Below are positions 1-64,000 of a stretch of 64,000 nt of DNA, in pieces. How positions within the stretch are numbered: position 1 is the first letter of the stretch; every line of letters begins with the position of its first letter. The notes under the pieces were generated by a model. It saw nothing but the letters and a program-made list of their open reading frames with translations. It made no database searches and was not told the DNA's origin. The translations under genes and the position numbers were made by a program. This stretch comes from Candidatus Deferrimicrobiaceae bacterium. Lineage in GTDB: Bacteria > Desulfobacterota > Deferrimicrobia > Deferrimicrobiales > Deferrimicrobiaceae. The stretch lies in the NCBI GenBank assembly GCA_963792415.1, contig CAWBVY010000006.1, positions 224,001 to 288,000 of the forward strand. The letters run 5' to 3'.

Positions 1-273
1 CGAGGAGGAGTGAATCCGGAGGACATCCCGCGTCGGTACCGACAGGAGCGGAAGCGGGTACCCGTCCCGCAGGTCGTCCGCCGTCGTGAAGGGAATCCTC
101 CCGAGATCCTCGAGCGACCGGATGGAACCGGGCGACACCCCGGAATCATCGAGTCGCTTCCGGTAGAAGGGGGAATTGTTCCAGGCGTGCTCGACAGTCC
201 AGCGCAGACCCGCGAACTGGAGGTCTCGCAGTTCCTGGTACGTTCGATAGTTCGGTGCGAACCGTTTCAGCAT
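1..273 (-). CDS. paaK: phenylacetate-CoA ligase family protein, 5' part (runs off window start)
   Basis: Manual translation from ATG at 273: MLKRFAPNYRTYQELRDLQFAGLRWTVEHAWNNSPFYRKRL...IPFTTADDLRDGYP...LRIHSSS, a typical PaaK N-terminus up to the SSGTTG loop; follows iorB. Confidence 0.85.
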   Translation of the reverse strand, partial: MLKRFAPNYRTYQELRDLQFAGLRWTVEHAWNNSPFYRKRLDDSGVSPGSIRSLEDLGRIPFTTADDLRDGYPLPLLSVPTRDVLRIHSSS

Positions 274-288
274 AGGGAGGATCTCTTA

Positions 289-867
289 TCACGTCCCATG
301 GGCGATTCCAAGGTCGAGGGCGGAGAGCGCGTCGCCGAGCCGGGACCCTGCCGCTCCCTGCCTCCGCGAGAGCGCCTCCCGGATCTCCCCTGCCGCGCAG
401 AAAAATCCGCCCGCGGTACCCCCCCCGATCCGCGCGAGCGCGAACCCGAGCAGGATCAGGTTGACGGCATGCGGAGTCCCGGACGAGAGGGCAAGCGCGT
501 CGGCATCGACCGCGTGCACACGCACGCCGGGACCGGCATCGGTCGGTATCGCCGCGTTGACGATCAGGGCCCCGCCGTCGGCCAGAAACTCGCGGTGGAG
601 GGCGACATTCTCCTCCTTGAGGACGAGGAGCAGATCGGCCTTGCCTGCACGGACCAGCGGGCTGTCGAAGCCCCCCACCTTCAGGTGGGAAACGACCACT
701 CCCCCGCGCTGGGCCATCCCGTGCGTTTCCGAGGTGAGCACCGGGAATCCGCCGGCGATCGCCGCCTCGGCCAAAAGGCGGGAGAGGAACAGGATCCCCT
801 GCCCTCCGAACCCGGACAGGACGATCTGCTGTCGCACGGGGGGCGACTCCCTGACCCCGGCGCTCAT
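289..867 (-). CDS. iorB: indolepyruvate:ferredoxin oxidoreductase beta subunit
   Basis: IVLSGFGGQG, SETHGMAQRGGVVVSHL motifs; ATG at 867 overlaps the iorA stop (ATGA). Confidence 0.9.
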   Translation of the reverse strand: MSAGVRESPPVRQQIVLSGFGGQGILFLSRLLAEAAIAGGFPVLTSETHGMAQRGGVVVSHLKVGGFDSPLVRAGKADLLLVLKEENVALHREFLADGGALIVNAAIPTDAGPGVRVHAVDADALALSSGTPHAVNLILLGFALARIGGGTAGGFFCAAGEIREALSRRQGAAGSRLGDALSALDLGIAHGT

Positions 868-2693
868 GGACGTCTCCCGCCGCCCGACTCCCGGCGGATC
901 GCGGCCACCGGGCAGACGTGGACGCACACGCCGCAGCCGGTGCAGGTCATCCCGTCGATCCGGACCCGGTTCGACGCCTCGTCGAATACCAGGGCGGGGC
1001 ATTCGAACCGGTCCACGCAGTGGCGGCACCCGGTGCACTCCGCGGTGATCACGATCGCGTCCGGCATCTTCCCGCCGGGGATGCGGGCGACCATCGCGCA
1101 CGGCTGTCGGGCGATCACCACCGCGACGCCTTGCTCCCGGGCATGGACGAGCGCCTCCTTGAGCAGCACCACGAATTCGGGCAGGAGGTCGGGGTTCGCC
1201 GTGCGGCAGAATCGGACGCCGCACGCGCGGACGAGCCCCTCCATGTCGACGGCCGCGGTGGTTTCCCCTCCCGCCCCTATCCCGGTTCCCGGCGTCGGCT
1301 GGTTCCCCGTCATCGCGGTCGTCCCGTTGTCGAGAATCACCAGTACGAACCGCGCTCCCTGGACGACGGCGTCGATCAGGGGCGGGATCCCGGCGTGGTA
1401 GAAGGTCGAGTCGCCGATCGTGGCGACGATGTCGACCCGCTTCCCGGAAAGACGGTGCGCGTAATCGAAGCCGGCCGCCTGGCTCACCGCCGCCCCCATG
1501 CACAGAACCGTGTCGACGGCGCCGAGGTTGATCCCGAGTGTATAGCAGCCGATGTCGCTCGGGTAAATGCCCGCAGGTGCCGCCTTCCGGATGGCGTAGA
1601 AGCTGGACCGGTGCGCGCATCCCGGGCAGAGCGTCGGCCGCCGTCCGCCGCCCTGCGCGGAAAGCGCCCGACCGGGGTCCGGAAGCCCGGCGAAACGGCA
1701 AAGAAGCCGCTCGACGATCTCGGGGAGCAGTTCCCCCGTCCCGGGAACCGCGCCGGTCATCCGCCCGCGCACGCGGTGCCGGTCGGCGATCTGCATCTCG
1801 ATCACCGGCGCCGACTCCTCGAGCACGAGGATCTCCGCGTGCGTTTCCAGGAGGTGTTCGATGAAGGCGGCATGCAGCGGGTACGGCTGGATCACCTGGT
1901 ACAGCGCGATCCGGTCCGCTACCCCCAGCTCGCCGAACAGTTCCCTGGCGTGCGCGAACGCGACGCCCGAAGCCACCACGGCCTTCCCCGGCGAACCTTC
2001 CGCGTTCACCCGGATCGGGGCGGTCGCCGGCCACGCGGCGATCGCCGCGATCTTTTCGGCGAGACGGTCGTGCAGCTTCCTTCGGAACACGGGGGTCGCC
2101 GCCCAGCGGGCCGGATCCTTCACGAACAGCGCCTCCCTTCCCTGCGGCCGGAACGGAGGGGCGTCCACGTCCTGATTCGCGTGGCAGACACGCGTCGTCG
2201 GCCGCAGCATCACGGGAACCCCGAACGCCTCCGAAAGGTCGAACCCGGTCCCGGCGAGCGCCATCGCATGCGCGGGGGACGACGGGTCGAGGACCGGCAC
2301 CTTCGCCAGCATCGCCAGCAGCCGGCTGTCCTGCTCCGTCTGCGAGGAGTGGGGGCCCGGGTCGTCCGCGCTGACCACCAGGAATCCGCCCGTCACTCCG
2401 AGATAGGCGGCGCTGACCAACGGGTCGGAGGCGACGTTCAACCCCACCTGCTTCATGCTGACCGCGGCGCGCAAGCCGGAGATTGCGGCCGTGTAGGCGA
2501 TCTCGAGCGCGACCTTTTCGTTCACCGCCCATTCGACGTGCATCGTCGCGCCGCTCTTTCTCCTCCATCGGTCGACCGAGGAGAGGATCTCCGAGGCGGG
2601 CGTCCCCGGATAGGAAGCGGCGACCGCGCAGCCGGCCATGACCAGCCCGCGCGCGATGGCGTCGTTTCCCTGCATCAGGATGCGTTCGCTCAC
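864..2693 (-). CDS. iorA: indolepyruvate:ferredoxin oxidoreductase alpha subunit
   Basis: YPGTPASEI, NEKVALE, MKQVGLNVASD, CPGCAHR, DIGCYTLG, TPP-binding GDSTF..DN, C-terminal 2x[4Fe-4S] Cys motifs. Confidence 0.95.
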   Translation of the reverse strand: MSERILMQGNDAIARGLVMAGCAVAASYPGTPASEILSSVDRWRRKSGATMHVEWAVNEKVALEIAYTAAISGLRAAVSMKQVGLNVASDPLVSAAYLGVTGGFLVVSADDPGPHSSQTEQDSRLLAMLAKVPVLDPSSPAHAMALAGTGFDLSEAFGVPVMLRPTTRVCHANQDVDAPPFRPQGREALFVKDPARWAATPVFRRKLHDRLAEKIAAIAAWPATAPIRVNAEGSPGKAVVASGVAFAHARELFGELGVADRIALYQVIQPYPLHAAFIEHLLETHAEILVLEESAPVIEMQIADRHRVRGRMTGAVPGTGELLPEIVERLLCRFAGLPDPGRALSAQGGGRRPTLCPGCAHRSSFYAIRKAAPAGIYPSDIGCYTLGINLGAVDTVLCMGAAVSQAAGFDYAHRLSGKRVDIVATIGDSTFYHAGIPPLIDAVVQGARFVLVILDNGTTAMTGNQPTPGTGIGAGGETTAAVDMEGLVRACGVRFCRTANPDLLPEFVVLLKEALVHAREQGVAVVIARQPCAMVARIPGGKMPDAIVITAECTGCRHCVDRFECPALVFDEASNRVRIDGMTCTGCGVCVHVCPVAAIRRESGGGRRP

Positions 2694-2712
2694 GAGGGAA
2701 ACTCCCGCCGGT

Positions 2713-4017
2713 CTATTTCACGAGGTCCGACAAGACGAGGACGGTCCAGTACGGAGAGATCATCAGGATAACGATCGAAACGATATAGGACGGGATGTAG
2801 TAGAAGCTGCCGCGGAAGACGGTCCCCAGCGGGATGCCGGACATCCCGGACACGACGTAGCAGCAGATGCCGATGGGCGGCATGATGGAGCCCATCGTCG
2901 TCACGATCGTGATCACCTGCCCGAACCAGATCGGGTCGTAGCCAAGCTGGATGACCAGAGGGTAGAAGATGGGAAGCGAGACGAGCAGGAACGCCAGGGC
3001 GTCCATGATGCAGCCGCCGATGATGTAGCAGAGCAGGATCACCCAGAGCACCATCCATTTCGGCAGCGCGAGCGCCTGGATCCACTCCGCGGCCGCGAAG
3101 GGAAGACGGGTGAGCGTCAGGAACCGGGCGAAGATCACCGCCCCCGCGACGATCATGAAGACCATGCAGGAGATGCGCAGGGTTTCGGTCATCGAGTCGA
3201 GGAACTTCTTCCACGTGAGCTTGCGCCGCGCGAGGCAGATCGCGTACCCCAGGAAACAGCTGACGGCGGCCGCCTCCGTCGCGGTCACGACCCCCGTGAA
3301 CAGGGCGTACATGATGATCCCGAAGAGGACGAGAATGTCGATCACGGCGGGGAGCGCCTTCATCCGCTCTTTCCAGCCGAACCTCGGCCCGGCGGGACCC
3401 CAGTCCGGGTGCATGCGGCAGATCCAGACCACCGTTCCCAGGATGGCGACGGTCAGAATGGCGCTGGGGATGATGTTGCCGAAAAACAGCTTGCCGATCG
3501 ACTGGCCGGTGTAAAGACCGTACACCACGAGCACGATGGAGGGCGGGATGAGGACGCCGAGCGTCGCGCCGGCGGCGACCGACCCGGCGTTCATCATCGG
3601 GTGATACCTGTATTCCTTCATGGCGGGGATGGCGACGGCGCTCATCGTGGCCGCCGTCGCCGTGTTGGAGCCGGAAATGGCCGAGAAGGCCGCCGACGCC
3701 ATGATCGTGGTCATCGCGAGCCCGCCGCGGAAATGACCGAACCATTTGTAGGTGGCGTCGTACAGGCTGAAATTGTACCCGGCGTAATGGACGATCTCGC
3801 CGACCAGGATGAAGAGCGGTATCACCGTCAGCCCATAGCTGGAGAAGATGTTCCACATCTCGGTGCCGACGATCGAGAAGGCCGCGTGGAAGGAGATCAC
3901 CTGGGCGATCCCGACGAACCCGACCATGGCCATGGTGAAGGCGGCGGGGACCCTCAGGACGAACAGGATGAAAAACATGACCCCGATCCCGTACACTCCG
4001 ACGATGGGTCCGCTCAT
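2713..4017 (-). CDS. dctM: TRAP transporter large permease
   Basis: Highly hydrophobic; IPLFILVG, SGSNTATAATM, TLGVLIPPS, TATEAAA motifs; ATG at 4017 overlaps the dctQ stop. Confidence 0.92.
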   Translation of the reverse strand: MSGPIVGVYGIGVMFFILFVLRVPAAFTMAMVGFVGIAQVISFHAAFSIVGTEMWNIFSSYGLTVIPLFILVGEIVHYAGYNFSLYDATYKWFGHFRGGLAMTTIMASAAFSAISGSNTATAATMSAVAIPAMKEYRYHPMMNAGSVAAGATLGVLIPPSIVLVVYGLYTGQSIGKLFFGNIIPSAILTVAILGTVVWICRMHPDWGPAGPRFGWKERMKALPAVIDILVLFGIIMYALFTGVVTATEAAAVSCFLGYAICLARRKLTWKKFLDSMTETLRISCMVFMIVAGAVIFARFLTLTRLPFAAAEWIQALALPKWMVLWVILLCYIIGGCIMDALAFLLVSLPIFYPLVIQLGYDPIWFGQVITIVTTMGSIMPPIGICCYVVSGMSGIPLGTVFRGSFYYIPSYIVSIVILMISPYWTVLVLSDLVK

Positions 4018-4499
4018 CGCTTCTCGCCGCGGGTCCAGACGGATTCGATCAGGTCGAGGAAACTCGTCAGCGCGAGGACGGCGAACCCGATGCCGACGAG
4101 GAAGACGAAGGGGTAATAGGGGATCTTCAGCGTTTCGGACAGCTCGCCCGTCTGCATCAGCCGCTTTCCGTATACGGACGTCTGCCACGAGACGATGGTG
4201 AAGAAGGCGAGGATGAGGGTGTTGCTCACCCGGTCGAGAACCCGCTTGACAGGGGCCGGGAACTTTTCCGAGAGGATGTCGACGACGATGTGGTCCTTCC
4301 GTTTCTGGGTATAGCCGAGGGCGCCCGCGGTGACGATCGCGCCGAGGAAGGAGACGACCTCATACGTCCCGCTCACCGGAACCCGGAATATCCTCAGGGC
4401 GACGTTCACCGTCGCCAGGAGGGTGAGCGCCAGGAGCGAGACGCCCCCGGCGATCAACAGGCCCCTCCGAAGCAGCTCGGATAGCCGCTCCAGTCCCAT
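4014..4499 (-). CDS. dctQ: TRAP transporter small permease
   Basis: 4 TM segments, HIVVD motif, located between dctP and dctM. Confidence 0.9.
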   Translation of the reverse strand: MGLERLSELLRRGLLIAGGVSLLALTLLATVNVALRIFRVPVSGTYEVVSFLGAIVTAGALGYTQKRKDHIVVDILSEKFPAPVKRVLDRVSNTLILAFFTIVSWQTSVYGKRLMQTGELSETLKIPYYPFVFLVGIGFAVLALTSFLDLIESVWTRGEKR

Positions 4500-4517
4500 C
4501 GCCCGATCCGCCTGCCG

Positions 4518-5540
4518 TTATTTCCGCTCGTGCTTTTTCTTGAGCTCCTGGACGTCGGAAACGATCTTCGCGCCGTCCAGCCCGAGCGTGGCGGTCCGCT
4601 TCACGTACTCCTCGGTCATCGGCTTCAGGAGGGAGGCGACCATGGCGTGGTCCGCCGCGGGGAGCTCGAAGAGCTGGTGCTGGTAGTTCGCCTTCGACCA
4701 GGCGAGGGCCTCGGTCACGTGGTCGTCCACGTACTTCCCGGTCCACTCCGCCTGCTCGCGGCGCAACTTCTCGAGAACGTCCTTCACGTCCGCCGGGAGG
4801 GAGTCCCACTTCGCCTGGTTCATCACGACGGCGAAGGAGACGACGGGAAGGTTCGCAACCGTGGCGTAAGGCGTGTAGGCGGCGAACTTGAAGTCCTTGA
4901 GGATCTCCATCGACGAGACCATCCCCTTCACGACCCCCTTCTGGATCGCCTCGGGCGTCTCGGACTGCGGCATCGCGACGGGGATCCCGCCAAGGCGCTT
5001 GACGACCTCGGCGTTCGTGCCGGCGACCCGCAGCTCCATCCCCTTGAGGTCGGCCAGGGACTTGACCGGCGTCTTCGTCATGAAGTTCGTCGGGGGGCAG
5101 GTGAAGAGCGTGAGCACCTTGACCTGCGCGAACTCCTTCGGCTTGTACTTCTCGATCAGGTCGAACAGGGTGAGGCTCGCGGCGCGGGCGCTCGTGAACC
5201 CCATCGGAAGGTCCACGGCCTCGGAGACGGGGAACCGGCCCGGCTGATAGCTCATCGCGAAGTTGCCGATGTCGGCCATTCCCGAGATGACGCCGTCGAA
5301 GATGTTCTTCGCCGCGAGGAGCGTACCCCCCGGGAATGTCTGGACCTTCACCCTGCCGTGGGTCCGCTTCTCCACCTCCTTCGCCCAGCGCTCCATCTGG
5401 ACGCAGGGGAAGGTGGCCGAGGGGGGGAAGTTCGCGTACCGGAGCGTGATCGTCTCGGTGGACGGCGCCGTCCCAGGCGCGACAAACAGGGCAAGGAGAA
5501 GAGCCGACAGGAGAACAGGCAACAGCAGTTTCGATTTCAC
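4518..5540 (-). CDS. dctP: TRAP transporter substrate-binding protein
   Basis: Signal peptide after GTG at 5540 (GGAGG RBS); DLKGMELRV, ETPEAIQKGVV, VVMNQAKWDSLP. Confidence 0.9.
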   Translation of the reverse strand: MKSKLLLPVLLSALLLALFVAPGTAPSTETITLRYANFPPSATFPCVQMERWAKEVEKRTHGRVKVQTFPGGTLLAAKNIFDGVISGMADIGNFAMSYQPGRFPVSEAVDLPMGFTSARAASLTLFDLIEKYKPKEFAQVKVLTLFTCPPTNFMTKTPVKSLADLKGMELRVAGTNAEVVKRLGGIPVAMPQSETPEAIQKGVVKGMVSSMEILKDFKFAAYTPYATVANLPVVSFAVVMNQAKWDSLPADVKDVLEKLRREQAEWTGKYVDDHVTEALAWSKANYQHQLFELPAADHAMVASLLKPMTEEYVKRTATLGLDGAKIVSDVQELKKKHERK

Positions 5541-5638
5541 GAGCGCCTCCCTGGGAAATGGATTCGAAACCTTCAGCATCGTCCGGGGGGAAAATTGTCC
5601 CATAGTACCCGAATCCGCCCTCGCGCGGCAACGGAGTT

Positions 5639-7849
5639 TTATCCTCCCAATGCGTTCATCAGCTCGTCCGCGGCTTCACGGAGCATCGCCTCGTACCGCG
5701 GCACGTCCGGCGTCTCGGTCCCGTCGAGGAACCCCATCGCGCGGCCCCCGCGGTCCGCCAGAAGGTAGCGGATCTTCGACCCGGGCCGCAGGTCCACGCC
5801 GCGGCCGCACAGCTCCCGGGTCACCGCGGCGGCGGCCGTGTTGGCGACGTACCGCCCGGGGGCCTTCGACAGGCGCCTCGCGATCGCCAATCCCTCGATC
5901 GGGACCCTCCCGCAGCGAAGTTCGGAAACGGCGGATTCCACGCGCTCGCGCAGCTCCGGCAACATCGCCCGCAGCTCCGAAAGGTCGCCGGCCTCCGCCA
6001 TCCGCCCGAGGAGTTCCCGCTGGAGCGCGGCGACCAGCGGCGGGGTGTCGGAGCGGCGCAGGGCGATCCCGCGGGCCTTGATCTCCCCGCTCGTGAACGC
6101 CCCCGCGAACCGGTTGGGAACGGCCACCGACCGGTTCCGCTTCGACGGGAGGAAGGCGAGCCACTTGTAGACCCCTTCGAGCGCGATCGGCATCCCCGTC
6201 TCCGCGGTGATCCGTTCCGAGAGCCGGCGGTACTCCTCCGCCGCCGCGCCCCCCTTTTTCACCCAGATCGCGTCCGTCAGCCCGTGGAGAAAGACGAACC
6301 CTTCCCGCTCGGCGACCTCCTTCGCGGACAGGAGCTTCTCCCTGCCCCAGGCGGTGACCGCCTCGTGCGCCTCGATCCGACCGAACCGCGCGTTCCGGTA
6401 GCCGAGGAAGCCGAAGGAGACGACGAGGAGCCATTTGAGCGCCGTCTGCCGCTTCCGGAAGAGTTCGCGCGCCTCGGGCTCCGTCGCGGCCTTCTGCCGC
6501 TCCTTCAGGAGCCGGCGCTTGAGGAGGATCGGGGCGATCGTATCGGGGACGAGCCCCCTGCGGCGGAGGCAGGTGTGGGCGCCGATCTCGGGGACGGGGA
6601 GGCCGGGGCGGCAGCAGGCGCAGTTGACCGTCTCGGGGGAGATGTTGTACCGGTCCATGAGCGACGGATACATCGACGCGAAGTCGAGCTCCCCCACGTT
6701 CTCGTGCGCCCCTGGGCGCGGAAGATACGTGAGCCCGCCCTTGTCGGTGACGACGAGATCGACGCCGCTCTTGAACGTCTCCGGCTCCCGCTTCTTGTAC
6801 GGAACGAGGATCCCCCCCTTGAGGGCGGTCGCCACCTGCATCGCGGAGATGGCGGTTCCCGGCGACGTCCGGGCGACGCGCTGCAGCGGGATGCCGGAGA
6901 GACGGGAGAGTTCGACGAGCCCCGGCAGCCCGGTCTCCCCGAAAAGGAACGAGTTGCGGGCGTCCACGTGCCACCGGCCGGCGAGGGTGTGCGGCGCCGC
7001 GCGGAAGATCACCCTGCCGTACGAAACGAACGACCGTTCCCGGCCGCCCCGAACGCGGCCCGGGACGGAGGACCCGATCCCCGTGCCGCGGTTCCGCGGA
7101 GCGCCGAAAACCTCGTCGGGGGTTCGGGGAGCCCGCCCCAGGGGAAGCGGCGAGCGAAGCCGGCCGGCCAGCGCGAGAAGCCGCGGCAGCAGCCAGTCGT
7201 CGCCGTACTCGGTGACGAGCAGGTCGGGGTCGGCACGCTCGACGAGCCGCGCCAGGTCCCGAAGGAAGTCGGCCCCGTTCTCCCAAAGGAGACTTTGCGT
7301 CACGCCGTCGGCGATGAACTCGAGCGGGCGGACGCGCCGATGCGCCGGGTGCCCCTTCCCTTCCATTCTGAGGAGCGCGATCGAAAAGGAGGGATGCGGC
7401 GCGTCCACGTCCCACGGCGAATCGAGAACGCGGGCGGAGCGGATCGTCCCGTCGCCGTCGCAATCGACCGCGGCGCGCGACAGGGGGTACAGCCCCGTCG
7501 CGAAGGAGAACTGCTGCTCCGGCGCGATGTCGGCGTTGCACAGCGCGTCCGGGCCGAACGCCTTTTCCGCCTTGCGGACCGAAGGTCCGAGAAGGGCCGG
7601 TCCCGGCACGGTGAACGACCAGGCCGGGATCGTCCTGCCCGAGAGGAAATCGATCCCCTCCCCCCGAGCGAGGCCGCACTTCCACCGCACGGCGGCGGCG
7701 CGGAGCGCGGGCTCTTTCAGGCGGTTCCCCGCGAGGACGAACGAGGGACGAAACGGGGCGAAGAGCGCGATCGTCTCCCCGGTAGCGGCGCGGAACCAGA
7801 CCGTCATCCCGCCCGGTTCCCCCGCGATGTCGAACACCCACCCGTTCAT
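5639..7849 (-). CDS. polB2: B-family DNA polymerase, PolB2-type (putatively error-prone)
   Basis: Motif A ELDFASMYPS..YNISPET, motif B KWLLVVSFGFLG, motif C HGLTDAIW (first Asp of YGDTDS replaced, as is typical of PolB2); degenerate exonuclease region; ATG 7849 overlaps the upstream stop. Confidence 0.88.
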   Translation of the reverse strand: MNGWVFDIAGEPGGMTVWFRAATGETIALFAPFRPSFVLAGNRLKEPALRAAAVRWKCGLARGEGIDFLSGRTIPAWSFTVPGPALLGPSVRKAEKAFGPDALCNADIAPEQQFSFATGLYPLSRAAVDCDGDGTIRSARVLDSPWDVDAPHPSFSIALLRMEGKGHPAHRRVRPLEFIADGVTQSLLWENGADFLRDLARLVERADPDLLVTEYGDDWLLPRLLALAGRLRSPLPLGRAPRTPDEVFGAPRNRGTGIGSSVPGRVRGGRERSFVSYGRVIFRAAPHTLAGRWHVDARNSFLFGETGLPGLVELSRLSGIPLQRVARTSPGTAISAMQVATALKGGILVPYKKREPETFKSGVDLVVTDKGGLTYLPRPGAHENVGELDFASMYPSLMDRYNISPETVNCACCRPGLPVPEIGAHTCLRRRGLVPDTIAPILLKRRLLKERQKAATEPEARELFRKRQTALKWLLVVSFGFLGYRNARFGRIEAHEAVTAWGREKLLSAKEVAEREGFVFLHGLTDAIWVKKGGAAAEEYRRLSERITAETGMPIALEGVYKWLAFLPSKRNRSVAVPNRFAGAFTSGEIKARGIALRRSDTPPLVAALQRELLGRMAEAGDLSELRAMLPELRERVESAVSELRCGRVPIEGLAIARRLSKAPGRYVANTAAAAVTRELCGRGVDLRPGSKIRYLLADRGGRAMGFLDGTETPDVPRYEAMLREAADELMNALGG

Positions 7850-8139
7850 CTCCCGTCGGGGCATTGCCGATGCATCGAAGCCAGCCGCCGTTCGAGCTCC
7901 TCGAGCCGCCTCGACAGCTCGCGCGCGGAGCGGCGCTCCTCGATGAGGATGCTCATCAGGATCGCGTCGAAGGGAACGACCCTCCCCGCGCAGGTGCACG
8001 CCGCGGTGTGGTAGCGGGCCGCCGCGAACAGCGCGTCGAACAGCTCGCGATCCTCCCGGCGCAAGGCGCGTCGAAAACCCCGCCACGACTCCTCCTCGCG
8101 GTAGAGCTCCTGGGTGAAGGGGAGGACGGTTCGCCCCAC
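7846..8139 (-). CDS. small alpha-helical PolB2 partner protein (PPB2/arCOG07300-like)
   Basis: GTG start: (M)GRTVLPFTQELYREEESWRGFRRALRREDRELFDALFAAARYH..., C-terminal coiled coil, translationally coupled to polB2. Confidence 0.8.
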   Translation of the reverse strand: MGRTVLPFTQELYREEESWRGFRRALRREDRELFDALFAAARYHTAACTCAGRVVPFDAILMSILIEERRSARELSRRLEELERRLASMHRQCPDGR

Positions 8140-8141
8140 CG

Positions 8142-8761
8142 TCAGGATCCTCCCCGCAGTTCCCACGTCGGACCGCCCTCGGCCCGTCGCAGGAGAAGGA
8201 CGGGATCGGCCGTTCGGACGAGATAACGGAAGAACCCCGCCCGGTCGGCGGGGACGGGACCCACCGCGCAACGGCCGGCCGAAGCCGGCGGCTCCCCTTT
8301 CCCGACGAGGACGACCCGCGTTCCGGCGCGGGCGAGCCTGCGCAGCGCGGAGAGACAGTTCCGGAAGACACGGCACGCCTCCGCGTACGGCACGTCGGCG
8401 TCGGCGAACGTTTCGGGAAGACCGAGGACGAGGGCAAGCCGGGCGTCGAACCGGGAAAGCGCCCGGGGCAGCCGGCGGGACAGGAGCGCTTCCATCTGGT
8501 GGCAGGTGAACGCCCGGGAGACGCGGATGCGGGACAGGGCCTCCCTGCCGTCCCCCCCCTCGCCCGGGCCGCTTTGGAGATCTCGTACGGGTCGAACCGG
8601 TTCGCGCCGTCGACGGCCACGACCGCCTCGGCGCGAAGAAGCGGCACGGCGAGCGCCCGGAGCGCGAGCCCGCACGCGCCGTCCCCGAAGATCCCGGCCA
8701 TCTTCCCCGGGGCCGGGGAAAGGCAGAGGGAGGAGGCGCGCTCCATGTCGAGCAAGGGCAC
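8142..8761 (-). pseudogene. inactivated RadA/ImuA-like protein, frameshifted at a G8 tract (8552-8559)
   Basis: N-part (AVVAVDGANRFDPYEISKAARAR) and C-part (EALSRIRVSRAFTCHQM...) lie in different frames; one extra G restores a 206-aa ORF; no Walker A motif. Confidence 0.75.
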
Positions 8762-8770
8762 GGGAGGCCC

Positions 8771-9382
8771 CTACAATTTCCGGTAGACGCCGACGACTTT
8801 TCCGGCGATGCGGAACGACGGGGCGCCGGCGGGGACGACGATGGCCGGATAGGCCGGGTTGGCGGCCTCGAGCCGGACCTTCCCCTTCCATCGGCGGAAC
8901 CGCTTGACGGTGGCATCGCCGTCGATCACGGCGACGACGATCTCCCCTTCCTCCGCGCGGGGCTGCGACCGGACAACGACGTGGTCCCCGTCGCAGATGT
9001 GGACCCCCGTCATGCTGTCCCCCTTGACCCGAAGGGAGAAGACCTCGCCCTCCCCCACCAGGCCGGGATCGAGGAGAAGTTCCCCCTCGACCTCCTCGAT
9101 CGCCTCGCGCGGCCCCCCGGCGGGAACCCGGCCCAGGACCGGGACGCGCACGGCGGACCGGGGGTGGCTCTCCCCCACGAACTCGATCCGGCGCGGATGG
9201 TGGCGCTTGCGCCGGATGTACCCCTTGCGCTCCAGAAGCTCCAGGTAGTAGAAGCCGTTCTTCACGGCGATCCCGAAACGGCTCGCGATCTCCGCGGCCG
9301 TCGGGGCGAACCGGTGGCGCTCCGCGAACTCCCGGAGGAAGTCGAGGACCCGCCGCTGCGTCGGTGTCAGGGGGGCGACCAT
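8771..9382 (-). CDS. lexA: LexA repressor
   Basis: N-terminal wHTH (LTPTQRRVLDF..PTAAEIA), Ala-Gly cleavage site VPAGGP, catalytic GDSM and TVKR. Confidence 0.93.
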   Translation of the reverse strand: MVAPLTPTQRRVLDFLREFAERHRFAPTAAEIASRFGIAVKNGFYYLELLERKGYIRRKRHHPRRIEFVGESHPRSAVRVPVLGRVPAGGPREAIEEVEGELLLDPGLVGEGEVFSLRVKGDSMTGVHICDGDHVVVRSQPRAEEGEIVVAVIDGDATVKRFRRWKGKVRLEAANPAYPAIVVPAGAPSFRIAGKVVGVYRKL

Positions 9383-9408
9383 GCATGTATACTACTATAC
9401 ATGCATGG
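9379..9408. promoter_or_regulatory. perfect inverted repeat over the lexA start and -10 box; candidate LexA operator
   Basis: CCATGCATGTATA-CTAC-TATACATGCATGG (13-bp arms); minus-strand TAGTAT lies 6 nt before the ATG, no RBS. Confidence 0.7.
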
Positions 9409-9428
9409 AAGAAGGAAAGAGGACGTAC

Positions 9429-9743
9429 CTAGTCGAGGTCGATGTCCCGGATGGGGCGGGGCGCCGGCTCGTCCTTCGACTTCTCGATGTGGCTCTTGAA
9501 GAGTTGGTCCAGCACCGCGCCTCGCCCCTTTTCGGTCTTCACGATCTGGTCGTACCGTTCGTGGATGCGCGCCGTTTCCTGCTCGAGAACCTGCCGCGCG
9601 TCCTTCAGGTCGACCCCGGCGCGCGCATGTGCGGCTTTTTCGCTTCCGAGCACGGCGCCGCTCGCCGGGTCGACGGTGAGCCGCGCTTCACAGCACGGGC
9701 AGGTCACTTCGAGCACGCCACCCTTTTCGGGATGATCCGGCAT
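9429..9743 (-). CDS. conserved hypothetical protein (CPCC knuckle plus coiled coil)
   Basis: LEVTCPCCEARLTVDPASGAVL; GGAGG RBS. Confidence 0.7.
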   Translation of the reverse strand: MPDHPEKGGVLEVTCPCCEARLTVDPASGAVLGSEKAAHARAGVDLKDARQVLEQETARIHERYDQIVKTEKGRGAVLDQLFKSHIEKSKDEPAPRPIRDIDLD

Positions 9744-9819
9744 CGCACCCTCCTGGTGAATCCGCCTTCGATTCTTCCGCTCTCATTGTAGGATGGATCT
9801 ACCGTGGATGCCACGGGGT

Positions 9820-9956
9820 GACATTTTTTGGCACATTTCATCGATCGTTCCCATATCCATGCCAAAAATTGTCTCCCACGTCGTCAGACTGTATTCTATA
9901 ACTACTTGTTATTTATTATTATTTCAGATTCATTCCGGTTGGCATGCTTATTCCAT
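9820..9956 (+). promoter_or_regulatory. sigma54-like promoter with inverted upstream sites and an AT-rich tract
   Basis: GACATTTTTTGGCA (9820-9833) and TGCCAAAAATTGTC (9860-9873) are inverted copies; TTGGCATGCTTATTCCAT at 9939-9956 has a variant -12. Confidence 0.45.
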
Positions 9957-10019
9957 AAGAAGCAGGCAGGGGTGGAGGCGCGGGATGCGGCGGAGGACAT
10001 CTCCCCCCGGAGGAACACC

Positions 10020-10481
10020 ATGAGACGCACTCTGTTCGTCGCGATCCTTCTGGCGGCCGTATCCATCCCGACACGGGGGCACGCCGACACCGACGGGACC
10101 ATCGGGGTGGTTCGCAACTTCGCGGGTTCGGCGACCGTCACCCGTGGCGACACCGTTCTTCCGGCGACGACGGGGACCAGGCTTCACGTCGGGGACACGC
10201 TCGGCACGGGCCCCGACGGATCGCTCGGCGTCGTCCTGCGGGATAATTCCTCCCTTTCGCTCGGGCCGTCCAGCAGCCTCGTCCTCCGCGAGTTTCTCTT
10301 CTCGCCCTCCGAGAATAAATTCGGCCTGCTGGTCCGTCTCTCCAAGGGGACCATGGCATACCTCTCGGGCCTGATCGGAAAACTGGCGCCGGAGAAGGCC
10401 CGTTTCGAAACCCCGACCGCCACCATCGGCATCCGGGGGACCCACTTCGCCGTGAAGGCAGAAGGCCCCGTATCGCAATAA
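10020..10481 (+). CDS. FecR-domain secreted protein
   Basis: Signal peptide; GDTLGTGPDGSLGVVLRDNS, FETPTATIGIRGTHF; GGAGG RBS. Confidence 0.85.
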   Translation: MRRTLFVAILLAAVSIPTRGHADTDGTIGVVRNFAGSATVTRGDTVLPATTGTRLHVGDTLGTGPDGSLGVVLRDNSSLSLGPSSSLVLREFLFSPSENKFGLLVRLSKGTMAYLSGLIGKLAPEKARFETPTATIGIRGTHFAVKAEGPVSQ

Positions 10482-10600
10482 AAGTCGCTCGGAACGAAAT
10501 TCCCCACCAGCCGCCCGTCCCTGTCGGAACGATATCCCCGCCGACCGTGCTATAAAGCATATGCACGGCAGCCCTCCACACGACGACAGGGGGAGGATCG

Positions 10601-11380
10601 ATGACGACAATGCTCGCGGGCGGACGCCGCATCGAGGCCGTCTGGCACGGGCCCGGGCCGGAGATCGCCCCCACGCTCGTCTTCCTCCACGACGGCATCG
10701 GATGCGCCGCGACGTGGCGTGACTTCCCCGCGGCGCTCGCCGGCGAAACGGGGTGCGGCGCGCTTGTCTACAGCCGCGCCGGGTACGGCGGCTCCGATCC
10801 CGTCGCGCTTCCTCGACCGCTCACCTACCTGCACGACGAGGGATTCCTCGGCCTTCCGGATCTGCTCGACGCGGCGGGAGTCCGCCGCGCCTTTCTCGTC
10901 GGGCACAGCGACGGCGGTTCCATCGCGCTGCTGCACGCATCGACGCGGCGGTCCCTGCCGAGGGTCCGCGGTCTCCTGCTCGAGGCGCCGCACGTCTTCT
11001 GCGAGGAGGTCACCGTGCGCTCGATCGAGAAGGCGCGCGACGAATACCTCCACGCCGACCTGAGGGCGAGGCTCGAACGGCACCATGGCGGGAACGTCGA
11101 TTGCGCCTTCTGGGGATGGAACCGGGCCTGGCTCGATCCTGGGTTTCTCGCCTGGAACATCGAGGATTGCCTGCCCGCCGTCACGGTCCCGGTGCTCGTG
11201 GTACAGGGGACCGACGATCCGTACGGGACCCTTCGCCAGGTCGAAGCGATCGAACGGCAATGCGGCGGGCCGGTCCGGCGCAGCATCCTCGAGCAGTGCG
11301 GCCACAGCCCGCATCGCGATCAGCGCGTACGGACGCTCTCGGCCATGGCCGCGTTCCTCCGCGAGATGGGGGGGATCTAG
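10601..11380 (+). CDS. alpha/beta hydrolase
   Basis: LVFLHDGIG, nucleophile elbow GHSDGG, QGTDDPYG, CGHSPH. Confidence 0.9.
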   Translation: MTTMLAGGRRIEAVWHGPGPEIAPTLVFLHDGIGCAATWRDFPAALAGETGCGALVYSRAGYGGSDPVALPRPLTYLHDEGFLGLPDLLDAAGVRRAFLVGHSDGGSIALLHASTRRSLPRVRGLLLEAPHVFCEEVTVRSIEKARDEYLHADLRARLERHHGGNVDCAFWGWNRAWLDPGFLAWNIEDCLPAVTVPVLVVQGTDDPYGTLRQVEAIERQCGGPVRRSILEQCGHSPHRDQRVRTLSAMAAFLREMGGI

Positions 11381-11386
11381 GGTCGC

Positions 11387-11959
11387 TTGGCGCCGAAACT
11401 TCGCCTTTCAAAGGCGCTTCCGCGCACGTTTTACGATCGCGATACCGTCGCGGTCGCGAGGGATCTTCTGGGGAAGCACCTGGTCCACGTGTCTGGCGGC
11501 GTGGAGCGGATCGGCAGGATCGTGGAGGTCGAGGCGTACCTGGGCCCGCACGACCTCGCCTCCCACTCCTCGCGGGGACGCACCGCCCGGACCGGGGTCA
11601 TGTTCGGCCCGCCGGGTCACGCCTATGTATATCTTGTGTACGGCATGCACTGCTGCATGAACGTCGTGACCGAGCGAGACGGGCACGCATCCGCCGTGCT
11701 GATCCGGGCCGTCGAGCCGGTGAAGAATATCGAAGGTTCCACCCGGGGCCCCGGCCGCCTCTGCAAGGCGATGCACATCGACCGGGGACGCAACGGGCAC
11801 GACCTGACCAGCGACGATTTTCATGTCGCCGATCCGGCCGCGCCGGAACCTCTCTCCATCGTCAAGAGACCCCGCGTCGGCGTCGACTACGCCGGGAAAT
11901 GGGCGAGAAGACTCCTGAGGTTCTACATCCGTGGGAACCCGTTTCTCTCGAAGCCTTAA
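11387..11959 (+). CDS. mpg: DNA-3-methyladenine glycosylase (MPG/AAG family)
   Basis: IVEVEAYLG, MFGPPGHAYVYLVYGMH, AVLIRAVEP, GPGRLC, RVGV. Confidence 0.92.
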   Translation: MAPKLRLSKALPRTFYDRDTVAVARDLLGKHLVHVSGGVERIGRIVEVEAYLGPHDLASHSSRGRTARTGVMFGPPGHAYVYLVYGMHCCMNVVTERDGHASAVLIRAVEPVKNIEGSTRGPGRLCKAMHIDRGRNGHDLTSDDFHVADPAAPEPLSIVKRPRVGVDYAGKWARRLLRFYIRGNPFLSKP

Positions 11960-11990
11960 ATAATGTACTGCTTTAGATAATACCTGTTAA

Positions 11991-13295
11991 TTACATCATT
12001 TCCCTTATTTTTTTAAGAACAGCGATGTTCTGCGTGTGACCCGTCATCCGGGCGACCACCCTCGCCTGCAAACGCCGGCCGAGAAGGTAGAAATCCCCGA
12101 TCATGTCCATGATCTTGTGGCGCACCGGCTCATCCGGGAATCGAAGGGCGTCGTTGATCGGTCCATCCTCCCCGAAGAGGACGAAGTTGTCGAAGCGCCC
12201 GCCGAGAGCCAACCCCTGCCGCTGCAATTGCCCGATGTCCCGCGCGAACCCGAAGGTTCGGGCGGGGGCGATCTCCTTCCGATAGGTCGCGGGGTCGTCG
12301 AGACGGAAGACGTATCGCTGCTTGCCGACCGGGGCCGGATATTCGAGCGTGTAGTCGATCTCGAACGCGTCGCACGGCTCGAGGAGGATCGATGCCTTGC
12401 CGGCATCGATCCGGATCGGCTCCTTCACCTGGATCCCGTGCCAGTCCCCGATCTGGTTCTCGAAGCCCACTTCCTCGAACAGGGAACAGAACTCCACGGA
12501 CGAACCGTCCAGCACGGGGACCTCGCCGTTGCACTTGATGAGGAGATTGCTCACCCCGTAGGCGTTGAGCGCGGACATGACGTGCTCGATGGTCGCGACA
12601 TGGGTGGTTCCGAGGCGGATCGTCGTGGCCCACCCGGTCGATTCGACGAAATCGAGGTGCGCGGGAACCGCCCGATTGTCGGAGACCCCGACGAAGTGGA
12701 TCCCCGAATCGGGACCCAGCGGCTCGAAGATCAGGCCGCTCTTCCTCCCGGAATGAAGCCCCTGTCCATACAGGACCGCGCTGCGGGCGAGCGTCCGCTG
12801 GGGAATGAGGGCCCCGGGCATCGCCTGGCTCCTGAACACCAGCGGCTGCAGTTCCGGCATCCCCTCCCCGGACCGGAGATCGACCGGGCCGGCGAGGTCC
12901 CCCTCGGCGGGAGTCCGCGCGGCATCCTGCGTCCCGAGCGCCCGACGAATCGCGTTCAGCACGACCTCGAGCTCGAGCGGTTTTTCGATGAAATCCGACG
13001 CGCCGACCTTCGTCGCCTTTATGGCGGTAGATATCGTCGCGTGCCCGCTTATCATGATCACGGGCGTATCGGGCTGCATGGCCTTCATGCGCCGGAGCGT
13101 TTCGATCCCGTCCATTCCCGGCATCCAGATGTCGAGAATCACCAGCGAGGGACGCAGCGATTCAAGCTTGGAGAGCGCATCGGCGCCATCGCTGGCGAGC
13201 GCGCAGGAATACCCCTCGTCGCTCAGAACACCCTCGAGCGATTTCCTGATGCTCGTCTCGTCATCGACGATCAGGATCGGTCCCGGTTGCGCCAT
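11991..13295 (-). CDS. lpxC: response-regulator receiver domain fused to UDP-3-O-acyl-GlcNAc deacetylase LpxC
   Basis: REC: ILIVDDE, ILDIWMPGMDG, ISGH, FIEKP; LpxC: QRTL..GQGLHSG, TIEHVMSAL, IAPARTFGF, EPVRHKIMDMIGD, GH; own RBS AGGGAGG before ATG 13295. Confidence 0.9.
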   Translation of the reverse strand: MAQPGPILIVDDETSIRKSLEGVLSDEGYSCALASDGADALSKLESLRPSLVILDIWMPGMDGIETLRRMKAMQPDTPVIMISGHATISTAIKATKVGASDFIEKPLELEVVLNAIRRALGTQDAARTPAEGDLAGPVDLRSGEGMPELQPLVFRSQAMPGALIPQRTLARSAVLYGQGLHSGRKSGLIFEPLGPDSGIHFVGVSDNRAVPAHLDFVESTGWATTIRLGTTHVATIEHVMSALNAYGVSNLLIKCNGEVPVLDGSSVEFCSLFEEVGFENQIGDWHGIQVKEPIRIDAGKASILLEPCDAFEIDYTLEYPAPVGKQRYVFRLDDPATYRKEIAPARTFGFARDIGQLQRQGLALGGRFDNFVLFGEDGPINDALRFPDEPVRHKIMDMIGDFYLLGRRLQARVVARMTGHTQNIAVLKKIREMM

Positions 13296-13961
13296 GGACG
13301 GTTCCTCCCTTTCCTTTCCAGTTTCTTCCAGTATCCTCTTCAACCGCCGGGTCTCCTGCGAAATATCGTCCGCGGACACGATCGCGGAGATCACGGCCGC
13401 CCCATCCGCCCCCGCTTCCCGCACCTTCCGGGCATTTTCGGCGTTGATCCCCCCGATGGCGACGATCGGGAGACGGCAATGACGGCGGATCCGCACGATG
13501 CAGTCGAGGCCCATGGGCTCGCCGGTGTCCGGCTTCGTCCCCCGCGCCTCGAACACCGGGCCGACCCCAAGGTAATCCGCTCCATCCTTCTCCGCCCGGA
13601 GGGCCTCCTCCACCGTTACCGCCGAAACCCCCAGGATCTTGCCCGGGGCCAGGATCCTCCGCACCACCGACGCCGGCAGGTCGGACTGGCCGACATGGAC
13701 CCCGTCCGCGTCGACCGCCAACGCGATGTCGAGGCGATCGTTCACGATGAAGGGGACCTTCGCCTCGCGTGTGAGGTTCCGCAGCTGCAGCGCCTCCCGG
13801 TACAGCAGGCCGCTTCCGGCTTCCTTGTCCCGCAGCTGAAGCACGTCGGCCCCGCCCGCGATGGCCGCTTCCGCGACCTCGAGATGGGACCGGCCCCGGC
13901 TCAACTTCCGGTCCGTGAGGACGTGGAGCCTCCAAAGGCCCGGGGAAACGGGATCGGTCAT
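13296..13961 (-). CDS. thiE: thiamine-phosphate synthase; no stop codon, continues in frame into REC-LpxC (full ORF 11991-13961)
   Basis: VLQLRDKE, IVNDRLDIALAVDADGVHVGQSD, ADYLGVGPVF..TK, AIGGIN. Confidence 0.9.
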
Positions 13962-13967
13962 CGCCGG

Positions 13968-15029
13968 TCAGCCGCCCTGCGACGCCGCTTTCCCGAAGGC
14001 GGCCCAGAAGGGATCCACCTTGGGATGGATCAGCTCATGGGACGTTCCGCCTTCAAAGTAGCGCATACCGTGTCCTGCCTCCACGATCTCCCCCACCATG
14101 CTCGCCGGGATCCCCTTGTCGCCCAGCCGCCGGAGCACTTCCTTCGCCTTTTGCGGCCTGCAGGTGAGGATCAGCGTCCCCTCGCTGATCGAGGAGTACG
14201 GATCGATGCCGAACAGGTCGCACACGTTCCGAACCGCGTCCTGCACGATGATCTTCTCCTTGTCGATGGTCATGCCGACGCCCGACGCCCGGGCAACCTC
14301 GAACAGACCTCCCCACACCCCGCACTCGGTCGCGTCGTGCATGGTGGTCACCCCGTCCTCCCTCACCCCGGCCTCGATCGCGGTGAAGGCGTCCTCCACG
14401 ATGGACATCTGCCAGAAGACCTCCTCGGCTTCCCGTGCCGCCTTCTCCCCGTACCGCTTCACCATGCGGTCGGGAAAGGTGACGGCGAAGAGTCCGGCCG
14501 CCTCGATGGCCGCCCCCTTGGTGAGGACGACGACATCCCCCAGCCGCGCCATGTCCGGGGTCACGTACCGGTCCTTCGGCCCGATGCCGATCACGGTGGC
14601 CCCGCCGATCATGGGGTATTCGCACCCTTCGTAGCGGCCCGTGTGCCCGGAGATGACGGCCATCCCGATCTTGTCGCACTCCCTGTGCATCACTCCCCAG
14701 AGCGCCTCGAACTCCTCCCGGGTGATGGACAAGGGGAGATTCAGGTCCACGGTGATGTAGTTCGGCCGGATACCCGACGTGACCGCATCGGAAGCGAGGA
14801 TGTGGATCGCGAACCAGCCGGAACGCTCCCACCCGTAGGGGGGCACGACGAAGATGGGATCGGTCGTCGTCACCATCACCTGGCCGTGCCCGAGATCGAC
14901 GACCCCGACATCCACGCCATGACGCGGACCCATCAGGATTTCCGGGCGCTTCCGCCCCAGTTGCGGAAGGATGATCTCGTCGAATATCTCCGAAGACACC
15001 TTCCCGATCGTCGGCAACTCCGTTCTCAT
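13968..15029 (-). CDS. AIR synthase-related protein (PurM/HypE/ThiL superfamily)
   Basis: GVDVGVV, TTDP, ISGHT, MHDATECG, SEGTL. Confidence 0.85.
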   Translation of the reverse strand: MRTELPTIGKVSSEIFDEIILPQLGRKRPEILMGPRHGVDVGVVDLGHGQVMVTTTDPIFVVPPYGWERSGWFAIHILASDAVTSGIRPNYITVDLNLPLSITREEFEALWGVMHRECDKIGMAVISGHTGRYEGCEYPMIGGATVIGIGPKDRYVTPDMARLGDVVVLTKGAAIEAAGLFAVTFPDRMVKRYGEKAAREAEEVFWQMSIVEDAFTAIEAGVREDGVTTMHDATECGVWGGLFEVARASGVGMTIDKEKIIVQDAVRNVCDLFGIDPYSSISEGTLILTCRPQKAKEVLRRLGDKGIPASMVGEIVEAGHGMRYFEGGTSHELIHPKVDPFWAAFGKAASQGG

Positions 15030-15139
15030 GTGTTCCTCCAGTGCGGTTTTACAAAGAATATCACCGCGGCGACCGGATCGTGCAAAGATGCCTGGCAGCG
15101 CGCAACGTTTCCGGGAGGCCGGTCCGTGCGACTCCCTCG

Positions 15140-15637
15140 CTACAGGACCACGGGCGTGTCCGGCAATTCGTTCCGGTCGTCGCCGATCGGGGGGAAATGC
15201 TCCGCAAGATGGCGCGTCACTTCCTGGATGCCGCGGACCACGCCCCCTTCATAGTCCGCCTGCCGGAAAGCGGCTTCCATGATTCGACAGATCCCCTCCC
15301 ATTCCCGCTCGCCCACCTTCCCATGAATCCCCCGGTCCGCGACGATCTCCACGTCCCGGTCCGCGAGCAGCAGGTAGATCAGCACGCCGTTGTTCTGTTC
15401 GGTATCCCATATCCGCAACTGCGAAAAGACGTCGATCGCGCGTTCCCGGGCGGATTGGCCCCGCAGGAGCGGCTCGATGTGCAGCGCGGCTTCCACCGCG
15501 AACCGTATTTCGCCGCGGTGCAGGGCCTCGCTCGCCTTGATCGCCCTGTCGATCGCGACCAACGTGTCGCCCGGGAAGGAGCGGTTGACCATCCATCGGG
15601 TCGCCATGAGATGCCTTGCGATGCGTCCAACGCTCAT
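15140..15637 (-). CDS. TPM-domain protein (short)
   Basis: HRGEIRFAVE, WDTEQNNGVLIYLLLADRDVEIVADRGI, NELPD. Confidence 0.88.
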   Translation of the reverse strand: MSVGRIARHLMATRWMVNRSFPGDTLVAIDRAIKASEALHRGEIRFAVEAALHIEPLLRGQSARERAIDVFSQLRIWDTEQNNGVLIYLLLADRDVEIVADRGIHGKVGEREWEGICRIMEAAFRQADYEGGVVRGIQEVTRHLAEHFPPIGDDRNELPDTPVVL

Positions 15638-15639
15638 CG

Positions 15640-16527
15640 TCACCACCGTCCCGACGCGCCGCCGCCGCCGAACCCGCCGCCGCCGCCGCTGAAACCGCCT
15701 CCGCCGAATCCCCCGCCTCCGAAGCCGCCGCCGCCAAATCCGCCTCCGAAGCCGCCGCCCAGCCCACGCCCTCCCATGCCGCGCAGCAGCGTGAACAGGA
15801 ATGCGATCAGACCTACGATCAGCGCCACGGAGATCGCGCCGGCCAGCATCCAGGTGATCACGGAGACGGCCCCGCCGGTGACCAACGCGCCGGGAAATCT
15901 GCCCAGCACGGTGTGCAGCACCCCGCCCACCACGAGCGCAAGGATCATCATGACGGGCAGGATCGACATGATCCCACGGGCCTCGCCGGGGCGCCGTGGG
16001 GACGGTTCCGGCAACGGCTCGCCGTCGATCACGCGGAGGATACGGTCGACCCCGGCAGAGATCCCTCCGTGGAAATCCCCCTGCCGGAACCGGGGCACGA
16101 TGATCTCGCTGATGATCCGCTTGCAGGCGGCGTCGGTGAGCGCCCCTTCCAGGCCGTACCCCACCTCGATCCGCAGCGTCCGGTCGTCCTTCGCGACGAC
16201 AAGAAGCGCCCCGTCGTCCACGTTCTTCCGCCCCGGCTTCCACCGCTCCGCGACGCGCAAGGCGTATTGCTCGATCGTCTCCGGGGCCGTGGATGGAACG
16301 ATGAGAACCGCGACCTGGCTCCCTTTCCTCTCCTCGAACGACCGCAAGGTCTGTTCCAGGACGGATTTCTGTTCCTCGGTGAGTGTGCCGGTCTGATCGG
16401 TAACACGCCCGGCCAGGGGTGGAACCGGGACCTGTGCCCCGGCAACGACGGCCCAGCAGAGCGCGAGCACCATCAGGGACGCCCTTGCGGTCCTCGGCGC
16501 CACTCCCTCTGCCCTTTCCCTTGCCAC
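15640..16527 (-). CDS. TPM-domain protein, YgcG family
   Basis: RVTDQTGTL, DDGALLVVAKDDR.LRIEVGYGLEG, Gly-rich tail ending GGGGASGRW; start uncertain (16527 or 16503). Confidence 0.9.
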   Translation of the reverse strand: MARERAEGVAPRTARASLMVLALCWAVVAGAQVPVPPLAGRVTDQTGTLTEEQKSVLEQTLRSFEERKGSQVAVLIVPSTAPETIEQYALRVAERWKPGRKNVDDGALLVVAKDDRTLRIEVGYGLEGALTDAACKRIISEIIVPRFRQGDFHGGISAGVDRILRVIDGEPLPEPSPRRPGEARGIMSILPVMMILALVVGGVLHTVLGRFPGALVTGGAVSVITWMLAGAISVALIVGLIAFLFTLLRGMGGRGLGGGFGGGFGGGGFGGGGFGGGGFSGGGGGFGGGGASGRW

Positions 16528-16533
16528 TCCCGG

Positions 16534-17136
16534 CTACTTCGTCGGCGGAGGCGCGAAATCGACTTTGGGAGGCTTGGCGACTTCCTTCTCGTTCTCCACG
16601 GTGAAGTTCGGCTTCGTTTTATACCCGAACACCATCGCCGTCAGGTTGGAGGGGAATGACCGCACGGTCACGTTGTACTCCTGCACCGCCTTGATGTAGC
16701 GGTTCCGCGCGACCGCGATCCGGTTCTCGGTCCCTTCGAGCTGCGCCTGCAGATCGCGGAAGTTGGCGTCGGACTTCAACTGCGGATAATTCTCCGCCAC
16801 CACCAGCAGCCGCGAAAGGGCTCCCGACAGCTCTCCCTGGGCGGCCTGGAACTTCCCGAACGCCTCGGGGCTGTTGATCAGTTCCGGCGTCGCCTGGATG
16901 CTGCCCACCTTGGCGCGAGCGTTTGTGACACCCAGCAACACTTCTTTTTCCTGGGCGGCGAACCCCTTCACCGTGTTCACCAGGTTGGGGATCAGGTCCG
17001 CGCGGCGCTGGTACTGGTTCAGGACCTCGGACCAGCTCGACTTGATCAGCTCATCGTTCTGCTGGAACGTGTTGTAGCCGCAGCCCGCGAAGGTGAGTGC
17101 GAGGAACACCGTGAGGACCGCCGATGATTTCCGCAT
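16534..17136 (-). CDS. lemA: LemA family protein
   Basis: YQRRADLIPNLV, ENYPQLKS, QLEGTENRIAVARNRY. Confidence 0.95.
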   Translation of the reverse strand: MRKSSAVLTVFLALTFAGCGYNTFQQNDELIKSSWSEVLNQYQRRADLIPNLVNTVKGFAAQEKEVLLGVTNARAKVGSIQATPELINSPEAFGKFQAAQGELSGALSRLLVVAENYPQLKSDANFRDLQAQLEGTENRIAVARNRYIKAVQEYNVTVRSFPSNLTAMVFGYKTKPNFTVENEKEVAKPPKVDFAPPPTK

Positions 17137-17252
17137 GTTTCCCCCCTTTTGAAGAGCGTGCCGGATCGACGCGTCACGATCCCGTTCGCGGTTGCGGGTT
17201 GAAGGTTGACGGAGTTCAATGTCTTGATTATGCACGAGTTCGCCGGCCGATG

Positions 17253-17285
17253 AAAAGCCCGACCACCTCGCCGGGTGGCCGGGCT
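17253..17285 (-). terminator. intrinsic terminator after the nmrA-like gene
   Basis: 12-bp stem AGCCCGGCCACC/GGTGGTCGGGCT followed by TTT on the minus strand. Confidence 0.6.
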
Positions 17286-17325
17286 CGTTCCCGTCCCTTT
17301 CTTTACCGGAGTTCCGCCGGAGGGG

Positions 17326-18303
17326 TCACTCCCCCGACGCCCGCCGGGGGCCCTTCTCGACCGGGATGCGGTCCCTGTTTTCGTCGAGCCAGTCCTCGAA
17401 CGTCTTCATCGAGGGGTTGAGCGTCCTGGAGAATTCGGGGCTGCGGGCTCTGCAGAAGGACGATTCGAAGTCCCGTTTGAACTGGAACATGTTCCCGAGA
17501 TCGTCCGCCCCGGGGAACCCGAAGCCGCGGTAGGTCTCGGGGGACACCGCGTTGTACCGGACCTCCTCCCCGAGCGCCCTCGTGAGAGCTGCCGCCATCT
17601 GACCGCCGGTCAGCTGACCGCCGGCGATGCCCACGGTCTTGCCGGTGAATTCGCTCCCCCTCCTGAAAATGGCGTACGCGCATTTTCCGATATCATCGGA
17701 AGCGATGCCGGGGAGCTTCTTGTCGGCCATGGGCAGGGTGATATAAAGGTTCCCGTCCTCCCCCCTCTTGGGCCCCATCCCGAAGTGGATCAGGTTCTCC
17801 CAGTAAAACGACGTCAGCAGGAAAGTCGTCGGGATGCCGCGCTCGGTGAAAAGCCGGTTGGCCTCTCCCTTGGCGTCGAAGTGCGGTACCTTGTATTTCT
17901 CCATGAGGGTCGGCATGCGGCGGTCGTCGAGGGGGACCCACTCCCGGGTATCCTCGAGAGTCGACCAGATGACGTGCCGCACGCCTTCGTGTTTCGCCGC
18001 GTCGGCCATGTTCTTCGCCTCCGCCAGTTCCTTCTCCGGAGAAAAGTGCTCCCAGAAGAAAGTGACGCAGAACGCCCCATGGGCTCCGCGGAACGCCTTT
18101 TTCAGACTCTCCACGTCGTCGATGTCGACCTGCACGACTTCCGCGCCCAGCCTCTTCAGCTCTTTCGCCTTGTCGGAACCGGCATTCCTCGTCAGGGCGC
18201 GGACCCTGTACCCGCCGCCCGAATCCTTCAGGATGGCCCGGCACAAGCCTCCACCCTGCGCCCCGGTTGCCCCAATGACCGCGATGATCTTCGTGTCGTT
18301 CAC
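17326..18303 (-). CDS. NmrA/HSCARG family NAD(P)-binding protein
   Basis: IAVIGATGAQGG, VPHFDAK, SFYWEN; GTG start with AGGAGG RBS. Confidence 0.9.
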   Translation of the reverse strand: MNDTKIIAVIGATGAQGGGLCRAILKDSGGGYRVRALTRNAGSDKAKELKRLGAEVVQVDIDDVESLKKAFRGAHGAFCVTFFWEHFSPEKELAEAKNMADAAKHEGVRHVIWSTLEDTREWVPLDDRRMPTLMEKYKVPHFDAKGEANRLFTERGIPTTFLLTSFYWENLIHFGMGPKRGEDGNLYITLPMADKKLPGIASDDIGKCAYAIFRRGSEFTGKTVGIAGGQLTGGQMAAALTRALGEEVRYNAVSPETYRGFGFPGADDLGNMFQFKRDFESSFCRARSPEFSRTLNPSMKTFEDWLDENRDRIPVEKGPRRASGE

Positions 18304-18490
18304 GGTTTGCCTCCTTTGTTCCTGCGCTCGTGACCCGTACGGTTGCCTCGTTGACGGATTTCCTCCACTTGTCACCTCATTCGATCGCTCCGGACCGGCG
18401 ATGGATTCCGGCTCTCCCCGTTTTTTCGAGGTTTCCCGAATGATCCCCCCCAAGTCCCCCGGCATGAGAAACTATTCCTCACCCCGAAGA

Positions 18491-19960
18491 ATGGAGCAGG
18501 ACTTGCCTCGCCAGACCAACCGCCCTCTGACCGTCGTCTCTTTGCTCCTCGGCCTCTTCCTGGCCGCCATGGAGATGACCGTCGTGTCCACGGCGATGCC
18601 CACCGCGGTGGGGGACCTCGGAGGGATCCTCCTCTACGCCTGGGTGTTCGCCGCCTACATGCTCACCGCGACCGTGACCTTGCCCATCTACGGCAAGCTC
18701 GCGGACCTTTACGGCCGGAAGCCGGTGATGCTCGTCGGCCTCGCCCTTTTCCTGGGCGGCTCCTTCCTCTGCGGCCACGCCGACAGCATGAACATGCTCA
18801 TTCTCTTCCGGGCGATCCAGGGGCTGGGCGCCGGTGCCATCCAGCCCATGGCGATGACCATCGTTGGGGACCTCTTCGACGTGCACGAGCGCGCCCGGAT
18901 CCAGGGGATCCTCGGCGCGGTCTGGGGGGTCGCCGGCCTGATCGGTCCGGTCCTCGGAGGGGCGATTGTCCATTGGCTTTCCTGGCGATGGGTTTTCTAC
19001 GTGAACATCCCGTTGGGCCTGGGGTGCGCGGCGATGCTGATCTTCGCCTACCACGAGAAAGTGGAACGGCAGGACCACCGGCTCGATTTCGCGGGCGCGG
19101 CGCTGCTTTCGGGCACCGTGGTGCTCGCCCTTCTCGCGGCCCGCTCGCGGGGGGAAGGCCTGGGCTTCCTCCCCGCGGCGGGCGTTGCGCTGGCGCTCTT
19201 CCTGTGGGTGGAGCGTCGCGCGGAAGAGCCCCTCTTTCCGCTCGACCTCTTCTCCCAGCGCGTCATGGCCGTCGCATCGGTGACCGGAGCGCTTGTCGGC
19301 GCGGCGATGATCTCGGTGGTCACCTTCGTGCCGCTGTTCGTGCAGAGCGTCCTCGCCGGGAGCCCGACCGACGCCGGCACCACGATCGCCCCGATCGCCA
19401 TCGGGTGGCCCATTTCCTCGACGCTGGCGGGGCGGATCCTCCCGCGGACGGGGTACCGGGCGCTCATCCGCGGAGGCCTGGCGCTCACGTTCTGCGCGGC
19501 GTTGGCGCTTTCGCTCCTGCTCCGGCCCGGAGCGGATCTATGGTCGCTGCGACTGACCATGTTCTTCTACGGGCTGGGCCTGGGATTCGCCAACACTCCC
19601 CTGATCATCGGGGTGCAGTCCAGCGTCCCCTGGAAACGGCGCGGCGTCGCCACCGCGAGCACCATGTTCAGCCGCTCGATCGGCGGCACCCTGGCCGTGG
19701 GCGTCCTCGGAGGTGTCCTCGGGGCGGCGCTTGCCGCCGGCGGCGCCCCCCCCGGAGCGGTGGACAAGCTCCTCGGGCCGGAGCGCTCCTTCCTTCCCCC
19801 GGAGCTCGTGCGCAGCCTGTCGGGGGCGCTGCAGGGGGGGATGGAAGGGATCTTCCAGGCCGTGGCGTTCATCGCCTTCGCGGGATTCGCGGTGAGTCTC
19901 CTCTTCCCCGCGATCAGGGTCGCACCGCGGGGTTCCACCATGGACGAAGCGCCCCGGTAA
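18491..19960 (+). CDS. MFS drug:H+ antiporter (DHA2-like)
   Basis: FLAAMEMTVVSTAMP, YGKLADLYGRK, RAIQGLGAG, WRWVFYVNIP. Confidence 0.9.
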   Translation: MEQDLPRQTNRPLTVVSLLLGLFLAAMEMTVVSTAMPTAVGDLGGILLYAWVFAAYMLTATVTLPIYGKLADLYGRKPVMLVGLALFLGGSFLCGHADSMNMLILFRAIQGLGAGAIQPMAMTIVGDLFDVHERARIQGILGAVWGVAGLIGPVLGGAIVHWLSWRWVFYVNIPLGLGCAAMLIFAYHEKVERQDHRLDFAGAALLSGTVVLALLAARSRGEGLGFLPAAGVALALFLWVERRAEEPLFPLDLFSQRVMAVASVTGALVGAAMISVVTFVPLFVQSVLAGSPTDAGTTIAPIAIGWPISSTLAGRILPRTGYRALIRGGLALTFCAALALSLLLRPGADLWSLRLTMFFYGLGLGFANTPLIIGVQSSVPWKRRGVATASTMFSRSIGGTLAVGVLGGVLGAALAAGGAPPGAVDKLLGPERSFLPPELVRSLSGALQGGMEGIFQAVAFIAFAGFAVSLLFPAIRVAPRGSTMDEAPR

Positions 19961-20076
19961 TCCGGATCCCCCCGCCCGGGCGGCGGACGGGTCGATCGCC
20001 GATACGGAGGGGCGCCGTCCTTCGTCCGTTGCCTTTCCGCGCCGGCCGCCCGATAATGTCGTCAGCGAGGAAGACC

Positions 20077-21363
20077 ATGCTGCTTCGGAAGATCCCGATC
20101 AACCTCTGGAACCTCGTCTCCCCCCTGGCAAGGACGTTCGACCTCATGAATCCCGCTCTCGGGGACCACTGCCTGCGGGTCGCCTATCTCGCGATGCGTC
20201 TGGCGGAGGAACTGGAGTGGCCGGCCTGGAGGCGAAGGGAGGTGGCGATCGCCGGGGCGCTCCACGACATCGGGGCGTTCTCCCTGGCCGAGCGGCTCGA
20301 TCTGCTGGAATTCGAAACCGCGGACCAGGGGACCCACGCACGGGCCGGGTACATCCTGCTGCGGGAGTTCAAGCCGTTCGAGCGGATCGCGGAAACGGTG
20401 CTGCACCACCACCTGCCCTGGCGGAACGGCCAGGGCGAGCGGGTGGACGGATCCCCTGTGCCGGAAGGCAGCCATCTCGTGCACCTCGCGGACCGGACGG
20501 CGGTTCTCTTCCGAAAGGACGAGCCGGTCCTGGGCCAAATTCCCGGAATCCGGGCGTCGATCCGCGAGCGGAGCGGATCCTGGTTCGCGCCCGCCTATGT
20601 CGACGCGCTCCTGCGCCTTTGCGACCGCGACTACATCTGGATGGAGATCTCCTCCGGTGCGATGGAAGATTCCCTGCGCCTCTCCCTCGGGATGGAGACG
20701 ATCGACACGGACATCGGGGAGTTCGTCGGTTTCTCCCGCCTCGTCTGCCGGATCATCGACTTCAAGAGCGCGTTCACGGCGACCCACTCCAGCGGCGTCG
20801 CCGCCGCGGGGCGATCCCTCGCGTCCCTGATCGGCTTCTCGCGGCAGGAGTGCCAGATGTTCGAGATCGCCGCCTACCTCCACGACCTGGGGAAGCTGGC
20901 GGTCCCCTCCGAGATCCTCGAGAAGCGGGAACGCCTGACACAGGCCGAATGGGGCGTGATGCGGACCCACGCCTACTACACCTACCAGATCCTCAGCCCG
21001 ATCGAGGCCCTGAACCTCGTCGCCTCCTGGAGCTCCCTCCACCAGGAGCGCCTCGACGGCAGCGGCTACCCGTTCCACGTCGGCGAGGACGACCTGCCGC
21101 TCGGGGCCCGGGTCATGGCCGTGGCGGACGTCTTCACGGGGATCACCGAGAACCGTCCGTACCGCGAGGGGATGGCGCGGGAGGAGGCCCTGGGGGTCCT
21201 CCACGGGATGGTGGCGAAGGGGGAACTCGACGGCCGCCTGGTCTCCCTGCTGGAGACGCACTTCGACGCGATCAGCCGCGCCCGCGAAGAGGCGCAGACA
21301 GAGGCCGTCCGTGAGTACGGGGCGTTCCGGGAAGCCCTGACGGGCGCCTCGTCCGCGGGATAA
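20077..21363 (+). CDS. tandem HD-domain / HD-GYP phosphodiesterase
   Basis: Two HD motifs (LHDIG, LHDLGK) and HQERLDGSGYP, RPYR. Confidence 0.88.
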   Translation: MLLRKIPINLWNLVSPLARTFDLMNPALGDHCLRVAYLAMRLAEELEWPAWRRREVAIAGALHDIGAFSLAERLDLLEFETADQGTHARAGYILLREFKPFERIAETVLHHHLPWRNGQGERVDGSPVPEGSHLVHLADRTAVLFRKDEPVLGQIPGIRASIRERSGSWFAPAYVDALLRLCDRDYIWMEISSGAMEDSLRLSLGMETIDTDIGEFVGFSRLVCRIIDFKSAFTATHSSGVAAAGRSLASLIGFSRQECQMFEIAAYLHDLGKLAVPSEILEKRERLTQAEWGVMRTHAYYTYQILSPIEALNLVASWSSLHQERLDGSGYPFHVGEDDLPLGARVMAVADVFTGITENRPYREGMAREEALGVLHGMVAKGELDGRLVSLLETHFDAISRAREEAQTEAVREYGAFREALTGASSAG

Positions 21364-21369
21364 CCGAAG

Positions 21370-21406
21370 AAAAAAGCCCCTCGTGGCACCTTGCCAGGAG
21401 GGGCTT
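21370..21406 (-). terminator. intrinsic terminator between convergent genes
   Basis: AAGCCCCTC..TGGCA-loop-TGCCA..GAGGGGCTT stem with an A6 run on its left (U-tract on the minus strand). Confidence 0.7.
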
Positions 21407-21439
21407 CGCGGAATGCCTCCGGGATGGGAATCCCCTGCG

Positions 21440-21844
21440 TTACGGATTCGCCACGAACCAGACGTTCCCGAGTCCCTGCCCCAGGACATCCCCCGGCGCC
21501 TTGTCGCCCGCGTAGTAGTACAGGGGCCAGCCTTTGTACGTTGTCTGCGGCTTCCCGTCTTCCCGGGAGATGTTGCCGAAATCCCCGGCGGCAACTCCTT
21601 CCGGGACCCCGACTTTTTCACGGTGGTAGACAGGCCACTTTTCGACGCAAGGGCCCGCGCAGACGCTCTTGTTGGGGGAATCCTTCTTGAAAATGTAGAG
21701 GGTCATCCCTTTCGAATCGGTCAGGAATTTTCCGACGCCGTCCTTTTCGGAGATCTTCACCACGTGCTGGTCGGCAAACGCGGCCCCTCCAAGAACCAGC
21801 GTCAGGACTGCGCACATCGCGTATAGCACTGCACTTTTCCGCAT
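21440..21844 (-). CDS. secreted protein with Y-X4-D repeats (COG4315-like)
   Basis: Signal peptide; GMTLYIFKKD, CAGPC..WP, YKGWPLYYYAGD..PGD..GQG. Confidence 0.88.
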   Translation of the reverse strand: MRKSAVLYAMCAVLTLVLGGAAFADQHVVKISEKDGVGKFLTDSKGMTLYIFKKDSPNKSVCAGPCVEKWPVYHREKVGVPEGVAAGDFGNISREDGKPQTTYKGWPLYYYAGDKAPGDVLGQGLGNVWFVANP

Positions 21845-22083
21845 GACTCCCTCCCTTGCGATTTTTTCCCCTAACCGATCCTTAGGTGCACGGCCCCTGG
21901 GGGAAGTTTCCTCTTCCCGCGGAATCCCTTTCGATCCTCGAGGTTCGCCGTCCCGGTGGAGGCGATACGCGAAATGACGCGAAAGATCCCCTCCCGGGAT
22001 GCCGTGGTCTGGTAATAGAATGGTGCGGCAACCGGAGCCGCCCCTTCGGGGTCCAATTTCCGTTCCGGGGGCGGGGGAGATCG

Positions 22084-25000
22084 ATGACCCTGAGGCGCGC
22101 GGCACTATGGTGTGTCGCGGGATTTGCGGCCCTTCTGGGGGTTGCCGCGCTGTCCGTCGCCCTGGCCCTCTACCGGCCCGCGCTTGTCCGGCCGTGGGTG
22201 CAGCGGGCACTGGCTCCCCGCGGCGGGACGGCCTCCCTGGCCGGACTGAAAATATCGCTCGCCCCGCCGACCGTGCTGCTTTCCGGACTGGTGATTGCGG
22301 GGCCTCCGCGCGAGGGCGATCGCATCACCCTGGACCATCTGCAATTCGAACTGGTCCCCTCCCGCTTCCTCCACGGCGGCCCCTGGTTGCGGCACGTGGA
22401 AGCAAGGGGAGTGATCTTCGAGCGACCAGGCCCCCGGCAGACGGAAGGTCCGCCGGACCTGACGGCGCTCACCCGACTGTTCGACATCGAGGACCTGTCG
22501 CTGACGGACGCCCGGCTCCGCATGGCCATGACCCAGGGAGTTCTTTCGGTGGACGGGTTGCGGTTGAACCTGGCCCCGGGGGAAGGCGGGATGCGCGCCT
22601 TCGACGGATTCGGGGATCTGTCCTTTCGGGGAATGGGAAGGAACGTCTTCGCATCGAAGTTTTCGGCCCGCGGCACCGTCACGACCGAACCTGCGTTCAC
22701 GGTCGATCTCGTGTCGGCCTCGGGTCCCCTGGAACTGCCGTGGATTTCAGGCACCCTTTCCGGCCGGACCCGCCTGCGGGTGACGCGGAATACCCTCCAG
22801 GCGGAGGACCTGAACCTGACGCTGTCGCAGGGGCGGGTCCTCCTGGATTCGCGCGGGGAAATCCTCCCGGAATCGATCCGCCTGAACGGAGCTGCCGCTG
22901 CAACGCTGGAGGGACGGGACCCTCGCATTGAAGTCCGCGCGTTGGACATCGGCGGCCTGCTCATCGCGCGTGGACAGCTGGCCGGCCCGATCCTCGAAAC
23001 GATGTCCGGTACCCTTGAAGGGGAGATTCCGCGGGTGGAACGGGTGAGAACCTATTTGGCTCCTCTCCTGCCCGGTGCTCTTGCAGACATCGAACTGACG
23101 GGCAGACTGCCCTGGCGCCTGTCTCTGTCCACCGGGATCAAGGAACGTCTCCTGGCCCTCGAACTTCTCTCGCCCGACCTGCGGCTTTCCTCCGCAAGCG
23201 CGGGGCTCGATTGCGGCTTCGGGGGATCCTTCAGGGCGGCGGGCTCTCTCGATAAATGGCTTCATGGAAGGGTCTCCATGAGCGGTCGGGTCCAGGGAAC
23301 GGGAAGTTTCCACCGGCCGCCGCTCGCGGTGCGCCGCTTCCGCTTCGACACCCCATTCGCGGGAGCGATGGCCGCTCCCACCCTGCAAGGCTGGACCCTC
23401 TCGACGGGACCGGGAGAGGTTCTCTACGAAGGCCGTCCCCTGCCCTTGGGAACGGTCGCGATCCGGGGATCCGCAAGGGCGGTCGGGGATTCTTACCGCG
23501 TGGAAGACGTGGAGATCCGATCCGGATCCCTCGGCCGCTTGACCGGTCATGGGGCCTACCAGGGCGGGAACGTCATCGGCCGCCTGACCGGCACGAGGCT
23601 GCCCGCGGACAACCTCGCGACGCTGGCTGGAGCCCTTGGAGGACGCGACTGGAAGGGGTGGTCTCCCACCGGCGTCATCGACCTCTCCGCCCGGCTGGAC
23701 CCTCTGGAGGACGGGAGGCGGCTGGCGGCTACGGCCACGCTCGGGGAGATCGGCTTCAGCTCCCCCGGCGGCGATGCGATGGGTCAACAACTGGGCGGCA
23801 CGGTCGGCCTTGAGGCGGATCTGACCTCCCGGCCCCATGCGAAGGTTGACCTGACCCTGCAGCGAGGGGAAGCCCTCTGGGGCACGATCTACCTGGACCT
23901 CGCGAAGGATCCGCTGGTCCTTCGCGTCGGGGGAGCGCGGACGGGCCCCGAGGAATACGGGGAACTCCTTCTCGAAGGCGGTTTGGCAGGTTTCGGCCGC
24001 CTCGAGATCGGGGGAAAGGCACACCGAGAGGACGGCAGGTGGCGCCACCAGGGGCGACTCGCAATACGCGACGCCCGGCTCGGTCCGATCTTCCGCACCT
24101 TCCTGAGGGACCCCATGGCGGCATCGCAACCCGGTCTCGCCGGGCTGGAGATGGGAGGTTCCGCCGAGGTCGATCTTTCCTTTACGGGTATCGGGGAAGC
24201 GGCCGCCCTGGACGGAGCGCTCCGGCTTCGATCGGGCGCTCTGCGCCAAGGGGCGGAACCCCCTCTCCTCTCCGGGCTCGACATCGACCTGCCGATCTCC
24301 TATTCTCTCGGCGCCGCGGACCCGGGGTACCCCGCCCCCTCGGCCGGAGCGGAGTGGGGCCGTCTGCGTCTTGAGAAGATTCGCCTCTCCGGACAGGAAT
24401 TGGGGCCTCTGGAGATGCCGGCCGTCCTGGTCCCCAACCGTCTCTACCTCGAGGGATCCGTCGAGGCGTCCCTGTTCGGAGCCCGGCTTGCCTTGCGACG
24501 GATCCGGGTGGAGGAACCGCTTTCCCCGGGCTTTCGCGTCCGGATGGGGGCGGAACTGGACGATCTGAACCTGTCCGATATCGCCGGAAAGGATCCGATG
24601 CTCGAGGGGCGACTTGGAGGAATCCTGGATCCCGTGGTCCTCGACAGGGAACGGATGACCGCCGCCGGAGAGTTGACCGGCGATCTGTTCGGCGGCCGGC
24701 TGGACGTCGGCGGCGTGACGATGGAGCGGCCCTTCAGCGCGGGACGGGAGATCGGCGCCGACGTGACCCTCGATCGGATCGACCTCGAGCGGGTTTCCAC
24801 CGCACTGGGAATCGGACGCATCACCGGACGCCTCTCCGGGTCGATAAAGGGTTTGCGGGTGGCCTTCGGCCAGCCGGTAGCGTTCGATCTCAAGATGGAG
24901 TCGGTACCCGTCAAAGGGGTGAGCCAGTCGGTAAGCCTCAAGGCGGTGAACTCCATCTCATTGATCGGCACGGGCTCCGCGCTGAGCGGCATGGGGGTCT

Positions 25001-25236
25001 CCCTGATGACGAAATTATTCCGGGAATTCCCTTACGAGAAGATCGGTTTCGTATGCGGGTTGAAAAACGACGTCTTCACCGTCCGGGGTCTCATCCACGA
25101 GGACGGTGTAGAATATCTGGTGAAAAGGCGCTTATTCTCCGGGATCGACGTGATCAACGGCAACCCGGACAACCGCATCGGCTTTTCGGATATGCTGGAG
25201 CGCGCAAGACGCGTGACCGGCGAACGCTCCAATTGA
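22084..25236 (+). CDS. large AsmA-like / YdbH-type intermembrane beta-taco protein
   Basis: N-terminal TM anchor, long Gly/Leu beta-rich body, C-terminal FGQPVAFDL..ISLIG..FPYEKIGFVCGLKND; followed by a YdbL-like gene. Confidence 0.7.
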   Translation: MTLRRAALWCVAGFAALLGVAALSVALALYRPALVRPWVQRALAPRGGTASLAGLKISLAPPTVLLSGLVIAGPPREGDRITLDHLQFELVPSRFLHGGPWLRHVEARGVIFERPGPRQTEGPPDLTALTRLFDIEDLSLTDARLRMAMTQGVLSVDGLRLNLAPGEGGMRAFDGFGDLSFRGMGRNVFASKFSARGTVTTEPAFTVDLVSASGPLELPWISGTLSGRTRLRVTRNTLQAEDLNLTLSQGRVLLDSRGEILPESIRLNGAAAATLEGRDPRIEVRALDIGGLLIARGQLAGPILETMSGTLEGEIPRVERVRTYLAPLLPGALADIELTGRLPWRLSLSTGIKERLLALELLSPDLRLSSASAGLDCGFGGSFRAAGSLDKWLHGRVSMSGRVQGTGSFHRPPLAVRRFRFDTPFAGAMAAPTLQGWTLSTGPGEVLYEGRPLPLGTVAIRGSARAVGDSYRVEDVEIRSGSLGRLTGHGAYQGGNVIGRLTGTRLPADNLATLAGALGGRDWKGWSPTGVIDLSARLDPLEDGRRLAATATLGEIGFSSPGGDAMGQQLGGTVGLEADLTSRPHAKVDLTLQRGEALWGTIYLDLAKDPLVLRVGGARTGPEEYGELLLEGGLAGFGRLEIGGKAHREDGRWRHQGRLAIRDARLGPIFRTFLRDPMAASQPGLAGLEMGGSAEVDLSFTGIGEAAALDGALRLRSGALRQGAEPPLLSGLDIDLPISYSLGAADPGYPAPSAGAEWGRLRLEKIRLSGQELGPLEMPAVLVPNRLYLEGSVEASLFGARLALRRIRVEEPLSPGFRVRMGAELDDLNLSDIAGKDPMLEGRLGGILDPVVLDRERMTAAGELTGDLFGGRLDVGGVTMERPFSAGREIGADVTLDRIDLERVSTALGIGRITGRLSGSIKGLRVAFGQPVAFDLKMESVPVKGVSQSVSLKAVNSISLIGTGSALSGMGVSLMTKLFREFPYEKIGFVCGLKNDVFTVRGLIHEDGVEYLVKRRLFSGIDVINGNPDNRIGFSDMLERARRVTGERSN

Positions 25237-25274
25237 GGCGGAGGCACCCATCCGACCGTGAAAAGGGGGATCGC

Positions 25275-25889
25275 ATGAAACGACACGGGCATCGCTTTTC
25301 CTATTCCGTCCTGGCGGTTCTCGCGCTCCTCGCGGGGTGCGTCACGGTAAACGTCTACTTCCCTGCCGCGCAGGTGGAGAAGACGGCCGAGAAGATCGTG
25401 GACGAGGTCTACCAGGAAAACAGGGAACTTCCGAAACAGGAGCCGACGGAGAAACCGCGGTCGTGGAAGGATGGAGAAACGATCCGCGGGATCGTGCGAC
25501 TCGCCCGCTTCGGGCCCGCCCCGGCATTCGCCGAGGAAGCCACGACCGTGAGCAACGCGGCGATTCGCGGGCTGAAGGAGCAGATCGGCCAGCGGCACCA
25601 GGAGTTGCTCCCCTTCTACCAGCAAGGCCAGGTGGGGATCACCCGCGACGGGTTCCTCGAAGTCCGGGGGACGAGCGGCCTCGGGTTGCCCCAGGTGGCG
25701 TCCCTGAAGAGACTCGTCGACGCCGACAACGCCGCCCGCCGCCAGCTCTACGAAGAGGTGGCGAGAGCCCTCAACCTGAAACCGGATCAGGTGTCCCAGG
25801 TCCGGAAGATCTTTGCGAAGCAGTGGAGGGACAAGGCCCAGGCCGGGTGGGCGGTCCAGGCGGACGACGGCACGTGGGGGCGCAAGTAG
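25275..25889 (+). CDS. lipoprotein with YnbE-like N-terminus and YdbL/DUF1318 domain
   Basis: Lipobox LAGC then VTVNVYFPAA; GQVGITRDGFL, LVDADNAARRQLY, GWAVQADDGTW. Confidence 0.8.
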   Translation: MKRHGHRFSYSVLAVLALLAGCVTVNVYFPAAQVEKTAEKIVDEVYQENRELPKQEPTEKPRSWKDGETIRGIVRLARFGPAPAFAEEATTVSNAAIRGLKEQIGQRHQELLPFYQQGQVGITRDGFLEVRGTSGLGLPQVASLKRLVDADNAARRQLYEEVARALNLKPDQVSQVRKIFAKQWRDKAQAGWAVQADDGTWGRK

Positions 25890-25926
25890 CGGGTCACGTC
25901 GGCACGGTCCGGCGCGGCCGGGAACG

Positions 25927-26550
25927 TTAATGAAGCTTTGGGAGGCTCCACCCCAGGAAGATCGCGGCGGTCCGCAGCAGTAGCGTCGTGAGGAACGCGA
26001 CGGCGGAAACGACGGAGGGCTGGAAACCCGCCGCGGAAAGAAGGACGAAGGAGAGACCCCCCAGCAGCGCCGCCGTGGCGTAGAAATCCGCGTGCAGCAC
26101 CATCGGGATCTCCATTACGAGGAGGTCGCGGACCACCCCGCCTCCAACGCCGGTCAAGGCCGCGAGCACCACGACGCTCCACGACTTCAAGCCTGCCGCG
26201 GCGCCGGCGGAAGCCCCGATCACGGCGAAGATGGCCAACCCGAGGGCATCCACGAGGAGGAAGGCCCGATCCTCGTCCAGGAACCTTCTCCCCTTCGCCA
26301 CGTAATGCCACGCGACCGCCGACAGGCATCCCAGGAGGGAGAACAGGGCGTACAGGTTCGTGGTGAAGGAAACCGGGATGCGATGCAGGAGGGCATCCCG
26401 GATGATCCCTCCGCCCATGGCGGTCGCGAACCCGAGGACGAGGATGCCGAGGATGTCGAGTTTTTTCCGGATCGCCTTGAACGCCCCGGACATCGCGAAC
26501 GCGAAGGTTCCCACGAGGTCGAAGAGGAGGAACAGGGATTCCTGGGTCAT
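25927..26550 (-). CDS. trimeric intracellular cation channel family protein (UPF0126)
   Basis: Duplicated GTFAFAMSG..GGGIIRD / DALGLA..GGGVVRD motifs. Confidence 0.9.
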   Translation of the reverse strand: MTQESLFLLFDLVGTFAFAMSGAFKAIRKKLDILGILVLGFATAMGGGIIRDALLHRIPVSFTTNLYALFSLLGCLSAVAWHYVAKGRRFLDEDRAFLLVDALGLAIFAVIGASAGAAAGLKSWSVVVLAALTGVGGGVVRDLLVMEIPMVLHADFYATAALLGGLSFVLLSAAGFQPSVVSAVAFLTTLLLRTAAIFLGWSLPKLH

Positions 26551-26667
26551 TGGGGTAAATTTCCCACAATCCCGCCCGAATGACAACGCGCCGTTCGCCA
26601 TGCTCCCACCGCGGCGGTTGACCCTCCGGCGCCTTCCTGCTTACATATTTCGAAAGGGGGTGTCACC

Positions 26668-27525
26668 ATGACGGTAACGAGGATCTTCCGGAAAGTATGG
26701 CGGGCCGAGCCGACGATCGAAGGCGCGGGCGTCCACCTCAAGCGGGCGTTCGGAAACCGGGAGGCGCCTCGCCTCGACCCCTTCCTCCTCCTCGACGATT
26801 TCCGCTCGGACGACCCCTCGAAATACCTCCCCGGATTCCCCTGGCACCCGCACCGGGGGATCGAGACGATCACCTACGTTCTCGAAGGGGACGTGGAGCA
26901 CGGGGACAGCATGGGAAACCGGGGCGACATCACCGCGGGCGACGTCCAGTGGATGACCGCGGGAAGCGGCATCGTCCACCAGGAGATGCCCAGGGGGAAT
27001 GCCCAGGGACGCATGGGGGGGTTCCAGCTCTGGGCCAACCTCCCCGCCTCTCACAAGATGATGGACCCGCGGTACCGGGACGTGAAGCGAAGCGAGATCC
27101 CCGAAGTCTCCACGGAGGGCGGGGCGAAGGTGAAGATCGTCTGCGGTCGGGTAAACGGCGTGCAGGGCCCGGTCCGGGACATCGTCACCGACCCCGAGTA
27201 CCTCGACGTCTCCGTGCCGAAGGGGACGCAATTCACCCATACGGTCAAGGTGGGGCACACGGTCTTCGCCTACGTCATCGAAGGGAGCGCCCGCTTCGAC
27301 CCGGGCCGCGACGGCCTTTGCGGGCCGGAGAGCCTCGTCCACTACGGTGACGGCGACGCCGTCTCCATCGCCGCCGAAAAGGAACCGGTTCGCTTTCTCC
27401 TCGTGTCCGGCAAGCCGATCGGGGAGCCGGTGGCCTGGCACGGCCCCATCGTGATGAACACCTCCGAGGAGATCCGGACCGCGTTCGAAGAGTACCGGAA
27501 CGGGACCTTCATCAAGCACCGCTGA
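26668..27525 (+). CDS. pirin family protein
   Basis: DPFLLLDDF, GFPWHPHRGIET, QWMTAGSGIVHQE, GPIVMN. Confidence 0.95.
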   Translation: MTVTRIFRKVWRAEPTIEGAGVHLKRAFGNREAPRLDPFLLLDDFRSDDPSKYLPGFPWHPHRGIETITYVLEGDVEHGDSMGNRGDITAGDVQWMTAGSGIVHQEMPRGNAQGRMGGFQLWANLPASHKMMDPRYRDVKRSEIPEVSTEGGAKVKIVCGRVNGVQGPVRDIVTDPEYLDVSVPKGTQFTHTVKVGHTVFAYVIEGSARFDPGRDGLCGPESLVHYGDGDAVSIAAEKEPVRFLLVSGKPIGEPVAWHGPIVMNTSEEIRTAFEEYRNGTFIKHR

Positions 27526-27619
27526 AAGGAACGGGGCGTCCGGTCGAAGCGCATCTTCCCTCGACCAAGCAGCCGGGAGCGAAAGCCGGACCGGGCGGAC
27601 GCGCGCGAACCGCATCCGT

Positions 27620-29704
27620 CTAGCCGGTTGCCCTCCCCGATGGAAACGCAAGGACCCGTTCCAATACCCGCTTCAATTCCTCCATGCGGAACGGTTTCCC
27701 GAGCATCCCCCGGAACCCGTGGGCGGAGGGATCGGACATCACCGGGTCCGAGGAGTACCCGCTGCAGACGATCACCCTGGCGTCCGGGTACATCCCCAGC
27801 AGGCCCGCGCACGCCTCCTTCCCGCCCATCTTTCCCGGGACGGTGAGGTCCATGACGACCAGATCGTACGGCGTCCCAACCACGGCGGCGTCCCGGTACA
27901 TCCCGATCGCCTCGCTGCCGTCCCGGGCACCCCGCGCCTCGCATCCCAGGTGCTCCAGCATCCCGATCTCCATTTCGCGGACCAGGTCCTCGTCGTCCAT
28001 CACGAGCACCTTGCATATTCCATTCCGGGCGGTTTCCCTCTCCGCCTCCACGACGCGCGGGATGCACTCCGTCGACGCGGGAAGGTAGAGGGACACCGTG
28101 GTCCCCTCCCCCGGTACCGACTCCACGAACAGGTTCCCCCCGTGGCTCTTCATGATGTGGTAGGACGTCGTGAGACCCAGCCCCGTCGCGTTCTCCCGGG
28201 TGGTGAAGTACGGGTCGAAGATCCGCTTCAGGTTCTTCCCCGGTATGCCGACGCCGGTGTCCGCCACCTCGATCTTCACGTACGGGCCGGGGTTGACGTA
28301 CGCCATCTCCCCCTGTCCGACGACGACGTTCTCACCCCGGATCCGGACGGTTCCGCCGCCGGACATCGCCTGCGCCGCGTTGAGCACCAGGTTGCCGATC
28401 ACCTGGCCGATCTGCCCGGCGTCGGCATCCGTCGCGAAGAGATCCTCCGCAATCCCGAACTCGCACCGGACCGGCGTGCCGTGGACCGACAGCAGGGCCG
28501 ATTCCCGGACGAGGCTCTCGATGGAGATCCGCTCCCGGACCGGCTTCCCCCCCTTCGAGAAGGTGAGGAGCTTGGAGGCAAGCTTTTCGGCCCGGTCGGA
28601 GGCCCTCTCCGCCGCTTCCAGCCTCGCGACGGCCTTGCTGGCGGGGTCCAGGATCTGCTTCGCCAGGGAGATGTTCCCGAGGATCGCGGCGAGGAAATTG
28701 TTGAAATCGTGGGCGATGCCGCCGGCGAGGGTCCCGAGGGACTCCAGCTTCTGCCACTTCACCAGCTCCTCTTCCTTTCGGACCTTCACCGTCACGTTTC
28801 GAAAGACGAGGATCGATCCGGCGGTTCCCCCTGCACCTCCCGGGATCGCGGCCGCGCTGTCATCGATCAGCTGCCGGGTCCCGTCCCGCGCAACCAGCAC
28901 GTTCTGCTCGCCGGCCCTGGAATCGGCCTGCCGCTCGACCAGAGGATCCGAAAACTCCTGCCCCGTGCGGCCGTCGAGCAGACGGAACACCTCCCGGACC
29001 GGACGGCCGGCAGCCTCTTCCTGGAACCAACCCGTCATCTCCTCGGCGTGCCGGTTCATGAACTCCACGTTTCCTTCCGCGTCGGTCGTGATGACCCCGT
29101 CCGCGATCGACCGGAGGGTGACCTGCGCCCGCTCTTTCTCGCGGGCCAGCCGGCCGAGGGCCCTCCGTAGCGCCGCCATCGGGAGGATCCACAGGATCAG
29201 GAAGACGGCAATGCCGAGGAGGACGCCGAGCAGGGCAAAGAGTCCCGTGTGCAGGATCAACGGCCGGAGCGTACGGCTGACCTCGACGGCGCCGACGGGC
29301 CGGCCGGATTCCCGGATCAGGTGGGACCGGACGAGGGCGGGCCGGGGAACGGGTTCAGCCGTCGCCGCGATCACGTTCCCTCCGCTGTCCAGGACGCGCC
29401 GGGAATCGCCCGCATGGTCCTCGAACCGCTGCCCGAGCAGTCCCACGATCCGGACGGTCTCGAACTCCCACATGTCGGGATTCGCGCTGGCGATCCGGTT
29501 CATTTCCCGGGAGCACGCCTCCGCTTCCATCCGCAGGGCCGACCCCATGGACTGATAGCCGATGGCGAAATGGACGGACGGCAGCGCCAGTGCCACCACG
29601 ACCGCCACGATCCCGGCGAGCCAGCCGATGACCCGCGACAGGTCCCGGTCCTGCGCTTCCATGGACCGGCGGACCTTCATCCCGAACCGGACGGCCGGAT
29701 TCAC
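27620..29704 (-). CDS. PAS-containing hybrid sensor histidine kinase
   Basis: 2 TM segments, PAS (SIADGVITTD), LAGGIAHDFNN, HATPase (NAAQAM, DTGVGI, GLGL), C-terminal REC. Confidence 0.93.
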   Translation of the reverse strand: MNPAVRFGMKVRRSMEAQDRDLSRVIGWLAGIVAVVVALALPSVHFAIGYQSMGSALRMEAEACSREMNRIASANPDMWEFETVRIVGLLGQRFEDHAGDSRRVLDSGGNVIAATAEPVPRPALVRSHLIRESGRPVGAVEVSRTLRPLILHTGLFALLGVLLGIAVFLILWILPMAALRRALGRLAREKERAQVTLRSIADGVITTDAEGNVEFMNRHAEEMTGWFQEEAAGRPVREVFRLLDGRTGQEFSDPLVERQADSRAGEQNVLVARDGTRQLIDDSAAAIPGGAGGTAGSILVFRNVTVKVRKEEELVKWQKLESLGTLAGGIAHDFNNFLAAILGNISLAKQILDPASKAVARLEAAERASDRAEKLASKLLTFSKGGKPVRERISIESLVRESALLSVHGTPVRCEFGIAEDLFATDADAGQIGQVIGNLVLNAAQAMSGGGTVRIRGENVVVGQGEMAYVNPGPYVKIEVADTGVGIPGKNLKRIFDPYFTTRENATGLGLTTSYHIMKSHGGNLFVESVPGEGTTVSLYLPASTECIPRVVEAERETARNGICKVLVMDDEDLVREMEIGMLEHLGCEARGARDGSEAIGMYRDAAVVGTPYDLVVMDLTVPGKMGGKEACAGLLGMYPDARVIVCSGYSSDPVMSDPSAHGFRGMLGKPFRMEELKRVLERVLAFPSGRATG

Positions 29705-30537
29705 GGCAGCGGTACGTGGCCGACCCGCGAGAGGATGGCCTTCCCCTCCGGCGACCGGACGAAGCGGAGGAACCTCGCCGCGATCGGGGAAGGGGCCTGG
29801 CGGGTCACCATGTGGAACGTCTTCGTGTAGGGGTACGTTCCGTCCCGGACGGATTTCGTCGTGGGCCTCACTCCGGACAGGGAAAGCACCCGGATCCTCC
29901 TTTTCTCGGAGACCGCCATGGCGAGCGTCGTGGTCCCGATCGATCCGCCCGTCCGCTCGAGCACGTCCGCGGCATCCTGGTCCGTCATCGCGACGATCAG
30001 CCCCTCCCGTTCTTGCGACCGTTCCACCGCGTGGGCCATCTCCGGGGATAGCATCCGCAAGGCGATGGTGTCCGTGTCGGCGGCCGGGCGGAGAATGAGC
30101 CGCAAGGCGGTCCCGTCGTCCCAGGTCGTCTTCCTGCCGGCGTAGATTTCAAGGACCTCGGCCAAGGTGGTGTCGGACCGCATCACCTCCGGGTGCACGG
30201 CGAAGACGAAGGCAGTCCGGGCGTACGCCGTTTCCCGCGCCCCCTGCGCCGTCTCCTCCGGGCTCAACGGTCTCGCGCTGAGTCCAATGTCCAGTTTTCC
30301 GGCGAGGACCGCACGGATGCCGCCGCTGCTCCCGATGCTCGGCAGGATGAGCACGTCCACGCCCGGCTCCGCCCTCCGGAAAGCTTCCGCGAGGAACCTC
30401 ATCCCCCCGATGGCTCCCCCCGTGCCGGAGATCCGGAGCGATTCCGCGCGAACGGTTCCAGAGAACAGGATCGCCCCGAGAAACAGCGATACGACCCATG
30501 CGAGTGGAAGGCCTGCCATCTTCCCCGCTCTCGTCAT
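29701..30537 (-). CDS. PstS-like periplasmic substrate-binding protein
   Basis: Signal peptide; LRISGTG, SIGSSGGI, GLSARPL, GTYPY; overlaps the kinase start. Confidence 0.85.
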   Translation of the reverse strand: MTRAGKMAGLPLAWVVSLFLGAILFSGTVRAESLRISGTGGAIGGMRFLAEAFRRAEPGVDVLILPSIGSSGGIRAVLAGKLDIGLSARPLSPEETAQGARETAYARTAFVFAVHPEVMRSDTTLAEVLEIYAGRKTTWDDGTALRLILRPAADTDTIALRMLSPEMAHAVERSQEREGLIVAMTDQDAADVLERTGGSIGTTTLAMAVSEKRRIRVLSLSGVRPTTKSVRDGTYPYTKTFHMVTRQAPSPIAARFLRFVRSPEGKAILSRVGHVPLP

Positions 30538-30803
30538 CGATGCCTCCGTGCCACTCTCGGAAAAACCGGCCGCCCCGGTTTCCCTTCCCTATTTATCGGA
30601 GGAATCCGGGTATTTCTTGATAGTCGGTCCTGATTTATCGGGAGCTCCTTCACCGGAACAGAGGGCGCCATCCGGGATCCCGTTTCCCCGCATCATGGGC
30701 TTCTATCGAAATCGGAAGATGGAATCTCGCCCGCTCCCGGAAAATAGCCCAAAACGCATCCAACTCCATTACCATGACGTATTGAATGCACGCAGGAGGC
30801 TCC

Positions 30804-32423
30804 GTGGAGGAAAGGTTCAATCTGCAGTCGGCCAACTGGATTTCCTACGTCCTGGACCGGCGCAACCAGATCCCCGACATCGCGGTCCCGAATCTCGTGA
30901 GGGATACGCTGATCGTGTTCCTCGGAAACCTGATCGAAGGGCTCTATTTTCACGGCAAATCAAACGCGAAGATCGTGGAAAAAGCGGTTCAAATGAGAGA
31001 CACGGTTCGGGAAAGGGCGCGCCACCGCTATGACGATATCGTCTTGGATCTGCGCGATATCTTTTCAAAAAGGGAGTGGACCGCGGTTCTCATCCCCTCC
31101 GGGTTCCAGGGGTCCCACTCCGCCGATCAGCTATTGACGTCAAGAAAATTCCTGTCGAAATTGTCCGGTACCATCAAGGCCGACCCGCATCTCATCCTTC
31201 AACTGAACGAAGCTCCCAAGAATGATTCGGCCATCACGTACGTATACCCCCCCTTCCACTCCGCCCTGTCGAAATCCACCCGATGGCCGGGGATCCTGCT
31301 CTGGCGCAGAAGCGATGAACCGCTGTTCTTTCCGCTTCCCGCGGAAAAAGCCGAAGATGCCATCCACTGGATCTTCTCCGGGGCGAATGACCTCGCGAAG
31401 ACACCGGGGCATCTCCTGACGCGCCATTACCTGGAGGCCTTTCCCTCCTGCAGCATCCACGCGGGTTCCCGGCTGACATTGCTGCATTTGAGCGACACGC
31501 ACATCGGAAGCAAAACATCGATCGAACGGATCGTAAGGGTGAAGGAGTTCCTGAAAAATTACATGAATCGAAACCGAGGCGATTCGACCGTGGTGTTTCT
31601 GTTGAGCGGGGACATCATGCAGACGCCGGACGAGGGGAACGTGATCTGCGCGAACGACTTCCATGATTTCCTGAAAGATCTCCAGCCTTCCGGCCGGGAT
31701 CCGATCTTCGTGCCTGGGAATCACGATGTTCGAGCGAAGGGGGTATTGAGAAGTCGACCCGCCTCCTCGTCCCTGGCTCCCGCATTCGATGCGAGAATCG
31801 AATGGATCCCGGAGCATTCTGTCGGCATTCTCTGCTGGAATTCCGCCGATGCCGGAAGGATGGCACGGGGGAAGATCACGAGGGAACAGTACAGGACCAT
31901 CGAAGAGCGCTTGAATCCTCTCCCTCGGGGCACCAGCAAACCGATACTGATCTCCCTGCTGCATCATCACCCCATGCAGCTGCACCGGATCGATCCGGAG
32001 ATGGTCAGGTTTCACATGAAGACTCTTGGTGCATCCTTCCGAAATATTATCGGTTTTGCCTATGGACATATGGATCGGTTGGCGGATGCGCAGGAATTTA
32101 TCCGCTTCTGTGACTCCCACGGCGTAAAGGCGATCCTTCACGGCCACAAGCACATCCCCATCGCGGGAAGAATCCCCGACCATCTGCTGGAAAACCGGCC
32201 GATCCATGTTTTCGGATGTGGGAGCTCCGTGGGGAAAAACACGTACATGTACAAAAAACTGTTCAATGTGGACTATGAAATCTCATTGAACGAGATCGTT
32301 CTCGACTTCCGGACGCACCTCCTGTCGGGGAGACTGATGGCGGAAACCCAGTACGAGAAGGGACTGGCGACGATGAAAACCCACCACGGATTTCTTTCCC
32401 GGTCCGCCATCGGGCCTCCGTGA
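30804..32423 (+). CDS. metallophosphoesterase with a long unknown N-terminal domain
   Basis: LHLSDTH, LSGDI, PGNHD, LHHHP, LHGHKH; GTG at 30804 after AGGAGG; visibly lower GC. Confidence 0.8.
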   Translation: MEERFNLQSANWISYVLDRRNQIPDIAVPNLVRDTLIVFLGNLIEGLYFHGKSNAKIVEKAVQMRDTVRERARHRYDDIVLDLRDIFSKREWTAVLIPSGFQGSHSADQLLTSRKFLSKLSGTIKADPHLILQLNEAPKNDSAITYVYPPFHSALSKSTRWPGILLWRRSDEPLFFPLPAEKAEDAIHWIFSGANDLAKTPGHLLTRHYLEAFPSCSIHAGSRLTLLHLSDTHIGSKTSIERIVRVKEFLKNYMNRNRGDSTVVFLLSGDIMQTPDEGNVICANDFHDFLKDLQPSGRDPIFVPGNHDVRAKGVLRSRPASSSLAPAFDARIEWIPEHSVGILCWNSADAGRMARGKITREQYRTIEERLNPLPRGTSKPILISLLHHHPMQLHRIDPEMVRFHMKTLGASFRNIIGFAYGHMDRLADAQEFIRFCDSHGVKAILHGHKHIPIAGRIPDHLLENRPIHVFGCGSSVGKNTYMYKKLFNVDYEISLNEIVLDFRTHLLSGRLMAETQYEKGLATMKTHHGFLSRSAIGPP

Positions 32424-32436
32424 CCACCGGCCTTCC

Positions 32437-33000
32437 CTACGGCAGGCTGAGAATGAGGGCCGTCTCGATCGTCGCCGCGACAACGAGGAGGGGGAATACG
32501 ACGGCGAAATACCGCCGGAAGGCGTGCTCCATGTGGGTTTTGAGGGGGGTGCCTTCCTTCCCTCGCATTCTCCGGACGACCATCACGCCGAGCCACAGGC
32601 CGTAGGAGGCCGCGATAAGAAGGGCCGGTATCTCGAACACCCCGTACGGCAAAACCTTAAGCGCCGCCTTCGAGTAACCGGACACCTCGGACGCCTGGCG
32701 GTAAAGCACGCCCAGGCCGAACGCGTTGGAGCCGACGGCGAATGCCGGGATGATTCCGACGATCACGCCGAAGAGGACCACGAACAACGTCGCCATCACA
32801 TTCTGCACGAGGATACTGAAGAAAAGCATCCCGCCGGAAAGTTCCCGATAGTCCCCCGCCATTGCCTGGAACATCTCGGTAATCTGCCGCCGGACGGGCG
32901 AGGGGACAAAGGTACCTGCCAGGAAGGAGGCGGCGAAGATCAGGGTAAGAACCAGGATGTACGGTTTTATGGTCCGGTCGAACATCCCCGCGAAATTCAA
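32437..33000 (-). CDS. SpoIIM/DUF95 family membrane protein
   Basis: ILVQN, N..GLG, LPYGVFEIPA, LLVVAATIE. Confidence 0.85.
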   Translation of the reverse strand: MNFAGMFDRTIKPYILVLTLIFAASFLAGTFVPSPVRRQITEMFQAMAGDYRELSGGMLFFSILVQNVMATLFVVLFGVIVGIIPAFAVGSNAFGLGVLYRQASEVSGYSKAALKVLPYGVFEIPALLIAASYGLWLGVMVVRRMRGKEGTPLKTHMEHAFRRYFAVVFPLLVVAATIETALILSLP

Positions 33001-33062
33001 TTCGGCATCCTCACTCCCGATCTATGCGGTCCAGCGTTCCTGCCGAAACGCGGGAACGACCA

Positions 33063-34136
33063 TCACAAGGGCTTCGCCCGCTCGTATTGGGAAGGCCAGG
33101 GGAGGTCCACACCGAGGCTGCGGGCGGCATGGAGAGGCCAGTACGGATCCCGCAGGAATTCCCTCCCGATCATGATGGCATCCGCCAGGCCTGTCGAAAC
33201 GATCCGGTCGGCCTGCGCGGGTTCGGTGATCCAGCCGACGGCACCCGTCGCGATCCCCGCTTCCCGACGGATGGCCGCGGCGAAGGGCGTCTGAAATCCG
33301 GGACCCGCCGGAATCTTCGCGTCGGGAACGGCTCCGCCGCTGGAACAGTCGACCATGTCGATGCCGACCGTCTTCATCTCCCGCGCCAGCGCAATGGTCT
33401 GTGGAAGATCCCACCCTTCCTCGACCCAGTCCGTGGCGGAGACGCGAACGAACACCGGCAGCCGTTCCGGCCACTCCTCGCGGACGGCGCGGGCCACGGA
33501 GACGGGGAAGCGGAGACGATTTTCCAGGCTTCCGCCCCAGGCATCCGTCCTCCGGTTGGTCAACGGGGAGAGGAATTCGTGCAGGAGGTACCCGTGCGCC
33601 ATGTGAACCTCGACAACCTCGAACCCCGCCTCCCGTCCGTGGCGGGCGGCGGAGGAAAACGCGGCGCGGACGCGTTCCATATCCGCCTCCGTCATTTCCC
33701 GGGGGACGGCGTATCCTTCCGCGAATGGGATCGGGCTGGGAGCGATCGGTTGCCATCCCCCGCTCCCGGCGTCCAGCGGCTTTCCCCCGCGCCAGGGGAC
33801 ATCGGTCGAGGCTTTCCTGCCGGCGTGCGCGATCTGGAGTCCGGCCACGGCCCCGTGCTGCCGGAGGAAGCCGGCGACTCTGCGGAACGCCGCAGCCTGT
33901 TCCCGGGACCAGATCCCCGTATCGAAGGGGGTGATCCGTCCTTCCGGGGAAACCGCCGTGGCTTCGGTCATCACCAGGGCGGCGCCTCCGATCGCCCGAC
34001 TCCCCAGGTGCACCAGGTGCCAATCGGCCGGAATTCCATCGACGGCGGAATACTGGCACATCGGGGAGACGAAGATCCGGTTCCTGAATGTCGACTCCCT
34101 CAGGCGAAGGGGGGAAAACAGGCGCGCCCCGCTCAT
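33063..34136 (-). CDS. NADH:flavin oxidoreductase (old yellow enzyme, YqjM-like)
   Basis: VSPMCQYS, QIAHAGRKAS, HMAHGYLLHEFLSP, GREFLRDPYW. Confidence 0.93.
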   Translation of the reverse strand: MSGARLFSPLRLRESTFRNRIFVSPMCQYSAVDGIPADWHLVHLGSRAIGGAALVMTEATAVSPEGRITPFDTGIWSREQAAAFRRVAGFLRQHGAVAGLQIAHAGRKASTDVPWRGGKPLDAGSGGWQPIAPSPIPFAEGYAVPREMTEADMERVRAAFSSAARHGREAGFEVVEVHMAHGYLLHEFLSPLTNRRTDAWGGSLENRLRFPVSVARAVREEWPERLPVFVRVSATDWVEEGWDLPQTIALAREMKTVGIDMVDCSSGGAVPDAKIPAGPGFQTPFAAAIRREAGIATGAVGWITEPAQADRIVSTGLADAIMIGREFLRDPYWPLHAARSLGVDLPWPSQYERAKPL

Positions 34137-34224
34137 GTCGACATCCTCCTCCCCCCGTCAACCTGGCGTCGCATTCCTGCCCTCCCATGACACTCTCTCC
34201 GAATACGGTTCCCCGCGGGACCCG

Positions 34225-34986
34225 TCATGGATAATCTTGACGCGTAGGACGGACGACGACGTCGCAGATGTGCACGTGAGGCGGCCGGGTGACGATGTAG
34301 TGTATGGCGTCCGCCACGTCGTCGCCCCGCAACAACGGGCCGAATTTTTCCTGAAAGCCGCGTACCATCTCGTCGTTGTACCCCGCACCCGCCTGAAACC
34401 CGCTGAGCACGACGCCGGGCTCCACCAGCGAAACGCGAACGCCTTTCGGTCCCACCTCCCGGCGCAACCCTTCCGCCAGCGCATGCACGGCGAATTTCGT
34501 GGCGCCATATACCGCGCTGAAGGGAGATATGTGCCGCCCCACCACCGACCCGACGATGACGATATCCGCCGCCGCCTGCGGGTAGGCGCTCTGCTGCCCG
34601 TCCACCATCCTCTGCGCGGCTTTCTGCAGCAACGCGAGGGTGCCGGTCACGTTGATTTTCACCGTCTCCTCGAATTGCGCCAGGTCGGCGTCCTTGACCG
34701 ATCCCCCCAGACCCCTCCCCGCGTTGGCGACGACAATGTCGGCCCGTTTGCCGAAACGCTCGATTGCCGCGGCAAAGAGCCGCTCAAGGACGGTGGCATC
34801 GGAAGCGTCCCCCGCGACACCGCGGAACGCGGCGCCGATCTCCTTTTCCATCGCGGCAAGCACCGCGGCGCCGCGCCCGTTTCCAACCACGCCGAAGCCG
34901 GAAGCCGCGAATTTCCTGGCGGTGGCCTCGCCGATTCCGGACGTGGCGCCGGTCACGATCGCGATGCGCGAATATTTCCCGGACAT
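34225..34986 (-). CDS. short-chain dehydrogenase/reductase
   Basis: VTGATSGIG, NAG, YGATK. Confidence 0.92.
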   Translation of the reverse strand: MSGKYSRIAIVTGATSGIGEATARKFAASGFGVVGNGRGAAVLAAMEKEIGAAFRGVAGDASDATVLERLFAAAIERFGKRADIVVANAGRGLGGSVKDADLAQFEETVKINVTGTLALLQKAAQRMVDGQQSAYPQAAADIVIVGSVVGRHISPFSAVYGATKFAVHALAEGLRREVGPKGVRVSLVEPGVVLSGFQAGAGYNDEMVRGFQEKFGPLLRGDDVADAIHYIVTRPPHVHICDVVVRPTRQDYP

Positions 34987-35098
34987 GGTATTCCCCCTGT
35001 TGCGGTCTGCGCGGTTTCCCTCCGCCTTCCTGCATGATAATGGAGATGGAAGCCAGGTGTGTCGGAAAAGCGAACATTTGCCGGAAGGGAGGGATCCC

Positions 35099-35845
35099 GT
35101 GAACCCCAAGGTGCTCTCCGTTAACCGCTTGCGACGGCTCTACGGCGACACGGTCGCGGTGGACGACATCTCCTTCGATGTCGGGCAAGGGGAAATCGTC
35201 GGTCTCCTGGGGCCGAACGGGGCCGGGAAGACGACCACCATCAACATGATCCTGGGGGTCCTCGAGCCGACCTCGGGGACGATCCGCATCGAAGGCGCCG
35301 ACATCGCCGCAAGCCGTGTCCGGGCGCTTGAGCGCACCAACTTCGCGGCCGTCTACGCCCCGCTTCCCGGCAACCTGACCGTGCACCAGAACCTGCGCGT
35401 CTTCGGACTGATGTACGGGGTGAAGGAACTTCCGGAGCGGATCGAGGCGTTGCTGGAACAGTTCGACCTCAAGAGACTCCGGCACGCCAAGTGCGGCGTC
35501 CTCTCGTCCGGTGAGCAAACCCGCGTGAGCCTCGCCAAGGCGATGATCAACCGACCGCGCCTTCTGCTCCTGGACGAGCCGACCGCGTCGCTCGACCCCG
35601 CCGTGGCAAGCGATATCCGCGCCCAGGTTCACGAGTTCGTCTCACGGGACCAGGTGGGGGTGCTCTGGACCTCGCACAACATGCACGAGGTCGCGGACGT
35701 CTGCGACCGCGTGCTCTTTCTCTCCCGCGGGAGGATTCTCCTCGAGGGGGACCCGGGAACCTTGCCGCGCGCGCACGGCAAGGAGACGCTCGAGGAGCTC
35801 TTCATCGCCGTGGCCCGCGAGCCGCTCGCGCTGAAGCGGACCTGA
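35099..35845 (+). CDS. ABC transporter ATP-binding protein
   Basis: GPNGAGKTT, LSSGE, LLLDEP, SH; GTG start at 35099. Confidence 0.92.
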   Translation: MNPKVLSVNRLRRLYGDTVAVDDISFDVGQGEIVGLLGPNGAGKTTTINMILGVLEPTSGTIRIEGADIAASRVRALERTNFAAVYAPLPGNLTVHQNLRVFGLMYGVKELPERIEALLEQFDLKRLRHAKCGVLSSGEQTRVSLAKAMINRPRLLLLDEPTASLDPAVASDIRAQVHEFVSRDQVGVLWTSHNMHEVADVCDRVLFLSRGRILLEGDPGTLPRAHGKETLEELFIAVAREPLALKRT

Positions 35846-35847
35846 GC

Positions 35848-36654
35848 ATGGCGTCCTTTCGCCGCACCGCCGCGATCGTGCTTCGGCAGTTCTATCTCAT
35901 GCGCGGAAGTCCGGTGCGCGTGCTTCCGATCTTCGCGTGGGTCGCCGTCGACATCGTGCTGTGGGGATTCATCACCCGGTATCTCAACGCGATCGCCTCG
36001 CCCGGTTTCGATTTCGTCCCGGTGCTCCTGGGCGCCATCCTTCTTTGGGACTTCTTCACCCGGGTCATGCACGGCGTGAGCATCGCGTTCCTGGAGGATG
36101 TCTGGTCGCACAACTTCCTCAACCTTTTCGCGTCGCCGCTCTCGATCCGGGAGTACGTCGGCGGCCTCGTGCTCACCAGCATCGCGACGAGCGCGTTGGG
36201 GCTCCTCACAATGGTCGTCCTGGCGACCACGGTCTTCGGGCTGTCCTTCTTCGTCTACGGGCTCCTGCTCGTCCCGTTCCTTCTCGTGCTCTTCCTGTTC
36301 GGGATCGCCCTCGGCATCTTCGCGAGCGCGCTCGTGCTCCGCTTCGGGCCCGCGTCCGAGTGGATCGTCTGGCCCATCCCCGCCTTCCTCTCCCCCTTCG
36401 CCGCGGTCTTCTACCCGGTATCGACGCTCCCGCCGTGGATGCAACAGGTCTCCCGCCTGCTGCCCCCTTCGTACGTGTTCGAGGGGATGCGAGCGATCGT
36501 CTCGGGCGGCGCGTATCGGGGAACCACGCTGTTGTTGAGCGGCTGCCTCGCGGGTCTATACATCCTGCTTGCTTCTTGGTGCTTCACCCGCATCCATCGC
36601 CACGCGGTTCGCACCGGGCTGCTCGCCCGCTACAGCGCCGAAAGCACAGGCTAG
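35848..36654 (+). CDS. ABC-2 type transporter permease
   Basis: 6 TM segments, FYPVSTLPPW..PPSYVFEGMR. Confidence 0.88.
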   Translation: MASFRRTAAIVLRQFYLMRGSPVRVLPIFAWVAVDIVLWGFITRYLNAIASPGFDFVPVLLGAILLWDFFTRVMHGVSIAFLEDVWSHNFLNLFASPLSIREYVGGLVLTSIATSALGLLTMVVLATTVFGLSFFVYGLLLVPFLLVLFLFGIALGIFASALVLRFGPASEWIVWPIPAFLSPFAAVFYPVSTLPPWMQQVSRLLPPSYVFEGMRAIVSGGAYRGTTLLLSGCLAGLYILLASWCFTRIHRHAVRTGLLARYSAESTG

Positions 36655-38480
36655 TCCGGTTCGAGCCAGGCCCGTCCCGCCTGATCCAGGCACTCCCTGG
36701 CGTGCATGTACCCGATCTCCACGGCCCGGTCGAACGCGCCCCAGTCGAGGAAACCGATCTTCCGCACCTTTGGGCGGAAGCGGATGTCCGCGTCCGCGAG
36801 CGCCTTCGCGTGCTTCTCGTGGTTCCCGAGAAGCGTCGCCTGGAAGACGATGCTCGGAAGATCGGGGACCCGGAACCGTTTCCCGCGCGTGACATACCGG
36901 TCCTTGAAGAGTTCCCAGTTCGAAGGGAAGACCTGATAGCCCAGTCGATACTGCTTGTCCAGGTCCATGTCGCAGGCGATCACCACGCCGGCGCCGAATT
37001 CCCTGGCGGCGGACACGGGAAGGTTGTCGAGGGTTCCCCCGTCGATGTGCAGGTGGTCGCCGTAGACGACCGGCGGGAAGACCCCCGGCAGCGACGCGCT
37101 CGCGCGCAGAGCCTTCCACAGCGGACCGCGGTCGTGAACCGCCACGGTTCCAGTCGTGAGATTGCTCGAAGCGCAGTAGAACGGGATCCAGAGATCCTCG
37201 ATGTCGCCCCCGCCGAAGTGACCCTTGAGACGGGAGTCCATCCGTTCCCCGCTGAAAAACGACACCAGCGGGAGGAGGCTGAATCCCCCCATCGGATTTC
37301 CGTGCGAGAAAGCCTGGAAGCATTTCCGGCGGTAGGTCTCGAAGTCCCAGTCCGCAGCGATCCCGGCGGCGAGGATGGCCCCCATGCTCGTCCCCCCGAC
37401 CATGTCGATGGGGATCGAGGCCTCCTTGAGCGCTTTCAGGACGCCGATGTGCGCAAACCCCTTGGCGCCGCCCCCCGAAAAGACGATCGCGACCCCCTTG
37501 CCTGCCAGAAGCCTCGCCAGGCGTTCCATGTCCGTCCCACGATCCCAGCGAAGATGGTGGTGCCGGACCGACCCCCTGGGATCGAGCCATCGACTGGTGC
37601 CGGAGGGCCCGTCGCCTTCCTTCGCATGGACCATAACGAGATCGCGGGACGCGCTCGCGAACGGTCCGTCGTCCACCAGGAGGGCTGCCTCGACTCCCCT
37701 GGGGGCGGGATCTTCCTGCGCCGCCGCGACGACGAGCACGCGATCCGCCTGCCTGAGACAGCGCCGGGTCCACGGAGTATCCGTCGCCTCCGCCTCGTAC
37801 AGCAGGAAACGGTGTCTTCCCTCCTGTTCGTCGAGCCATGAAGCCAGGTACCGGTCCGCCTCCGTGCCGGAAGCAGACGGGGGGATTCCGGCAAGCGGCT
37901 CCAACCGCTCCCGGCTGAGGTGGAGGATCGATCCGTGCGTACCGAGAGACGCCGAGAAACGCCGGAGAAACTCCTCCCGGGGTACGCCCTCCCCGGCGAA
38001 GACCACGGCAACGCTCCGGATCCGGGAGTTGCGACCCAGGCCGCGCTCAAACCGGGTCAATCGGCGGACGACCAGCCTGGAAAGGTTCTGGAGGAGTTCG
38101 GGCTGGGACCGGATCAATCTCTCGAACGTCGCCTTCGACAGGCGGATCAGGACGGAGTCCCGGATCGCCGCGATGCCGGCGCTGCGCGGCTCCCCCGTGA
38201 TCAGGGCCATCTCGCCGACGCTCTCGCCGCGGGAGATCTCCCCCAGCACCCGCTCGTCCCCGCCGTCGGCACGACCGACGGCCCGCAGGCGTCCGCCCAT
38301 CACCAGGTACATGGAGTCGCCCGGGTCCCCTTGGGAGAACAGCCGCTCCCCTCCCTTCAGGTGGACCACCTCGAGGTTTTCCTCGATTTCCCGGTACGAC
38401 TCGGGGGATAGCGTCCCGAAGAGCGAGACGAGCGTGCGGTCGAGCACCTCCCTGCGAACCGGATCCCGCCGTTGTCCCAT
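36651..38480 (-). CDS. cNMP-binding patatin-like phospholipase (NTE family)
   Basis: cNMP domain (GEMALITGEPRSA), GGGAKG, GTSMG, DGG. Confidence 0.92.
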   Translation of the reverse strand: MGQRRDPVRREVLDRTLVSLFGTLSPESYREIEENLEVVHLKGGERLFSQGDPGDSMYLVMGGRLRAVGRADGGDERVLGEISRGESVGEMALITGEPRSAGIAAIRDSVLIRLSKATFERLIRSQPELLQNLSRLVVRRLTRFERGLGRNSRIRSVAVVFAGEGVPREEFLRRFSASLGTHGSILHLSRERLEPLAGIPPSASGTEADRYLASWLDEQEGRHRFLLYEAEATDTPWTRRCLRQADRVLVVAAAQEDPAPRGVEAALLVDDGPFASASRDLVMVHAKEGDGPSGTSRWLDPRGSVRHHHLRWDRGTDMERLARLLAGKGVAIVFSGGGAKGFAHIGVLKALKEASIPIDMVGGTSMGAILAAGIAADWDFETYRRKCFQAFSHGNPMGGFSLLPLVSFFSGERMDSRLKGHFGGGDIEDLWIPFYCASSNLTTGTVAVHDRGPLWKALRASASLPGVFPPVVYGDHLHIDGGTLDNLPVSAAREFGAGVVIACDMDLDKQYRLGYQVFPSNWELFKDRYVTRGKRFRVPDLPSIVFQATLLGNHEKHAKALADADIRFRPKVRKIGFLDWGAFDRAVEIGYMHARECLDQAGRAWLEPD

Positions 38481-38572
38481 TTCTTCCCGCCTGTTTCCGT
38501 CGTTTCCGTACCTACTCTCGATGCGCCGGGCGGGAGAACGGATTCCCCACGGATGGCGTTTTCAGGACAACA

Positions 38573-38992
38573 TCACTCTCCGATGATCTTGACCAGCACC
38601 CGCTTGCGCCTCCCGCCGTCGAACTCGCCGTAGAAGATCTTCTCCCACGGGCCGAAGTCGAGATCGCCCCCTGTCACCGCGACCACCACCTCGCGCCCCA
38701 TCACCTGGCGCTTGAGGTGCGCATCCCCATTGTCCTCTCCCGTCCGGTTGTGGAGGTACTGCGATATCGGCTCGTGAGGCGCGATCCGCTCCAGCCAGCG
38801 TTCATAGTCATTGTGGAGACCGGTTTCGTCGTCGTTGATGAAGACGGACGCCGTGATATGCATCGCGTTGCACAGCAGAAGTCCATCTTGGATTCCGCTC
38901 TCTCGAAGGCATGCCTCGACTTGCGGCGTGATGTTGACGAATGCCCGTCTTCCGGGAACGTTGAACCAAAGCTCCTTCCGGTAGCTCTTCAT
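38573..38992 (-). CDS. yjbQ: YjbQ/UPF0047 secondary thiamine-phosphate synthase family
   Basis: [31 protein letters not shown]. Confidence 0.92.
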
Positions 38993-39178
38993 TCGCCTAC
39001 CTCCCTCGTTTCCTTCAGGTTGCGATTCCACTCGACCGGAACCCGTCCCTGTCCGACATGCCGGTTCCTATTTCGACGGCGTTCGCATCCGATTCCACCC
39101 AACCCTTTGCCGTCCTATATTTCATCGTACAGCGCATTATGGTAAAAAAAACATATGCACTCTCCCGACGCATGCAAC

Positions 39179-40402
39179 ATGACGCGAACCGATGTGCGCC
39201 TTTTCCTTGCGATCGTCGCCGCCATGCTCGGACTGGCGGCGATGTCAACGGGCGCGGCCGCCGCGGACCGCTACGACGTATCCTATATCTGGTCGCAGGG
39301 TCTCTCCGGGGTCGAGGATTACCGCGACCGGGTGGCCGGAGTGCTGGGGCCGGGAGTGACCAAGAACCTAAAGATCGTTGCCAAGGACGACCTGTTCGGA
39401 CTGGTCTACGCGCGCCATGGTGACCGGACCGGGGCGGAACGGGTAGCGAACGTCCATACCCGACTGTTGCAATCGAGGGGACTGGAAGCTGCCAGCCCCG
39501 TGCGCTCGCAGGATTGGACGGTACTCGACAACAGTGACGCCCGCCTGGAGTCTTTCGCTTCGGTCATCGTTCCGCAGGGTTCCCGCAACGGGATGAAGGA
39601 TACCGAACGCAGTCGCGAGGACCTCGACCTCGAGGCTGCCGTCGAAGACTACATCGGTCGCTTGCGCCGGGAAGGCAAGATCAAGGACGACGAACGCACG
39701 GCCTGGTCGGTGTTCGATTTCACCTCCGGCGAAAAGTTGGTCAGCATCAATGAGGACGAGCAGTTCGAAGCGGCCAGCATGGTGAAGCTCTTCATTGCCG
39801 CCGCATTCTTTTGCAAGGTCGAGAAAGGCGAGTTGATTTACGGTAGCAAAAGTCGCCGACACATGGAGCTGGCGATCCAGCATTCGAACAACGCCTCCAG
39901 CAATTGGATGCTCCGAAAGATCGGCGGGCCGAAGGCGGCGGAACGCATATTGAAACGGGATTACCCCGGCATCTTCCAGGATACGCGCATCGTCGAGTAC
40001 ATCCCCCGCGGCGGGCGAACATATCGCAACGAGGCATCCCCCCACGACTACAGCCGTTTCCTGTATGCGATCTGGAAGGAGGACATCTTCGGGGCCCGCG
40101 AGATCAAACGCATAATGGCGCTGCCGGGCCCCGACAGGATCCACACTGGAGTAGCGAGCATCCCGAAAAGCGCCCGGGTTTACAACAAGACCGGCAGCAC
40201 CGCCCGCGTCTGCGGAGATGTGGGAATCCTCATTGCCAAGGGGCCGGACGGCAAGCGATACCCATATACCATGATCGGCATCATAGAGAAAGAACAGCGC
40301 GCCCGCGACTACACGACCTGGATCCGCTCCCGCGGCGCGGTGATCCGCAACGTGTCAGGAATCATTTACAAAGGCATTGTGAAGCGCCACGATATTTACT
40401 GA
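39179..40402 (+). CDS. secreted serine hydrolase, class A beta-lactamase-like, with N-terminal extension
   Basis: Signal peptide; SxxK (ASMVK), SNN, KTG. Confidence 0.82.
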   Translation: MTRTDVRLFLAIVAAMLGLAAMSTGAAAADRYDVSYIWSQGLSGVEDYRDRVAGVLGPGVTKNLKIVAKDDLFGLVYARHGDRTGAERVANVHTRLLQSRGLEAASPVRSQDWTVLDNSDARLESFASVIVPQGSRNGMKDTERSREDLDLEAAVEDYIGRLRREGKIKDDERTAWSVFDFTSGEKLVSINEDEQFEAASMVKLFIAAAFFCKVEKGELIYGSKSRRHMELAIQHSNNASSNWMLRKIGGPKAAERILKRDYPGIFQDTRIVEYIPRGGRTYRNEASPHDYSRFLYAIWKEDIFGAREIKRIMALPGPDRIHTGVASIPKSARVYNKTGSTARVCGDVGILIAKGPDGKRYPYTMIGIIEKEQRARDYTTWIRSRGAVIRNVSGIIYKGIVKRHDIY

Positions 40403-40640
40403 GGTTTCGACAGTAGCGGCCGCCGGTCGATGGCGAAGCTGTCGATACTGGCTATCGGGGATGCCGCTTGTCGGGACCAGGTCGGTCATATCGTCTCCTG
40501 AAAAATGGTTGGACTTCTCGCAGGAAAGTGCCCAGGCAAACCCGAACATTTTACGGTCCATGGGGAAAAAACTTCAGGAAAAGGGAAAATTTCTACCCAG
40601 TAAGTACTCTTAATAATAAATGCTTATGCAGAGTTTACGC

Positions 40641-40668
40641 TTGACATGGGATCAGGGTTGCATATTCT
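40641..40668 (+). promoter_or_regulatory. promoter of the small ORF (sigma70 TTGACA-N16-TATTCT with overlapping sigma54-like TGG-N10-GC)
   Basis: TTGACATGGGATCAGGGTTGCATATTCT in an AT-rich intergenic region. Confidence 0.5.
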
Positions 40669-40695
40669 TACTGTAAATATAAAACAGGTGAGAAT

Positions 40696-40917
40696 ATGAA
40701 GACCTATACCGTCTATCGTGTTGACTACCTCACCAATAAGACAGAGCCCATCGGAACAGTAGTGGATCGTCGAAGGAGAGACAGGAATAATAACGCCGCA
40801 GATATGTTGCGATTGGCCCAGAAATTATTCGTAATGTCCTCGATCGATTCTCACATTTACATCAGCCCCTCCGATACCGATCATTTTGGCGCGTATAGGG
40901 CATCCTCGAACCGGTGA
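40696..40917 (+). CDS. small hypothetical protein (VYRV..IG..V[DE]RR..[DE]R.NN family)
   Basis: AGGTGA RBS; similar to ORFs at 55980-56174 and 56176-56394. Confidence 0.75.
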   Translation: MKTYTVYRVDYLTNKTEPIGTVVDRRRRDRNNNAADMLRLAQKLFVMSSIDSHIYISPSDTDHFGAYRASSNR

Positions 40918-41161
40918 GGGGGATTGCTACACGCTGCCTGATCTCTGATTGTCGTATGTCCCAGGTGGGAAGGAGTATTTTCAATCCTTACTGAAGGACT
41001 GCTCCGCCCCACTCTCTTCTGTCTGAAAGAACGAAAATCCCGTCATCAATGTCATTACGCTGAAATGGAGCAGACATCGCCGGATATCCTCTTTAGCTTA
41101 GGCAAAATCCGGGTCGAAAGCCTGCGCGAGGGTGACCGTCGCCCGGCAGCGAAGCCGGTGG

Positions 41162-41815
41162 TCAGACCGCGAACCGCTGCACCGCGATGAAATGGCACGC
41201 GGTGCCCGCCATAACGAAAAGGTGCCAGACGAAGTGGCAGTAACGGACCCGCTTGGCCGCATAGAACCCCACGCCCACCGTATATGCGATGCCGCCCGCC
41301 AATAGCCAGGACAGACCCTCCGACGGCATGCGGAGCCACAACGGCTTTACCGCGACAACGATGAGCCAGCCCATGGCGAGATACAGGGACGTCGAGAGTT
41401 TCGGATACCGTACCCCTCCGACCGCCGTAAGCACGATGCCGACAAGAGCCAGACCCCACACGAGCCCGAACAGCGTCCAGCCCCACGCGCCGCGGAGCAC
41501 ACCGAGGGTGAACGGCGTATACGTGCCGGCGATCATGAGGAAGATCGCCGCGTGGTCGAGAATCTGAAATACCCGCTTGGCACGATTCCTCGGCAACGCG
41601 TGGTAGAGCGTGGATGTGAGGTACAGAAGGACCATGGCCGCCGCGAAGACGCTCGCGCCTGCGATTCGCGCGGCGTCCCCATGCCGGACGGCGGAATGAA
41701 GAAGGACAGGGGTGGCCGCTACCGCCGCCAGCAAGCCGACACCATGGCTGACGCTGTTGGCGATTTCCTCCCCGGGCGACGGCGTATGTTCAGGTGATGC
41801 GGGTGCTTTGGTCAT
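41162..41815 (-). CDS. hemolysin III / PAQR family membrane protein
   Basis: EEIANSVSHG, STLYH, LDHAAIFLMIAGTYTP, HFVWHLFV. Confidence 0.93.
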   Translation of the reverse strand: MTKAPASPEHTPSPGEEIANSVSHGVGLLAAVAATPVLLHSAVRHGDAARIAGASVFAAAMVLLYLTSTLYHALPRNRAKRVFQILDHAAIFLMIAGTYTPFTLGVLRGAWGWTLFGLVWGLALVGIVLTAVGGVRYPKLSTSLYLAMGWLIVVAVKPLWLRMPSEGLSWLLAGGIAYTVGVGFYAAKRVRYCHFVWHLFVMAGTACHFIAVQRFAV

Positions 41816-41888
41816 TACTTCCCATCATAATGGAGATGGACCCGGATGGGATCGGGAACCGAACATTCTCCGGAGTGGAGGTGGAACG

Positions 41889-42563
41889 ATGTGCGGTCGG
41901 TTCACCCTGTTCGAAGCGGACAAGGTCCTGTCCAAGGAGTTCGGCGTCTCCGTCATCCCCCCGATCTCCCCGCGCTACAATATCGCCCCGTCGCAAGCCG
42001 TGGCGACATTGCGCGCAGCGCCGGCGGGCACCGGTCGCGAACTCGCCCTCCTGCGTTGGGGTCTCATCCCCTCATGGTCGAAAGACCCTTCGATCGGCAA
42101 CCGCCTGATCAACGCCCGCGCGGAAACCGCCCGGGAAAAACCGTCCTTCCGCAACGCGTTCCGCCGGCACCGTTGCCTGATCCCATCGAGCGGTTTCTAC
42201 GAGTGGCTGCGGCGGGAGCGCGGGAAACAGCCGTACTTTGTCCGGATGCGTGACGAGCACCCGTTCGCCTTCGCCGGATTGTGGGACCGGTGGGAAAGCC
42301 CGGACAAGGGTGTCATCGAAACGTGCACGATCCTGACGACAGCCGCGAACGCCGTCCTGGCCCCAATCCACGACCGGATGCCGGTGATCCTTCCCCCGAC
42401 GGAGTACGCGCGGTGGCTCGATCCGGCACTCCGGAACACGGATTCCCTGGGCCACCTTCTCGTTCCGTTCCCGCCGGAAGACATGGTGGCGTTTCCCGTG
42501 AGTACCCGGGTGAATGCCCCCTCCGTCGACGACGAGAAGTGCATCGCCCCTCTCGGGTCGTGA
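41889..42563 (+). CDS. SOS response-associated peptidase (SRAP/HMCES family)
   Basis: MCGRF N-terminus, YNIAPSQ, INARAET, GFYEW, IHDRMPVIL. Confidence 0.95.
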   Translation: MCGRFTLFEADKVLSKEFGVSVIPPISPRYNIAPSQAVATLRAAPAGTGRELALLRWGLIPSWSKDPSIGNRLINARAETAREKPSFRNAFRRHRCLIPSSGFYEWLRRERGKQPYFVRMRDEHPFAFAGLWDRWESPDKGVIETCTILTTAANAVLAPIHDRMPVILPPTEYARWLDPALRNTDSLGHLLVPFPPEDMVAFPVSTRVNAPSVDDEKCIAPLGS

Positions 42564-42707
42564 CCCGACCTTCAGGAGGCATCCGTCCAACGTGCCCCTC
42601 GGGTTTTCATTCCGGCACGATTCCGGCAACCTCTCCGATCAAGGCCAGGGTCACCCGCGGAACGGACGCGGTTCCCTCCGATACGAAACAGGAATCCATA
42701 GGCGGAC

Positions 42708-43307
42708 ATGAAAATTCCTTTCCTTGCAAAGCCAATACATTACAGATGGTTGGCCGTTTTGACGGTTTTCTCGCTCCTCATCCTGCCCGCGTGCCTCGGC
42801 GGAGCGGACGGGGACGGAAATGTAACCAGCGAGGACGGTTCCGTAATCCCTCCCCCAATCGGGAACGATCCCGACCCGGGTGTCGCCGACATCCTGGACG
42901 CGTTTCTCGCCGCCGTCAACGAGGCCCGGTCCGTCGGCCAGGCATGCGGGGGCACTCCCCACGGCCCGGCTCCGCCGGTCTCATGGTCGGAAAACCTCGC
43001 GATGGCCGCCTACCTTCACTCCGAGGACATGGTGCTGAACAACTTCTTCGGCCACACGGGGTCCGACGGAAGCTCGGTGGGCCAGCGGATTTCGCGGCAA
43101 GGGTATCCGTGGAGAACGTACGGGGAGAATATCGCCGTCGGGTATCCGACGGTCTCGTCCGTCCTCCAGGGATGGCTCGGAAGCGAGGGGCACTGCGAGA
43201 ACTTGATGAACCCGGCGTTCACGGAGATCGGCGCGGGGTATGCCATCGGCCCGTTCGGAGGGAACCCGGCCGGCCGCTACTGGACCTTCGACCTGGCCGA
43301 CAGGTAA
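42708..43307 (+). CDS. CAP/SCP-domain lipoprotein
   Basis: Lipobox-like LPAC, HSEDM, GENIA, WLGSEGHCENLM. Confidence 0.88.
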   Translation: MKIPFLAKPIHYRWLAVLTVFSLLILPACLGGADGDGNVTSEDGSVIPPPIGNDPDPGVADILDAFLAAVNEARSVGQACGGTPHGPAPPVSWSENLAMAAYLHSEDMVLNNFFGHTGSDGSSVGQRISRQGYPWRTYGENIAVGYPTVSSVLQGWLGSEGHCENLMNPAFTEIGAGYAIGPFGGNPAGRYWTFDLADR

Positions 43308-43349
43308 GATTCCCTTGGGGGCATCAGGGCGTTCCCGTCCACGCCTTCC

Positions 43350-44009
43350 TCACAACGAAAAGGTGACCCCCGCCATCAGCAGGATCTGACCGAGCACGTC
43401 CCCCTGGACATTCACGACACAGGCGGCGCCGCCGGACGACACGCAGAAGATCTCCGTCGTGTCCGGCAGGATCGTCAGGAACCCCCTCCCCTCGAAGCGA
43501 AGGCCGACGTGATCGGTGATCGGTACCTTGACCCCCCCGCCCAGGGAGAGGGAGAAGTACGTTTTCGAGTTCAGCCCGCTCCCGTGCGGCACGAAATGCG
43601 TCGCGCCGAGCCCCCCGGAAAGGAAGGGACGGACCTTATCCCCGCGAAACATGTAGGTCCCCCCAAGATGGAGGTAATGGATGTCCAGGTCGAAGAGGGT
43701 TTCCCCGCCGAACGTCCCCCCGCCGGTGACCTTCGTCTGCTGGAACCCGTAGAAAAGTTCGTACCGGGTTTCCGGGGTGTCCGGCAAGCCGAGGACGAGC
43801 CCGAGGCTCCCCCCCTCCCCGACGTCCAAGGTGGCGCCGGTACTGTTGTCCGTAAAATTGCCGCCGATGGTGTAGCCGGCATACGGCGTGATCTCCAGCC
43901 CCCACTCCGCTCCCGACTCCCCGGGGAACAGGACCGATGACAGGAGGAGCGCCGCCGCAAACAGAAAAGCGCGGAACGGGAGGATGGCGGGTGCGGGAAC
44001 CGGCTTCAT
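43350..44009 (-). CDS. outer-membrane beta-barrel protein
   Basis: Signal peptide, amphipathic strands, PFLSGGLG, C-terminal GVTFSL. Confidence 0.8.
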   Translation of the reverse strand: MKPVPAPAILPFRAFLFAAALLLSSVLFPGESGAEWGLEITPYAGYTIGGNFTDNSTGATLDVGEGGSLGLVLGLPDTPETRYELFYGFQQTKVTGGGTFGGETLFDLDIHYLHLGGTYMFRGDKVRPFLSGGLGATHFVPHGSGLNSKTYFSLSLGGGVKVPITDHVGLRFEGRGFLTILPDTTEIFCVSSGGAACVVNVQGDVLGQILLMAGVTFSL

Positions 44010-44234
44010 GGTCTCCTCCGGGCATCTCCCTCCTCGCGCGGATGGCCGCATGGAGAGCATGGTCAGGAAAACGCGGGAGTGCCGTCCCATTTAACTGCAG
44101 GGGGGGATTCCCGTCAACGCCGACCGGGGGGAATGCCGCGAGCGGATGGCAGGCATCATTTGGAATCTTCACGAAAATGCTCCTATCATGAGTGCTGGTA
44201 ATCGTCGCGCGGTTTCCGGGAGGAGGATCGACCG

Positions 44235-45650
44235 ATGGCCCTGCCGACCCCGAAGAATGCGTGCCGGGAAATCCCCGGGCTTCCCGGGTTGCTGTGGGAC
44301 CTCCTGCGCGTCGGGCGGGGTCGTCCGGAGGATACGGTCTCCCGGACGCAGGACCGCCTTCGCCGTTTGATCGAATACGCAAGGAGCCGGTCCCCCTACT
44401 ACGGGGAACGATACGCCGGGCTTCCCCCGGGCGCGTGTGACCTGCCGGCACTCCCACCGGTGACCAAGTCCGACCTGATGGCGAATTTCGACGGGTGGGC
44501 GACCGACCCGGCGGTCACGCGGGAAGCGGCCGAGGCGTTCGTCGGCGACCCAAGCCGGATCGGGCATCTTTTCCTGGACCGGTACGTCGCCTTCTCCACT
44601 TCCGGCACGACCGGGACCCCCGCCATACTCCTGCACGACCGCGGGGCGATGTCCGTCTACCAGGGCCTGCTGCTGGCGCGTCGTCTCCCGACGCTGGTCG
44701 CCGCCGGGGCCCTCGGCCCCTTCTTGAGGAACCGGGGACGGACGGCAACGATCATCGCAACCGGGGGGCACTTCGCCAGTTCGGTCGTGGAAGCCCTCGT
44801 CCGATCCCGCCACCCGACGCTGGCCGGCCGCAACCGGACGTTCTCCCTGATGACTCCCCTCCCGGCGCTCGTACGCGCGTTGAACGAATTCCGTCCGGCG
44901 GTCGTTGGAAGCTACCCCAGCGCGCTGGCCGTCCTCGCCGGGGAGCAGGCAGCCGGGCGGCTGCGGATCGCCCCCGCCCTCCTGCTCTCGGGGGCCGAAC
45001 GCCTCTCCACGCCTCTGGGGGAGAGAATTTCCGAATCGTTCCGATGTCCCGTTCGGGACACGTACGCCGCCTCGGAATTCATGGGGATCGCCTTCGACTG
45101 CCGGTACGGACGCCTGCATGTGAACGCCGACTGGGTGATCCTGGAACCGGTGGATGCCGCCGGCGAGCCGGTTGCGCCGGGCGATGCCTCCCACACGACG
45201 CTGCTGACGAACCTGGCCAACCGCATCCAGCCGCTCCTCCGTTACGACCTCGGCGACAGCGTCACCGTCTTCCCCGCGCCATGTCCCTGCGGCAGCCCGC
45301 TCCCCGCCATCCGGCCCGAAGGCCGGCGCGACGAGACTTTGTGGGTCGAGCTCGCGGAAGGCGTGACCCGGCCGCTGATCCCGCTTGTGCTCGCCACGGC
45401 CGTGGAGGAGGCAGCGGGCGTACTGAGGTACCAGGTACTCCAGTCGGGTCCGCGGCGCCTGCGGCTCCGCCTCGAGGAGGCCCCGGGGCACGATCGAGCG
45501 CGGGTCTGCGACGACGTCCTCCGTCGCCTCCGGGCGTACCTGTCTTCCCAGGGCCTCGCGTCGGTGGAGGTGGATCTGTCGGGGGAGCGGCCGCTCAGTG
45601 ACGCGAAGGGTGGAAAGATGCGCCAGTTCTTCGTCGAACCGGGCGGCTGA
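44235..45650 (+). CDS. phenylacetate-CoA ligase / coenzyme F390 synthetase-like adenylate-forming enzyme
   Basis: TSGTTGTP, YAASEF, PLLRYDLGD, EGRRD. Confidence 0.88.
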   Translation: MALPTPKNACREIPGLPGLLWDLLRVGRGRPEDTVSRTQDRLRRLIEYARSRSPYYGERYAGLPPGACDLPALPPVTKSDLMANFDGWATDPAVTREAAEAFVGDPSRIGHLFLDRYVAFSTSGTTGTPAILLHDRGAMSVYQGLLLARRLPTLVAAGALGPFLRNRGRTATIIATGGHFASSVVEALVRSRHPTLAGRNRTFSLMTPLPALVRALNEFRPAVVGSYPSALAVLAGEQAAGRLRIAPALLLSGAERLSTPLGERISESFRCPVRDTYAASEFMGIAFDCRYGRLHVNADWVILEPVDAAGEPVAPGDASHTTLLTNLANRIQPLLRYDLGDSVTVFPAPCPCGSPLPAIRPEGRRDETLWVELAEGVTRPLIPLVLATAVEEAAGVLRYQVLQSGPRRLRLRLEEAPGHDRARVCDDVLRRLRAYLSSQGLASVEVDLSGERPLSDAKGGKMRQFFVEPGG

Positions 45651-45760
45651 CGGTCGCTGCCGATCCGCCCCGCGTTTTCGCCCAACCGTATGAGGGGAGA
45701 CAACCTGCAGGGGCTGACCTCCGGCGTGGGAGTCCGGCCGTCGTTAGACTGCGGACGAAC

Positions 45761-46606
45761 CTACCAGAGGTTCGAGACGGCGGAAACCGACGTGCGGTCC
45801 AGGAGAACGATGGCCTCCCTGGAGCAGGCGGCCCGGCAGATGCCGCAGCCGTAGCAGTGCCGTGCATCCACGACGGACTTCTTCTCCGCGCCGCTGTAAG
45901 AGATCGCCCCGAATTGGCACACTTTCATGCATTGCCGGCAGCCGTTGCAATTCTCCGGCGCGACCTTCGCCACGTACTCGGCCCGGAACATCACGGGGAA
46001 CTCGTGCGTCACGGTGGCCTTCATCGCTATGCAGTCCGAGCGATCACAGTTGCAGATGCCGCCGATGAAGGGGGTGTGGAAGGTCCATATCGTGTGGCAC
46101 AGCCCCTCGCGCTCATGTTCGCGCAGCGCCTCGAGAGCCTCTTCCTTCGACAAGGTCTCGAACCCGGACGTGTCGGGCCCCTTGAGGTAACTCCGTTCGA
46201 CGTTCCCGAGAACCCTGGAGAACTCCCCTCCCCCCGGGGAGATGCTCAGGCCGTAGCAGTACCGTCTTTCCTTGCCCAACGTAACCTTCCGGCAAATGCA
46301 GGGAAGGCGGACGACGGTGTTCACGAAACCGAGGATGCGCTCCAGATCCTCGATGGGCACCACCTGGCCGTAGTGAATCCGTTTCTGGCGATTCGAAAGG
46401 GCCCAGGTGATGGCCTCCCGTATCAGGGCGGGCGCCCGATCCAACTTCTCGAGCTTCTCCAGGTCCGCCCGCAGCCGCTCGGGCTCGAAAAGGAACCTCT
46501 CGATGTACTTTCTCCGCCGGACATCGCTCAACAGATCCTCGGAGTAATTCCCGGCCCGGAGATACCACTTTTTCCCTTCGCCGTGCTTGTGGCAGAATTC
46601 ACACAT
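45761..46606 (-). CDS. 4Fe-4S dicluster-domain protein
   Basis: MCEFCHKHG, PCICR, ICNC..DC, C-terminal CNGCRQC..C and CYGCGIC..C. Confidence 0.85.
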   Translation of the reverse strand: MCEFCHKHGEGKKWYLRAGNYSEDLLSDVRRRKYIERFLFEPERLRADLEKLEKLDRAPALIREAITWALSNRQKRIHYGQVVPIEDLERILGFVNTVVRLPCICRKVTLGKERRYCYGLSISPGGGEFSRVLGNVERSYLKGPDTSGFETLSKEEALEALREHEREGLCHTIWTFHTPFIGGICNCDRSDCIAMKATVTHEFPVMFRAEYVAKVAPENCNGCRQCMKVCQFGAISYSGAEKKSVVDARHCYGCGICRAACSREAIVLLDRTSVSAVSNLW

Positions 46607-46694
46607 CGGCTTCTCCCCCCGGAGAATATCGCACAGACGATCCCGTTTCGATACCGTGGGAACATCACGGCCCACAAACCCAACCGCAATTTCC

Positions 46695-47612
46695 TCAGAA
46701 CTTCCGCGTGACGAACAGCCCCGCCAGAGGCGCCGGGTCGAAGGAAGCCGAGCCGAGCCGGTCCCCTTGCCCGTTTTCGATGTCGAGCTTTCCCCCCAGG
46801 AGGACCCCCGCGTACAAGTCCGCCCTCCAACCGTTTCGCCACGTCCGTGAGAGGCGGGCGAAGAGGGGGATTCCCCTCATCTCGCCGATACCGCCGGGGA
46901 CGGCGCCGTCCTCGTCCAGCCGGAACCGGTACGAACGGTAGGCACCCCCGGCGGCCGCCTCCCAGTCCCCGTCGAGGGAGTACGCCAGCTCCAGCCCCGC
47001 GGGTCCCGCCGGTCCGACGCGGAGAGGGTTGGACAACCTCCACCGGTCATTGATCCGCCAGCGGACGGAAAGGAACGGGAAGACGCGCCACCGTTCGATC
47101 TGCCGGAACGCCCCCGCCCCAAAACCGAGGGACAGATCGGGGCCGAGGGTCTTTGTGGCCGAGAGGACCGCGCCGTACACCAGCGCATCGCCCGGGTCCG
47201 CCCCCTCCTCCCCCGCATAGCCGACGGAAGGGGCGACGAGAATCCGCCAGTCGGGGAAGACGGTGTGGAAGATCGATGGGGTGAACCCGATCCGGTGGAT
47301 CGTACCCCAGGGGGCGGGAACCCCCAGGCCGGACGCCCCGGAGAAGGTGTACTCCTCGCGATCGTAAGCAAGGCCCAGCCCGAGCACGGTCGTCGAACCG
47401 GTCGCCCTCGTTACGTCGGCGGTGAAAAAAGCGCGGGAGATCCTGAACTCGCCTCCCCCCGGGATCCCCGTCCCGAACTGCTGGAGGTATCCGGCGGCAA
47501 CGGACGCGGACCCCGTCGGCGCACCTCCCGGAGGGCCGCCCCGTGTCCCGGCGGAGGCGATCGATCCGGTCAGGAGCCACAGCGCCCCGACGATCCTCAG
47601 GATCCTATCCAT
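46695..47612 (-). CDS. putative outer-membrane beta-barrel protein (DUF6268-like)
   Basis: Signal peptide, alternating strands, VFPFLSVRWRINDRW, terminal Phe. Confidence 0.7.
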   Translation of the reverse strand: MDRILRIVGALWLLTGSIASAGTRGGPPGGAPTGSASVAAGYLQQFGTGIPGGGEFRISRAFFTADVTRATGSTTVLGLGLAYDREEYTFSGASGLGVPAPWGTIHRIGFTPSIFHTVFPDWRILVAPSVGYAGEEGADPGDALVYGAVLSATKTLGPDLSLGFGAGAFRQIERWRVFPFLSVRWRINDRWRLSNPLRVGPAGPAGLELAYSLDGDWEAAAGGAYRSYRFRLDEDGAVPGGIGEMRGIPLFARLSRTWRNGWRADLYAGVLLGGKLDIENGQGDRLGSASFDPAPLAGLFVTRKF

Positions 47613-49101
47613 TGGCACCCACCGCCGCCACGGCCCGCATCTTCGCCAGCAGACGAACGAGCCCCAAGGTGTCCTGTTTGCAGTATTCCAGCAACGCCCT
47701 GCGCAACCTGGACAGCTCCGCAGGGTCCGCGATGGATTCCATGGTGAGGTACGCCTCCGACGCCATCGCCCCGTCGGTGATCTCCAGGTCCTTGTACGTC
47801 ATCTCCGGCACGAGGACCGGCAAGACCGATTTCAGGGAATACGACCCGTTCATCTGCCAGTCGTAGATGTCCCGCCGCTTGAACGGCTCCATCAGGTCGA
47901 TCATCCCCGTGGTGACCGCGTTCAGGCGTTTGCGGAGCTTCGGGACCGATTCCCCCAGTTCCCTCAGCACCCGTTTCTCGAAGGCCATGTTATAGGCGAT
48001 CACGCACACCCCTTCGGGGATCTCATCGATCAGCTTCTCCGCGATCTCCTTCCGGGGGTCCACGCCGGGCCGCGCCAGGTATTCGAAGTGCCTTGCCTCC
48101 TCCCCTTCCGCGTCGATGCGGTGCAGGGAGTACTGGAACGGGACCTGCTGGTACGGCCGGGTTCCGTCGAACAGCGGGATGCCCGAGGCGAAGGTCTCGA
48201 AGTCGAGGAAGCAGACCGGGTACCGGACCTTCTTGAGGAACTCCCGGATCTTCGCGGGATCCGCGTGCGACTTCCTTTCCAGGAAATATTCGGCCTGCAT
48301 TCTCTGCATCAGGTTCAGCGAATCGAGCGGGACATCCTGCAGCTTGACGACCCCCTGGCGGTACAGCTCCCACTGGTCGATCCCGCGCCCCCGCAGGGAG
48401 AAGACGGAATGCTCGGGAACGTGCTGCCAGCAGTGCTCCATGAAGTCGCAGGGGTACGGGTCCCCGCAGTGGGGACCGATGTCGATCTTCGGCACCTTCC
48501 CTTTAAGCATCGCCCGCATTTCGGCGAGTTCCTCCGGGATGGACGCCTGCTTCTCCTTCACGATCCTGGAGATGTCCTGGAGGACGAACAGCTCCTCCGG
48601 GACGATGTCCCCGTCCCTTACGTAACCGTTGTTGATGTGCACCAGATACGACTTGTTGATGGGGAGCCCGCACCCGGAGAGGACGTAATACTGCACCGCG
48701 ACGTCGTCCCAGTGATGCTCCTTCACGGAGGTGGAGCTTTTCACTTCGTACAGGTCCCAGCAGCCGCGGTTCCGGACGATGATGTCCGCCTTCACGAAGA
48801 CGTCGTCGAAGGAGAAGGTCGCCTCGTAGATGGCCTTCGTACCGCGGTCGATCTCCTCGCGGGTCTTCGCCAGCTGCCCTTCCTTGGTCAGCCCGTCGAA
48901 GGGGACGACCACTCCCCCGGGGAACAGCATGTGAGCCAGATCGCCGACCTCGTGCCCGCTTTTCCAGAGCGCCTGGAGCTCCGGTGACGGTTCGCCCCGG
49001 AGTTCCGGCCGGTATTTGTGGAGATACAGGGATTTGTGGCACTGGAGCCCACGAGTGTAGAGCGACTTGCTCAGGTAGGCGGTCTTTTCAAACCTGGACA
49101 T
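47605..49101 (-). CDS. DUF2779-type protein: RecB/Cas4-like nuclease domain plus DEDD exonuclease-like domain
   Basis: LSKS..CHK, KADI..YEVK, Q.YVL, C..C..C cluster; LDFET, YNMAFE, YCKQDT. Confidence 0.8.
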   Translation of the reverse strand: MSRFEKTAYLSKSLYTRGLQCHKSLYLHKYRPELRGEPSPELQALWKSGHEVGDLAHMLFPGGVVVPFDGLTKEGQLAKTREEIDRGTKAIYEATFSFDDVFVKADIIVRNRGCWDLYEVKSSTSVKEHHWDDVAVQYYVLSGCGLPINKSYLVHINNGYVRDGDIVPEELFVLQDISRIVKEKQASIPEELAEMRAMLKGKVPKIDIGPHCGDPYPCDFMEHCWQHVPEHSVFSLRGRGIDQWELYRQGVVKLQDVPLDSLNLMQRMQAEYFLERKSHADPAKIREFLKKVRYPVCFLDFETFASGIPLFDGTRPYQQVPFQYSLHRIDAEGEEARHFEYLARPGVDPRKEIAEKLIDEIPEGVCVIAYNMAFEKRVLRELGESVPKLRKRLNAVTTGMIDLMEPFKRRDIYDWQMNGSYSLKSVLPVLVPEMTYKDLEITDGAMASEAYLTMESIADPAELSRLRRALLEYCKQDTLGLVRLLAKMRAVAAVGANG

Positions 49102-49278
49102 CTATCCTCCATCGGCCAGGATGGGTGTGCGGATCTGCGCGGTCCTATTGTATTTCCGAACCGGGAGGGAGTGGGCCGAATTCACGAGCACCCATCCTCT
49201 CCGGCCCGAAACTTTGCCCCTCCGGCGGGCTTCGAACGGGTGGATAATCCGTATCGTGAGGGAGGAGGTCCGCCGATC

Positions 49279-49914
49279 ATGCCCGGGGAAAGAAAACCTG
49301 CGCTGCCGGTGACGGTGTTCACCGACTACATCTGACCGTTCTGCTACGTGGGCGAGAGGCGTCTCGCCCGTCTCAGCGAGGAATTCGACGTGCGCGTGGA
49401 GCGCCGGTTCCTGGAGATCCACCCGGAGACCCCGCCGGAAGGGATGCCCGTTTCCGGATTGGGCTATCCCCCCGATCGGTGGGCCCGAATGATGGAGAAC
49501 CTCGAGCGGATGGGGGTGGCGGAGGGGATCGTTTTCTCCGAACGGACCTTCACGACGAACTCCCACAAGGCCCTCCTCCTCGCGGAGGCGGCAAAGGAAG
49601 AGGGCTCGGTGGTGTTCGAGGCGCTCAACGAGGGGCTGTTCCGCGCCTACTTCACCGAGGGGAAAAACATCGGGGACCCGCTGGTGCTCCGGGACGTGGC
49701 CAAGGCGGCGGGCGTCCCCGCCGCACGATTGGAGCAGGCGTGGTCCGACGCGGCCTTCGAGGAACGGCTGGACCGCGACCGGGAGGCCGCCGCCCGGATC
49801 GGCATTACGGGGATCCCCGTCTTCATCGTCGACGGCCGCTGGATCCTCGAGGGCGCCGTACCCGTGGAGATGCTGCGCGAGGCGGCGAAAAAGATCTCCG
49901 CCGGGAAATCATGA
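49279..49914 (+). CDS. DsbA/FrnE-family thiol oxidoreductase, selenoprotein (UxxC)
   Basis: VFTDYI-TGA-PFCYVG in frame (TGA 49333-49335); GITGIPVF; GGAGG RBS; downstream hairpin. Confidence 0.88.
49346..49371 (+). promoter_or_regulatory. bacterial SECIS-like hairpin
   Basis: GGGCGAGA-GGCG-TCTCGCCC 8-bp stem starting 14 nt after the UGA, extendable with bulged or wobble GU. Confidence 0.7.
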
Positions 49915-49956
49915 CCGGCATATGCCAGTACCGCGAATCGCGGGAAGGAGCGAACG

Positions 49957-50949
49957 ATGGCGAGGATCGTCCGATTTCACGAGACCGGCGGGCCCGAGGT
50001 GCTACGGATCGAAGAGGTGGCGCCTTCGCCGCCCGGGGAAGGCGAGGTCCGGATCGCCGTCAAGGCCATCGGGCTGAACCGCGCGGAATCCATGTTTCGG
50101 CAAGGGATGTATATCGAACCCCCGAACCTCCCTTCCCGCCTCGGGTACGAGGCGGCAGGTACCATCGAGGCCGTCGGGGCGGGGGTCACCCGCTTCAAGG
50201 TCGGGGACCGCGTCAGCACGCTTCCCGCCTTTTCCATGGGGAAGTACGGCGTCTACGGGGATTCCGTCGTCGTCCCGTCCGACGCCGTTTCGTCGCTCCC
50301 GGGAAATCTCTCGTTCGAGGAAGGGGCCTCCATCTGGATGGCGTACCTGACCGCCTACGGCGCCCTCGTCGAGCACGGCGGCCTGCGTAAGGGACAACAC
50401 GTGCTGATCACCGCGGCCAGCAGCAGCGTCGGCTACTCCACCATCCAGATCGTCCGAGCCGCCGCGGGCGTCTCCATCGCCGCCACGCGGAAACCGGAAA
50501 AAGCGGAGATGCTGCGGCGGGGCGGGGCCGATCACGTGATCGTCACCGAAAAGGAGAACCTCGCGGCGCGAGTGATGGAGATCACGGAAGGGCGCGGGGC
50601 CGACCTGATCTTCGACGCGGTCGCCGGGCCTTCCATCGAGGCCCTGGCCGCCGCCGCCGCGCGGGAGGCCACCATCTTCTTGTACGGCCTCCTGAGCACG
50701 GAGCCCACCCCGTTCCCGCTGATCGCGGCGCTGCAGAAAGGCTTGAACCTGCGAGGATACACCGTGTTCGAGATCCTGTCGGTGCCGGAACGCATGGAGC
50801 GGGCAAGGAAATACATTTACGACGGGCTGAAGTCGGGGGCGCTCTGGCCGGTCATCGACCGGATCTTCCGCCCGCTCGAAAGCATCGTCGAGGCCCACCG
50901 CTACCTGGAATCCAACCAGCAGAACGGGAAAATCGTCGTCACGGTGTGA
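49957..50949 (+). CDS. MDR-family quinone oxidoreductase / zinc-type alcohol dehydrogenase-like protein
   Basis: GGPEVL, LGYEAAG, ITAASSSVG, GKIVV. Confidence 0.9.
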   Translation: MARIVRFHETGGPEVLRIEEVAPSPPGEGEVRIAVKAIGLNRAESMFRQGMYIEPPNLPSRLGYEAAGTIEAVGAGVTRFKVGDRVSTLPAFSMGKYGVYGDSVVVPSDAVSSLPGNLSFEEGASIWMAYLTAYGALVEHGGLRKGQHVLITAASSSVGYSTIQIVRAAAGVSIAATRKPEKAEMLRRGGADHVIVTEKENLAARVMEITEGRGADLIFDAVAGPSIEALAAAAAREATIFLYGLLSTEPTPFPLIAALQKGLNLRGYTVFEILSVPERMERARKYIYDGLKSGALWPVIDRIFRPLESIVEAHRYLESNQQNGKIVVTV

Positions 50950-51109
50950 GGACGCGAAAATAAACGGTGTCATGGCGGGTCGAACCGATGGGAATCCGAC
51001 GCAACGAGATCATCGTCCGGATCCGTTGCTCCGGGCAAGGCGGCGGATCGGCTGATTCAAGGTGAGCTTCCGGAATTCCGTGATCCCGGTGAACGAACGG
51101 AGGCAACCG

Positions 51110-52009
51110 ATGTTCGACGTTGTCGGGATCGGACTCAACGCGATCGATTACCTCGTGGCCCTGCCGAGGTTTCCCGTATCGGGCGAGAAGCTGCGGATGT
51201 CCGCCTTCGCGCGGGAGGGCGGCGGCCAGGCGGCGACCGCCCTCGTGGCGCTGTCCCGTTGGGGCTGTCGCTGCAAATATGTCGGGAACGTGGGAGACGA
51301 CGAGCACGGGAGGCTTTCGTCCCTGCTCCTTTCGCGGGAGGGGGTCGACCTCGCCCACGTCCGGACGGTTCCCGATGCCTCTTCCCAGTTCGCGGTGATT
51401 CTCGTGGAGGAGGAAACGGGCGAGCGGACCATCCTGTGGGACCGGGATCCGCGGATCCGGATATCGCCGGAAGACCTGCCGCTTGACGACATCCGGCAGG
51501 CGCGGGCGCTCCTTCTCGACGGCCACGACGTTCCCCCGGCGATCGCCGCGGCGAGGGCCGCCCGGGCCGCGGGCGTTCCCGTCGTGCTCGACGCGGAAAA
51601 GGTGCAGGAGGGGACGGAGGAACTGCTGTCCCTGTGCGATCACATCGTGGCCGCGGGACACTTTCCGGGGTTGCTCATCCCCGGGGTCCCGGCGGAGGAC
51701 GGCGCCCGGGAGATCCTGCAACGGTACGCGCCCAGGACGTCCACGGTGACGCTCGGTCCCCGCGGGGCCTTCGGGTGCGACGGCCGGGAGGAGATCTTCT
51801 CTCCCTCCATCCGCATAGAGGCTCTCGACACCACGGGCGCCGGGGACATCTTCCACGCCGGCTTCCTGTACGCCCTCCTCGGAGGGCTTCCCTTCCGGGA
51901 GATCCTCGCTTTCGCCAACGCCGCGGCCGGCCTCTCCTGCCGGGGAATGGGGGGACGGGCCGCGATCCCGACGCTCGAGGCGATCCGGACAGCCGGGATT
52001 GCTCAATAG
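51110..52009 (+). CDS. PfkB-family carbohydrate kinase
   Basis: GGQAATA, VTLGPRG, DTTGAGDIF. Confidence 0.92.
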   Translation: MFDVVGIGLNAIDYLVALPRFPVSGEKLRMSAFAREGGGQAATALVALSRWGCRCKYVGNVGDDEHGRLSSLLLSREGVDLAHVRTVPDASSQFAVILVEEETGERTILWDRDPRIRISPEDLPLDDIRQARALLLDGHDVPPAIAAARAARAAGVPVVLDAEKVQEGTEELLSLCDHIVAAGHFPGLLIPGVPAEDGAREILQRYAPRTSTVTLGPRGAFGCDGREEIFSPSIRIEALDTTGAGDIFHAGFLYALLGGLPFREILAFANAAAGLSCRGMGGRAAIPTLEAIRTAGIAQ

Positions 52010-52200
52010 CCATCCGCCGGAGGTGAAGATTCCGGCGCCAATCCTGCCGGCGACATCGATCGCCAGTGCCGCCGTCAATACAGGTTGTCCTGAAATTGAG
52101 GCGGGTATAATGACCCTGTACGACCGCATTCAACGCTTGACGCCGTTTCGTGAAATTCACCCGCAGGAACGGCGGGGTCCTCGAACCGGGAAAGGGGAAG

Positions 52201-53334
52201 ATGCCGAAGCACCTGGTATTCGTGGGCGGCGGCCACGCCCACCTCACGGCACTGATACGCCTGCGGGACACCGTGCGGTCCGGTCACCGCGTCACGTTGA
52301 TCGGCCCTTCCCCCTATCACTACTATTCGGGAATGGGCCCCGGCCTCCTCTCCGGAATCTACCGGCCCGCCGAGGCCCGCTTCCACGTGAAAAAGATGGC
52401 GCAGGACCGGGGGGCGACGTTCCTCGAGGACCGCGTGGTCCTGGTGGACCCCGTCCGGCGCACCCTGGTTCTCGGTTCGGGAGCCGAGGTCCGGTACGAT
52501 GCCGTCTCCTTCAACACGGGGAGCGGGGTCCCTTTGGATCTCCTCCATCCCTCCGGCGACAACATTTTTCCCGTCAAGCCGATCGAGAACCTCCTTGCCG
52601 CGCGAAGGAAGATACTGGAAGCAGCCGCCGGAAAGAGAATCCGCGCCGTCGTGGTGGGCGGAGGGCCCGCGGGCGTCGAAATCTCCGCAAACCTGGGGCA
52701 TCTCGGGAGGGAAACGGGCCGGATCGGGGGGATCACTCTCGTATCCCGGTCGCCCGTGCTGGGCGATTTCCCCGAGAAGGCGCGTGCACAGGTGCGAGGG
52801 GCCCTCGCCCGGTGGGGGGTCGTATCGATCGAGGGGGTTGCCGCGGAATCGGTCGCCAGCGGGATGGTGCGGTTGGAAAACGGCATGCGCCTCGAGGGGG
52901 ACATGGTGTTCGTCGCGGTCGGGATCCGTCCGTCCCCGCTCTTTCGGAATTCGGGCCTTCCCACGGGTGAGGACGGGGGGATGCTGGTCAACGATTGCCT
53001 GCAGTGCGTGGACCACCCGGAACTGTTCGGGGGCGGGGATTGCATCTCCCTGGCGGGGTCCCCGCTGGCGCGGGTCGGCGTCTATGCCGTGCGTCAGAAC
53101 CTCCCCCTCCACCGGAACCTGTCGGCGTTTCTCGAAGGGAGGCCCCTTCAACGATTCGATCCCGGGGGCGACTATCTCCTGATATTGAACCTGGGGGATC
53201 GCACGGGTCTTTTCCGGCGGAAAGGGATCGTCTGGAGCGGGCGGCTCGCCTTCCAGCTGAAGAACTACCTCGACACGAGATTCATGCGAAAATTCCAGGT
53301 GTCCGGAGAACTCCGCGAATCGCCCGGAGAGTGA
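52201..53334 (+). CDS. FAD-dependent pyridine nucleotide-disulfide oxidoreductase, resembling the domain found N-terminal to SelD
   Basis: VGGGHAH, YYSGMGPG, VGGGPAGVE, FGGGDC, GVYAVRQ, LKNYLDTRFM. Confidence 0.85.
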   Translation: MPKHLVFVGGGHAHLTALIRLRDTVRSGHRVTLIGPSPYHYYSGMGPGLLSGIYRPAEARFHVKKMAQDRGATFLEDRVVLVDPVRRTLVLGSGAEVRYDAVSFNTGSGVPLDLLHPSGDNIFPVKPIENLLAARRKILEAAAGKRIRAVVVGGGPAGVEISANLGHLGRETGRIGGITLVSRSPVLGDFPEKARAQVRGALARWGVVSIEGVAAESVASGMVRLENGMRLEGDMVFVAVGIRPSPLFRNSGLPTGEDGGMLVNDCLQCVDHPELFGGGDCISLAGSPLARVGVYAVRQNLPLHRNLSAFLEGRPLQRFDPGGDYLLILNLGDRTGLFRRKGIVWSGRLAFQLKNYLDTRFMRKFQVSGELRESPGE

Positions 53335-53361
53335 TCGAAACCGAAGGAAGGAGGGCTTGTC

Positions 53362-54183
53362 ATGGGATTCCTCGACTATTTCAAACCCGTTCCCACCTGG
53401 ACCGCCGAGGAGGTCCGCGCCTTCCTTCGGGAAAGGAGCGCCGAATCCTACAATCTGATCGACGTGCGACAGCCGGAGGAGTACGAGGGCGGGCATCTTC
53501 CGGGGGCCCGGCTCCTCCCGATGGCGGAGCTGAAGGATCGCCTCGGCGACCTCGACCGGTCCAAGCCGACCATCACCTATTGAAGGAGAGGGGTCCGCAG
53601 CCGTGCCGCTGCGGCAACGCTTTCGGAGGCCGGCTTCTCGCAGGTTCACAGCATGGAGGGGGGAATCGATGCCTGGAACGGCCTCGCGGCCGTGGGGGCG
53701 TATGAAGCAGGACTTGCGTACTTCTCCCGGGCGTCGCAGCCCGAAGAACTGATTTCGCTATCCTTCGCCCTCGAGGAGGGGAACCGCGTCTTCTACGAGC
53801 GCATTTCCATGGAACTGAAAGAGAAGGAAGCGGCCTCGATCTTCCGGTCGATGGGACAGGCGGAGGAACGGCACAAGGAGACCCTTCGGGAGCTTCACGC
53901 CCGGGTCACCGGGAAAGGCGCGAACCCCGCGCAACCGGAAGGGATGGAGGCTGGAGCATTTCTGGAGGGAGGGGCTCCGCTTCAAGAGACGCTCGATTGG
54001 GCCAAAGGCAAGACGCTGGAGGAGATCCTCGAACTCGCCATCGCGATGGAGTCGAACGCCCTGGACCGTTACATCAAGATGGGGAGGGCGGTCACGGACG
54101 AACGGTCAAGGGAGGTCTTCCTGGCGCTCTCCCGGGAAGAACAGAAGCACCTGGAGCGGATGACCTCCCTGCTGGACCGGTAG
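53362..54183 (+). CDS. rhodanese plus ferritin/rubrerythrin-like fusion, selenoprotein (Sec at the rhodanese active site)
   Basis: IDVRQPEEY..GHLPGA...ITY-TGA-RRGVRS..MEGGIDAW (TGA 53581-53583 in frame); EEGNRVFY, EERH, ESNALDRY, EEQKH. Confidence 0.88.
53595..53614 (+). promoter_or_regulatory. bacterial SECIS-like hairpin
   Basis: CCGCAGC-CGTGCC-GCTGCGG stem starting 11 nt after the UGA. Confidence 0.65.
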
Positions 54184-54241
54184 CGGGGCAAGGGGGAATC
54201 GTGCGAACTTCCCCCGGTTTCGCGGACAAAGTCGTCCGGAC

Positions 54242-54937
54242 TCAGCTTTCCTTCGCGAAATGCTCCTCCAGCGTGGAGCAGATCCGGTCCGGCTTCCGGT
54301 AGAACAACGAGAAACGAAGATCCACGGCCTGGGGAAACTGCGCATACAACAGGTGCGCCACCTCGTCGGGCCGCTTGATCGGCTCCCATCGGGCATTCGT
54401 CTTCGGACGAACGAACCGCCCGCTCAGCAGGAGCCGGAAGAACATCATGTCGCACAACATTCCCTCCAGCCATGGAGTCCAATTTTCGTACCCGGCGATC
54501 CACGTCGACTGCGCGCCACCGAGCAGCACCTCGGCCGTCCTCCTGTTGACGAAATCGCAGGCACCGAAGTAGAGCCCGTCGTAACTCGTGAGGGGCGCCA
54601 GTATGTTCTTGAGACGCCGGCGGCTGATGTCCTGCACCGCACTGATGACCCCCCGCTTTCCGTGGCAGGCGAAATAGGCGATCTTCCTGCGCTGGTCCAC
54701 CCCCTGGTCGTGCCGGTAGAGCGCGTCCTTCAATCCCTCCGCGTTCTGGAAGACGACATAACTGAACAACGCATCGTGTCCGGGCGTATCCTGGTGCACC
54801 CCGTTGCGCCGCAGGTACGTTTCGTTCGTGTCCCGCTTCAACTGCCCGAAAAAGGGCTTGACGGTTTCGTCGTGGAGATGGTCCCACTGCGCCTCGAATA
54901 CCTTGATGATGTACCGGACCCCGTTTCTCTCCCGCAT
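54242..54937 (-). CDS. hypothetical protein with caspase/CHAT-like His-Cys motifs (DUF6642-like)
   Basis: IAYFACHG and LYFGAC, WIAGY; GGAG RBS. Confidence 0.65.
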   Translation of the reverse strand: MRERNGVRYIIKVFEAQWDHLHDETVKPFFGQLKRDTNETYLRRNGVHQDTPGHDALFSYVVFQNAEGLKDALYRHDQGVDQRRKIAYFACHGKRGVISAVQDISRRRLKNILAPLTSYDGLYFGACDFVNRRTAEVLLGGAQSTWIAGYENWTPWLEGMLCDMMFFRLLLSGRFVRPKTNARWEPIKRPDEVAHLLYAQFPQAVDLRFSLFYRKPDRICSTLEEHFAKES

Positions 54938-55472
54938 GGCGAATCTCCAGGATCGACTGTCTGCAGATCCGTTTCCAGGAACGGAGGCGCCAAAATGTTC
55001 CCTGTCCCCGGAACCAATCGCGTTATCCCTTTGGATCGTTTCCCGTCGGGCAATCATTATACCCCACTGGCGGCGTACATATACATGTAGTTGATTATAA
55101 AGAGAAATATTGAATAAACCGAACGGGGGACGGAAGGGACCCTTCTCCGGCCCATCTGTATCCAGGCTAACTTTTTGTTATCGTTCATTTAATTGGATAA
55201 CGGGCATTTCATTGGGGGTGGGCTGTGGATTTATCTTCAATTATATCAACATTTTACAAATAGCGCTCCGCTCCTCGACCTTCCCCGTGGGGACGTTTTC
55301 GGCGCATGTATGATAATCGGCGGGCGGTTCTCCGCCCTGCTGCAATCCGCCCGACTGCCGGAACTCAGGCGAATGCTTTTTCTCGCGGGCATGAGTCTAC
55401 GGTTTGCTCGTCGGTGTCCTATCGAAGTCCCGGTTGAGAACCTCACGTCCCCTTCTCACGGTCCATCCCCTT

Positions 55473-55868
55473 CTACCCCTTGTCCCAAGGGTTCAGCCGC
55501 AGCCGCCCTCCCGGAAGCCGCCCCTCGTGTGCGACCCAGACCCACCCGATCCCGTAAGAGACCGAGAAGGGTCCGAGGAGCGCAAGGAGCCACTTCCCGT
55601 TTCGCACGCCGAGGATGATCAGCGCGAGTCCGGCGCAAATGCAGATCGCGGCGATCAGGGTGGCCAGGAAGCGACTGGTAAAGGAGAGGTTCGGGAGGTG
55701 GCTCTCGATCGGCCGGGCCTTCACCCGTTCGCTCCGGGCGGGACGGGCCCGCTCCGCTTGGAACAGTCGACCCGGCAGTTTCATGCGGCCGGAGGTTTTC
55801 GGTTTGATGACGATGAAACGGAGGTCGTCTTTCTTTTTCCTCGACCTGTCTCCGCGTTTCGGGGCCAT
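55473..55868 (-). CDS. hypothetical membrane protein (2 TM)
   Basis: Basic N-terminus followed by two hydrophobic helices. Confidence 0.55.
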   Translation of the reverse strand: MAPKRGDRSRKKKDDLRFIVIKPKTSGRMKLPGRLFQAERARPARSERVKARPIESHLPNLSFTSRFLATLIAAICICAGLALIILGVRNGKWLLALLGPFSVSYGIGWVWVAHEGRLPGGRLRLNPWDKG

Positions 55869-55979
55869 GGGTTGATCAAAACCATCTCATAAGATTTCCC
55901 GCGAGTCAAATTCGAGGTGGCAAAGGAAGGCTTTTACGTCCGGAGCAGCCCCAGCGTCTCCCCCGCGCACTCCGATGGA

Positions 55980-56174
55980 TTAGAACTCGACGAGGAAACC
56001 TCCGAACTGGACCTGGATCTTCTCGTCCGGCGACAACTTGAACCGATGCACCGCGAGTTTCAACAATCCCGCGATGTTGTTTCCGCGGTCCGTTCTCCTC
56101 CGCTCCACGAGCGTCCCCACCTTCACCTTCCTCTCAAGGGCCTTGTCGACACTGAATACGGTGAAGGTCGTCAT
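55980..56174 (-). CDS. small hypothetical protein, paralog of 40696-40917
   Basis: MTTFTVFSVD..KVGTLVERRRTDRGNNIAGLLKLA; GAGGGGG RBS. Confidence 0.75.
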   Translation of the reverse strand: MTTFTVFSVDKALERKVKVGTLVERRRTDRGNNIAGLLKLAVHRFKLSPDEKIQVQFGGFLVEF

Positions 56175-56175
56175 C

Positions 56176-56394
56176 TCATCCCCCCTCATCCGGAGTGGTA
56201 TCTCTTCCCAGCGAAACGCACCGGGGACCGAGAAGGATCCTGTCCCCAGGTTCCTGTTCGAAAAGTACCATCGCCTGTTTCAAGATGTGCGGAGTGATCC
56301 GGGTACTCCACTGTTGGCACGATTCCAACAGGGAGCCGATCCGCGAGAACGACCCGTTGGATCGGCAAAGCCGATATACGGGATAGAAGTTCAT
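56176..56394 (-). CDS. small hypothetical protein, divergent member of the same family
   Basis: MNFYPVYRL..SRIGSLLE..ILKQAMVLF..GDRILLG; directly downstream of a sigma54 site. Confidence 0.6.
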   Translation of the reverse strand: MNFYPVYRLCRSNGSFSRIGSLLESCQQWSTRITPHILKQAMVLFEQEPGDRILLGPRCVSLGRDTTPDEGG

Positions 56395-56406
56395 GCCTGC
56401 TAGTAA

Positions 56407-56423
56407 TGCAACGGAAATGCCAA
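56407..56423 (-). promoter_or_regulatory. sigma54 -24/-12 promoter
   Basis: TTGGCATTTCCGTTGCA on the minus strand, AT-rich tract upstream. Confidence 0.7.
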
Positions 56424-56721
56424 GGAAGCGCAGAAGAATACTTGATTAATATCATAAACTTGTGGCTTGTGTTCCCAGGCGTTGGCGGTACGGGTGGCGA
56501 ATATTTTTCCTTAATTGCGATCCGTCCCCGCATCCATGAAGGAAAAGATTTTCCACCAAAGAATACGTGGCCACGGCCGGAGAGCAGGACAGACAACGAT
56601 CCGCGTTTCGGACAGAAACCGATTCCGCAGGCTGGCGGGGAGGATTCCCCTGGGAGGAAACAGGGAATGCGCGATACAATGAAAAGCAAGCGACCACAAC
56701 AACGTCCGGGGTCAGGAAATC

Positions 56722-57615
56722 ATGTTTACGATCAAAGGCCCGGTTCTTGCCGCGATGGATCTTGATGAAGGATCCGATGAACTTCTTCGTCAGGCGGACG
56801 CCCTTGCGCGTTCCTACAAGGTCAAACTTTCCGTCTGCCATGTCCTCCCCGAAATCTTTGCCGTGCGGCCCTTGTTTCCTCAACTGCATCTTGACGACGC
56901 CCTGAATCGCTCCGGGCTCGAGGCTTCGGTTCGCGATGCTCTTCTGGAGCGCATTCGTGCGGTGACAACTCGAAAGTTATCCCAAACAGAGATCGAGATC
57001 GAACAGGGCACGGTGCATGCGGGGATCCTCCGTGCTGCCGAACGCATCGGAGCGGGAGCCGTGGTCGTCGGGGGAAAAGTCGATCCAAAAGGGCTGCACA
57101 TTCTTGGCAACGCTGCGGAGCATGTCGTTCGGTATGCGGATTGTCCCGTCCTTGTGGCGCGGCCCTCGCCCGCGGGAAAGGTACTGGTGGCGACCGACTT
57201 TTCCGATCCCGCACTTCCCGCCGTTGAAGCGGGCGCCGCCGAGGCACGGCGCCGGAAGGCCGACCTGACGATCCTTCATGCCATCGATCTGCTCCCGGTG
57301 ATCCGTCCTTACTACGGAGAGTCCTTTGACATGCCTCCGATGGAACTCAGCGACCGGATGAGAATGATCTGGCAGACAAGGCTTGATGAGTGCGTGCGTC
57401 GCTTCAAGGCCAAGGGCGGTGGCCTGCTTCGCGATGGACCGGCGGCGCCGGCGATTTTGAGCGCGGCGTCGGAACTGCCGGCGCAACTGCTCGTCGTAAG
57501 CACTCACGGCAGGACGGGGTTCCGCCGCGTTGCCCTGGGCAACGTGGCGGAAGCCGTTGTGCGCGCCGCGCCATGCTCCGTTCTAACCATTCGATTATTC
57601 CAGGAACGCGCATGA
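56722..57615 (+). CDS. universal stress protein (two USP domains)
   Basis: VLAAMDL..LGNAAEHVVRYADCPVLV; VLVATDFS..LGNVAEAVVRAAPCSVL. Confidence 0.92.
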   Translation: MFTIKGPVLAAMDLDEGSDELLRQADALARSYKVKLSVCHVLPEIFAVRPLFPQLHLDDALNRSGLEASVRDALLERIRAVTTRKLSQTEIEIEQGTVHAGILRAAERIGAGAVVVGGKVDPKGLHILGNAAEHVVRYADCPVLVARPSPAGKVLVATDFSDPALPAVEAGAAEARRRKADLTILHAIDLLPVIRPYYGESFDMPPMELSDRMRMIWQTRLDECVRRFKAKGGGLLRDGPAAPAILSAASELPAQLLVVSTHGRTGFRRVALGNVAEAVVRAAPCSVLTIRLFQERA

Positions 57616-57679
57616 TCCGATCGAATGGAAACGCACCTTCCAGTCTGTGGGAGGGAAGGAGAGGTGAATTATTGCCGCG

Positions 57680-58360
57680 TCACTTCTTCGGGTGCGTTTT
57701 CTCCCATTCCCTCACCATGCGCTGGGCCTCCTTGAGCTTCTCGGGAGTCAATTTTTTTGCTACCTGGGTCTTTGCATCGGAGGCTTGCCTGTATTCCGCA
57801 CCGGAGGCCCTCGATGCCGCCAGACTGAACCAGAAATACGATTGCACGAAGTCTTGCGGGACCCACTCCCCCAAATAGTATGCGAGCCCGAGAATACGAA
57901 GGGCATCGACATCTCCTTGTTCCGCCGCCTTCCGATACCACTTTTCGGCCTCTGCGTAGTTTTGCGGAGCGCCCTGACCGTTGAGGTACATGAATCCGAG
58001 GTTGTATTGCGCAGATGCGGCCCCCTGCTCCGCGGCCTTCCGGTACCACTTGACGGCCTCGGTCAGGTTCTGCGGGACACCCCAACCGTTCTGAAGCAGG
58101 ATTCCAAGGTTGTACTGTGCCCTCGCGTCCCCCTGCTCTGCCGCTTTCCGGTACCATTTGGCCGCCACCGCGTAGTCCTGCTTGACGCCAGAACCGTTTT
58201 CATACATGGAGCCGATGTTGAACTGGGCTTTCGCGTCCCCTGCTTCCGCTTTTTTCCGGAGGGTTTTCATGTCGGCAGACAGTGGGGAGGTTTCCAGAAG
58301 GGTCAACATCAGGACCGCCAGGATAATCCCACGGAAGGGATTTCTTTTGACTCCAGACAT
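57680..58360 (-). CDS. secreted Sel1-repeat protein
   Basis: Repeated AQYNLG..Y.NG.GVPQ...A.KWYRKAAEQG. Confidence 0.93.
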   Translation of the reverse strand: MSGVKRNPFRGIILAVLMLTLLETSPLSADMKTLRKKAEAGDAKAQFNIGSMYENGSGVKQDYAVAAKWYRKAAEQGDARAQYNLGILLQNGWGVPQNLTEAVKWYRKAAEQGAASAQYNLGFMYLNGQGAPQNYAEAEKWYRKAAEQGDVDALRILGLAYYLGEWVPQDFVQSYFWFSLAASRASGAEYRQASDAKTQVAKKLTPEKLKEAQRMVREWEKTHPKK

Positions 58361-58547
58361 CGCCCCCTCCGAGTAGCGCTTCCTTTCTTTTACCCCATGG
58401 ACAGAGATCGGGAAAGAGAAAACCCCGGGGCGAGGGTGCTACCGGCAGGGGGAGACCCGCGGACCGGAGCCGCATTGTAATAATGCCGGTTGTGCGGGGT
58501 TTATGCCCGAATCCGTTTTCATTCCATTCCGCGTCACCGTGTTTATC

Positions 58548-59024
58548 TCACTTTTTCTCGTCCCGCCTCTCCTGAGCTTTCAAGACGTGGCACATCTCGG
58601 TGCAGCCCGTCAGGTTCTTCACACCACTGCCCACGTCATTTTTATGGCATTTGAAGCAGGCCTGGTGGTAGGCGTCCTTGAGTCCCCGACGGGCGATGCT
58701 CCCCGGTCGTTCGGACGCCGGGTGACACTCCCCGCAGGACTTCAGCTTGCCGACGTTCAGGTTCTTTTTGAAAACGGAAGGGTCGATCGGATGGCATTCC
58801 GCACAGGCGTTAACCTGAATCGAGCCGTGCTGATGGTGGCAGTCTGCGCATCCGCCCGCCGTGGAAACATGCTCCGAATGGTTGAACCGCACCGGTTCGT
58901 AGATCCTGGACAGGCTCCCCAGAACGAGGTCCTTCGGAACCTTCCCCACAGCGGCCGTTTCGCTTGAGGCCGAGACGCCGATACAGAGGGCAATGGCAAC
59001 CAGTAGGATCGTCGCTTTCTTCAC
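58548..59024 (-). CDS. periplasmic class III (c3-like) multiheme cytochrome c, 5 heme motifs
   Basis: Signal peptide after GTG 59024 (AAGGAG RBS); PVRFNHSEH, CADCHH, CAECH, CGECH, AYHQACFKCH, CTEMCH. Confidence 0.88.
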   Translation of the reverse strand: MKKATILLVAIALCIGVSASSETAAVGKVPKDLVLGSLSRIYEPVRFNHSEHVSTAGGCADCHHQHGSIQVNACAECHPIDPSVFKKNLNVGKLKSCGECHPASERPGSIARRGLKDAYHQACFKCHKNDVGSGVKNLTGCTEMCHVLKAQERRDEKK

Positions 59025-59044
59025 GGTTCCGGTCTCCTTCCGCG

Positions 59045-59737
59045 TTATTCTCCGTCCGTCAGCAGGTGCGTCTTCGCCAGTTCGACCCATTCGGCGCCGC
59101 CCAGTACCCGCGCGATCCCCTCCACCGGGAGACCGCCGTCCTGGAGGACCGGGCCGATGGTTTCGCCGTGGAGCGGATGGAGCTTGTCGAGCGCGTTTTC
59201 CATCCAGGCCCTGGCCAGCTTCCCCGAGAGAAGGTTCCGGGTGTTCGACGCGACCTTGGACGATTTCACCTTCAACAGCCACCCCTTGCCGTACGGATCC
59301 TGGCGCAGGATCTCGGGGGACCGGAGAACCTCGTCGTTCACCTCGACCACCTCGCCGGCGACCGGCGACAGCATCGGGATCCGGTCGGAATCGACCACGA
59401 GGCTCCACCCCTTCTCCCCCTGCGCCAGCCGGGACCCCACGGCGGGCAGCTCGACGGCGTCCACCTTCCCGACGAGCTTCCGGGCGAAGTCGTCCAGCCC
59501 GACGACGCCGATGGAGCCCGGCTCCGGCCGGAGCCAGCCGTGCCCCTGGTGGTAGAAGAGCCCCTCGGGGATCCGGAACCGGGTCACGCTCTCCGGGGCG
59601 ATCCTCGCGCCCGCCGGCGCCTCGCGCGGCTGGTACATGTAGCGGCAGAAGAGCACGAAGACCGCGAGGAACGAGATGACGATCAGGTACTCGATCCCCT
59701 TCGTGGCGTAGATGTCTATGAAGCTGATGCCTTCCAT
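59045..59737 (-). CDS. membrane-anchored glycine-cleavage-H-like protein lacking the lipoyl Lys
   Basis: N-terminal TM; FYHQGHGW, VGLDDFA, SPVAGEVVEVN, DPYGKGWL; VVDSDR in place of ESVK. Confidence 0.85.
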   Translation of the reverse strand: MEGISFIDIYATKGIEYLIVISFLAVFVLFCRYMYQPREAPAGARIAPESVTRFRIPEGLFYHQGHGWLRPEPGSIGVVGLDDFARKLVGKVDAVELPAVGSRLAQGEKGWSLVVDSDRIPMLSPVAGEVVEVNDEVLRSPEILRQDPYGKGWLLKVKSSKVASNTRNLLSGKLARAWMENALDKLHPLHGETIGPVLQDGGLPVEGIARVLGGAEWVELAKTHLLTDGE

Positions 59738-59810
59738 GTTCCCACCTCCGCGTCTTCCCGATATATTTCCTCTACGACCTCATGCGAGATGCCGACCACG
59801 GACATCCGCG

Positions 59811-60485
59811 TCAGCGGAAATACTTCCGGATCGCGATCTGGAGAATCTCTCCGTCCATGCTCTCCATGATTCCCTCGACGTGAATCCCTCCATCCTGCAG
59901 GGTGGCCCCCACTTCCACGGGCACCGCCCGGTGCAGGGAGAGGAACTCGGTGAAGCTCTTCGCCTCCCTTTCCAGCCACGCCGCGGCCTCCGCGCCGATC
60001 CGGAGCTTCTTCAGGTCCCGGGAGAGGTTGGACGGCCGGAGCAGGAACGCCCACCCCTTCCCGTACGGCTCCTTCCGCGCCTCCGCCGGGTCGGCGTTGA
60101 TCCCCTCGTTCACCGCGCAGACGACGCCGTCGACGGGGGAGACGAACTCGATCCGTTTCCCCGACTGGAGGGCGGCGAACGCCGGCTCCCCCTGGCGCAG
60201 CGTCGCCCCGTCCGGGGGAAGCTCGAACCGGTCGACCTTCCCCAGGATCCCCTGCGCGAAGCCGTCCAGCCCCACCTGCACCGCGCCCGAGGCATCGAGC
60301 CTCGCCCAGGTGTGGCCGCTGTGGACGAACAGGCCGCCGGGCAGTTCCTGCGCCGTCAGGGAAGGGAGCAGCGCGGCCGGCTCACGGACGGCAAGGGCTT
60401 CCGCCGCCGCCTTCTCCCTCCGCTTGAGGGCCAGGTCCACCGCGATACATCCGAGAACCGTGAGTACGACGAGAAGGACTACCAT
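59811..60485 (-). CDS. membrane-anchored glycine-cleavage-H-like protein
   Basis: N-terminal TM; HSGHTW, VGLDGFA, SPVDGVVCAVN, EPYGKGW; QSGKR with the Lys one residue off register. Confidence 0.85.
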   Translation of the reverse strand: MVVLLVVLTVLGCIAVDLALKRREKAAAEALAVREPAALLPSLTAQELPGGLFVHSGHTWARLDASGAVQVGLDGFAQGILGKVDRFELPPDGATLRQGEPAFAALQSGKRIEFVSPVDGVVCAVNEGINADPAEARKEPYGKGWAFLLRPSNLSRDLKKLRIGAEAAAWLEREAKSFTEFLSLHRAVPVEVGATLQDGGIHVEGIMESMDGEILQIAIRKYFR

Positions 60486-60501
60486 GGCCCACCTCCTGCT
60501 C

Positions 60502-61212
60502 TTACCCCAGAAATTGGCTGACGATCTTTCCCCATTGCGCGTCGTTCAACCGGCCGCTGATGTCCGTGAGCGCCTCCCCGCCGTCCGTCGCCGTCATCCC
60601 CAGGTCGGAAGAGAAGACCCGCTGCAGCCGTTCGACCTCGCTCTCGTACCACTTCCGGGCGACCGTCTCGTGGTACAGCCCCTTCACCGCGTCCCCTTTG
60701 AGCTGCAGGGAGAAGATCCACCCTTCGCCGTACGGATCGTCGTTGAGCAGGGAGGGATCCGCGGCCACCTTCGGGTTCACCGCCTTGACGACCCCGTTGG
60801 CGGGCGAAACCAGGTGGGCGGTCCGAGGACCGGAGTGGAGGAGGAAGCAGACGTGGTTCTCCTTCACCGCCACGCCGACCGCGGGCACCGACGCACGGTC
60901 GACCCTGCCGACCAGCCGGGCGGAAAAGTCGTCGATCCCCACCCGGGCCTCGCCCTCTTCCCCGTCGTGCGGGGCGACCCACAGGTGCTTGGGGTGGTAG
61001 TAGTACCCCGACTTCAGGTGAAATCCCCGGACATTCTCCATCCCCTTGCCGGCGCCGGCCACCTCGTTGTACAGGGAGCATTCCTCGAAGTGGCAGGTGG
61101 TGCAGAGGCTCTCCGAGGTGTACAGCCGGTCCACCGGGATCATCTTCGACGGGAACGCCTTGCAGAACGTCACGGTTTTCGTCTCCAGAAAAGGGCATCT
61201 CGTCTCTTTCAT
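60502..61212 (-). CDS. glycine-cleavage-H-like protein with Cys-rich N-terminal domain, no lipoyl Lys
   Basis: CPFL..C..CTTCHFEEC; YHPKHLW, VGIDDFS, SPANGVVKAVN, DPYGEGW. Confidence 0.85.
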   Translation of the reverse strand: MKETRCPFLETKTVTFCKAFPSKMIPVDRLYTSESLCTTCHFEECSLYNEVAGAGKGMENVRGFHLKSGYYYHPKHLWVAPHDGEEGEARVGIDDFSARLVGRVDRASVPAVGVAVKENHVCFLLHSGPRTAHLVSPANGVVKAVNPKVAADPSLLNDDPYGEGWIFSLQLKGDAVKGLYHETVARKWYESEVERLQRVFSSDLGMTATDGGEALTDISGRLNDAQWGKIVSQFLG

Positions 61213-61270
61213 CTGCGCACCCCTTTTCCTTTCGGTGGTCCGGTTCACCCGCTCGACTCCCGGGAACGTT

Positions 61271-61351
61271 TCATGCGTGGTCCGCCCGCGGTTTCACCAC
61301 CGCGACGACCGCCAGAACGATGTACGCGATTCCGATCACCAGGTACCCCAT
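61271..61351 (-). CDS. putative 26-aa single-TM peptide MGYLVIGIAYIVLAVVAVVKPRADHA
   Basis: AAGGAGGT Shine-Dalgarno 7 nt before the ATG; first ORF after the sigma54 site. Confidence 0.6.
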   Translation of the reverse strand: MGYLVIGIAYIVLAVVAVVKPRADHA

Positions 61352-61398
61352 CGTTCCCACCTCCTTCCGCGGGGACGACCTCCCGCGCCTATGTAGAG

Positions 61399-61414
61399 AG
61401 CATCAGCCATGCCA
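61399..61414 (-). promoter_or_regulatory. sigma54 -24/-12 promoter of the GcvH-like/cytochrome operon
   Basis: TGGCATGGCTGATGCT on the minus strand. Confidence 0.6.
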
Positions 61415-61754
61415 TCCTCGGCCCGAACCCCGCAGAGATCAGTAACCTTCTGTTCGTTAAGGGAAACCAGAACCAAGGACCAACCATTTCCGGGAAGGAT
61501 GAAAAACCGGATTCTGTGTGTATTCTCTACGCTTCCAGGAGGGATTACCTAAGTATTCAATTTCTTTCACATTAAAATGTTGTGAATTTCAACAGTACGT
61601 TGAGATTTTCATCACTCCATTTGATCGCCCTTCTGCCCGGTTGACTCCCTGGTACCCCGGCACCCGCCTCTGCTATGGATTTCCACGCTCCAGTCGGGAA
61701 CCCATACGGTCCCTGTTTGAATTTTCCGCACATCCCCCTTGCAGGGTATTTATA

Positions 61755-61782
61755 TTGTATACAGTATACAAAGAACTATAAT
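61755..61782 (+). promoter_or_regulatory. palindromic operator (GntR-like) overlapping a sigma70 promoter
   Basis: TTGTATAC-A-GTATACAA (61755-61771); TTGTAT-N16-TATAAT. Confidence 0.6.
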
Positions 61783-61848
61783 TCCACTGACGGACAGGAT
61801 TTCCGCCGACAGGGTCGTGTTACGCCGACACCACGGGAGGAAAGAGAG

Positions 61849-62766
61849 ATGACCATCAGCAGACGGAACTTCCTGAAGGCCGCGGGTGCGGCCGGCGGCG
61901 CCCTTCTCGGGGGGGGCGCCGCGTCGGCCCGCGCCGCGCAGGTCCCGCAGACCTCGGCGGGGGGCGTCGAGTTCGACGGGATGCTCATCGACACGACGAA
62001 GTGCATCGGCTGCCGCGCCTGCGAGGAGGCGTGCAACGAGGCGAACCATCTCCCCAAGCCGAAGGTCTCCTTCTCCACCGAGAGCGTGTTCGAGGAGACG
62101 CGGGACACGACCACCGGCGCCTTCACGGTCGTGAACCGGTTCCCAAACGAGAAGAAGCCGCAGGAGCCGATCTTCGTCCGGAAGGAGTGCATGCACTGCA
62201 ACCAGCCGGCGTGCGCCTCCGCGTGCCTGTGCCGGGCGATGGAGAAGACCAGGGAAGCCGCGGTCATCTACCACAAGGACCGGTGCATGGGGTGCCGCTA
62301 CTGCATGATCGCCTGCCCCTTCGACATCCCGAAGTTCGAGTACGACAGCCCCACGCCTTACGTGTGGAAGTGCATCTTCTGCAACGAGCGGCAGATGCGG
62401 GGGGAGCCGCCCGCCTGCTCCGAGGTGTGCCCCACCGGCGCGACCCTCTTCGGGAAGAAGCGCGACCTGCTGGAGATCGCCCGGAGCCGGATCTACACGG
62501 AGCCGGACAAGTACGTCCACAGGATCTACGGGGAGCACGAGGTCGGCGGGACCGGATGGCTCTTCCTGACGGGCGCTCCGCCGGAGAAGCTGGGCCTGCG
62601 GACCAACCTGGGGACGACCCCCTACCCCGAGCTCACCTCCGGGTTCCTGTACGGGGTGCCCCTGGTGTTCGTGCTCTGGCCGTCGCTCCTCATCGGGCTG
62701 AACTACCTCATCAAGGATACCAAGGTCGACGAAACGAAGGAGGCCTCCCATGGCGAACAGGACTGA
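61849..62766 (+). CDS. Tat-exported 4x[4Fe-4S] ferredoxin subunit, HybA/HmcB/NrfC family
   Basis: SRRNFLK Tat motif; CIGCRACEEAC, CMHCNQPACASAC, CMGCRYCMIACPF, CIFC..PACSEVCPTGA; C-terminal TM. Confidence 0.9.
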   Translation: MTISRRNFLKAAGAAGGALLGGGAASARAAQVPQTSAGGVEFDGMLIDTTKCIGCRACEEACNEANHLPKPKVSFSTESVFEETRDTTTGAFTVVNRFPNEKKPQEPIFVRKECMHCNQPACASACLCRAMEKTREAAVIYHKDRCMGCRYCMIACPFDIPKFEYDSPTPYVWKCIFCNERQMRGEPPACSEVCPTGATLFGKKRDLLEIARSRIYTEPDKYVHRIYGEHEVGGTGWLFLTGAPPEKLGLRTNLGTTPYPELTSGFLYGVPLVFVLWPSLLIGLNYLIKDTKVDETKEASHGEQD

Positions 62767-64000
62767 CGCGGCGCCCGCGAGCGCCGAAGGCACCGTGACC
62801 TTCCGGGAGGTGGCTCGGGAAACGATCCGGTTCGTCCTGAGCGAATTCAAACCGAAAGGGAAGATGCTGACGCCGTTCAACGTCATCACCGGGGCGATCA
62901 TCCTCTCCGGCCTCGTGATGATCGCCATCCGGTTCGCCTACGGCCTGGGCGCCGTCTCCAACCTCTCCCAGAACTACCCGTGGGGGATCTGGATCGGCTT
63001 CGACGTGGTCACCGGCGTGGCCTTCGCCGGAGGCGCCTACGTCCTGACCTTCGTCGTCCACATCCTGAAGGTGAAGAAGTACGAGCCGATCGTCCGCGTG
63101 ACCGTCCTCAACGGATTCCTCGCCTACGTCTTCTACGCCGGCGCGCTCCTGCTCGACCTGGGGCGCCCCTGGAACGTCATCAACCCCATCATCGGGAACT
63201 CCTTCGGGTTGAGCTCCGTCCTCTTCCTGGTCGCCTGGCACTTCCTCCTCTACATGATCTGCGAGTTCCTGGAGTTCTCCCCGGTCGTCGCGCAGTGGCT
63301 GAACTGGCCGAGGGCGCGCAGGATCCTGGAAGGGCTCACCACCGGCGCCGTCATCTTCGGGATCACCCTCTCGACGCTCCACCAGTCGGGCCTGGGGGCG
63401 CTCTTCCTCCTGGCCCCCTCGAAGATCCACCCGTTGTGGTACTCGGGGAACATCCCGGTGATGTTCTTCGTCTCCAGCGTCTTCGCGGGCCTTTCCATGG
63501 TCATGATCGAGAGCTTCTTCACGCAGAAGGCCTTCAAGGACCGGATCGGGCACGAGCTCCACGCGGCCCACGACAGCATCCTCCTCGGGCTGGGGAAGGG
63601 AGCCGTCGGCGCCCTCTTCGCCTACATCTTCCTCAAGCTCGTCGACTTCGTGCACTACAAGCAGTGGGTCTACCTCGACACCCCGATGGGGTACTGGTAC
63701 CTGTTCGAGATCGTCGGGTTCGTCCTCCTGCCGACCGCCCTCTTCCTCCAGGCGATCCGGCAGCGCAACCCGAAGCTCGTCCAGTTCACCGCGTTCCTCA
63801 CGGCGATCGGGGTGATCCTGAACCGGCTCAACGTCTCCGTCATCGCGTTCAAGTGGTACGAGGCCGTCCGGTACTACCCCTCCTTCATGGAGATCTGGGT
63901 GACGCTGGCGATCATCAGCATGGAGCTCTGGGTCTTCCGGTGGGTGATCAACCGGATGCCCGTGTTCGGAGAGGCGCATGAGGTGGTGGAGGAAAAAACC
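62750..64000 (+). CDS. NrfD/PsrC-family membrane subunit (HybB/HmcC-like), runs off window end
   Basis: Manual translation from ATG 62750 (AGGAGG RBS): NLSQNYPWGIWIGFDVVTGVAFAGG, LLDLGRPWN, LSTLHQSGLG, LNRLNV; not in the ORF track. Confidence 0.9.
   Translation, partial: MANRTDAAPASAEGTVTFREVARETIRFVLSEFKPKGKMLTPFNVITGAIILSGLVMIAIRFAYGLGAVSNLSQNYPWGIWIGFDVVTGVAFAGGAYVLTFVVHILKVKKYEPIVRVTVLNGFLAYVFYAGALLLDLGRPWNVINPIIGNSFGLSSVLFLVAWHFLLYMICEFLEFSPVVAQWLNWPRARRILEGLTTGAVIFGITLSTLHQSGLGALFLLAPSKIHPLWYSGNIPVMFFVSSVFAGLSMVMIESFFTQKAFKDRIGHELHAAHDSILLGLGKGAVGALFAYIFLKLVDFVHYKQWVYLDTPMGYWYLFEIVGFVLLPTALFLQAIRQRNPKLVQFTAFLTAIGVILNRLNVSVIAFKWYEAVRYYPSFMEIWVTLAIISMELWVFRWVINRMPVFGEAHEVVEEKT

Follow-up and report, generated by a model that had tools for sequence, protein, structure and literature searches.

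This locus raises the question of what proteins with the fold of the glycine-cleavage protein GcvH do beside a cytochrome and a membrane redox pair, when they have lost the lysine of the lipoyl site. It lies at the end of the window, the whole stretch of 64,000 nucleotides of Candidatus Deferrimicrobiaceae DNA that was analysed. A minus-strand operon of a 26-residue peptide, three GcvH-fold paralogs (H1, H2 and H3) and a cytochrome is divergent from a Tat-type iron-sulfur gene and an NrfD-type gene that resemble hmcB and hmcC. All the genes of this layout, which had been described in an earlier note, are in place:

58422..58437, minus strand: terminator-like hairpin with a T-run, about 110 nt past the cytochrome stop
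58548..58985, minus strand: c3-type cytochrome of 145 residues with a signal peptide, four CXXCH motifs and one CX3CH
59045..59737, minus strand: H3, an N-terminal transmembrane helix, a GcvH fold without the lipoyl lysine and a C-terminal helical extension with QDGG
59706..59808: sequence running from upstream of H3 into its start, which aligns (blastn) to the HmcC 3' end/H3 junction of a second locus, on contig C4
59811..60485, minus strand: H2, an N-terminal transmembrane helix and a GcvH fold with SGKRIEFVSP and a QDGG tail
60502..61212, minus strand: H1, soluble, an N-terminal four-cysteine domain (C6, C17, C37, C45), a GcvH fold without the lysine and a TDGG tail
61271..61351, minus strand: 26-residue single-helix membrane peptide MGYLVIGIAYIVLAVVAVVKPRADHA, with an ATG start and a GGAGGTG ribosome-binding site
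61400..61414, minus strand: sigma-54 type -24/-12 element, TGGCAT-N5-ATGC
61589..61603, minus strand: palindrome TCAAC-N5-GTTGA, about 175 nt upstream of the -24 element
61756..61782, plus strand: palindrome TGTATACAGTATACA followed by TATAAT, 67 nt before the HmcB-like start
61849..62766, plus strand: HmcB/HybA-like protein with 16 cysteines in four-cluster ferredoxin motifs, a Tat signal and a C-terminal transmembrane helix
62750..64045 (the window stops at 64000), plus strand: HmcC/HybB-like membrane subunit of the NrfD family, 431 residues

The fold of the three paralogs is established. H1, H2 and H3 match Pfam GCV_H at 67.6-76.4 bits (cut-off 22.2), and the AF2 model of H3 (pLDDT 89.6, with a helix at residues 7-34) agrees with 1onl in Foldseek at a target-normalised TM-score of 0.90 and an rmsd of 1.6. 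Over the solved H-proteins 1onl, 3a8i and 3ab9 the values are 0.90-0.93, again normalised to the target, and 1.4-1.7 for about 126 residues. The loss of the lysine is equally clear. None of the three has a Lys eight residues before the conserved Pro; the residue in the lipoyl column is Pro (H1), Gly (H2) or Ser (H3). H2 has a Lys seven residues before the Pro, one place off, as had been noticed before, while H1 and H3 have an Arg near the old position. In a HMMER alignment to 1onl and 3a8i, an Arg stands opposite the lipoyl lysine and the hairpin is two residues shorter. An alignment of 143 rows extends this to the whole family: Lys occupies the lipoyl column in 0 of 141 family rows, and the single Lys in that column belongs to the true GcvH of this genome. 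Judged from these alignments, H1 to H3 cannot be canonical lipoyl carriers.

A functional GcvH was also rejected as an identity for them by their scores against the GcvH equivalog TIGR00527 (58.7, 58.9 and 79.1 bits, below the cut-off of 115.85) and by the genome they occur in. The absence of glycine-cleavage genes, which had been claimed for the window, holds genome-wide for gcvP (GDC-P) and gcvT, with no match in a genome rated 100% complete, of which all but 72,000 bases were covered; lipA and an LplA/LipB-type gene are present on another contig. What the family has instead of a lysine is a C-terminal DGG motif, correctly noted as common to the three paralogs, which recurs in at least 90% of 61 sequences; the same alignment contains no near-invariant Cys. 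With neither a lipoyl lysine nor a conserved cysteine, the H fold is therefore read as a protein-binding scaffold or adaptor that would not carry a cofactor.

It is very unlikely, in our estimate, that these proteins carry a swinging-arm or redox cofactor on another residue, such as the adjacent Lys or Arg, in the manner of LbpA. In 83 of 142 rows, the position after the former Lys column does hold a basic residue (K in 44, R in 39), the genome has the lipoate genes just mentioned, and a distant relative (P0168) combines H domains with an FAD oxidase and HdrD-like CCG domains in one fusion. Against this, in addition to the empty lipoyl column and the shortened hairpin, the neighbouring place is Arg in H1 and H3, and no lipoate ligase gene occurs in any of 18 scanned neighbourhoods. 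To our knowledge, a Lys shifted by one place in classical lipoyl domains is not lipoylated, which also counts against such a carrier.

The genes next to the H operon belong to a known type of redox module. At superfamily level, the divergent pair has the make-up of an NrfC/NrfD-type quinone-interacting module: a Tat-exported four-cluster ferredoxin-type protein and an NrfD protein encoded side by side, with an overlap of 17 nt. The HmcB-like protein has the Tat motif RRNFLK and matches Pfam Fer4_11, other Fer4 families and TAT_signal; its 16 cysteines are invariant in an alignment of HmcB homologues. It scores 354.2 bits against HmcB NF045715 (cut-off 420) and 234.2 against HybA (cut-off 263). 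The HmcC-like protein reaches 389.8 bits against HmcC NF045714 (cut-off 550), 241 against HybB (cut-off 450), and 48.1 bits against 25.8 for Pfam NrfD. The gene ends at 64045, and reading beyond the window, as had been suggested, finds nothing Hmc-like after it. The Tat signal is missing in 6 of 17 HmcB homologues, all from the Acidobacteriota-type group, where the iron-sulfur protein may face the cytoplasm, and the architecture of the module may thus be non-uniform.

The cytochrome, which starts with GTG behind the ribosome-binding site GGAAGGAGA, has the five haem motifs attributed to it earlier, and matches Cytochrome_C7 and Paired_CXXCH_1 in Pfam. Among solved structures it is closest to the C-terminal domains of 16-haem HmcA and 9-haem NhcA, and it scores 41 bits against the HmcA equivalog (cut-off 400). 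The CX3CH is kept in its three orthologues (L093, L096 and L097), and a five-haem cytochrome recurs in four of the seven H1-H2-H3-type loci examined.

A second locus in the same genome ties the two halves together. On contig C4 (L010), the order is H1-H2-HmcB-HmcC-H3, all on one strand, with overlaps of 17 nt between HmcB and HmcC and of 22 nt between HmcC and H3. One segment of this contig, C4:121196-121298, aligns by blastn both to window positions 59706..59808 and to 63953-64055. The former stretch is a remnant of the H2-HmcB-HmcC-H3 order, relative to which the pair in the window is inverted. The C4 cassette is preceded by genes that code for a sensor kinase of the haem type, a peptidase of family M54 and a sigma-54 response regulator. 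The kinase gene carries a frameshift in the present assembly, and the sensor part of its product matches nothing in Pfam. No two-component genes accompany the locus in the window.

The linkage of the paralogs to an NrfC/NrfD-type pair, proposed from the window, is borne out by this five-gene operon and by other genomes. Among 45 loci there are 21, spanning at least five phyla, in which HmcB and/or HmcC directly adjoin an H gene; they occur in Deferrimicrobiaceae-like bacteria, Syntrophales, Acidobacteriota, Planctomycetota, Gemmatimonadota and Anaeromyxobacter. The H family is present in 21 of 24 genomes of the genus, several of which have two or three loci in both gene orders. The cassette is widespread, and it seems to be undescribed, as no description was found in the literature. 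The linkage is not obligate. HmcB and HmcC are absent from the available sequence of 16 of the 45 loci, some of which are on short contigs, and H1-H2-H3 stand alone in L013 and L098. When five genomes whose H locus lacked HmcB/HmcC were searched for an HmcC-like gene (E<=1e-10), one had none, and in two the H and HmcC-like genes were on different contigs or far apart.

Such cases bear on the idea that adjacency reflects co-regulation only, with the H proteins serving an unrelated membrane function and HmcB/HmcC and the cytochrome being independent of them. The genome with an H gene and no HmcC-like match speaks for it, as do orphan H genes in Terriglobales (Acidobacteriota) beside 2-oxoacid:ferredoxin oxidoreductase genes (L036-L039; Pfam on L037 only), and the position of HmcB-HmcC on the opposite strand of the window with promoter-like elements of its own. 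We give this idea a small chance of being right. The gene order is shuffled among loci and the adjacency is nevertheless kept across the phyla; reading frames overlap between HmcC and H3 (the C4 locus, L011 and L014) and between H3 and HmcB (L019); and natural fusions tie the membrane helix of an H protein to a periplasmic cytochrome.

These fusions also give the orientation of the H proteins. P0130 and P0149 each begin with a signal peptide and a tetrahaem cytochrome, which pass directly into the conserved ATKGxEYL motif, a transmembrane helix and an H domain. The N-terminus is therefore periplasmic and the H domain cytoplasmic, which agrees with the placing put forward in the earlier note. 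The two membrane anchors predicted there are the N-terminal helices of H2 and H3. The four-cysteine domain of H1 also exists as a separate small gene preceding HmcB (L018 and L040). No cofactor is known to cross the membrane in NrfD-type subunits, so a redox role of this domain on the cytoplasmic side would be without an explanation.

The cytochrome c-TM-H proteins look like one-piece transmembrane redox sensors, and in an alternative reading the H-fold proteins in general would be signalling adaptors and not structural subunits. They would then report the state of the module, or of a periplasmic cytochrome, to one of the regulatory partners (kinase, sigma-54 regulator or M54 peptidase), or pass phosphorylation back to the module. 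A scan of 18 loci found a kinase in 13, a sigma-54 regulator in 13 and an M54 peptidase, placed inside the regulatory operon, in 10; every kinase of these neighbourhoods has at least one CXXCH. The H family accompanies kinase, regulator and peptidase even where HmcB/HmcC are missing, as in L046 and in L045, where the neighbour is a large flavoprotein. Furthermore, an H domain is the only output of receiver-H fusions in P0142, L053 and L055, the second of these about 4 kb from an HmcB-HmcC-multihaem cluster. However, the translational coupling of the H genes is, for most linked loci, to HmcB/HmcC and does not extend to the regulators, and up to three H paralogs per operon exceed the need of a relay. 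A signalling role is thus a possibility to be taken seriously, but a rather doubtful one.

The operon's promoter is predicted to be of the sigma-54 type, as had been claimed. Sigma-54-like sites within the window are in no excess over chance (33 matches, 40 expected), though the GG and GC elements of this site align in register in five of five related loci while their flanks diverge, which establishes their conservation. The peptide is likewise conserved in all five upstream regions (window, C4, L011, L012 and L013). The palindrome TCAAC-N5-GTTGA is partly conserved in the five aligned regions, and it is the sole match of the combined pattern in the genome; this is a candidate enhancer site for a sigma-54 activator. 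On the other strand, the inverted HmcB-HmcC pair may be controlled from TGTATACAGTATACA, as an operator, and TATAAT, as a sigma-70 -10 box. The palindrome has 13 matches at 12 genomic sites (<=2 mismatches) where about 1.3 are expected, and one site, C4:109063, is upstream of the cassette's kinase. The hairpin at 58422..58437 may possibly mark the operon end, although terminator-like hairpins in the region number 4 against 4.2 expected.

Some hints of expression come from four estuary RNA libraries, whose contigs fall on H1, H2, H3, HmcB and HmcC and leave the 61392-61950 spacer almost bare. Three of the four runs contain a contig in which the end of HmcC is continuous with the start of H3, the arrangement of the C4 locus. 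Since these are contigs only and DNA may have been carried over, they lend the cassette slight support.

Taken together, the locus is one form of a cassette found widely among bacteria. Its quinone-interacting module, with relatives in HmcB/HmcC, NhcB/NhcC and HybA/HybB, pairs a four-cluster iron-sulfur protein of the periplasm with an NrfD-type membrane protein that has no haem, and would exchange electrons with the small periplasmic c3-type cytochrome. On the cytoplasmic face, H2 and H3 are each held by one N-terminal membrane helix, soluble H1 has its four-cysteine metal-binding domain, and the membrane peptide completes the set. Transcription would start from the sigma-54 promoter, and its probable driver is the NtrC-type regulator that belongs to the cassette's haem-c sensor kinase system; in this genome, that system is encoded at C4 alone. 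That H1 to H3 are non-catalytic, membrane-tethered cytoplasmic subunits or adaptors of this sigma-54-controlled quinone:cytochrome c module is the best explanation at hand, with about an even chance of being correct; their physical assembly with the module and their effect on it are presumed, as is the direction of electron flow.

Compared with GcvH and the solved H-proteins, the H1-H3 family has the same fold and keeps the HxW, GxDDFA, SP and DPYGxGW motifs, but lacks the lipoyl lysine, has a shorter hairpin and an extra His (HxxHxW), and adds an N-terminal transmembrane helix or four-cysteine domain and a 50-residue C-terminal helical extension with the invariant DGG. LbpA are lipoate-binding proteins of sulfur-oxidising Hdr-like systems; this identity was rejected for H1 to H3, which have no Lys at the lipoyl position, and neither the 18 neighbourhoods nor the two loci of this genome contain hdr-like or lipoate-ligase genes. 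The N-terminal barrel-sandwich-hybrid domains of RnfC and NqrA, which also lack the Lys, are a precedent for an unmodified lipoyl-type fold in a membrane redox complex, although we know of no role assigned to them. There, the domain is built into a large soluble subunit, whereas H proteins are membrane-tethered and stand-alone. Weak Pfam cross-matches to NQRA_N and RnfC_N, at or below gathering scores, occur in the family relatives L053, L055 and P0168. With their periplasmic CXXCH, the cassette kinases recall the haem-c sensor domains of Geobacter chemotaxis and kinase proteins (Pfam Mcp40H-20_sensor), a family whose threshold is reached by only two of the 13 (L024 and L026).

HybA and HybB of E. 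coli hydrogenase-2 are the second-best matches of the pair. HybA shares the Tat signal and C-terminal transmembrane helix, and HybB is a haem-less NrfD-type partner like the HmcC-like protein; the H-fold partners are additional in the locus. A HybA/HybB module was rejected, as both equivalog cut-offs are missed and no hydrogenase subunit genes are present at the window or C4 locus.

The closest likeness is to the Desulfovibrio transmembrane redox complexes Hmc (HmcABCDEF) and Nhc (NhcABCD), with HmcB and HmcC the best NCBIfam matches of the pair. In Hmc, HmcE is a cytochrome b and HmcF an HdrD-like CCG protein. The Hmc-like complex of the earlier note survives in its B, C and cytochrome parts; a true Hmc complex was rejected: the HmcA, HmcB and HmcC cut-offs are missed, a 16-haem HmcA is lacking, and neither ORF lists nor Pfam scans show anything like HmcE or HmcF at the window or C4 locus. 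Common to both are a periplasmic cytochrome, an iron-sulfur protein, an NrfD-type subunit and the lack of a catalytic subunit. The cytochrome of the locus has five haem motifs rather than the 16 of HmcA or nine of NhcA, control is by sigma-54 and a two-component system, and the cytoplasmic side would be occupied instead by the lysine-less H-fold proteins, the four-cysteine domain and the micro-peptide.

The earlier note had placed an operon of GcvH-like genes divergent from an iron-sulfur/membrane protein pair, and this layout holds: five genes run head to tail on the minus strand, and the pair is encoded on the plus strand.

Genes of the locus (positions in the window, strand, product)
61271-61351, minus strand: peptide, 26 aa, hydrophobic
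60502-61212, minus strand: H1, GcvH-fold paralog, 236 aa
59811-60485, minus strand: H2, GcvH-fold paralog, 224 aa
59045-59737, minus strand: H3, GcvH-fold paralog, 230 aa
58548-58985, minus strand: cytochrome, 145 aa, with a signal peptide
61849-62766, plus strand: HmcB/HybA-like protein (HmcB), with an RRNFLK Tat signal, 16 invariant Cys and a C-terminal helix
62750-64045, plus strand: NrfD-family protein, HmcC-like (HmcC), its gene overlapping the HmcB-like gene by 17 nt

Spacing within the operon, from the peptide to the cytochrome, is 16-73 nt. The cytochrome gene starts with GTG, preceded by a ribosome-binding site (GGAAGGAGA), and its product has four CXXCH haem motifs and one CX3CH, the latter kept in the window gene and its three orthologues. 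The HmcC-like gene ends 45 nt beyond the window edge, and no solved relative of its product was found by sequence. Beyond it lie a Sel1-repeat gene, an aminotransferase, MsrB and topoisomerase I, and the module thus consists of two genes only. Stress-type genes occur around the locus (window 52150-57615, L001:4690-5352), namely rubrerythrin-like, pyridine nucleotide-disulphide oxidoreductase and tandem Usp genes. The MsrB past the window is exported and is a further neighbour of this type, and Sel1-repeat genes are found on both flanks.

The three H proteins share the fold of GcvH but not its defining features. They match Pfam GCV_H at 67.6-76.4 bits and fall under the GcvH equivalog cut-off (58.7-79.1 versus 115.85); identity to H3 is 39% for H2 and 32% for H1. 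In the AF2 model of H3 (pLDDT 89.6), a helix at 7-34 precedes the H-protein core, which is followed by three C-terminal helices spanning 172-224. Superposition of the core on solved H-proteins gives TM-scores of 0.90-0.93 (normalised to the target) and an rmsd of 1.4-1.7, and the C-terminal extension is covered by no solved chain in this comparison. The claim that all three lack the lipoyl-lysine is borne out, since eight places before the conserved proline H1 has Pro, H2 Gly and H3 Ser; in H2, a Lys follows one place after the lipoyl position. Aligned by HMMER with the H-proteins of Thermus and E. coli, they have an Arg opposite the lipoyl-Lys and a hairpin two residues shorter. As judged from sequence, neither alignment puts a Lys in register in H1, H2 or H3. 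When 143 sequences were aligned (138 of the 150 listed representatives, of 150-320 aa, plus H1, H2, H3 and two further GcvH-like proteins of the genome), the sole Lys in the lipoyl column was that of the genome's true GcvH. The family has a signature of its own, seen in a 61-sequence alignment: N-terminal K13, E16 and Y17, an HxGHxW motif, and D200, G201, G202, G207 and W217. This alignment contains no near-invariant Cys. Decay into pseudogenes is rejected as an explanation in view of the open frames, the hundreds of conserved relatives and the confident model.

The genome contains eight GCV_H matches: the window trio, a second trio on contig C4, and two single genes. One of these (C4:657984-658343) is the sole GcvH in the genome to bear a Lys (ESQK); by ORF reading, it is flanked by a large methylenetetrahydrofolate reductase/homocysteine methyltransferase-like ORF and a large multihaem cytochrome gene. 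The other (C10:53453-53806; L003:1441-2322, minus strand) encodes a free-standing, soluble, Lys-less protein with Thr at the lipoyl-Lys place (VESTTTVFELRSP), and its neighbour reads like FolD. Neither gcvP nor gcvT was found in the genome. Lipoylation genes are present on contig C1 (lipA and an LplA/LipB-type gene), and the single BPL-family match of the genome is BirA.

On C4, the genes lie on one strand in the order H1-H2-HmcB-HmcC-H3, the HmcC and H3 frames share 22 nt, and no cytochrome gene follows the operon. Identity to the window is 99.9% over peptide-H1-H2, 99.2% over HmcB-HmcC and 94.5% over H3. About 100 nt at the C4 HmcC/H3 junction align twice, to the end of HmcC in the window and to the stretch before H3 in the window; the window order is therefore derived from a C4-like order. 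The possibility that the second locus is an assembly artefact is rejected, as several genomes of the genus carry both gene orders. A sensor kinase with CXXCH in its N-terminal part, an M54 (archaemetzincin-type) peptidase and an NtrC-type sigma-54 response regulator are encoded 6 kb upstream of the C4 operon, separated from it by genes for a TRAP transporter and a malonyl-CoA decarboxylase. No regulator genes occur at the window's own locus. The kinase gene (C4:108890-110697; L092:3890-5697) is frameshifted near C4:109825 relative to the 612-aa orthologue at L011, a locus in a related genome, and tblastn matches it in frame 2 and then in frame 1; either the gene is a pseudogene or the assembly is in error there.

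Relatives of the H proteins are numerous. A word-index search with H3 returned 916, almost all named 'glycine cleavage system H protein' at source, and an exhaustive search of 50%-identity representatives gave 164 clusters at E<=1e-30, rising to 2208 at E<=1e-10. A genome scan with a 12-row alignment as query kept 80 loci, of which the best 45 (L011-L055) were taken as family members and the other 35, matching the H core only, were left out. HmcB/HmcC adjoin an H gene in 21 of these 45 loci and lie within 8 kb in eight; in the remaining 16, several of them on short contigs, the contig sequence around the H gene contains neither. The 21 linked loci belong to Deferrimicrobiaceae-like bacteria, Syntrophales, Acidobacteriota, Planctomycetota, Gemmatimonadota and Anaeromyxobacter. 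MAGs of Syntrophobacteraceae and Desulfococcaceae also contain relatives. Within the genus, the family is present in 21 of 24 other genomes. The H2-H3 spacing there is either about 2.2-2.3 kb, leaving room for HmcB-HmcC, or about 55-120 nt, and both kinds occur in several genomes. The 5-haem cytochrome is found in four of seven H1-H2-H3-type loci examined, after H3 or HmcC.

The linkage to HmcB/HmcC that the earlier note had proposed thus stands in this census as an association but not as a strict rule: L013 and L098 consist of H1-H2-H3 alone, and at L046 the H genes are accompanied by kinase, regulator and peptidase but not by HmcB/HmcC. Five genomes whose H locus showed no HmcB/HmcC were checked, and four have an HmcC-like gene elsewhere (348-488 bits), which adjoins another H gene in only one of them and is 4 kb off in a second; the fifth has none at E<=1e-10. 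At L045, H genes, kinase, regulator and peptidase lie beside a large iron-sulfur flavoprotein, and in Terriglobales (L036-L039) one H gene follows genes sized like the 2-oxoacid:ferredoxin oxidoreductase genes identified by Pfam at L037.

A Pfam scan of neighbours covered 81 proteins from 18 loci, among which a HAMP-HisKA kinase occurs in 13, a sigma-54 response regulator in 13 and an M54 peptidase in 10. Each of these kinases has at least one CXXCH, and two match the Geobacter-type haem sensor family. Receiver-H fusions also exist (P0142, L053, L055). The main rival to a role within the quinone module is that the H proteins are signalling adaptors, which we consider possible but less likely.

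The topology of the H proteins is indicated by fusions. In P0130 and P0149, a signal peptide and a tetrahaem cytochrome are fused directly before an ATKGxEYL motif, a membrane helix and the H domain. Maturation of c-type cytochromes takes place outside the cytoplasm; the N-terminus of these H proteins is therefore on the periplasmic side and their H domain in the cytoplasm. The way charges are distributed around the H2 and H3 helices agrees with this, and the cytoplasmic location suggested earlier for the H fold is upheld. Other architectures include an H domain followed by a c7-type cytochrome (P0178) and tandem H-H proteins (P0121, L041). A 1391-aa protein, P0168, combines three GCV_H domains with an FAD-linked oxidase, a 4Fe-4S dicluster and two CCG (HdrD-like) domains. 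The Tat signal is lacking in six of 17 HmcB homologues, all Acidobacteriota-type (L024, L025, L026, L020, L035, L049), so that the iron-sulfur protein, or the module, may face the cytoplasm there. At L025, a TPP-enzyme gene (2-oxoacid oxidoreductase-like) directly precedes the H gene.

H1 has no membrane helix, and a 4-Cys domain stands in its stead. C6, C17, C37 and C45 are invariant or nearly so in 15 rows, and the domain is a separate small gene ahead of HmcB in L018 and L040. AF2 on the 15-row alignment gave a pLDDT of 37.7 for H1, too low for use, and an ESM Atlas search with the 4-Cys part gave no usable match. A word-index search for free-standing 4-Cys proteins yielded seven matches, all 66-82% identical to H1 and all stopping within or just past the conserved N-terminal part; several look truncated or frameshifted in the alignment.

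There is, in our estimate, an even chance that H2 and H3, together with H1 and the peptide, are non-catalytic, membrane-tethered parts of the module in the cytoplasm, and that their operon is switched on by a haem-sensing sigma-54 system. All four would be cytoplasmic-side parts of the quinone module, and the haem-sensing system would turn on the operon. An improbable but more far-reaching variant is that the H fold was recruited as a transmembrane coupler, which senses the periplasmic redox state and either gates quinone/proton chemistry or signals to the M54 peptidase and the sigma-54 two-component system. Sensing of the periplasmic side, with its cytochrome and iron-sulfur protein, would fall to the conserved periplasmic N-terminal motif of the tethered H protein or to a fused tetrahaem domain, and the H domain would act at the cytoplasmic face of the NrfD-type subunit; in receiver-H fusions, phosphorylation would drive the same H plug. 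If true, this would constitute an undescribed post-translational control layer on NrfD-type complexes. A complex prediction for HmcC, mature HmcB and H3, each with an alignment, scored 0.01 against a mark of 0.32, which weighs neither way on binding.

Control by sigma-54, which the non-catalytic module reading includes, had already been claimed for the operon. The proposed site (TGGCATGGCTGATGC, 61400-61414) is unremarkable within the window, where the motif count shows no enrichment (33 versus 40.2 expected). What supports the claim is conservation: the GG and GC elements occupy identical columns in all five upstream regions (window, C4, L011, L012, L013), in which the ribosome-binding site and the 26-aa peptide are likewise aligned and the surrounding sequence diverges. 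The sigma-54 reading is drawn from this conservation in relatives. Farther upstream, a palindrome TCAAC-N5-GTTGA is partly conserved. A second palindrome, TGTATAC-N-GTATACA, has 13 matches with up to two mismatches at 12 genome sites (window 61756-61782, C4:109063, C6:290227 and nine others), against about 1.3 expected from base composition. In the window, it stands ahead of HmcB and is closely followed by a TATAAT. Other sites precede the kinase of the cassette, aconitase, citrate synthase and ribonucleotide reductase, as well as a CbcL-like multihaem/cytochrome b fusion, two Usp genes and further genes. This palindrome looks like the operator of a global regulator of energy metabolism.

Six estuary metatranscriptome runs contain 21-33% of the sampled words of the locus stretch, and contigs from four of them fall on H1, H2, H3, HmcB and HmcC, although such RNA-library contigs give no strand, level or single transcript and DNA carry-over is possible. 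In three runs, a contig joins the end of HmcC to the start of H3, two points on opposite strands of the window, and thereby matches the C4-type arrangement. Hardly any contig sequence covers the promoter spacer, and most of the cytochrome is uncovered in two runs, gaps in cover being no sign of silence.

In many anaerobic respirations, the quinone pool is fed or emptied through NrfC/NrfD-type modules. The multi-phylum cassette offers concrete candidate partners for their cytoplasmic side and regulation: lipoate-free H-fold proteins, a 4-Cys domain, a haem-sensing sigma-54 system and a metallopeptidase. A genome with two loci in different orders, one retaining a remnant of the other order, shows that the parts are reshuffled yet kept together. 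Metagenome-based metabolic models would be wrong to count these genes as glycine cleavage or lipoate metabolism.

Full-text searches, supplements excluded, found no published account of Lys-less GcvH-like proteins with NrfC/NrfD modules. The pertinent passages of PMC8242959 concern an ordinary gcvH mutant, and those of PMC9386147 mention FeS/NrfD/multihaem clusters only. Among known systems, the best NCBIfam matches of the pair are HmcB/HmcC, followed by HybA/HybB, all under the curated cut-offs. The window cytochrome aligns to the C-terminal domains of HmcA, with 16 haems, and NhcA, with nine. Unlike Hmc, the system lacks HmcE and HmcF, and unlike Hyb, it lacks hydrogenase genes. Given these scores and absences, it is an Hmc/Nhc/Hyb-like quinone module that is a member of none of these families.
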